Positions 1 through 19,766 of a stretch of 19,766 nucleotides of DNA are shown in pieces. Source of the DNA: Candidatus Hadarchaeota archaeon (lineage in GTDB: Archaea > Hadarchaeota > Hadarchaeia > Hadarchaeales > Hadarchaeaceae). Every line of letters begins with the position of its first letter. Position 1 is the first letter of the stretch. Position numbers and translations under genes: made by a program. The notes under the pieces were generated by a model. That model did no database searches, was not told the DNA's origin, and was given only the letters and a program-made list of their open reading frames with translations. The stretch lies in NCBI GenBank assembly GCA_040755315.1, contig JBFMBF010000021.1:1-19766 (forward strand), in the 5' to 3' direction.

Positions 1-2
1 GG

Positions 3-3000
3 GCCCGCTTGGAGAGCTGGTCCGCTGCAGTGAACTCGCCGGCGAGCTGGAAGTTACTTGAGAGCTGGTCCGCTGCAGTGAACTCGCCGGCGAGCTGGAA
101 GTTACTTGAGAGCTGGTCCGCTGCAGTGAATGCTCCGCCTTACGTGGGGTGGGCCCGCTTGGAGAGCTGGAGTGGGGCTTTAACGACCTTTACGCAGTGG
201 TACAGGCTGGAGACCTGGGCTGGAAAAGTGGCGGTGACTGGCCCTGCCCCGACTCTCGTCACTCCAACAAATGGAGCAAAAATTAACGACAACACCCCGC
301 AGCTCAGCTGGGACAACACCTGGATTGCAGACAACTGGGAAATTTGGATAGACAACGATACGAACTTCAGCTCACCAATTATCGAGAACATTCCAACCAA
401 CTCGTACACCCCATCGCTATCCGACGAGAACTACTCTTGGAAGGTCCGCGGTATTAATGATGGTTTCTACTCTAACTTCTCTCAAACATGGACATTCCTC
501 CTTGACACCGTCAAGCCCGGCATCCCGGTCAAATACTCTGTCAAAACCGACAACGGAATTGACGACCCGCCGGAAAACACCATCACGAGCGACACCACGA
601 TAGAATTTGACTGGAGTGATGTCACGGACAGCTCAAACTCCCCAACGGGGGAAAATGCTGGCGCAAGATATTACGAGGTGATTATCGACAACGGCACCTA
701 CACCATCGCTGAAAACATCTCTTGGCCTACATCAATAGTCATCATCGAAGTTCCGCAAGGCGAGTGGACATGGATAGTCCGGGCTTGGGACTGGGCAGGG
801 AACGTGAGTGACAACCAAGCGCCGTGGGGTCTGATAATAGACACGACTGGGCCAGCGCCACCTCCTCTCTCTTACCCTGCAAACGGTGCCATCATCAACA
901 TTGAAAACCAGACTTTCTCCTGGAACGTTCCGCAGGAAAAATATGGAGTGGTCCTCTACGAAATCCAGCTGGACAATGACAACAACTTTGGGTCGCTGCC
1001 ATCCTTCGGCTACTACCAAATTTCTGCCCCAACAACATCCAGACTAATCCGCATTCGTGAGGGCGGTGTCCCGAAGGACGAGAATTATTACTGGAGGGTT
1101 CGCGCTCAGGACAACTCGACCAACTGGAGCGAATGGTCTACCCCATGGACACTACTGTTGGACACCCTGCCCCCATCTGTTCCGCCAAAGTTCTGGCCAG
1201 ACAACAACTATGTGTCCACAACGGCCCAACTTACATTGGAATGGACAACCGTGACCGATAACTCTCTTTCCCCAACCGGAGAAAACGCTGGAGTGGAAAA
1301 CTACCAGGTATGGGTGGACAACGACAACGACTTCAGCTCGCCCGAGAACCTTTCAATAGTCACTCACCCATCAAAAGAATACACGACGACGCTCCACGAC
1401 AACGTCTGGTACTGGCGCGTTAAGGCAATTGATAGGGCTGGGAACGCGAGCGATTACCAAGTCTACTGGAAGTTCACCATTGACAATAACCCGCCTTCAG
1501 CCCCGTCAGCCCTGCTCGCACCTGCAAACGACACAAAAACCAACGAAAACAAGCCGCTGTTCAGATGGAACTGGGTTTTTGACGTGACTGGTGTAACATA
1601 CGAAATCTGGATAGACAACGACAACGACTTTAGCTCACCTTTCCGGGACAACAGGCTGGATAACGTCTGGAACTCCGCGGACAACTACTCCAACGGCCTC
1701 ACCGACGAGAACTACTCTTGGAAGGTCAGAGTGTGGGACGGGACTGGAAAGGTTGGCGCTTTCTCCCAGACATACACCCTCCTCGTTGATACCATGCCAC
1801 CAACTTCTCCGACCTCTTCTCCACAGGATGGACTGATGACCGCTGACAACAAGCCCACGATTTCATGGAGCGCCTCTACCGACAATTCCTACTCTCCAAC
1901 CGGAGAAAACGCGGGAATCTGGCGCTACCAGATCTGGCTCGACAACGACAACGACTTCAGCTCCATAGATTACACTGGGTTCAGCTACGATGATTCTGAT
2001 TTCGACTCCTTTGACGGCGGCACCGGTTACCCAGGCGCTGGGTTCAAGGAAGAGAACTACTCTTACAAGGTGGCCGCCTGGGACTGGGCGGGCAACCGCG
2101 GAGACAACAGCCCGACATGGACATTGGTAGTAGACAAAACCAGGCCATACGCACCGCCGCTCTTGAGTCCAGAAAACAGAGCCACCATAAATCACAACTT
2201 TTCTGGAGTGACACACGACTGGGCAGATGTGGACGACGCATCGGGGATAGACCACTATCAAATTCAAGTGGACAACGACGAGGACTTCTCATCCCCACAG
2301 GACCCAATTCACGATGGATTATTTTCCCCACCACCAAACAACCTCACGCAGTCCTACGTCAGCGTGGAGTACTTTGATGGCTCAAATTCCTATGATGACA
2401 AGTACTACTGGCGCGTGAGGGCCTACGACAGAGCCGAACCAGCCATGCCGGGGGCTTGGTCAGATGTCTGGGAGCTGATTATCGACACCGTGAAGCCGTT
2501 CAAATCGACTCTGCTCCAGCCGGAAAACAACCGCATAACCACAGACAACACCCCGTACTTCACCTGGGAGAACGTCACAGACAACGCCGCGAAGACCTCG
2601 GACGTGAGCGGCTTCAGCTATTTCATCCTGCAGATAGACAACACGCCCGCCTTCACCTCGCCGCGGGTATTCACCAACATCCTGGAGAACTGGTTCACCC
2701 TCCCGACTGACAATTACCTGCAGGTTGGAAACTGGTACTGGAGGGTCAGGGCAGTGGACCGCGCCGGCAACCAGGCTGACTGGGCCGAGAACTTCAGGCT
2801 GAAAGTCAACGACCTCACGCTGTCTGTTGCGCTCTCGGACAACGACGTGAACCCCTCGCAAAGCATCACCATATCTGGCAGGGCCTACTGGCAGCCTGAC
2901 AACGCATCCGTCACAAACAGGACAGTGTTTATCTATGTCGACGACAACCTGATAGACAACGTCATGACAAACGAGAACGGAAACTACACTTACAACTACT

Positions 3001-6000
3001 CCACCGCAATCCTCGGCCTCCACACTGCCAAGGTGATAATCACTGACAACGACAACACCACCGAGGAGAATTCCATCGCCTTCAAGGTCGAGACCCTGAC
3101 GGTCTCCCTCAACCTCGGCGACTATGTGGCCAAACAGGGGCAGAGCTTTACGGCGTCCGGCACCGTCATGAGGCTGCCAGACGGAGTTCCGGAGCAGAAC
3201 GGCACCGTCCAAATTTACATAGACGACAACTGGCAGGTGACCGTAAACACTAACGAGAACGGTTATTACACCACCAACCTGAATGCCCCATCTGCGCTTG
3301 GTCCACACACTGTGAAAGTGCAGGTGTCCAACCCGAACGGCATCACCCAGGAAAACACGAAGAACTTCACCGTGAAAACGATCAGAATAAGCGTTAGCCT
3401 GTCAAAGGCCCAATCCAACCCGCTTGAGCAAATTACCATCTCCGGAATAGCAAAGCTGGACGACGGGAGCACCCTGACGCCAATCGACGGAGAGAATGTC
3501 ATAATCTGGAAAGAGTGGATGGGCGCGGTAGACAAGCAGACTCCAACAATGGCGGACGGCTCTTACTCCACGGTCATCACCGCCCCGGGTGACATCGGAA
3601 CATACATTTACAAGGTCAAAATCACAGACTACCCGGACGACATTTACGGGGAGAACTCGACTACCCTGCAAGTCAAGAGGGCGGACATAACCGCCACCTA
3701 CGCAGACAACATAGTTAACCCCAACCAAAGCAACACCGTTTCAGGCACGGCCACTCTCGTTGGAGAAAGCGAAAACACTCCGATAGAAAACACTGTTGTA
3801 ACCTTCATCTTGGAGAACAGCACCGGCCAAACTGTTGCAAGCGCGGCAGGAAGCACCAACGCCAGCGGCAACTACTCCATAGCGTTCGCGTCCCCGCTGA
3901 AGCTTGACACATACACGGGGACTGTGAGCATATCATACAGCGGCTTCTCCGGCGCCCGCCAAGCCACCCTCTATGTAAAAACCGTCTGGATATCTCTGGG
4001 CTTCACGGACAACATAGTGAAGCTCACCGAGGATTTCACGATATACGGAACGGCTACACTTATGCCGGACAGCACCCCCGTGCAGAGCCGCACAGTCAGC
4101 CTCAGGAAGGACAACAGCACCCTGCTTGACCCATCGCCGGTCACGGACGAGAACGGTTACTACTCGTACCTCTACACATTGGACGCTACAAAGCCGGAGA
4201 ATCACAGCATGGTGGCAAACATCACAGATGTCAATGGGATCACCGGCGAAAACGTCCAATTCTTCGATCAGAGGGAAATTGCGTTCACATGGTTCGGGGT
4301 CTACGACAGCCACTACCAGTTCGACAGCGTCGTGAACCCTGGCGAAAACTTCTTCCCGAGCGTCAGGATAATTGAAAACAACGGGGCCCAGCTTATCCCG
4401 GTCACCGCCACAAAGGCAGAGGACCCGTTCAGGATGCAGATAGGGGTAGGCAACACCTACACCCTCTCGCATGTGTCTAATGGCTACTGGAAGATTGTCA
4501 CCACCACCCCATACACGGCGGCGGGCACCACGGGCACCTACTCCTTCCCGGCCGCAGATGTCCAAGTGACTGGTACCAGCGTCAACGGAATACAGGGGAC
4601 ATCGGCTGACGACACAATAGTATACAATGTCAAGACGCTTAGGCTCACGGTCACCGCCAGCGACTACATCGTCAGCCCAAGCCAGACTGGCGTCTCGGTG
4701 TTGGGGACTTTGACAATCCTGCCGGACGAGAACGCGGACAACGGCCAGACCGTGAAAGTGGAATTTAATGGCGAAAACACGTTCCTGACGACAAACGCCT
4801 CCGGGAACTACTCAACCCCTGTGACCATCCCGATCACAATAGGCTCCTACGAGGTCAGGGCTAGCGTCACCGACTCCCTGGGACTTGAACAGGAAAACAC
4901 CACGACAATCCAAGTGAAGAACATCACACTGTCGCTGCTGGGTTCGACGCCAGTAGCCGAGGAGGGGGTGCCGTTCACCCTCTATGGCCAAGCCAAGCGC
5001 TGGCCCGAGGGTTCCAATGTGCAAAACACCGACGTGAAGGTCTACATTAACGACAACCTCGTGACCACCACCCAGACAGATTTCGGAGGCAACTGGTCTT
5101 ACATCCACACCTTCACGACTCGCGGGATTGTCAATGTAAAAGTTAGCCTGACCGACTCGGACAACATAAGCGTCGAAAACACGATGCAGCTCACCGTCGG
5201 CCGTCCAATCCACATTTATGGTGTTATGAAGAGCCTGGACGGGCTGCCGATAAACGCCACAATGAAGTTCTACGAGCCAGGCACTACTGAGAACCTGTTC
5301 GACATCAAGACGGACGCTTCTGGCAACTACGACAAGTGGGTGTTCGCAGGATACTTCGACTTTGAGGTGATACTTGAGAACTACGGCTTCACGATAAAGT
5401 TCGAGAACCTGAACCTTGACGACCCGAAGAACTACCCGGACGGCGAAAACGTCATCGAGAACATCGTGGAAATTGACGTTCCTCCGACTGCCTTCATGTC
5501 GGTGCCGAACACCAGGACGGTCTTCAAGTCTGTCGCGGTTGATCCACACCAGCTGTTCACAGACAACCATGAAAACCGTAAGGTGACCTTCAACTTCTCG
5601 TCCTACATCACCCAAGTCGGGGATATCTGGTACCTGCGCCTGTACAGAACAAAGCAATACACTTACGAAACAAGGCAGGTCAACGGCTGGGAAACCCTTT
5701 CCTCAAGCCTTGACATCACCCAATACACGTTAACGGCGTGGGACAACATGGCCGGGGCGATGCCAGTCGGATTTGTTATCGCGGAGTTCGACCCGCTCGC
5801 GGAAACCATAACTGCACTTGAAAACACCGTCGGGCAGCTGCAGTCGGCGTCGGAGTCCTTGAACCAGTCCGCGCAGGCGGCAGCGGCATCTGTGGAGAAC
5901 CTCCAAGCCGTCTCCGAGAACTTGAAACAAACGGTGTCAACTCTGGCCACTCAGGAAAACGTGCAGGCGCTCCAGAGCTTGGTGGACAACATGCGCCAGC

Positions 6001-8981
6001 AAGTGGACAACCTGGCCACCCAAGCCAGCATGGAGAACTTGGCAACAAATGAGAACGTGCAATCGCTCCAGCAGCAGCTCAGCTACATCAGCGACAACAT
6101 CTTGGAGCTGTACGTAAGGACAGAAAACACATCACTCCTGGACAACCTGTGGACAAGCTTTGGGAGCATGTCCCAGACTGTGGACAACCTTGCCAAGCAG
6201 GAGAATGTCGAGAACCTGCAGAAAATGCTTTTATATGCCTTCCAGCTGCTCGACAACGTCGCCCCAAGGGAGTTCTTCACAGTAGACCCGCAAAACATTT
6301 CCCTCTCGCTCCGTCAGGGAGAAAGCATCACAATAGACATGAACGTGAACAACGGGGCCTTCGTCGATCTCACCTTCACACCATCGGCAAGCGGGGATGC
6401 TGCAAACTTCCTGAGCTTCAACCCGACATCTCTGTTTGTTGCGTCCTTAACCAGCGGCAAAATAAAAGTTTCAGCGGTAATCCCGGGTTCAGCTGAAGTC
6501 AAAACATACTCCGGATGGGTGACAATAAGAGACACCACAACTGGGAGAGAAAAGGTCATCCCGACGACAATCCAGGTCCTCTCAAAGGAAAAAGGCATGT
6601 TTGACATGACGGTGGTGCCCCGGACCAGCACTTTGATGCCGGGCGGCAAGCTGATTGTCGACGTGCTGTTCAAGAACCTAGGAACGACAGATTCCGATGT
6701 AACTGGAGTCTACGTTTCCATGCTCGGGCCTGGCGGAGAGAATTTCACAGTGTATGAAAACTCCTCATTCATGGTGGCTGCAGGCGAAGTAATAACCAAA
6801 ACATACGAGTTCGAAATTCCGGAAAACGCAAGCCAGGGCAGCTATCTCGTGAGGGTGGACGGCGTTTACCCGCGCGATGGAGCAGAGATAAAGCTCTCCT
6901 CTGCAGACACCGTGGAGATACGGAGGCCGCCAGAAGAACTCAGGGTAGCCGGAATCCCGTTATGGCTGCTGATTGCAATGATAATCGGGTTAACCGTCGC
7001 CGGAATATCTGGCCACTTCGCGCGCAAACAAATGAAGAAGAGGAGCATGAAGAAGAAACGCTTCGAGGCGACCATCTTCGCGGACGAGCTGCCGAAACCC
7101 GGCCCGAACACCATAAAGTTCGGACGCCTGGCCGAGGGCAAGGCGGACGCCTTCCTGGGTCTCAACGACGTCAAGATGCACATGATGACCGCCGGCTCCA
7201 CGGGAGGCGGGAAGACCATATCATCAATGGTCATCGCTGAAGAGGCGCTGATACAGGGCAAAAACGTGATAGTCTTCGACCCGACAGCCCAGTGGACAGG
7301 CTTCCTGAGGAAATGTACCGAACCGAAGATGATGTCCCACTACGCGAAGTTCGGACTCACCGATGCCGACGCCAGGAGCTTCCCGGGCGTCGTGAAGCTC
7401 ATCAAGGACCCGAGGCAGAAGATTGACATGAAGGAACTGCTGAGCGAGGCCACCCGCGGAAAGATCACAGTCTTCGTGATCGAGAGGCTCAAGCCCAGCG
7501 ACATGGACATCTTCGTCACGAACACCGTCCAGTCCATCTTTGCCTCGCAACCCATGGAATACCCAGATCTCAAGACGCTGATAATCTACGACGAGGTCCA
7601 CAGGCTGCTGCCCAAGTTCGGCGGCTCCGGGGCGGGGCAAATACAGCTTGAGCGCTCAGTCAGGGAGTTCCGTAAGTGGGGTATTGGTGTCATGCTGGTC
7701 TCGCAGACCATCGCTGACTTCGGGGAGACAATCAAGACCAACACCCGTACGCAGATCCAGTTCTGGACCCGTGAAGAGGCCGAGCTAGAAAGAATCAAGA
7801 TGAAGTACGGTGAGGAGCACGTCAGGTCCGTCTCGAAGGCCCCGATAGGATTCGGCATGGTCGTCAACCCAGACTACAACCGCGGCAGGCCTTACTACGT
7901 GAACTTCAGGCCCATCCTGCACTCGCCGTTCAGGCTCACGCCGGACGAGCTCGAGAAGTACTACGCTGCCGACGACAGGATAGAGGACATCAAGTTCAAG
8001 CTCAAAAAGCTGGAGGAGAAGGGCGTGGACGTGTTCGACCTCCGCATAGAGCTCGGGCTGGCCCAGCGCAAGCTCGAGGAAGCTTCATTCGACATGGTCA
8101 ACGCATACCTGGACTCGCTGGAGCCGAGGGTCGACGACGTCTGCGCAAGGCACAAGCTCAAGGGTCTCAAGAGGGAGATAGAGCTGGTCCCAGAGGACGA
8201 AATCAAGAGGGCGCAGACGGCCGCGCTCAGGGAGAGGGAGAGGCAGCTCGCCGCGGTACAGAAGACACCCGAGATAGTCGAGGCCTACCGCGACCTGCTC
8301 GGCCCGAAGAAGGAGGTCACCCACGGAGAAGTTGTGAAGCCTCTCAAGGAAGGCGCCAAGGAAGAGGTAAAAACAGAGGCGCCCGCCGGGGAATCATTCC
8401 ACCCCGACTCGGAAGAGGGGAAAGCAGCTGCCAAGGCGGCGGAAGAAAAGGCCAAGGCAGAGGCGAAAAGTGCAAAGAAGAAGACAAAGACGGACGGCGG
8501 CACTCAAATTAGGAGCAGAGTGTTGAGTCAAGTAAAAGCAGGCCGTGCTTCAGGCAAACCTCTCCGAGCTGCCGACAAGAGAAAGACTGCCACAGACGGC
8601 GGCAAATACTTGACCCATGAAGTCGCGGGGCAGGCAAAAGCAAGCCCGGCGCCCAGCAAATCTTTGGCGGAAACTATCAAGAAGTCACTCTCTGAGATGG
8701 GATACACTTACCACGACTCCGAAATGGCGTCTGCTACTGAAAGAAAGAAGGGGAAGACAAAGACGGACGGCGGCAAATTCATGCCTGGCTTGGTTTCAAA
8801 GCAGGGAAAGACAAGCGCGGCCAATGGAAAATCTTTGGCTGAAATGATCAAGCGGTCCCTCTCTGAGATGGGATATACATACAACGACTCCGAAATGGCC
8901 TCTGCACCGGAAAGGAAAAAGGCAAATAAGCTCCAAAAAAGTGTAAAGGGGAGGAAACATGCCAAAAGCAGGGGGAGATGA
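3..8981 (+). CDS. Giant single-pass membrane/surface protein with C-terminal cytoplasmic HerA/FtsK/VirB4-like (DUF87/DUF853-type) P-loop ATPase; 5'-partial
   Basis: The frame is open from nt 3 and no signal peptide is visible, so the true start is probably upstream. Layout: WxxLESW repeats (1-230); about 8 FN3-like modules (YxIxxDNDxxFSSP...YxWxVRAxDxAGN, ~230-2810); Ig/carboxypeptidase-regulatory-like modules (TxxNGxY, ~2810-5780); heptad coiled coil (~5790-6260); two Ig-like domains; TM IPLWLLIAMIIGLTVAGISG followed by RKQMKKRSMKKKR (~6950-7060); Walker A GSTGGGKT (~7194-7217); Walker B LIIYDEVH (~7578-7601); REFRKWG and MLVSQ motifs (~7662-7706). Confidence 0.9.
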   Translation, partial: ARLESWSAAVNSPASWKLLESWSAAVNSPASWKLLESWSAAVNAPPYVGWARLESWSGALTTFTQWYRLETWAGKVAVTGPAPTLVTPTNGAKINDNTPQLSWDNTWIADNWEIWIDNDTNFSSPIIENIPTNSYTPSLSDENYSWKVRGINDGFYSNFSQTWTFLLDTVKPGIPVKYSVKTDNGIDDPPENTITSDTTIEFDWSDVTDSSNSPTGENAGARYYEVIIDNGTYTIAENISWPTSIVIIEVPQGEWTWIVRAWDWAGNVSDNQAPWGLIIDTTGPAPPPLSYPANGAIINIENQTFSWNVPQEKYGVVLYEIQLDNDNNFGSLPSFGYYQISAPTTSRLIRIREGGVPKDENYYWRVRAQDNSTNWSEWSTPWTLLLDTLPPSVPPKFWPDNNYVSTTAQLTLEWTTVTDNSLSPTGENAGVENYQVWVDNDNDFSSPENLSIVTHPSKEYTTTLHDNVWYWRVKAIDRAGNASDYQVYWKFTIDNNPPSAPSALLAPANDTKTNENKPLFRWNWVFDVTGVTYEIWIDNDNDFSSPFRDNRLDNVWNSADNYSNGLTDENYSWKVRVWDGTGKVGAFSQTYTLLVDTMPPTSPTSSPQDGLMTADNKPTISWSASTDNSYSPTGENAGIWRYQIWLDNDNDFSSIDYTGFSYDDSDFDSFDGGTGYPGAGFKEENYSYKVAAWDWAGNRGDNSPTWTLVVDKTRPYAPPLLSPENRATINHNFSGVTHDWADVDDASGIDHYQIQVDNDEDFSSPQDPIHDGLFSPPPNNLTQSYVSVEYFDGSNSYDDKYYWRVRAYDRAEPAMPGAWSDVWELIIDTVKPFKSTLLQPENNRITTDNTPYFTWENVTDNAAKTSDVSGFSYFILQIDNTPAFTSPRVFTNILENWFTLPTDNYLQVGNWYWRVRAVDRAGNQADWAENFRLKVNDLTLSVALSDNDVNPSQSITISGRAYWQPDNASVTNRTVFIYVDDNLIDNVMTNENGNYTYNYSTAILGLHTAKVIITDNDNTTEENSIAFKVETLTVSLNLGDYVAKQGQSFTASGTVMRLPDGVPEQNGTVQIYIDDNWQVTVNTNENGYYTTNLNAPSALGPHTVKVQVSNPNGITQENTKNFTVKTIRISVSLSKAQSNPLEQITISGIAKLDDGSTLTPIDGENVIIWKEWMGAVDKQTPTMADGSYSTVITAPGDIGTYIYKVKITDYPDDIYGENSTTLQVKRADITATYADNIVNPNQSNTVSGTATLVGESENTPIENTVVTFILENSTGQTVASAAGSTNASGNYSIAFASPLKLDTYTGTVSISYSGFSGARQATLYVKTVWISLGFTDNIVKLTEDFTIYGTATLMPDSTPVQSRTVSLRKDNSTLLDPSPVTDENGYYSYLYTLDATKPENHSMVANITDVNGITGENVQFFDQREIAFTWFGVYDSHYQFDSVVNPGENFFPSVRIIENNGAQLIPVTATKAEDPFRMQIGVGNTYTLSHVSNGYWKIVTTTPYTAAGTTGTYSFPAADVQVTGTSVNGIQGTSADDTIVYNVKTLRLTVTASDYIVSPSQTGVSVLGTLTILPDENADNGQTVKVEFNGENTFLTTNASGNYSTPVTIPITIGSYEVRASVTDSLGLEQENTTTIQVKNITLSLLGSTPVAEEGVPFTLYGQAKRWPEGSNVQNTDVKVYINDNLVTTTQTDFGGNWSYIHTFTTRGIVNVKVSLTDSDNISVENTMQLTVGRPIHIYGVMKSLDGLPINATMKFYEPGTTENLFDIKTDASGNYDKWVFAGYFDFEVILENYGFTIKFENLNLDDPKNYPDGENVIENIVEIDVPPTAFMSVPNTRTVFKSVAVDPHQLFTDNHENRKVTFNFSSYITQVGDIWYLRLYRTKQYTYETRQVNGWETLSSSLDITQYTLTAWDNMAGAMPVGFVIAEFDPLAETITALENTVGQLQSASESLNQSAQAAAASVENLQAVSENLKQTVSTLATQENVQALQSLVDNMRQQVDNLATQASMENLATNENVQSLQQQLSYISDNILELYVRTENTSLLDNLWTSFGSMSQTVDNLAKQENVENLQKMLLYAFQLLDNVAPREFFTVDPQNISLSLRQGESITIDMNVNNGAFVDLTFTPSASGDAANFLSFNPTSLFVASLTSGKIKVSAVIPGSAEVKTYSGWVTIRDTTTGREKVIPTTIQVLSKEKGMFDMTVVPRTSTLMPGGKLIVDVLFKNLGTTDSDVTGVYVSMLGPGGENFTVYENSSFMVAAGEVITKTYEFEIPENASQGSYLVRVDGVYPRDGAEIKLSSADTVEIRRPPEELRVAGIPLWLLIAMIIGLTVAGISGHFARKQMKKRSMKKKRFEATIFADELPKPGPNTIKFGRLAEGKADAFLGLNDVKMHMMTAGSTGGGKTISSMVIAEEALIQGKNVIVFDPTAQWTGFLRKCTEPKMMSHYAKFGLTDADARSFPGVVKLIKDPRQKIDMKELLSEATRGKITVFVIERLKPSDMDIFVTNTVQSIFASQPMEYPDLKTLIIYDEVHRLLPKFGGSGAGQIQLERSVREFRKWGIGVMLVSQTIADFGETIKTNTRTQIQFWTREEAELERIKMKYGEEHVRSVSKAPIGFGMVVNPDYNRGRPYYVNFRPILHSPFRLTPDELEKYYAADDRIEDIKFKLKKLEEKGVDVFDLRIELGLAQRKLEEASFDMVNAYLDSLEPRVDDVCARHKLKGLKREIELVPEDEIKRAQTAALRERERQLAAVQKTPEIVEAYRDLLGPKKEVTHGEVVKPLKEGAKEEVKTEAPAGESFHPDSEEGKAAAKAAEEKAKAEAKSAKKKTKTDGGTQIRSRVLSQVKAGRASGKPLRAADKRKTATDGGKYLTHEVAGQAKASPAPSKSLAETIKKSLSEMGYTYHDSEMASATERKKGKTKTDGGKFMPGLVSKQGKTSAANGKSLAEMIKRSLSEMGYTYNDSEMASAPERKKANKLQKSVKGRKHAKSRGR
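12..130 (+). repeat. Perfect in-frame 48-bp tandem repeat (about 2.5 copies) encoding ESWSAAVNSPASWKLL
   Basis: Unit GAGAGCTGGTCCGCTGCAGTGAACTCGCCGGCGAGCTGGAAGTTACTT starts at 12, 60 and 108 (third copy partial). Nt 1-20 also recur exactly at 151-170. Confidence 0.95.
8592..8921 (+). repeat. 171-bp (57-aa) imperfect tandem duplication in the giant protein's C-terminal tail
   Basis: TDGGK at 8592 and 8763. KSLAETIKKSLSEMGYTYHDSEMASATERKK (8658) vs KSLAEMIKRSLSEMGYTYNDSEMASAPERKK (8829). A third TDGG lies at 8490. Confidence 0.9.
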
Positions 8982-9834
8982 AGAATCCGTAAAGGCCGCC
9001 TTGAAGCCGGTCACCACAAAGCTTGAGCAGATGGAGGCCCAGGTGGCCGCCCTGTCAAGCCTCAGGGAGACCTACGACACCAGGTTCACCATGCTCAGCG
9101 AGAAAATCGGAGAGGTCAGGTCCATGATCCTCACGCAGGCCAAGGAGGGCGCCGATGCAAAGGCCAAGGCGGAGAAGGCGCTGATGGCCCTCGAGGGGGT
9201 GAAGCCTGAGGAGTTCAGGTCCGCCATTATCAAGAGGGACGCAGACGTCGAGGCCCTCAAGGTGAAGCTTTCCTCCACTGACGACATGATCAAGAACCTC
9301 ATGGCCGAGATGAGGGACTTCAGGAACGCCCTCGCACAGTTCAAGGGGCTAGAGGCCGTTATCGGGATGTCCGACGAGGCGAGGAAGAACATCATCAGAA
9401 TCCAGCAGCTCAAGGACCAGGTTGAAGTGATGTCTGACAAAGTCATGGCGGCTTTCATGGAGTTCCAGCGCAGGTTCAAGGACGTGACTGACCTTGGGCT
9501 GAAGGTCTCTACCCTTGAGGAGACTGTAAAACCATTGGGAAAGTCAGTAAACCAGATTGATGTGCTGGTGAAGCAGGCGGTCACGAAAGCCGAGATGGCA
9601 AAGCTCACGGGGGACATCGAGAGCCTGAAGAGAGTGGCCGAGGAGATAAAAACATACCACCAGCAGCTCACAGAAAGCGGCGAAGCCACACAGAAGCTGA
9701 AGGTGGAACTTGGTAAAACCTTGAAGCAGGCGGAGATAAGGAACAAGAAAGAGCTGGCCAAGATAAACGCGCAAATCAAGGTTCTGGAGAAGATAACCTC
9801 CAAGCTGCTCAAGTTGATTCTTTCACCCGGGTGA
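8959..9834 (+). CDS. Uncharacterized all-alpha coiled-coil protein (291 aa)
   Basis: Continuous heptad-like K/E/L/A-rich sequence with no TM segment. GGAGG RBS just upstream; overlaps the end of the giant ORF by 23 nt. Confidence 0.85.
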   Translation: MPKAGGDEESVKAALKPVTTKLEQMEAQVAALSSLRETYDTRFTMLSEKIGEVRSMILTQAKEGADAKAKAEKALMALEGVKPEEFRSAIIKRDADVEALKVKLSSTDDMIKNLMAEMRDFRNALAQFKGLEAVIGMSDEARKNIIRIQQLKDQVEVMSDKVMAAFMEFQRRFKDVTDLGLKVSTLEETVKPLGKSVNQIDVLVKQAVTKAEMAKLTGDIESLKRVAEEIKTYHQQLTESGEATQKLKVELGKTLKQAEIRNKKELAKINAQIKVLEKITSKLLKLILSPG

Positions 9835-9836
9835 AG

Positions 9837-9866
9837 TTTAAATACTACTACTAACTACTACTAACT
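9837..9866 (+). promoter_or_regulatory. TATA box plus 10-bp direct repeats (candidate operator) upstream of the zinc-ribbon/MinD genes
   Basis: TTTAAATA at 9837-9844; ACTACTACTA x2 (9844-9853, 9854-9863) plus ACT. The ATG at 9874 is about 30 nt downstream, consistent with a leaderless or short-leader archaeal transcript. Confidence 0.6.
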
Positions 9867-9873
9867 GGTCAGG

Positions 9874-9999
9874 ATGAAGCTTCATTGCAAGAAGTGTGGG
9901 TACAACTGGGAGTACCGAGGCAAGTCAAAATTTTACGCTACATGCCCGAGATGTCTTCGCAAAGTCAAGGTGGCGGAGCCCCCGCAAAGGAGAAAGTGA
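9874..9999 (+). CDS. 41-aa C4 zinc-ribbon microprotein (not in ORF track)
   Basis: Manual translation MKLHCKKCGYNWEYRGKSKFYATCPRCLRKVKVAEPPQRRK*. Two CxxC pairs with a CGYxWxYxG...YxTCPxC pattern typical of small archaeal Zn fingers; fits between the TATA box and the MinD ATG. Confidence 0.85.
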   Translation: MKLHCKKCGYNWEYRGKSKFYATCPRCLRKVKVAEPPQRRK

Positions 10000-10003
10000 G
10001 AGC

Positions 10004-10810
10004 ATGGTGAAGAAGAGAAGCGGACTTATCATAGGGGTCTTTTCAGCAAAGGGGGGGGTGGGCAAGACCACCACCGTCGCCAACATAGGAGCGGCCCTGG
10101 CCCAGAAGCTCAAGGACAAGGTCCTCCTCGCAGAGACCAACATGACGGCTTCAAATCTGGGCCTTCACCTTGGAATACTTGACCCGCCAATAGTCGTGCA
10201 AGATGTGGTGTACGGTCGGGTCAAGGTATCGGACGCCATCATAAAGACTGAATACGGGATACATGTCCTGCCGGGCTCTGTGGCCTTCACCGAGGAAGTC
10301 GGGTCGATAGACCTGAGTGCGATAATCTCTGAACTCAAGAAGAAGTACCAAGTGATAATCTTGGACACCGCCCCTGGCTTTGCCCCCGAGGTCTACGCCG
10401 GAATGAAGGTCTGCGACGAGATACTCGTGTGCTGCCAGCCGCAGGTCCCTGCCATAGCTGGGACGCTGCAGACTTTCAGGGCTGCCGACAAGCTGAAGAT
10501 ACCCACGTTCGGGGTCGTGCTTACGAGGATCACAAAGAAAAGGTACGAGATCTCGCTGTCTGACATCAGAAGGACTCTGGGGTGGCCCACCCTGGTCGAG
10601 GTGCCTGAAGACGACATGGTGCCCGAAAGCATAACCAGAGGGATGCCGGTGGTGCTCTACGCGCCCAACGCTCCAGCCGCAGTAGAATACAGGAAGCTGG
10701 CCCAGATGATCCTTTCACACATCAAGGGGCGCAAGCGAGTGAAGCCGACCCGCAGGAAAACCGTGAAGAGGCGAGCGAAGCCTGTAAAAGCAAAGAGGAG
10801 AAGGAGGTAA
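10004..10810 (+). CDS. minD: MinD/ParA-family (SIMIBI) ATPase
   Basis: Deviant Walker A KGGVGKTT, IILDTAPG switch II and a C-terminal PEDxxV...GxPVVxYxPxxPAA motif of archaeal MinD. Start moved to ATG 10004 (MVKKRSG) after a GGAG motif. Confidence 0.88.
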   Translation: MVKKRSGLIIGVFSAKGGVGKTTTVANIGAALAQKLKDKVLLAETNMTASNLGLHLGILDPPIVVQDVVYGRVKVSDAIIKTEYGIHVLPGSVAFTEEVGSIDLSAIISELKKKYQVIILDTAPGFAPEVYAGMKVCDEILVCCQPQVPAIAGTLQTFRAADKLKIPTFGVVLTRITKKRYEISLSDIRRTLGWPTLVEVPEDDMVPESITRGMPVVLYAPNAPAAVEYRKLAQMILSHIKGRKRVKPTRRKTVKRRAKPVKAKRRRR

Positions 10811-10813
10811 AAC

Positions 10814-11362
10814 ATGGCGCTTGTGCACCTGCCGCCGATGGCCAGGTTCTTCATGCCGATGCCAGAGGATCGCATCAAGAAGAAGGCAAAGTATAATCTT
10901 GGGGAAAAGTACCTGGTGGTGGAGAGCTCGCCGAAGTTATCCGTTGAAATATTCAAGGAAATTACAACCCACGGCGTGCCGGGCATCTGGTTGACAAGCC
11001 ACGACCCGAAAAGCGTGGAGCTTGGGTTTGGCCTTAGCAAGACTGCGATCCTTTCCCTCACCGATAAAAAACTGCCTGGAGAGGCCACCCTGCCGCCCGA
11101 CAGGCTGGACAGGGCTGTGGACATAGTGGCTAACTACCTCAGCAGGACCGGGCTGGCCGTGGCGCTGATAGACAACTTCTCAGACCTAGCGCGGGTGAAT
11201 GGAATCTCCAAGGTCCTTGACTTCATAAAAAAGATGGAAGACACCTGCGCAAAGAACGACTACGCTCTGATAGTGGTGCTTGACCCCGCTGCATTTGCGG
11301 AAGCCCAGGTCAATGTTCTCATTGAAGGATTCAGGGACTGGCGGATTTTCAAACAGGTGTAA
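10814..11362 (+). CDS. DUF835-like (degenerate RecA/KaiC-fold) protein
   Basis: YLVVESSPKLSVEIF..GIWLTSHDP..AILSLT..VALIDNFSDLARVNG..FIKKMED..LIVVLDPAAF matches the DUF835 pattern from memory; no Walker A. GGAGGT RBS upstream. Confidence 0.7.
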   Translation: MALVHLPPMARFFMPMPEDRIKKKAKYNLGEKYLVVESSPKLSVEIFKEITTHGVPGIWLTSHDPKSVELGFGLSKTAILSLTDKKLPGEATLPPDRLDRAVDIVANYLSRTGLAVALIDNFSDLARVNGISKVLDFIKKMEDTCAKNDYALIVVLDPAAFAEAQVNVLIEGFRDWRIFKQV

Positions 11363-11615
11363 CGGGCCGTTTCGCGACTTCGATGTGCCCGAGTTCTTTG
11401 CCTGTTTCCAGCAGGGCCCAGGCCCATATCAGGCACTCGAAGCTCTTCACAATGTCGTTTTTCTCGAAGAAATGCCGCGAGTCCTTTCCGTACGCCCTTA
11501 TGTTGGTCAACAGCTTATCGCCTCGCGCGTCCGCTGGCTTTGCCCCAGGAAGCGCGGAATCTAACTTTGCCGTCCACTTTTTTATCTCACCTTTGAGTTC
11601 ATCTTCCAATTTCAT
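11349..11615 (-). CDS. DUF357 family protein
   Basis: NIRAYGKDSRHFFEKNDIVKSFECLIWAWALLETG is DUF357-like; this family commonly lies next to dph5. Start taken at MKLEDEL, overlapping the dph5 end. Confidence 0.8.
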   Translation of the reverse strand: MKLEDELKGEIKKWTAKLDSALPGAKPADARGDKLLTNIRAYGKDSRHFFEKNDIVKSFECLIWAWALLETGKELGHIEVAKRPVTPV

Positions 11616-12390
11616 CGAGCGCCTCCTTCGGTGCCCCAGCGAATGCTTTGAGGGCTTCTGCCTCCATGAAGTGGAGTCTGCCCGGGACAATTAGGACATA
11701 GGGTGGGGGGCCAAAATCTCGTCCGACTAGGTTCCCCGCGAGGTCGGCGGCCACCAGGCAGTCGTCCTCTCCAGCCCTGGCCACCACGACCACCAGCCGT
11801 CTCTCCGTGAAGGTTTTTTCATTTTTCACCTTCTCAAGATTCAACATGACTTTGATGGCCTCCCCCGCGGTCATCGCTCGGCCCTCCTCGGCGCGGATGT
11901 CCAGCAGCAGCAGCGTGTGGAGCCCACGGGCAAGGTTTTCCACAAGGATTTCGTATGGCCTCGCGGAAGGGTTGTCCTGGAACGGCACAGTCGCGGATGG
12001 GCCGAACTTGTAGCTCTGGAGGCCAGCCAGCCCCGGGGCGGCGGATGCTATCGATGCCGCGTGAATCACCTTTGTACCGATGCCGGCCTTAGCGGCGCGG
12101 AGGCGGAGGTCCACGTGTGTTGTGGCCACCATCGGCTCCCCCGGCACGAGAAACACCAATTTCCCACGCCTTGCAGCGTCTAAAATTTCATCCGGATTTT
12201 CTTCGACCACCTTCCTGCTCACCACCTTTATCGACCTTCCGACCTCCCGCTCCAGCGCGGCTGCATCAATCCCCGGAATCAAGCTTGTGTAGAGCTCGGC
12301 GTAGACTGCATCCGCTTCCCGCGCCTCCCGCAGCCCTTGAAGGGGAATCCCGCCGACGCCCAGACCTATTCCGACAAAGACCAACATCAT
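11599..12390 (-). CDS. dph5: Diphthine synthase
   Basis: LVFVGIGL, ADAVYAELYTS, GEPMVATTHVDLRLRA, GLQSYKFG, GLHTLLLLDI, FGPPPYVLIVPGRLHFMEAEAL. Confidence 0.96.
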   Translation of the reverse strand: MMLVFVGIGLGVGGIPLQGLREAREADAVYAELYTSLIPGIDAAALEREVGRSIKVVSRKVVEENPDEILDAARRGKLVFLVPGEPMVATTHVDLRLRAAKAGIGTKVIHAASIASAAPGLAGLQSYKFGPSATVPFQDNPSARPYEILVENLARGLHTLLLLDIRAEEGRAMTAGEAIKVMLNLEKVKNEKTFTERRLVVVVARAGEDDCLVAADLAGNLVGRDFGPPPYVLIVPGRLHFMEAEALKAFAGAPKEALDEIGR

Positions 12391-12396
12391 TGCTTC

Positions 12397-12404
12397 TTAT
12401 AAAT
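12397..12404 (+). promoter_or_regulatory. TATA box of tRNA-Lys
   Basis: TTATAAAT about 20-26 nt upstream of the GGGCCC leader and tRNA start. Confidence 0.55.
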
Positions 12405-12429
12405 CGTCACATAAGGGGTTAATGGGCCC

Positions 12430-12551
12430 GGGCCCGTGAATGGGTTAAAACCCCATCGGGAAGCTCAGTCTGGTTAGAGCGGCCGGCTCTTAACAGCCCA
12501 GCTGGGAGCCAAACCGGCAGATCGAGGGTTCGAATCCCTCCGGGCCCGCCA
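12430..12551 (+). tRNA. tRNA-Lys(CTT) with two introns (9/10: 12439-12462; 37/38: 12493-12512)
   Basis: Spliced product GGGCCCG-TG-GCTC-AGTCTGGTTA-GAGC-G-GCCGG-CTCTTAA-CCGGC-AGATC-GAGGG-TTCGAAT-CCCTC-CGGGCCC-G-CCA is a complete cloverleaf with encoded CCA. Confidence 0.9.
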
Positions 12552-12574
12552 CTTGTAAAAAATAATAAACGCAG

Positions 12575-12721
12575 TTACGCCCGCGGCTCCTTTGACTTTG
12601 GCCTGAGTCCGCTGTAGCCGCACTTCCTGCATCTAGTCGCCCTTATCGGGTTTTTAACGTTGCATCTCATGCATACCTTTACGTTAAACAGGCGCTTTTC
12701 AGCAACTTCAAATTTCGCCAT
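12575..12721 (-). CDS. rpl40e: 50S ribosomal protein L40e
   Basis: [45 protein letters not shown]; start at ATG 12721 after GGAGG. Confidence 0.96.
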
Positions 12722-12725
12722 CTTC

Positions 12726-13607
12726 TCATTTCCTCCTGCGGATTTCTGCAAATACATCTGGCAGCTTGGCAATTAAATCCGACGCCAGGAACTCGTAGCC
12801 CTTCTCCTTGAGGCAGAGGTCACCTGCCCTGCCGTTGATCCAAGCGCCGGCTGCGGCTGCCTTGAAAGGATTGGCCCCTTGGGACAGGAATGCCCCGACG
12901 ATTCCCGCCAGCACGTCACCAGTACCGCCAACTGTCATCCCAGGGTTGCCCGTGGAGTTCAGCTTCGCCTCCCCGGACGCCGACGCTATTATGTCTATTT
13001 GTCCCTTCAACAGAATAACGCAACCGAGCTCCCGCGCAGCAGATTTTGCTGCCTTGATGCGATTCTGAAGGTCGGACGACAATTTTGAGCCTGTCAATGT
13101 TTTGAACTCTCCAGGGTGAGGGGTCAGCACCCACGGCATCCCTTCCGTAAGCCCGCGCCCAGCTGCCAGGGCCGTCAGCCCATCGGCGTCGAAAAGTGCC
13201 GGAAGTTTGGGGTGTTTTTTCTTCATTGCCGCTGCCATGCCCAACACGGCTTTTCGGGTCTTCTCAAGGACGCCAAGTCCAGGCCCGACCACGACCGCCG
13301 TCGACCGCTCAAGCTCCTTCACCAGCCCTGAGACCTCCCGCGGGCCCAAGTCCCCACACGGAAGCTTAATCGTTATCAAGTCGGGGGAAATGGAGTTGAT
13401 GGCCCAAGCGACTTTCTCGGGCGCTGCAATCGTCGCGAGGTCGACGCCTGACCTGAGGGCCGCCAGCCCCACCAGAGTCGGCGCCCCAACATAGCGGGAG
13501 CTCCCTCCGACCACCAGAAGTCTACCGTGGTCGCCCTTGTGAGAATCCAGCCTCCGCTTGGGCAGCACCTCGAAAGCATCCCGCCTGCCCACATAACTTG
13601 CAGCCAT
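12726..13607 (-). CDS. nnrD: ADP/ATP-dependent NAD(P)H-hydrate dehydratase (YjeF C-terminal domain only)
   Basis: [53 protein letters not shown]. Confidence 0.93.
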
Positions 13608-13718
13608 GCTACTCCAGATGGAATAATCCCGGGATGTTTATTTAGACTATGCTGTGCGCCCTACAGGTGACCACTATAAACTTAAAACTGCCCCGCGCAG
13701 TATGCTGTAAGGGATGAA

Positions 13719-15074
13719 ATGCCAAAACCAAGCTGGGTCAAGCACGGGCCCCGGGTGATAAATCCTGTCCCTGGCCCGATGGCGAAAAAGCTCGTGACGA
13801 GGGACGAACGAGTGATGTCACCCTCGTACACCAGGTCTGAGCCGATAGTGGCGACTGAGGGTTGGGGCGCCTATGTCAGGGATGTGGACGGCAACGTCTT
13901 CCTCGACCTCTCTTCCGGAATGTTCGTCCTCAACTACGGCTATTCCCATCCCCGTCTGGTCAATGCTGTCAAACAGCAGGCCACTAAACTCACCCACTTC
14001 GCTGGAACGGACTTTTACTACGAGGCCCAGGTCAAGCTCGCCGAGATGCTGGTGGATCTGGCGCCAGGGAAGTTTCCAAAGAGGGTCTACTTCGGGAATT
14101 CCGGCGCCGAGGCGGTTGAGGCCGCCTTCAAGTGCGCCCGGTGGCACAGCCGACGCCCGAGGATGATATCTTTCACGGGGGCGTTCCACGGAAGGACATT
14201 CGGGGCTATGAGCCTTTCAGCTACAAATGTACTCCACCACAGATACTTCTTCCCGCTCGTCCCAGGGGTGAGCTTCATGCCGTACCCATACTGCTACCGC
14301 TGCCCGTTCAGCCAGGAGCACCCGGGCTGCGACTTTCTCTGCATAGAGTTCATACGAGACTACATCAAAAAAGTCATCCCGCCTGAAGAGGTCGCCGCGG
14401 TTATAACTGAGCCAATCCAGGGAAGCTCAGGGTACATCGTCCCGCCTCCCGAATTTTATCCCATGCTGAAGGAGCTGGCCGACGAGCACGGGTGGCTCCT
14501 GATAGCCGACGAGGTTCAGACAGGGCTTGGGCGCACGGGGAGGAACTTCGCTATGGAACACTGGGGAGTGGTCCCGGACATGATCTGCGTTGCGAAGGCT
14601 CTCTCTGGAGGCATGGCCCCGATAGGAGCAATGATATCCAACACCAAAGTCATGGACTGGGAACCAGGCGCCCACGCTTCAACATTCGGAGGCAACCTTG
14701 TGGCCTGCGCGGCAGCCATCGAGGGGCTGAAGATCCTTAAGGAACAGAACTTGGTGAAGCGCGCTGAGAAACTCGGTAGCTTTGCTCTGAAGAGGCTGAA
14801 CGAGATTGCCGAAGGGTCGAGTATAATAGGTGATGTACGCGGCAAGGGGCTCCTTCTGGCCATAGAGCTCGTGAAGGACAAAAGGACAAGGGAGACTGCG
14901 GTGGAGACTCGGGAGAAGCTCATCCGTGATACGCTCGACCGCGGCCTGATAATATTCAGGGGGGGGCGCTCTGTGATCAGGATTGCGCCGCCGCTAGTCT
15001 CGACTAGGCTTGAGCTTCAGCTTGGGTTGGACATCCTTGAAAAGTCTCTCAAAGAAATTGAGCGAAAGCTATGA
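13719..15074 (+). CDS. Class-III PLP-dependent aminotransferase (4-aminobutyrate/acetylornithine/ornithine aminotransferase family)
   Basis: NSGAEAVEAA, FHGRT, EPIQG, DEVQTGLGRTG, PDMICVAKALSGG (PLP lysine), STFGGN. Confidence 0.92.
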   Translation: MPKPSWVKHGPRVINPVPGPMAKKLVTRDERVMSPSYTRSEPIVATEGWGAYVRDVDGNVFLDLSSGMFVLNYGYSHPRLVNAVKQQATKLTHFAGTDFYYEAQVKLAEMLVDLAPGKFPKRVYFGNSGAEAVEAAFKCARWHSRRPRMISFTGAFHGRTFGAMSLSATNVLHHRYFFPLVPGVSFMPYPYCYRCPFSQEHPGCDFLCIEFIRDYIKKVIPPEEVAAVITEPIQGSSGYIVPPPEFYPMLKELADEHGWLLIADEVQTGLGRTGRNFAMEHWGVVPDMICVAKALSGGMAPIGAMISNTKVMDWEPGAHASTFGGNLVACAAAIEGLKILKEQNLVKRAEKLGSFALKRLNEIAEGSSIIGDVRGKGLLLAIELVKDKRTRETAVETREKLIRDTLDRGLIIFRGGRSVIRIAPPLVSTRLELQLGLDILEKSLKEIERKL

Positions 15075-15111
15075 TTCTGCAGGAAAATAAAAATGGTTTA
15101 TCTTCGAAGAA

Positions 15112-15600
15112 TCACTTTTCTTTTTTCTGGATTACCTTTACGGTGTCGCCCCTGACGGTGACTGGGATGGGAACAGTGGCCTCGAAAAGCTCGACGGTTA
15201 TTTCTTCCTTCCCTTCGTCAATCCTTATTATCCTCGCCCTCTCCCCCCTGAACGGCCCTGACGTGACCTCGACAATATCTCCGACTCCCATCCCCTCCAC
15301 GGAAGGCTTGGGAAGTAGGAACTGCTCAAGCTGGGTTATCGGGACCTCGCCGGAGACCATCCCCTTCGCGTGCTTCACGCCGGTCCTGACCCTCTCTATG
15401 CTGGACTTGCCGCCCAATGTCTCCACAAAGACATAACCCTTAATACCGAGCGGCACAAGTATCGAGATTATCGGAAGGTTGAAGTTTTTTGTCCTAGCCG
15501 TAATCATGTCCGCCGTGCTCTTCTCCTGTCCGACCGTCGCGCGGACGGCGAACACCTTGGGCTTCTGCACCTCTTCCGGCTTTTCTATCTCTTCTGGCAC
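15112..15600 (-). CDS. spt5: Transcription elongation factor Spt5 (NusG)
   Basis: NGN domain (FAVRATVGQE, KGYVFVE) plus KOW (GDIVEVTSGPFRGERARI); GTG start after GAGGTGA. Confidence 0.96.
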   Translation of the reverse strand: MPEEIEKPEEVQKPKVFAVRATVGQEKSTADMITARTKNFNLPIISILVPLGIKGYVFVETLGGKSSIERVRTGVKHAKGMVSGEVPITQLEQFLLPKPSVEGMGVGDIVEVTSGPFRGERARIIRIDEGKEEITVELFEATVPIPVTVRGDTVKVIQKKEK

Positions 15601-15609
15601 GCTATCACC

Positions 15610-15777
15610 TCAGACCGTCACACCAAGGTAAAACGCCACAAGCATCACTGCAAAACCGAGGAACCCGATGAGAAGAATCCCTAGCCCGGTTATCTTTGCC
15701 ACTTTGAAGTACTCGTCCTCGCCTGGTTTTCTTGCTATCCTGAACATCCGTTTGCAGTTCTGTAAAAACTCCTTCAT
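15610..15777 (-). CDS. secE: Protein translocase subunit SecE/Sec61-gamma (55 aa; not in ORF track)
   Basis: Manual translation [67 protein letters not shown] motif; TGATG overlap with the ftsZ stop; conserved ftsZ-secE-spt5 order. Confidence 0.95.
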
Positions 15778-16892
15778 CAGACCAGATCCAATCCCAGGTC
15801 AACCTGCTCTTTTTTGGGAACTGGCGGCCCCACGTATGGCGAGTGCACTCCGGCGAGGACGACCAGAACCTTCACAGACCTTTTCATATCGTTTGAAAGT
15901 TGTGCCCCTGGAATAATGTTCGCGGCTGGGTCGAGCGCCTCGGAAACCTTTGCCACGATTTTGTTGTATTCTGCCGTGCTCACATCCGCGCTTATGACAT
16001 TCACGATTGCTCCTTTCGCCCCAGTGATGTCCACATCCAGAAGCGGGCTGTTCAAGGCGTTGACTGCAGCCTCCTCCGCCCTGTTGTCGGAGTCCGACTC
16101 GCCTATCCCTATGGCCGCAATTCCGCTGTTCTGGAGAACCGCACGCATATCGGCAAAGTCCAAGTTGACAAGGCCAGGTACAGTTATCAATTCAGTCACT
16201 CCTTTTATGCCGTCGTTGAGAACCTTGTCAGCAAGTTCGAACGCCTCGCTGAGGGTGAGCTTAGGAGCCAGCTTCAGTATTTTGTCGTTTGGGACAACTA
16301 TGACGCTGTCGGCCGCGGCAAGCAGCTTTTCCAGTCCCATGTCCGCGTTTTTCCTTCTCCTGCTTCCCTCAACCGTGAACGGCATTGTTACCACACCGAC
16401 CGTCAGGGCCCCCATCCTCTTGGATATTTCGGCCACGACGGGAGCGCTGCCCGTGCCCGTCCCTCCCCCAAGCCCGCAGGTTACGAAAACCATGTCTGCC
16501 CCATAGATGTGATCCTTGATGGAAGGCTCGTCCGCCCTAGCCGCGGCCTCTCCCTTTTCTGGGTCGTTGCCCGCGCCGAGCCCTCCCGTTATGTCCCGAC
16601 CAATCAGTACTTTTCTGTCAGCTGTTGTGTAAAGGAGGTCCTGAGCATCCGTGTTGACAGCTATCGTCTCCGCCCCCTTGATGCCCTCTGTGACTATTCT
16701 GGAGACGGTGTTGCAGCCAGCGCCTCCGCAGCCCACCACCATTATGTTGGCCTTTGCCTGGTTGAGTATCTGCTCGAGCTCCTCGGCTGATGTCCCCTTT
16801 GGCGGCGCCGCGGCCTTCTTGGCTACTGGGGCTATGCCAGGTTTCAATGCAAACCCTGTCTCAGGGCGAAAACCGGCTGACTGAACCTTCAT
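15777..16892 (-). CDS. ftsZ: Cell division protein FtsZ (archaeal FtsZ1-type context)
   Basis: [30 protein letters not shown] tubulin signature, NLDFAD; start at ATG 16892. Confidence 0.97.
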
Positions 16893-16947
16893 GAGCTTCG
16901 CCTTTTCTTTACCAAGCCTCAATTTAAGTCTTTTTTATCCAGACCTA

Positions 16948-17736
16948 TCAGCCTGGGATGACGTTCCCGGTCCTCTCGAGCTTTATTTTCAGCTTTTCAG
17001 CGGCGGCCTGACAGACAGACCTCTGCTCGGCGCTCATTCCTTTCCAGTCGGCGAGCAAAATCTCGGCGCCTCCGCTGGTTCTCCGGACGGCCTCTTCCAA
17101 GAGCTCTTCGGTGAAGCTGATGTATTTGGGGATGATGTGTCCAACGCCGACGTTTGTCTTCAAGGATACCTCAGTGTGACGCGGAGCATAGTGTGGCCCG
17201 CCGACACCCACGGCACCCGGAACCCCTCTTGTTTCTCTGGCGGCTGCCATTATTGACCGAGCGACTGCTTCGCCAGCCTTCTCGTCCTGCCACTGCCCCA
17301 GTTTGCTGCCAATCTCAACGAATGTGACTGGGACTTCCAGATTGGTTGGTCCATGGTGAGTGGCTTCGAGAGAAACGTCATGCACGAGCCCAAGTTCGTC
17401 CCGCGCCAAGAGCAGGGCGTTCAGGGCAGATTTAACAGTCGATGGAGAGGAAAAAGCCAATTCACGCTTCTCTAGCTCTCCTGGCGCATGCACAGTGAGA
17501 GACGGCCTGCCCGCCTCGCTCGCGTGCCTCGACGCGACAATCACTTCGGCGACATCAAACGGCAGAGCGGAAATTTGAGCCACTCCGCCACTCACCTTTA
17601 ACATTGCAACACTTTCTTTTTCACCGATGTAGGCGTTTGGTTTTTCAGAATATTTCTCAAAATCATATAGGTCAAGAAGACGTTCCGATATATTCCGCGC
17701 AGCGGGATCTTGTGACGATGCCAAGATGAGTTTCAT
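16948..17736 (-). CDS. dtdA: D-aminoacyl-tRNA deacylase (archaeal DTD2)
   Basis: SSQDPAARNI, SRHAS, LTVHAPG, EATHHGPT, FVEIGS, GGPHYAP, GHIIPKY; start at MKLILAS (17736). Confidence 0.93.
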   Translation of the reverse strand: MKLILASSQDPAARNISERLLDLYDFEKYSEKPNAYIGEKESVAMLKVSGGVAQISALPFDVAEVIVASRHASEAGRPSLTVHAPGELEKRELAFSSPSTVKSALNALLLARDELGLVHDVSLEATHHGPTNLEVPVTFVEIGSKLGQWQDEKAGEAVARSIMAAARETRGVPGAVGVGGPHYAPRHTEVSLKTNVGVGHIIPKYISFTEELLEEAVRRTSGGAEILLADWKGMSAEQRSVCQAAAEKLKIKLERTGNVIPG

Positions 17737-17768
17737 CTGAAATAAGTGCCCGCGCAACCAAAAATAGG

Positions 17769-17784
17769 TGGTGGGCCCGGAGGG
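17769..17784. repeat. 16-bp direct repeat of the tRNA-Val 3' end (att-like)
   Basis: TGGTGGGCCCGGAGGG at 17769-17784 is identical to 18612-18627 (3' end of tRNA-Val including CCA). Confidence 0.85.
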
Positions 17785-17830
17785 TCCCGAGTTAAAATGG
17801 GTATGGGTCCACCTAGAAAACACGGCTATT

Positions 17831-18241
17831 TCACTTGAGAATTTTTAGCATCTTGTCTACTGTTATTATTTTGATGCCTTTGAAGCTCTTCAGAGAAGTG
17901 AGATGTTTATCCCCCGAAACAATGTAATCTGCGTGGGCACTGTACGCAGTATTCACAATAACATCGTCTTTTGGGTCCTCTTTTACTACCCTAAACTTGC
18001 TCATGACTTCCACCAGAATCATTCTTTTGCCAAGATACCTGAGGAACTCGCTCACATCAGTGCCGCTAACATATCGCCTAATCCTGTCTCTAGCCAAAAC
18101 TGAAATCATCTCATCCAACAAAGGCTTGGAACTGACCAGCTTGGCATCGACCCCGTCTATTCTTAAAACAAGCTGTCGCGGTTTGCCTCCGCTTATCAAA
18201 GCTGAAATGAGAACATTGGTGTCCGCAACTATCTTGATCAT
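17831..18241 (-). CDS. vapC: PIN-domain toxin (VapC-like)
   Basis: IVADTNVLISAL, E in LLDEM, EDPKDDVIVNTA, IVSGDKHL: acidic PIN tetrad. Confidence 0.9.
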   Translation of the reverse strand: MIKIVADTNVLISALISGGKPRQLVLRIDGVDAKLVSSKPLLDEMISVLARDRIRRYVSGTDVSEFLRYLGKRMILVEVMSKFRVVKEDPKDDVIVNTAYSAHADYIVSGDKHLTSLKSFKGIKIITVDKMLKILK

Positions 18242-18511
18242 TTATCTGCCTTTGTTTCTGTAGTCGTGGACTAGTTTGAATATCTCTTTTTCTGTAATCC
18301 CACCGTATCGCTTCACACGTTCATCAACGCGTTTAAAAACCGCCTCAAGCTTTCGCCTTTCTTGTTCAAGGTCGATTTTTCTCATTATCACCGCATCCCC
18401 ACGCCCAGCGACCAACATCTTCGTTTTCGGTTTCAAGCCAAGCTTTGTCCTCAACTTCCTGGGTATAACTATCTGTCCCCTCTCGCCAACTACGCTAATT
18501 TCTTCTTTCAA
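18242..18511 (-). CDS. AbrB/MazE/SpoVT-family antitoxin
   Basis: VVGERGQIVIPRKLRTKLGLKPKTKMLV; abuts the PIN gene. Start probably TTG 18511 (GGTGG RBS); the track's ATG 18535 lies within the promoter region. Confidence 0.88.
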   Translation of the reverse strand: MKEEISVVGERGQIVIPRKLRTKLGLKPKTKMLVAGRGDAVIMRKIDLEQERRKLEAVFKRVDERVKRYGGITEKEIFKLVHDYRNKGR

Positions 18512-18523
18512 TATGCCCACCAA

Positions 18524-18553
18524 TATGAAATTCATACTTTTAAGTATTTATAA
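18524..18553 (-). promoter_or_regulatory. TA promoter with overlapping inverted repeats (candidate antitoxin operator)
   Basis: Minus-strand TTATAAAT (18546-18553); palindromes TATGAA-A-TTCATA (18524-18536) and ATACTT-TT-AAGTAT (18534-18547). Confidence 0.6.
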
Positions 18554-18611
18554 CTGAGGGTTACCTCAAAAGGCAAGTTTGGTTAGGCACATTTTATCCT
18601 CAATTCTCAAA

Positions 18612-18716
18612 TGGTGGGCCCGGAGGGATTCGAACCCTCGATCCCCACCATGTCAAGGTGGTGTTTGTTAGGGAAAAAGCGGTCTTTTTCCCTCATAACC
18701 GCTAGACCACGGGCCC
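18612..18716 (-). tRNA. tRNA-Val(GAC) with 29-nt intron at 23/24 (18665-18693)
   Basis: Spliced: GGGCCCG-TG-GTCT-AGCGGTTA-TG|AC-A-CCACC-TTGACAT-GGTGG-GGATC-GAGGG-TTCGAAT-CCCTC-CGGGCCC-A-CCA. BHB: GUUA/UAAC helix, UGA and AAA bulges, 9-bp intron stem. Confidence 0.93.
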
Positions 18717-18838
18717 ACAACTTACATGGGATATCGTGCCTATTTTGTTTTGTGGTGAAGGGTGAAAACGAGACTGAACCCTATTCAATCTCTAAAGAAT
18801 AACTTTTTAGCAGCTACACCAAACTGAAGATGATTCCG

Positions 18839-19027
18839 ATGACGCTTGGCCAGCTACTGATTTATCTGGGCGGAGTCATTGCGATTGTGATGGTATGGCG
18901 CGGGCTGTGGGGGCTCATGGACATCTACCTTTTCCCCAACAATCGCAAGCGTAGCTACTGGGCTTCATTTCTCATTGGGTTTATCTTGATCAGCATATTC
19001 TTGTTCCTGTTGCCGCGCTTCCCGTAA
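18839..19027 (+). CDS. Small two-TM membrane protein
   Basis: Two hydrophobic segments around VWRGLWGLMDIYLFP; start ATG at 18839 (or 18830); directly upstream of the Nudix gene. Confidence 0.7.
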   Translation: MTLGQLLIYLGGVIAIVMVWRGLWGLMDIYLFPNNRKRSYWASFLIGFILISIFLFLLPRFP

Positions 19028-19037
19028 TCACTGGAGA

Positions 19038-19457
19038 GTGAAAATTGTGGCAGACGTGGATTTGAAAAAAGTCGTGACGTGTTTTCTTGAACACGGTGGG
19101 AAGATACTCATTCTCAAGCGGGGCGAGAAGGTCAAGACCTACCGGGGGAAGTGGGGCGCCGTCGCTGGATACATGGAGAAAGGTGAAAGCCCGGACGACA
19201 CCGCGCGCAAGGAAATCGCGGAAGAAGTTGGCGTGAAGGACGCGAAGCTCATCGCGCGGGGGGAGCCATACGAGTTCTACGACCTCGATCTGGGCGTGGT
19301 TTGGGCAGTTCATCCCTACAAGTTTGCTGTGGAGTCGGACCAAGTGCACCTGGACTGGGAGCACGTTGAAAGCAAGTGGATACTCCCGGAAGAACTGAAG
19401 CTTTACGACACCGTCCCGATGCTGCGAGAAAGCTGGAAGAAGGTTTCTCGTCCATGA
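19038..19457 (+). CDS. Nudix hydrolase
   Basis: Nudix box GYMEKGESPDDTARKEIAEEVG; LDWEH motif; GGAG RBS before GTG. Confidence 0.9.
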   Translation: MKIVADVDLKKVVTCFLEHGGKILILKRGEKVKTYRGKWGAVAGYMEKGESPDDTARKEIAEEVGVKDAKLIARGEPYEFYDLDLGVVWAVHPYKFAVESDQVHLDWEHVESKWILPEELKLYDTVPMLRESWKKVSRP

Positions 19458-19465
19458 AACTTTTG

Positions 19466-19564
19466 TGGTGGACCGGGCGGGATTTGAACCCGCGACCTCC
19501 CGCATGCCAAGCGGGCATTCAATCTGGTGAGTTTTCTCTCATTGCCAGGCTGAACTACCGGCCC
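19466..19564 (-). tRNA. tRNA-Ala(GGC) with 21-nt D-loop intron at ~20a/21 (19522-19542)
   Basis: Spliced: GGGCCGG-TA-GTTC-AGCCTGGCA|T-GAAT-G-CCCGC-TTGGCAT-GCGGG-AGGTC-GCGGG-TTCAAAT-CCCGC-CCGGTCC-A-CCA. G3:U70 Ala identity pair. BHB: CUGG/CCAG helix, CAA and AUU bulges. Confidence 0.93.
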
Positions 19565-19625
19565 ACCAACTACATTCGGCGTCCTGATTTAAATCAGGGT
19601 GCAAAGTTCACGATTTTTTAAAAAT

Positions 19626-19766
19626 TATAGATAATTGCTATATTTATGTTAGATTGTGAAAGAACGAGCGAATCAGCGATGGCCGCATTTGGATACTCCG
19701 CATGGATGCCAGAGTTTTGGACTTCAATTCCTCGCGGGTTTTGGCGGTGTGCGTTTTCATTTTTCT
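19626..19766 (-). mobile_element. Probable right end of an IS630-family insertion sequence (transposase C-terminus 19644->19766)
   Basis: Minus-strand open frame from the window edge RKMKTHTAKTREELKSKTLASMRSIQMRPSLIRSFFHNLT* resembles IS630 transposase C-termini (..P.LIRSFF). It is followed within 20 nt by ...CTATA, typical of IS630 ends with a TA target. Confidence 0.55.

Follow-up and report, generated by a model that had tools for sequence, protein, structure and literature searches.

The window analysed here, a 19,766-nucleotide contig from a Candidatus Hadarchaeota archaeon, opens with a gene whose giant product almost certainly belongs, as a Hadarchaeota representative, to the SPEARE family, and the core of this system is two genes, encoding the single-pass giant protein and a cytoplasmic coiled-coil partner. 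A sequence-only reading had seen in five genes here a candidate for an undescribed envelope machine. All five do lie on the + strand and are tightly packed, from 3-8981 through 10814-11362 (Table 1); they form two modules, the giant gene with its partner, and a Zn-ribbon/MinD/DUF835 cassette.

Table 1. Features of the giant gene and the four genes that follow it, in window coordinates.
Feature	Position	Strand	Remarks
C-terminal 2,992 aa of SPEARE-type giant single-pass protein	3..8981	+	ORF, 5' end open; RLG14629.1 homology
48-nt tandem repeat (16-aa Trp-rich unit) where the assembly breaks	12..130	+	
FN3/Ig-like repeat array, recurring strand motif matched 9 times	228..2852	+	PF25788, PF19077; 25-31% identity to ATPase-less fibres on C1, C2, C9
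Second Ig-like array and linker domain	2853..5852	+	~39-46% identity in nearest Hadarchaeota homologues
Probable extracellular coiled-coil stalk	5853..6332	+	read from sequence, not folded; 25-40% identity in relatives
Membrane-proximal Ig-like domains	6333..6944	+	
Single TM helix, basic cytoplasmic flank	6945..7001	+	
Compact HerA/FtsK/VirB4-fold ATPase (Walker A, Walker B, REFRKWG, SQ)	7038..8042	+	
Conserved C-terminal helical hairpin/coiled-coil tip	8043..8312	+	
Variable basic low-complexity tail, three TDGG motifs	8313..8981	+	longer than relatives' tails
All-helical coiled-coil partner, 291 aa	8959..9834	+	conserved core ~residues 20-200; in no curated family
41-aa Zn-ribbon, CxxC...CxxC	9874..9999	+	
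MinD-family ATPase, 268 aa	10004..10810	+	Hadarchaeota subfamily usually 3' of single-pass surface fibres
DUF835 (inactive KaiC-like) protein, 182 aa	10814..11362	+	DUF835 E 7e-16

The family is the subject of two papers, Hamm et al. 2019 (PMC6642349) and Reva et al. 2023 (PMC10266531). SPEARE proteins are described there as extracellular proteins of giant size, anchored in the membrane, from Nanohaloarchaeota and further DPANN archaea (PMC6642349; PMC10266531), and RLG14629.1 is named as a SPEARE match (PMC6642349). The first 335 residues of the window ATPase are 52% identical (E 8e-117) to the ORF of locus L056, which is RLG14629.1, and the similarity extends over 505 aa (44%, E 2e-133), a span that starts in the final Ig domain and takes in the TM helix, the ATPase and the hairpin; RLG14629.1 is the named SPEARE sequence used for the comparison. 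This direct homologue maps the locus to a system already described, an outcome that the sequence-only reading had itself listed as refuting it, and since the architecture had been published, the element of surprise is limited.

Like SPEARE proteins, the giant protein is very long and mostly extracytoplasmic, with an Ig-rich ectodomain, one TM helix near the C-terminus, and a cytoplasmic ATPase that has a ResIII and VirB4/TraG-like match and is followed by a coiled-coil tip (modelled as helical); the SPEARE ATPase, known as a 'type III restriction' match, was re-read in PMC10266531. The differences lie first in the host phylum, Hadarchaeota, which is outside DPANN and absent from the groups in the main text of PMC6642349, although its supplement (Table S3, Fig. 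S17) may list Hadesarchaea, and second in the ectodomain, which is of the native Trp-repeat/FN3/PGF-pre-PGF type. Laminin-G, a nanohaloarchaeal feature (PMC6642349), had no Pfam match in the window part of the protein, in its C2 part (below) or in the partial RLG14629.1, and from the last of these we conclude that laminin-G is not a family-wide SPEARE feature. Pfam likewise gave no peptidase match in the giant protein that would correspond to the serine protease domain described in PMC6642349 and disputed by PMC10266531. Finally, no downstream VirB4-like gene, on which the secretion role proposed for the family rests (PMC10266531), was found at the window locus.

The giant gene is truncated by the contig end and very probably continues on contig C2, and the full protein, window part plus C2 part, would probably have ~7,000 aa, subject to the number of repeat units where the two contigs meet. 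A 4,114-codon frame with a signal-like stretch at its N-terminus exits C2 inside the same 48-nt repeat in which the window starts; its final 88 nt are window 59-147, and words of this repeat occur at just two contig ends genome-wide, those of C2 and the window. The fusion of ectodomain, TM helix and ATPase proposed by the sequence-only reading is real and conserved, as the three are colinear in relatives, within one open frame of 7,934 aa and another of 7,554 aa or more, an order that rules out a misassembled junction. That a 1,100-aa section has been lost between C2 and C21 was likewise rejected: the additional stretch in G025 best matches existing FN3 arrays, no separate contig matches it, and it is therefore read as a difference in repeat number. 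A scan of sigma-70 promoters and terminators stayed at chance level.

The anticipated single TM helix with a basic flank was found as the one hydrophobic segment of the ORF, which peaks at residue 2315 (KD 2.36); a K/R-rich stretch comes after it, and 48 of the 49 N-glycosylation sequons come before it. Of 81 family ORFs, 80 likewise have a hydrophobic segment ahead of the ATPase, and the one without it is contig-truncated. Among the nearest Hadarchaeota homologues the ATPase is 73-84% identical, versus about 40-50% for the ectodomain, and the membrane-proximal Ig domains are the sole ectodomain part widely common to DPANN members; of the 52 members from outside Hadarchaeota whose N-terminal part exceeds 300 residues, 37 have them. 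Ectodomain length ranges from 65 to 3,194 aa in 43 5'-complete ORFs (273-292 aa in 13 of them), a spread that does not fit a fixed-length 'straw'. Natural minimal versions of ~680-780 aa exist, those of the L087, L089 and L114 type having about 680 aa, and some members all but devoid of an ectodomain seem genuine, such as L091 (424 aa). Stand-alone ATPases, which would speak against the sequence-only reading, were sought among 378 retrieved proteins, of which 259 have a TM helix and ectodomain. The remainder comprise 62 with a TM helix and short N-terminus, 10 with a long N-terminus and weak TM, 15 that are N-truncated, and 32 with a short N-terminus and no TM; most of these 32 start at or just past the TM helix and look like truncated gene calls.

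The catalytic motifs of the ATPase are intact (Walker A at residue 2398, nt 7194; DEVHR at 2530, with Walker B at nt about 7590; RKWG at 2557; SQ at 2567). Its structure model (pLDDT 94.5) best matches HerA (4d2i; Z 25.2, rmsd 2.9, 251 aligned residues), followed by DndH (Z 23.8), VirB4 (4ag5; Z 23.1) and TrwB (Z 19.1). Across 118 family sequences the Walker A G/G/K, R209, R212 and S222-Q223 are invariant and the Walker B D/E is at least 90% conserved. These results uphold the proposed ATPase class and support a HerA/FtsK/VirB4 fold, as modelled, with predicted catalytic motifs kept family-wide.

The giant ATPase shares its core fold and motifs with archaeal HerA, of HerA-NurA end resection (4d2i, 9x1l), but it has neither the N-terminal barrel, replaced by the TM helix and ectodomain, nor the long helical insertion. 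Its DUF87 match, above the cut-off, covers model positions 1-80, versus 1-219 in the full-length DUF87 protein (514 aa) that this genome encodes separately, on C8; PF04851 scores just below its cut-off (E 3.4e-4, 21 bits against 22.5). From Walker A to the C-terminal core there are ~50 profile positions, versus ~120 residues in Sulfolobus HerA, where a helical insertion in this segment lines the DNA channel; the short segment implies that this insertion is much reduced in the giant ATPase. VirB4, TrwB and CedB-CedD belong to the same superfamily and are likewise membrane-tethered envelope motors, but the giant motor is fused to its own adhesin and lacks conserved nearby channel or pilus subunits. 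Its NCBIfam scores for CedD, of the Ced DNA import system (32.6 bits, equivalog cut-off 600), and VirB4_plasma (18.1, cut-off 590) fall below the thresholds.

The coiled-coil gene overlaps the giant ORF by 23 nt. Of 80 loci, 60 carry a homologue next to the ATPase, 32 of these within 150 nt, and 8 of the 20 partner-less loci have less than 300 nt of downstream DNA; the RLG14629.1 gene, too, is followed by the same partner (L056:6384-7424). Within Hadarchaeota, partner and intact ATPase occur in the same 12 of 66 genomes, the partner being found in 0 of the other 54, and the two trees give the same subclades. Gene neighbourhood and co-occurrence thus support a dedicated genomic partner of the ATPase, though kin share genes and the co-occurrence is not independent evidence of binding. 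Foldseek found no match to the partner in the PDB, Pfam gave generic coiled-coil matches alone, and the best Atlas clusters were unnamed DPANN hypotheticals. Co-prediction of the ATPase and tip with the coiled-coil core, run without controls, scored 0.00 against a mark of 0.32 and is given no weight for or against binding. The partner is unmentioned in the sections used of PMC6642349 and PMC10266531, though it may coincide with the pilus-linked 'CCP' proteins (10.1101/2023.02.24.529834). In the literature searched we found neither the partner linkage nor the two-module split nor the Hadarchaeota clade, and nothing on the SPEARE family in the sections used of PMC8204110, 10.1101/2020.07.16.207365 and PMC11420986.

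We searched for further secretion genes. The loci yielded no conserved multi-pass membrane neighbour, the top clusters with at least two hydrophobic segments covering 14 and 7 of the 80 (the former is a PKD/Ig surface protein), and no second family-like ATPase; no second VirB4/TraG ATPase is adjacent in the window, and PF03135, PF10412 and PF12846 had no match in the genome, which is 86.6% complete and in which divergent channel proteins could escape. With no channel gene and no second VirB4 found, we therefore infer the mechanism.

The reading that we tentatively favour, at somewhat less than an even chance, is a contact-site ring motor that threads a polymer at the cell's own membrane. The glycosylated FN3/Ig rod would be exported by Sec, extend far past the S-layer, and bind another cell or a surface. 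The ATPase domains would assemble a ring, like HerA/FtsK-family motors, and so bring together several TM helices, along with the Ig domains next to the membrane, as a portal where contact is made. The coiled-coil protein may serve as scaffold or adaptor, and ATP hydrolysis would thread DNA or polypeptide through the portal in one direction or the other; MinD may position such fibres in general. Against this motor count the empty search for channel genes and a second VirB4, the variable ectodomain length, the reduced HerA-type insertion and the signalling-type modules (DUF835, DUF5752, TPR, KaiC, V4R) that tails and neighbouring genes often bear.

The empty channel search also suits a contact-sensing receptor without transport, in which ectodomain binding or tension would alter ATPase clustering and a nucleotide switch would signal via the partner and KaiC-type modules. 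The layout is receptor-like, with a freely exchanged ectodomain, and regulatory modules do occur: DUF5752 on 8 of 25 tails scanned, TPR on 2 and DUF835, given as an inactivated KaiC output domain (PMC5847659), on one (L071; also P0233 and P0386), with KaiC and V4R genes adjoining the ATPase in Altiarchaeales-type loci. Walker-degenerate soluble paralogues in G023 and G011, and a contig-cut fragment of that type in G018, look as regulators would. The signalling modules, however, are lineage-restricted and missing from most members, and a ring motor accords with the invariant arginines and the SQ motif. We know of no HerA/FtsK-clade ATPase that acts as a pure switch, and we consider the receptor rather unlikely.

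We think it unlikely, too, that the protein is a mechanical anchor, whose ring would grip and remodel a lattice of coiled coils in the cytoplasm and thereby hold, cluster or retract the fibres, making an attachment plaque and transporting nothing. The sole near-constant partner is an all-helical rod whose tree has the same subclades as that of the ATPase, the ectodomain is an adhesin-like rod, and DPANN attachment organelles exist (PMC11420986); yet PMC6642349 found nothing SPEARE-like in Nanoarchaeota or Parvarchaeota, as these were delimited at the time, the group where organelles were imaged, and three Micrarchaeota loci have no partner within 10 kb.

The preferred motor would thus comprise two genes, and the remaining three are the native cassette of ATPase-less fibres, recruited at the window locus. 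The Trp-repeat/FN3 fibres of Hadarchaeota (C1, C9, C41, C43; L122-L135) share with the giant protein their ectodomain repeats, including in this genome the type of 16-aa Trp-rich unit, a single TM helix and a basic tail, as well as an adjacent MinD gene with or without Zn-ribbon and DUF835; they differ in having no ATPase domain and no coiled-coil partner. The Zn-ribbon belongs with MinD, 61-67% identical copies lying directly 5' of it in L123, L126, L128 and L132. The top NCBIfam match of the MinD protein is TIGR01969 (165 bits, below the 201.75 cut-off), and DUF835 in relatives is often a ~400-aa membrane-fused form adjoining the same MinD, of which the one scanned is HisKA_7TM-DUF835. A single dedicated machine with MinD positioning and the Zn-ribbon and DUF835 as its own subunits is very improbable: the tight co-orientation, a MinD orthologue (65-68%) 3' of the partner in G025, G035, G032 and G039, and occasional, loose fusion of DUF835 to the ATPase favour it, but in 11 of the 14 Hadarchaeota loci read the MinD orthologue, whether Zn-ribbon and DUF835 accompany it or not, is 3' of ATPase-less fibres, the G017 cassette adjoins DUF357-dph5 exactly as in the window while its giant gene is on another contig, and MinD/ParA occurs near the ATPase in only 4 of the 69 loci from outside Hadarchaeota, the Zn-ribbon in none of the 80 overall. 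Of the clustering first proposed, the coiled-coil gene stands and the five-gene unit does not.

The Hadarchaeota ATPases group in a single clade, and each giant protein has the look of a native fibre to which a DPANN-type motor was added. A more far-reaching proposal, doubtful as a whole, is that SPEARE and its partner make up a minimal trans-envelope machine, for translocation or contact, in which two genes and a single membrane pass suffice and a separate channel is dispensable, and that one transfer from an Aenigmarchaeota-like DPANN archaeon brought it to Hadarchaeota, where it was joined to a native fibre of ~7,000 residues and the MinD positioning cassette of that fibre. For the way in which DPANN archaea engage their hosts SPEARE is a leading molecular candidate, its putative function disputed between restriction enzyme and secretion straw; this locus reduces the system to a two-gene core and splits the MinD cassette from it, and the minimal versions could be expressed. 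The patchy presence in Hadarchaeota suggests an unrecognised cell-contact lifestyle or a non-parasitic SPEARE role, and if the transfer proposal is true, some Hadarchaeota would have gained a symbiont-type tool to feed on, or swap macromolecules with, other cells.

The first of five co-oriented genes at the start of the window is open at its 5' end; in its product the only TM segment lies near residue 2315, with 48 of the 49 sequons N-terminal to it and the Walker A, DEVHR, RKWG and SQ motifs, all intact, on the C-terminal side. Pfam recognizes Ig-like repeats, a partial DUF87 and, weakly, ResIII. The window is the entire contig C21 of the source genome (1.21 Mb, 86.6% complete), and another contig, C2, carries a 4,114-codon frame that is open at the contig end, inside the 48-nt repeat that also starts the window. 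The final 88 nt of this frame recur at window 59-147, and words of the repeat are confined to these two contig ends across the genome. Close to its start the C2 frame encodes a signal-like hydrophobic stretch, and it also carries a PGF-pre-PGF domain and Ig-like arrays. A complete homologue of 7,934 aa from genome G025 is colinear with it over the N-terminal half and aligns with the window frame in its C-terminal part. Because of the shared repeat and the colinear alignment, the complete protein is very probably ~7,000 aa long, and the ectodomain-TM-ATPase junction, which the sequence-only reading had described, is genuine. The closest named homologues are from Hadarchaeales. Housekeeping genes follow on the opposite strand, including DUF357 and a methyltransferase read as dph5; among them is a plus-strand class III aminotransferase, and a lower-GC stretch (45%) holds an ordinary toxin-antitoxin pair.

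The same reading had called this machine undescribed, a claim that has to be withdrawn. The ectodomain-TM-ATPase architecture is already published as SPEARE, since RLG14629.1, named as a SPEARE match (PMC6642349; Hamm et al., 2019) and an ORF of our locus L056, is homologous to the giant ORF (52% identity over the ATPase, and 44% in a 505-aa alignment that runs from the last Ig domain through TM and ATPase to the tip). That paper describes giant proteins whose TM lies close to the C-terminus and whose conserved intracellular portion resembles type III restriction enzymes, and it reports related sequences from Woese-, Aenigm-, Micrarchaeota and Altiarchaeales. The domain was re-interpreted, in the part available of PMC10266531 (Reva et al., 2023), as a VirB4/TraG-like ATPase with a coiled-coil tip, secretion 'straws' being proposed; small SPEARE-like genes are mentioned in the accessible text of PMC9563170. 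Its role in the literature is still a proposal.

The predicted ATPase structure (pLDDT 94.5) most closely matches HerA (Z 25.2, rmsd 2.9, 251 aligned; also ranked first by Foldseek), followed by DndH (Z 23.8), VirB4 (23.1), TrwB (19.1) and FtsK (17.3). Housekeeping HerA is ruled out as its identity, being a separate 514-aa gene in the genome, and the window ATPase scores far under the CedD and VirB4 cut-offs. The stretch inserted between its Walker A and C-terminal core is much shorter than that of HerA. Across 118 sequences, every catalytic residue is either invariant or conserved in at least 90%. A GTDB genome scan with an 11-sequence ATPase alignment gave 472 coding stretches, the best 80 of which (the loci analysed here) come from Hadarchaeota (11), Aenigm-, Woese-, Pace-, Micr-, Alti- and Nanohalarchaeota and unclassified archaea; against 50%-identity representatives the profile matched 369 clusters at E<=1e-30. 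In these best 80 of 472 loci, 80 of 81 ATPase ORFs are closely preceded by a hydrophobic segment and keep Walker A/B intact, the exception being contig-truncated, and N-terminal length ranges from 65 to 3,194 aa in the 43 5'-complete ORFs (13 cluster at 273-292 aa). Five Altiarchaeales-type loci (L088, L089, L100, L114, L118) encode minimal ~680-aa members, good expression candidates, with KaiC, in four of the five also V4R, the coiled-coil partner and a small two-TM protein downstream; some loci of this type have KaiC and V4R genes as neighbours. Two divergent SPEARE copies occur in G011 (C11, C25) and G031 (C27, C29), each with a partner gene nearby; in L075 a tandem pair of copies sits alongside one partner gene. 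Soluble 266-296-aa paralogues in G023 and G011, with degenerate Walker A/B and a retained ERGVRE(F/L)RK motif, are possibly inactive regulators; G018 has a contig-cut fragment of this type. The basic tail of the giant ORF contains three copies of a TDGG motif; a further copy lies near the C-terminus of an ATPase-less fibre on C9, and none was found in those relatives' SPEARE tails that were compared.

The 291-aa coiled-coil protein is, judged by neighbourhood and co-occurrence, a dedicated partner of the ATPase. A profile built from 47 close homologues (the named ones all Hadarchaeales) detected relatives at 60 of the best 80 of 472 loci (weakest E 2.6e-9). A broader profile, for which reversed-sequence controls reached a best E of 5.6e-5, again found 60; the distance to the ATPase gene is at most 150 nt in 32 of them, and 56 share its strand. 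In eight of the 20 loci without it the available downstream DNA is <300 nt; three Micrarchaeota loci have no copy within 10 kb. Intact ATPase occurs in 12 of 66 Hadarchaeota genomes (G023 has only a degenerate copy) and the partner in exactly the same 12; neither was found with these queries in the two same-genus genomes (90% and 86% complete). The partner matches no curated family, has two invariant residues and is predicted nearly all-helical (pLDDT 83.7, pTM 0.28). Partner and ATPase trees recover the same subclades, and pairwise identities correlate (Spearman 0.63; 57 loci, non-independent pairs), which shows co-inheritance and says nothing of binding.

HerA/FtsK-superfamily ATPases behave as ring motors. 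Because of this behaviour, the strict catalytic conservation and the constant membrane tethering, we tentatively favour a ring motor at a contact site that would drive a polymer through a portal formed by its own TM helices; the coiled-coil protein would serve as scaffold or adaptor. Against such a portal stand the lack of a conserved channel gene among the neighbours (best 80 of 472 loci), the lack of a VirB4/TrwB-type Pfam match in the 86.6%-complete genome, the reduced ATPase insertion and an ectodomain too variable for a fixed conduit. That the protein serves instead as a signalling receptor is unlikely, and a role as mechanical anchor is less probable again. Ca. Melinoarchaeum was seen in culture as single cells, according to the accessible text of PMC11297162.

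A single machine built from all five genes, as first envisaged, is improbable: among the best 80 of 472 loci, MinD/ParA lies near the ATPase in 10 (only 4 of 69 outside Hadarchaeota), a DUF835 gene in one and the Zn-ribbon in none. Within the phylum, 29 matches to the MinD orthologue reach at least 60% identity, and many of them are in genomes that lack the ATPase. In 11 of the 14 inspected as loci MinD is preceded by an ATPase-less single-pass surface protein with a 119-219-aa tail; in the others it follows the coiled-coil partner (L133), lies at a contig end (L125) or has no fibre (L123). The Zn-ribbon is upstream in 4 of 14 and DUF835 downstream in 6 (five are ~400-aa forms, and the one of these that was scanned is HisKA_7TM-DUF835). 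L123 has Zn-ribbon, MinD and DUF835 followed by DUF357-dph5, ordered as in the window, with the giant gene absent. MinD paralogues in the source genome adjoin ATPase-less Trp-repeat fibres on four contigs. The link of DUF835 to the ATPase is loose (fused in 1 of 25 tails scanned, plus proteins P0233 and P0386); among the other tails, DUF5752 is present on 8 of 25 and TPR on 2 of 25. The five genes make up two modules rather than one. For Hadarchaeota single-pass Trp-repeat/FN3 fibres with basic cytoplasmic tails, MinD pairing is recurrent and Zn-ribbon, DUF835 or membrane-fused DUF835 are often present, a candidate fibre-positioning and signalling cassette. C41 and C43 share near-identical gene order (a pair read as SPFH-like, MinD, fibre) with diverged sequence, reflecting either duplication or strain mixture in the bin.

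Coordinates of features in the window, the source genome (G000) and retrieved loci
Feature	Location	Orientation	Remark
Giant ORF (ectodomain-TM-ATPase)	window 3-8981	co-oriented with next four	
TDGG x3, giant ORF basic tail	window 8490-8775		
291-aa coiled-coil protein	window 8959-9834	co-oriented	generic coiled-coil Pfam match
Zn-ribbon ORF	window 9874-9999	co-oriented	
MinD/ParA ORF	window 10004-10810	co-oriented	Pfam MinD/ParA
DUF835 ORF	window 10814-11362	co-oriented	Pfam DUF835
Class III aminotransferase	window 13719-15074	+	
PIN-domain and MazE/AbrB-type genes	window 17831-18535	-	
MinD-paired fibre loci	G000 C1:18572-28567, C9:1-6957, C41:3450-7320, C43:3585-6810		also L122-L135
C9 fibre ORF with TDGG	C9:1-6060		
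Soluble paralogue	L039:6871-7758	-	
Soluble paralogue	L040:5877-6674	-	
Soluble paralogue	L041:1-354 (contig-cut fragment)	+	

In a rapidly built, unrooted tree (83 ATPase domains, from the best 80 of 472 matches and three genomes; SH-aLRT only), the 13 Hadarchaeota rows fall in one clade (SH-aLRT 100) that groups with nine rows, six labelled Aenigmarchaeota (SH-aLRT 99). Loci L082, L083, L103 and L117, labelled Methanosarcinales, fall inside Woesearchaeota-like clades and represent either mislabelled bins or transfer. Among 52 non-Hadarchaeota members with >300 N-terminal residues, only 2 match the FN3 and 5 the Ig part of the distal ectodomain, and 37 match the membrane-proximal domains; by domain content, the distal ectodomain of the Hadarchaeota copies is of the native type. 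In the literature searched, which was light on subscription journals and did not include the PMC6642349 supplement, we found no account of SPEARE in Hadarchaeota, the coiled-coil partner or the MinD-fibre cassette. From the unrooted tree and the domain content we tentatively infer a single acquisition of a proximal-Ig-TM-ATPase module with its partner. What this analysis adds is the division into two modules and the apparent grafting of the acquired one onto a native fibre.

Follow-up and report, generated by a model that had tools for sequence, protein, structure and literature searches.

The window analysed here, 19,766 nt from a Candidatus Hadarchaeota archaeon, opens with the gene of a giant single-pass surface protein that carries a C-terminal cytoplasmic ATPase (nt 3..8981, + strand, 5′-truncated at the contig start) and is followed by the gene of a co-inherited soluble coiled-coil protein. 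Judged by its sequence, the giant protein is almost certainly of the SPEARE type. Its ATPase domain shares 47% identity over 433 aa (E 3e-133) with RLG14629.1, which was named as a SPEARE match by Hamm 2019 (PMC6642349), and the same topology is described by Reva 2023 (PMC10266531, section 11). The novelty of architecture implied by an earlier, sequence-only reading of this DNA is thus anticipated by these two papers.

SPEARE-type proteins are leading candidates for the means by which DPANN archaea hold and exploit their hosts. Their presence has been read as an indicator of symbiosis (PMC8470020). The DPANN attachment organelle has been imaged, its protein components not yet being identified (PMC11420986); passages of PMC9563170, PMC11803251, PMC4858521, 10.1101/2025.05.02.651781 and 10.64898/2026.05.13.725050 give no further mechanism. 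The hadarchaeal copy means either that this marker is not symbiont-specific or that contact-dependent habits exist in some Hadarchaeota. Furthermore, the near-obligate coiled-coil partner reduces a problem of 7,000 residues to two proteins, the cytoplasmic ATPase part of 417 aa and the partner of 291 aa.

Layout of the giant protein and its membrane anchor

The gene consists of one open frame (nt 3-8981, +) of at least 2,992 codons, which is open at the contig start. No sequencing run was listed for nt 1-9900, a result that says nothing on expression. The assembly breaks within 16-residue (48-nt) tandem repeats (nt 3..230, +), and the end of another contig of the same genome, C2, matches these repeats with 111 identical nt. 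A 4,114-codon frame on C2 is probably the missing N-terminal half, which would give a whole protein of about 7,000 aa. SPEARE-type proteins begin with a signal peptide; a hydrophobic segment lies near the start of this half and, if the two halves join as we infer, would provide the giant protein with a signal-like N-terminus. A 391-codon frame upstream of it was dismissed as an apparent shadow frame with neither a Pfam match nor a homologue. Homologues measure 1,646-5,229 aa among the best 120 matches, and frames of relatives reach 7,944 and 7,554 codons.

Downstream of the repeats, the ectodomain comprises about 8-9 FN3/Ig-like modules of about 100-115 aa each (nt 234..2825, +; Ig_Rha78A_N match) and an Ig-like or invasin-like beta-sandwich stalk (nt 2826..5795, +; Big_13 and Invasin_D3 matches), the boundaries of both being approximate. 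An amphipathic helical segment follows (nt 5796..6281, +), which is lineage-restricted (matched in 4/221 homologues) and gave 0 matches to the strict beta-layer pattern. Two membrane-proximal beta-sandwich domains complete the arm (nt 6282..6932, +), the first matched in 65/221 homologues and the second NPCBM_assoc-like. At the opposite end, the protein closes with a Lys/Ala/Glu-rich charged tail of 237 residues (nt 8268..8978, +), matched in 2/221 homologues and absent from the earlier note; it carries an internal 122-nt duplication (8630-8751 / 8801-8922).

The segment at nt 6945-7019 is the only strongly hydrophobic one of the frame (Kyte-Doolittle 2.36, next best 1.2) and contains a single transmembrane (TM) helix (nt 6954..7019, +), directly followed by a basic, positive-inside stretch (nt 7023..7064, +). 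Since 48 N-glycosylation sequons precede the helix and 1 follows it, an N-out/C-in orientation fits. The single-pass topology of the sequence-only reading is thus upheld. In 209/215 cases a TM helix is located at most 70 aa upstream, with a distance to Walker A of 50-71 aa across homologues. The same reading had suggested that six such helices could line a channel, which the comparison of homologues does not support: in 210 of them the TM helices are variable and hydrophobic, with strongly polar residues at about 3% of positions and a strict GxxxG in 17/210, as befits unconserved anchors, no conserved multi-pass partner lies near the gene, and no TraG-type ATPase was found in the host genome (86.6% complete). 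A further suggestion of that reading was that the motor might pull on the ectodomain or be activated by it. Ectodomain length varies from about 180 to more than 5,000 aa among homologues with the motor unchanged, so that a single specific allosteric link between the two is less likely.

The cytoplasmic ATPase domain

All motifs listed in the sequence-only reading lie in one frame, namely GSTGGGKT (nt 7194-7217), VFDPTAQW (7272-7295), YDEVHRLL (7587-7610), REFRKWG (7662-7682) and MLVSQ (7692-7706), and the ordered set was recovered in 0/20,000 shuffles of the domain. The AlphaFold2 model, calculated from a 67-row alignment (pLDDT 94.8, pTM 0.92), consists of a RecA-like core (domain residues ~25-306; nt 7092..7937, +) followed by a conserved three-helix extension and a long helix (nt 7938..8267, +), as the helical extension noted earlier had foreshadowed. 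A neighbour family resembling this extension did not hold up as a relative, only 5/66 of its members matching the profile of the extension.

Structure searches place the domain inside the FtsK-HerA superfamily, where the sequence-only reading had put it. The top match is archaeal HerA (S. solfataricus, PDB 4d2i; Z 25.3, rmsd 2.8, 249 aligned); further matches include VirB4 (4ag5, Z 23.4), TrwB (19.0), TcpA (17.1), type VII EccC/EssC (16.9) and DotL (16.7); the top 23 rows comprise HerA, DndH, VirB4, TdpAB, TrwB, FtsK, TcpA, Ecc/Ess and packaging ATPases. The marks of the superfamily are all present, with the Walker A Lys at nt 7212, an Asp at nt 7278, the Walker B Asp-Glu at nt 7590-7595, the arginine finger at nt 7671 and the sensor Gln at nt 7704 (+). 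Residues K65, D87, E192 and R218 align with K154, D176, E356 and R381 of HerA, which are required for its ATPase activity (PMC4351679). In a sample of matches picked by similarity and including near-copies, they are kept in 220/220, 220/220, 213/221 and 221/221 domains, respectively; the catalytic residues are intact here and conserved across the family. Since the trans-acting arginine finger never varies (221/221), assembly of the domains into a ring as in HerA or FtsK, which had been put forward conditionally, is likely.

The core is compact: it has no HAS barrel, and the Walker A-B spacing of 127 aa, against 192 in the HerA of the same genome, indicates that the greater part of the helical insert is lacking. 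The residue preceding the conserved His is Thr, Met or Val in the family and Arg in HerA (R142), the latter being presumably a second trans-acting residue. With 49 K+R versus 34 D+E the core is basic, and 219/221 domains retain a Lys/Arg downstream of Walker B; both features would fit a DNA substrate equally well. The best NCBIfam match is CedD (E 3e-10), scoring 39 bits where the cut-off is 600, and a weak ResIII match reaches 21 bits, under the cut-off of 22.5. The nearest Atlas clusters are compact DUF87 ATPases, some of them viral. No nuclease domain was detected by Pfam or by fold, nor does the giant protein or its partner have an output domain of the kinase, cyclase or DNA-binding kind.

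The coiled-coil partner, neighbouring genes and spread of the module

The gene of a soluble 291-aa coiled-coil protein (nt 8959..9834, +) starts after a GGAGG and overlaps the end of the giant gene by 23 nt. The protein has no TM helix and is all-helical in its model (pTM 0.31). Its residues 207-212 form a beta-layer-type motif, with Lys in 44/53 and Asp/Glu in 52/53 partner rows at the relevant positions; as the beta-layer consensus is linked to trimers (PMC4786415), the partner is probably a parallel trimer. A solved relative was not found by Foldseek (best E 2.3; ESCRT-III/Vipp1 rows weak and not significant), PDB profile matches were generic coiled coils only, Pfam and NCBIfam matches stayed below cut-off apart from one generic hairpin stretch, and the closest clusters in the Atlas consist of archaeal proteins without a name. 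In the Hamm preprint, the coiled-coil proteins linked to pili sit in pilus loci (10.1101/2023.02.24.529834).

ATPase and coiled-coil gene occur in the same 12/66 Hadarchaeota genomes with zero discordant cases, and in a sample of one DPANN phylum (n=42) the partner is present in 27/28 ATPase-positive genomes, alone in 4, with neither gene in 10, although related genomes are not independent and these counts partly reflect adjacency. The partner gene lies inside 51/79 loci and in 42/57 of those with at least 3 kb downstream; where the locus is without it, the gene was found elsewhere in the genome in 7/8 tested cases (one of the 7 unpublished).

Further downstream, a MinD/FleN-family ATPase (nt 10004..10810, longest frame from 9896, +) is a probable accessory gene with a weaker link, the family being present in 9/12 hadarchaeal stretches with 2-7 paralogues per genome. 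The co-oriented DUF835 (KaiC/FlaH-like) gene (nt 10814..11362, +) has no homologue among the fetched loci and is at most a putative associate of the giant gene. Among the 30 commonest neighbour families of the family loci, neither a conserved multi-pass partner (the sole six-TM family occurs in 9 loci) nor a conserved VirB6/CedA-type channel or VirB2/CedA1-type pilin was found. The host genome, which is 86.6% complete, contains one family ATPase only, 0 matches to P-loop_TraG, 2 to T2SSE, its own NurA-HerA repair pair on contig C8, and eight further frames of more than 1,600 codons, all without the family ATPase.

Mis-binning of the window was considered and rejected: its FtsZ shares 94% identity with the FtsZ of a genome of the same genus (G002), and its Dph5 is 61-66% identical to those of members of the order and family. 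Absence of the giant gene from G002 and a second genome, G001, says little, because both also lack a Dph5 match. The hadarchaeal ATPases form one clade beside Aenigmarchaeota sequences, and the module was probably gained once from a DPANN donor, consistent with a tree whose root is weak, HerA providing a long and unreliable branch. Seven "uncultured Methanosarcinales" loci were rejected as a second non-DPANN host, since they group within the Woesearchaeota rows and share their gene order. A search of openly accessible papers found none that joins Hadarchaeota and SPEARE; taxa with similar sequences are the subject of Table S3 and Fig S17 of Hamm 2019, outside this search.

Proposed mechanism, alternatives and known systems

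We tentatively favour, at somewhat less than even confidence, a two-component motor in which a ring at the foot of a contact adhesin works on the coiled-coil partner. The giant protein would be exported N-terminus first, with the signal-like N-terminus of C2, and held in the membrane by a single helix close to the C-terminus. Its FN3/Ig arm of about 6,400 residues, perhaps 200-250 nm when extended by our estimate, may bind another cell or surface, as the domain type suggests. The cytoplasmic domains would assemble into an ATP-hydrolysing ring in which active sites are shared; the ring would grip or thread the co-inherited coiled-coil protein, or cargo on it, and both together might cluster, position and tighten several arms into a junction. 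The TM helices would only anchor the ring, any material exchange using a conduit not encoded in the locus. Against this reading counts that the folds closest to the modelled domain are those of nucleic-acid or protein translocases, that the basic core with its Lys/Arg would suit DNA as well, and that Thr, Met or Val replaces the R142 of HerA.

Reva 2023 proposed a secretion "straw" (PMC10266531, section 11), in which the ring, like a coupling protein, pumps effector proteins or DNA through a tube of TM helices and ectodomains into the contacted cell. The structural matches to VirB4, TrwB and EccC agree with this proposal. The order of TM helix and ATPase, as in TrwB and TcpA, also counts for it. 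However, the TM helices are unconserved and non-polar, the ectodomains vary in length and content, no multi-pass partner is conserved among the commonest neighbours, and the incomplete host genome holds no P-loop_TraG match and one family ATPase; we regard a straw as rather unlikely. Uptake of DNA, suggested in PMC6642349, or its exchange would have the adhesin capture a cell and the ring import DNA for nucleotides or recombination as CedB/CedD do. HerA as top structural match, CedD as best NCBIfam match, the basic core with its conserved Lys/Arg and the DUF87 clusters point this way, but the CedD score is far below its cut-off, the HerA-type insert is largely lacking, none of the neighbours is a conserved nuclease partner, and Ced requires the VirB6-like CedA/CedE and the pilin CedA1 (PMC11868833), whereas the loci have no conserved multi-pass gene of this kind. 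This alternative is unlikely.

The single-pass topology with fixed TM-to-ATPase spacing, active sites that need oligomerisation, the MinD-family neighbour and the existence of degenerate soluble paralogues would also suit a receptor-like switch, the second option of the sequence-only reading, in which a ligand clusters ectodomains, assembles the ring and signals via coiled coil and MinD. The missing output domains in protein and partner, and an arm that is flexible and thousands of residues long, which should be a poor allosteric link, make it very unlikely. An adhesin of the ordinary kind whose domain is vestigial or of restriction type, the original SPEARE reading, or a motor merely exporting its own giant arm is largely refuted and extremely improbable: the weak ResIII match and the SecA-like domains proposed to aid export of giant Omnitrophota proteins (10.1101/2023.11.21.568195) are outweighed by nearly invariant catalytic residues, an FtsK-HerA fold without nuclease domain, retention of the motor by members whose ectodomains span a few hundred residues, and the other long frames of the host genome that do without it.

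Extending the two-component motor, one may speculate, with considerable doubt, that ATPase and trimeric coiled coil form the conserved centre of a machine for archaeal cell contact that differs from both type IV secretion and Ced. In it, a membrane-anchored ring motor would act on a fibre in the cytoplasm, beneath giant adhesins that are interchangeable; some Hadarchaeota would have obtained it from a DPANN donor and would use it to attach to or feed on other cells. If so, part of the hadarchaeal lineage would have an unrecognised contact-dependent lifestyle.

Among known systems, HerA (4d2i) and antiphage HerA share the best-matching fold and the same four catalytic residues. They differ from the present protein, which has a short helical insert, a membrane anchor and an ectodomain, no HAS barrel, and no NurA, Sir2 or nuclease partner; the HAS barrel, long insert and nurA/mre11/rad50 context of HerA sensu stricto are all absent here. 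VirB4, TrwB/TcpA/DotL and EccC/EssC share the superfamily fold and are membrane-tethered rings, but their family models score far below cut-off, no channel or pilin genes are conserved at the loci, and a giant ectodomain is fused here. Ced (PMC11868833) likewise employs archaeal VirB4/HerA-like ATPases, CedB and CedD, at cell contacts, yet has no fused adhesin, and no CedA/CedA1-like neighbours were seen at the family loci. The closest system is SPEARE of Nanohaloarchaeota and other DPANN, with its long Ig-type ectodomain, a TM helix near the C-terminus, the C-terminus inside, a conserved cytoplasmic VirB4/TraG-like ATPase followed by a coiled-coil or helical tip (Reva 2023), and a weak ResIII match in the original annotation as here. 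The hosts are DPANN in that case and Hadarchaeota in ours; in the nanohaloarchaeal locus of Reva 2023 a second VirB4/TraG ATPase lies directly downstream, whereas the coiled-coil gene, not mentioned in passages of PMC6642349 or in section 11 of PMC10266531, takes this place here. SPEARE as defined by Hamm 2019 contains serine protease, laminin-G and restriction endonuclease domains, for which neither half of our protein has a Pfam match above cut-off, nor for a propeller. As Reva 2023 likewise dismisses the protease and endonuclease assignments of the type proteins themselves (PMC10266531), the protein is filed under the SPEARE family as re-defined there.

Topology and length of the giant protein

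The window opens contig C21 in a genome of 1.21 Mb (86.6% complete), and a single open frame of at least 2,992 codons extends from its first bases to position 8981. All motifs listed by the sequence-only reading are present in this frame in the order it gave, and none of 20,000 shuffles reproduced the ordered set. The single-pass topology proposed there is directly supported as well: one transmembrane (TM) helix at about nt 6954-7019 is followed by a basic stretch, 48 N-glycosylation sequons precede it and one follows, and the Pfam matches are Ig-like in the ectodomain and DUF87 in the cytoplasmic part.

The 5′ beginning of the frame consists of 48-nt tandem repeats. These are also carried by a 4,114-codon frame at the end of contig C2 (minus strand), which has a hydrophobic N-terminal segment, lacks a C-terminal anchor and contains 111 nt identical to window positions 60-170. 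Along a 7,944-codon homologue in genome G025, residues 1274-4089 match the C2 frame (45%) and residues 5117-7898 match the frame of the window (47.5%), and a 7,554-codon homologue in G034 shows the two in the same order; the whole protein therefore probably comprises about 7,000 residues from the two frames. An exact overlap between C2 and C21 was not found, and other contigs also begin in related repeats. Eight more frames of over 1,600 codons are located on C1, C2, C4, C9, C17, C26 and C31, mostly secreted or anchored; several share FN3-like and 16-residue repeats, and the ATPase is absent from all eight. In the cytoplasmic tail of the window protein (8475-8922), a unit of 40 residues is present in two copies and a TDGG motif in three. 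This motif, perhaps a short docking signal, also occurs at the C-terminal end of the C9 giant protein.

The ATPase domain and its coiled-coil partner

The 417-residue cytoplasmic domain was modelled confidently (pLDDT 94.8, pTM 0.92), and Foldseek ranked HerA of S. solfataricus first (E 1.5e-11). In a wide structural search, HerA (Z 25.3, rmsd 2.8, 249 aligned), DndH (23.9), VirB4 (23.4), TrwB (19.0), FtsK (17.2) and EccC (16.9) stood above FlaH and RecA-like proteins (Z at most 13), so the model places the domain in the FtsK-HerA superfamily, as the sequence-only reading had it, with HerA and VirB4 not clearly separable. HerA possesses a HAS barrel, whereas the window ATPase has none and only a short insert: its Walker A and B motifs are 127 aa apart (family median 123), compared to 192 aa in the genome's own HerA, a separate repair gene adjoining nurA on contig C8. 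Mutants of HerA K154, D176, E356 and R381 lose most ATPase activity (PMC4351679). These positions align with K65, D87, E192 and R218 of the window domain, which are kept in 220/220, 220/220, 213/221 and 221/221 fetched homologues, a set picked by similarity that includes near-copies and one fragment without the first two positions; the catalytic residues are thus intact, as claimed. Since the trans-acting arginine is invariant, assembly of the ATPase into a ring is likely.

Directly downstream, and overlapping the giant gene by 23 nt, a GGAGG-preceded gene (8959-9834, forward strand) encodes a soluble, all-helical protein with three breaks that matched no known family. Homologues of this partner occur in 51 of 79 loci, or 42 of the 57 whose downstream sequence extends for 3 kb or more; eight of 15 partner-less loci were tested at genome level, and seven of these genomes carry it elsewhere (one, G075, is unpublished). 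Co-inheritance is directly supported by genome counts, although kin are not independent and genomes are incomplete: the ATPase occurs in 12 of 66 Hadarchaeota genomes (7 of the 26 best-quality ones), the partner in the same 12 and neither gene alone in any, and in the phylum of the carrier of homologue RLG14629.1 (n = 42) 27 genomes have both, one the ATPase only, four the partner only and ten neither. The third helix break shows the pattern aliphatic-A-T-K-polar-D/E (A in 27, K in 44 and D/E in 52 of 53 family members), which is the β-layer consensus of trimeric coiled coils (PMC4786415). A MinD-family gene is found in 9 of 12 Hadarchaeal stretches, a weaker link than the partner, as a single one of these genomes can contain as many as seven MinD paralogues.

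Woesearchaeal loci add a bitopic protein of about 1,000 aa, a 90-aa protein, which in our reading resembles a ribbon-helix-helix regulator and lacks a Pfam match, and small helical proteins. The 90-aa and small helical families have no match in the host genome, and the bitopic family matches there through generic repeat modules only. Among the Woese-/Pacearchaeota loci L036-L109, several conserved families of neighbours are unannotated: 50 loci have the bitopic PKD protein, 45 have small helical proteins, 26 the regulator-like protein, and 22 and 20 have secreted proteins of 260 aa and 560 aa, respectively.

Candidate functions

We tentatively favour a motor acting in cell contact: the predicted ring, if active, would sit anchored beneath the giant adhesin, bind and act on the coiled-coil partner, and thereby assemble or tighten a cell contact; substrate and lifestyle, too, are inferred. 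Counted against it are that the nearest folds are translocases, that the ATPase core is basic, that 219/221 homologues retain a Lys or Arg behind Walker B, and that the best NCBIfam match is CedD (39 bits, cut-off 600). Export through a straw is a less probable reading, and DNA uptake is slightly less probable still. The channel of six TM helices imagined in the sequence-only reading is not borne out, as the helix is Leu/Ile/Val-rich and variable in 210 homologues (strongly polar residues account for about 3%, and 17 homologues show a strict GxxxG), and no widespread multi-pass protein occurs among the 30 commonest neighbour families; from helix-bundle geometry, six helices of this type are unlikely to pass DNA. 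The spacing between the helix and Walker A is constant across these homologues, at 50-71 aa. P-loop_TraG had no match in the 86.6% complete genome, which encodes two T2SSE-type ATPases on a contig other than C21.

Receptor-like signalling appears improbable. A vestigial or self-export role, for a domain with conserved catalytic positions, is hardly credible. The motor acting on the partner remains our preferred reading.

Host, family and published record

Contig C21 carries FtsZ (94% identity to its counterpart in a genome of the same genus), Spt5 and Dph5. Three tRNA-like genes, all missed by plain ARAGORN and one detected by Rfam, tentatively read by eye as Lys(CTT) with two inserts (about 12429-12551, forward strand), Val(GAC) and Ala(GGC), each with a D-arm insert (about 18612-18716 and 19466-19564, reverse strand); the inserts are probable non-canonical introns. 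A lower-GC stretch between tRNA-like genes holds an AbrB/MazE-PIN toxin-antitoxin-like pair (17831-18535, reverse strand), and a 65-aa two-helix protein with a Pfam Fuseless match is encoded at 18830-19027 (forward strand).

A word search yielded 319 proteins of 1,645-5,236 aa (E ≤0.001) among 7,997 scored candidates, and a full HMMER scan 352 representatives at E ≤1e-30; 551 of at least 615 genome stretches passed confirmation, and the 79 best loci were retrieved. Homologues are labelled Hadarchaeales (best matches, 70-78%), Aenigm-, Woese-, Pace-, Micr- and Nanohalarchaeota. Seven loci titled 'uncultured Methanosarcinales' (L039, L040, L041, L045, L051, L058, L062) are probably mislabelled, their ATPases and gene order being Woesearchaeota-like. 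A 115-domain tree unites every one of the 16 rows labelled Hadarchaeota, plus five unlabelled ones, in one clade (SH-aLRT 100); a 56-row subset recovers the Hadarchaeota clade (100/100) and its grouping with Aenigmarchaeota rows (92/97). This fits a scenario in which the gene was acquired once from a DPANN donor and then underwent duplication and loss, but the tree root is unreliable.

Tandem family-ATPase pairs lie on single contigs in G077:C28, G082:C25, G086:C157, G106:C8, L091 and L107, where frames reach 12,145 codons. A paralogue of this kind may explain the 'second VirB4-like ATPase' reported beside the giant proteins of nanohaloarchaea. Stand-alone paralogues with no evident TM helix (L012, G023:C11, 307 codons; L015, G011:C9, 270 codons) have lost the Walker A lysine and kept the arginine-finger motif, possibly as inactive ring subunits or regulators. 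Conversely, a 296-aa ORF in L107, flanked on either side by a full ATPase gene, keeps Walker A, has an altered Walker B and lacks the arginine finger.

Hadarchaeal occurrence and the coiled-coil partner are seemingly unpublished: our search, confined largely to open-access papers without the supplement of Hamm 2019, returned no publication pairing Hadarchaeota with SPEARE and none on the partner. The giant SPEARE proteins of DPANN archaea have the topology of the window protein, with the most conserved part intracellular (Hamm 2019, PMC6642349). RLG14629.1, named there as a SPEARE match, was recovered here (P0027) with 47% identity to the window protein over 433 aa; the window protein is a further member of a known family. 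A later re-analysis took the SPEARE domain for an ATPase resembling VirB4/TraG that bears a coiled-coil tip, and proposed a secretion straw (Reva 2023, PMC10266531); the architecture, together with a proposed channel near that of the sequence-only reading, is thus already in print.

Follow-up and report, generated by a model that had tools for sequence, protein, structure and literature searches.

An intron-bearing tRNA-Lys(CUU) gene with a duplicated acceptor strand

The window analysed here, a 19,766-nucleotide stretch of a Candidatus Hadarchaeota archaeon contig, contains a Hadarchaeota-type tRNA-Lys(CUU) gene (12430-12551, forward strand) interrupted by BHB introns at positions 9/10 and 37/38 (Table 1). 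Removal of both introns leaves a 78-nt cloverleaf with the anticodon CUU that matches the intron-less orthologues. The Rfam model RF00005 matched the gene partially (12460-12541, 35.7 bits), and default ARAGORN detected none of the three tRNA genes in the window. The divergent dph5 gene adjoins 17 of the 24 orthologous tRNA-Lys loci tested and marks synteny. The genome (86.6% complete) encodes RNase P RNA and one single-unit endA of 178 aa that aligns end to end with PDB 1a79.

Table 1. Features at the tRNA-Lys(CUU) locus (window coordinates).
Feature	Position	Strand	Basis
Diphthine synthase gene dph5, divergent	11599..12390	-	TIGR00522, E 3.5e-76
TATA-like element, probable promoter of the tRNA gene (function inferred)	12397..12404	+	best TATA-matrix match
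Copy of the acceptor 5′ strand in the leader (putative decoy)	12424..12430	+	sequence; kept together with the intron in relatives; predicted pairing with 12541-12547
Exon 1 (positions 1-9)	12430..12438	+	same nine bases directly 5′ of the D-stem in intron-less orthologues
24-nt BHB intron at 9/10	12439..12462	+	geometry read from the sequence
Exon 2 (positions 10-37), anticodon CUU at 12489-12491	12463..12492	+	Rfam RF00005 alignment
20-nt intron at 37/38, relaxed motif with 5-nt 3′ loop	12493..12512	+	20-nt insert in Rfam alignment; structure evaluated
Exon 3: T-arm, acceptor 3′ strand 12541-12547, G73, encoded CCA	12513..12551	+	sequence, Rfam

The 9/10 intron has a central helix of 4 bp, in which 12433-12436 on the exon side pair with 12457-12460, two 3-nt bulges (12437-12439 and 12461-12463) and a 5-bp helix h′ (12440-12444 with 12452-12456) whose sequence differs among relatives while its pairing is preserved. 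The same geometry was found in the 17 phylum and 72 Bathyarchaeia matches to the intron pattern described below. In intron-less orthologues next to the same dph5 gene, G9 immediately precedes the D-stem, so that the intron could be placed at 9/10; an 8/9 boundary was ruled out by the bulge geometry together with this G9. The 37/38 intron is missing from some tRNA-Lys orthologues. The locus is one colinear gene, which rules out a split or permuted tRNA.

Directly upstream of the tRNA, GGGCCC (12424-12429) abuts the GGGCCCG of the acceptor 5′ strand (12430-12436), and a second GGGCCCG is thereby generated at 12424-12430, just as the original prediction had read it. The copy and the tRNA share G12430, which is tRNA base 1, and the predicted target of the copy is the CGGGCCC at tRNA positions 66-72. 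Over the 2.42 million positions of the genome this 7-mer is found 200 times, giving a chance of about 7e-4 over the nine possible start positions. Leader and intron are covered jointly by contigs of related organisms from two other studies, and an intron-less contig among those relatives (X2, a loose end at 12463) is without the leader copy. Target-site duplication was ruled out, both copies lying upstream of the intron rather than flanking the insert.

The leader copy and the intron occur together in Hadarchaeota

Two independent patterns, one for the intron and one for the leader, were run over 66 genomes of the phylum. The intron pattern recovered 17 Lys(CUU) and Met(CAU) genes, and the leader copy is present in all 17, in one of them as a wobble variant. 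With the leader pattern there were 19 matches, of which 16 fell on those 17 genes, one on a further Met gene carrying a 9/10 intron, and two on sites other than tRNA genes. The same result was obtained for tRNA-Asn(GUU), which has another acceptor sequence and an 8/9 intron. Here, among 28 loci examined of 70 matches listed (30 retrieved), a full, wobble or partial copy was present at 17/17 intron-bearing loci and at 0/11 intron-less loci.

All distinct phylum tRNA genes that our script could parse from loci and genome were then pooled. The leader was predicted to pair with its own 3′ strand in 37/37 genes with an 8/9 or 9/10 intron (Lys, Met, Asn) versus 2/101 genes without one, as scored by the last 15 leader bases against positions 66-76 at −12 kcal/mol or better, a threshold that, like the looser one below, was set after the data were seen, and among related genes that are not independent. 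The looser measure (30 bases against 61-76 at −14 kcal/mol) gave 37/37 versus 11/101. The expectation that orthologues with the 9/10 intron keep the duplicated leader while intron-less ones lack it was thus borne out.

Genera g7, g8, g10 and g11 contain both states, and there the decoy changes in step with the intron. A dph5 tree was built from 16 loci (of 24 tested, 17 gave a match, and one was too short); on it, the intron label needs four changes, at least three of them forced by well-supported branches, and the decoy follows the same label. The tRNA-Lys of G031, which has A10, is intron-less. Variant decoys maintain pairing through wobble, and in three families the copy is intact or wobble-compatible while flanks, spacers and intron helices diverge.

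The two exceptions in the pooled set are the Glu(CUC) genes of G000 and G002, in which the copy is present without a 5′ intron. These genes (G000:C11 about 3385-3392 and G002:C10; L194, L195) carry an 8-nt leader copy, and partial copies precede the tRNA-Glu(CUC) genes of G017 and G023. The copy without an intron could be either a relic or a pre-adaptation; no Glu gene with a 5′ intron of that pattern was found in the 66 phylum genomes.

Leader pairing recurs in other registers beyond the phylum

Matches to the intron pattern were found in 70 of 301 Bathyarchaeia genomes (72 matches). Compared with controls comprising 30 loci of 315 intron-less matches plus neighbouring genes, the leaders pair with 61-76 at −14 kcal/mol or better in 76/78 genes with the intron versus 6/41 without, and by the narrower measure in 58/78 versus 1/41; five genes with D-loop introns, first classed as 9/10, are counted among those without. 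The decoy registers differ: there are exact copies, wobble variants, complements of 69-76, and complements of 61-72 further upstream. The leaders that complement 69-76 or 61-72 do not repeat exon 1, and some leaders cover 73-76. A third acceptor sequence occurs in seven incidentally found 8/9 genes, which carry their own copy. Typed by acceptor sequence, leaders of the three types pair best with their own partner (cognate medians −11.5, −16.0 and −15.4, versus −5.5 to −9.3 for non-cognate pairs).

The Thermofilaceae genes fit (3/3), and one Nitrosothermus gene is weak; a single Altiarchaeota gene and two of the Bathyarchaeia genes depart from the pattern. Introns without a clear decoy are those of L095, L149 and L090, and the decoy of L084 is weak. 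The genome-wide scan gave at least 119 loci, of which 86 failed the tRNA filter. In the metagenome scan, 33 loci included 26 distinct ones with full flanks; 23 of the 26 fit, and L378, L379 and L391 have introns without a clear decoy.

The leader is predicted to relieve competition between the BHB motif and the acceptor stem

The 9/10 BHB motif uses tRNA bases 4-7 and therefore competes with the acceptor stem. Partition-function folding at 37 °C gave the central helix a probability of 0.79 with the leader and of 0.00 either without it or with an A6 leader, as had been predicted for precursors folded with and without the leader. At 70 °C the probability with the leader was 0.39. Moving the 5′ end to 12425, so that the first leader base is lost, reduced it to 0.01, which abolishes the predicted effect.

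Conformer energies, computed at 37 °C with the other arms fixed, give −48.7 kcal/mol for the native acceptor form without the BHB, and −34.7 and −42.8 kcal/mol for BHB forms with the 3′ strand free or partly paired; forming the motif without the decoy is therefore 6-14 kcal/mol uphill. The decoy with the strict motif reaches −48.8 kcal/mol, and the decoy with the relaxed HBh′ motif and the D-arm reaches −55.8 kcal/mol, 7 kcal/mol below the strict form. The original prediction had the leader free the whole of 12430-12436. The decoy does free the strand in these models, but a 7-nt decoy includes G1, so that full decoy pairing and release of all seven bases do not hold at once: a 7-bp decoy frees bases 2-7 (relaxed HBh′ motif), and a 6-bp decoy frees bases 1-7 (strict motif). 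Helix h on the exon side, in which bases 1-3 can pair with 11-13, has a predicted probability of about 0.002; since it is almost never predicted, the splice substrate is probably the relaxed form. A self-hairpin of the leader was rejected, being 9 kcal/mol worse than either acceptor register.

The direction of the effect is general. At 37 °C the leader raises the helix probability in 37/37 phylum and 77/78 Bathyarchaeia precursors, and the real leader beats shuffled leaders in 33/37 and 63/78, respectively. A probability of at least 0.5 at 37 °C is reached by only 22/37 phylum and 36/78 Bathyarchaeia precursors, and among the 8/9 genes by only 8/18 and 0/7.

After splicing, the native register (−37.0 kcal/mol) and the decoy register (−37.7 kcal/mol) are about iso-energetic, and unconstrained folding favours the decoy register. 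In these models, the proposed post-splicing shift of register is not driven by secondary structure.

A trailer strand accompanies introns on the 3′ side

For introns on the 3′ side, the decoy model predicts a complementary strand in the trailer. This converse arrangement was found in tRNA-Asp(GUC) genes with a 68/69 BHB intron, whose trailer is complementary to the 5′ strand of the acceptor or T-stem. At −14 kcal/mol or better this holds for 14/15 intron-bearing versus 2/28 intron-less genes, two unparseable loci being left out, and both intron-less exceptions have a tandem tRNA directly downstream. At −10 kcal/mol the contrast is 14/15 versus 13/28. The trailer raised the helix probability in only 7/15 precursors (medians 0.22 and 0.20); there is thus no consistent folding gain, and the Asp case extends the pattern rather than providing energetic proof of it. 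Introns inside the acceptor 3′ strand with complementary trailer strands were noted at L406-L437 (tRNA-Asp, 68/69) and L196 (the tRNA-Glu of G023, 70/71).

The TATA-like element lies further upstream in intron-bearing genes

The TATA element proposed at 12397 was recognized as the TATA-like sequence TTATAAAT. With a TATA matrix trained on 100 intron-less phylum tRNA genes, matches in intron-less genes peak 31-32 nt upstream of +1. The best match in 9/10 genes lies a median of 37 nt before +1 and 29 nt before the decoy, and in 8/9 genes 40.5 nt before +1 and 30 nt before the decoy, indicating that the promoter has moved upstream by about the length of the decoy. In the window gene, where the start site is ambiguous, the element is 33 nt before +1 and 27 nt before the decoy. 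On this spacing, transcription from a position at or just before 12424 is plausible rather than secured, and a start inside the decoy would also be compatible. A sigma-70 promoter scan gave no match; the sigma-70 model does not apply to archaea.

A proposed disposable strand for introns that compete with the acceptor stem

The leader copy is a real and conserved feature, and it goes closely with introns whose motif is in competition with the acceptor stem. From the comparative and folding evidence, we consider it likely that the copy is a selected, cis-acting decoy strand that enables the 9/10 BHB to form. According to this model, the BHB could form only with bases 4-7 paired to the intron, in a competition that the 7-bp acceptor stem would normally win. 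A transcribed leader would occupy 66-72 instead of the real 5′ strand, allowing the central helix to form and the splicing endonuclease to cut, probably on the relaxed HBh′ form, with EndA cutting only the decoy-bound form. After ligation, the strands might slip between the two equal registers until the native one is locked in by tertiary contacts involving U8 and by RNase P, whose cut at G1 is irreversible. Splicing would thereby be forced ahead of 5′ trimming for these tRNAs. In M. kandleri, end-trimming normally precedes intron removal (PMC3695527), so that decoy-bearing tRNAs would need the reverse order.

The same observations could be read as a brake on end-processing, in which leader pairing has been selected to keep RNase P, tRNase Z or a synthetase off the unspliced precursor while EndA opens the acceptor stem itself. 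In favour of this reading, 73-76 are covered by many of the leaders in Bathyarchaeia, bacterial RNase P is inhibited by leader:RCCA pairing (PMC9433436), tRNA ends in M. kandleri are normally trimmed before splicing (PMC3695527), and a few introns have no decoy. However, introns elsewhere in the same tRNAs lack a decoy (many are in the class without an 8/9 or 9/10 intron), the decoy of the window leaves 73-76 free and rebuilds an acceptor-like stem, and a motif formed without the decoy carries the uphill cost given above; we regard a brake as unlikely. Less probable still is that the copy is a functionless neutral scar of intron arrival or slippage. The distance from promoter to decoy is approximately that of +1 in intron-less orthologues, as if exon 1 and the intron had been inserted behind an old 5′ strand, and the Glu genes have the copy without the intron. 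Against this, pairing has been kept in the three families despite the divergence around it, the copy, unlike a target-site duplication, is not placed on both sides of the intron, and neither the leaders in other registers nor the trailer strands can derive from exon 1.

That the upstream copy is the true 5′ strand, the second copy leaving with the intron, would agree with the equal stability of both registers after splicing. Yet U8 and base 9 come only after the second copy, the stretch behind the first copy varies in both sequence and length, and the 6-11-nt piece would be too short for a BHB motif, which by its established geometry cannot fit there; this reading is very improbable. Assembly artefact or chance is the least credible account of all: the locus is a GC-rich palindromic repeat in a draft genome, and no read set of the exact organism was found, but the same arrangement recurs in many independent genomes. 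Being conserved in relatives and present on the contigs from two other studies, the leader copy is not an assembly slip.

Taking the leader copy as a decoy strand, we tentatively propose a wider archaeal design rule, to which we give slightly less than even weight. A BHB intron that borrows an acceptor or T-stem strand would be accompanied by a disposable complementary strand, in the leader for 5′-side introns and in the trailer for 3′-side introns, acting as a built-in strand-displacement chaperone. Such strands would have evolved repeatedly in different registers, and would reverse the trim-then-splice order. Since the copy is tolerated without the intron while the reverse is rare, the decoy may be the step that admits introns to these positions. 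Archaeal tRNA leaders are treated as disposable. If the model is true, tRNA maturation would have a new layer, in which a conserved strand of the leader toggles the precursor between a fold competent for splicing and the mature one. Such a strand would account for introns located beside the acceptor stem and suggest a testable route of intron gain, the central open problem according to a 2026 preprint (bioRxiv 10.64898/2026.10.13.758758). For annotation, it is relevant that default ARAGORN overlooked all three tRNA genes of the window.

Relation to known tRNA introns and leaders

Non-canonical and multiple BHB introns are known in archaeal tRNA genes (PMC4090602, PMC8450103, PMC5829648, bioRxiv 10.64898/2026.10.13.758758; Marck and Grosjean 2003 and Sugahara 2007/2008 as cited there). 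Hadesarchaea are described as rich in disrupted tRNA genes, and a loop in their alpha4 enzyme has been linked with tRNA disruption (Kaneta et al., PMC5829648). The window gene shares with known archaeal BHB introns the central helix of 4 bp, the bulges of 3 nt and the intron helix, as well as the co-occurrence of two introns and an EndA encoded in the genome. Unlike those described in the text available, it has a motif in conflict with the acceptor stem, a conflict that a spare strand in the flank would resolve. The intron positions in PMC4090602, a list marked there as incomplete, include 3/4 and not 8/9 or 9/10.

Neighbouring tRNA introns can be removed in order, one having to leave before the next BHB can form (PMC8450103). 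In both cases a conformational prerequisite would set the processing order, although here it would be a leader strand rather than the earlier excision of another intron. As in split and permuted tRNAs (PMC3218864, PMC4033280, PMC4090602), flanking pairing would yield a splice-competent precursor; there, leader and trailer lie within the BHB motif, whereas in the colinear window gene the leader would pair with an exon strand outside it. Leaders that slow RNase P through extended stems with the 3′-RCCA (PMC9433436) likewise pair with the tRNA 3′ end. Those leaders extend the stem, whereas the window leader is not of the leader:NCCA type: it is predicted to pair with 66-72 and displace the native strand, replacing the 5′ strand of the stem.

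No description of a decoy strand was found in the available text of the literature on archaeal tRNA introns and processing (including PMC11291895, PMC3239211 and the Asgard preprint), a scope outside which the primary intron-position surveys lie, so that absence from print is not established. The supplement text of Kaneta 2018 likewise contained no match; introns at 8/9 or 9/10 may be listed in its figures or in the supplements to the Asgard preprint. The window feature amounts to an ordinary BHB intron accompanied by a flanking helper strand that is apparently undescribed.

Other features of the window and genome

Two further tRNA genes with D-region introns lie in the window at 18612-18716 and 19466-19564 (both reverse strand), assigned by eye to Val(GAC) and Ala(GGC); they are undetected by default ARAGORN and mislabelled with its intron option. 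Many tRNA genes of G000 have a short G/U-rich stretch just 5′ of +1 with the potential to pair with the NCCA end. In tRNA-Asn(GUU) (G000:C5 about 3050-3115; L203-L232), the 37/38 intron has a phylum-conserved core that contains a C-box-like motif and, directly behind it, eight bases that complement the T-arm of the same gene; it resembles an intron-encoded methylation guide. At G000:C13 about 6300-6470, a tRNA-like 3′ part with the anticodon GCU and without a 5′ acceptor strand lies downstream of a GC-rich element, and the same element precedes a short-armed GCU tRNA at G000:C17 about 13170-13350.

The window also contains an ORF of 2990 aa (9-8981, forward strand) that has repeats at its N-terminus, Ig-like stretches, one coiled coil, one hydrophobic segment and, near the C-terminus, a weak match to CedD/VirB4-like ATPases. 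It is followed at 8959-11362 by coiled-coil, MinD-like and FlaH-like genes, and the contig encodes ftsZ and spt5 in addition to dph5.
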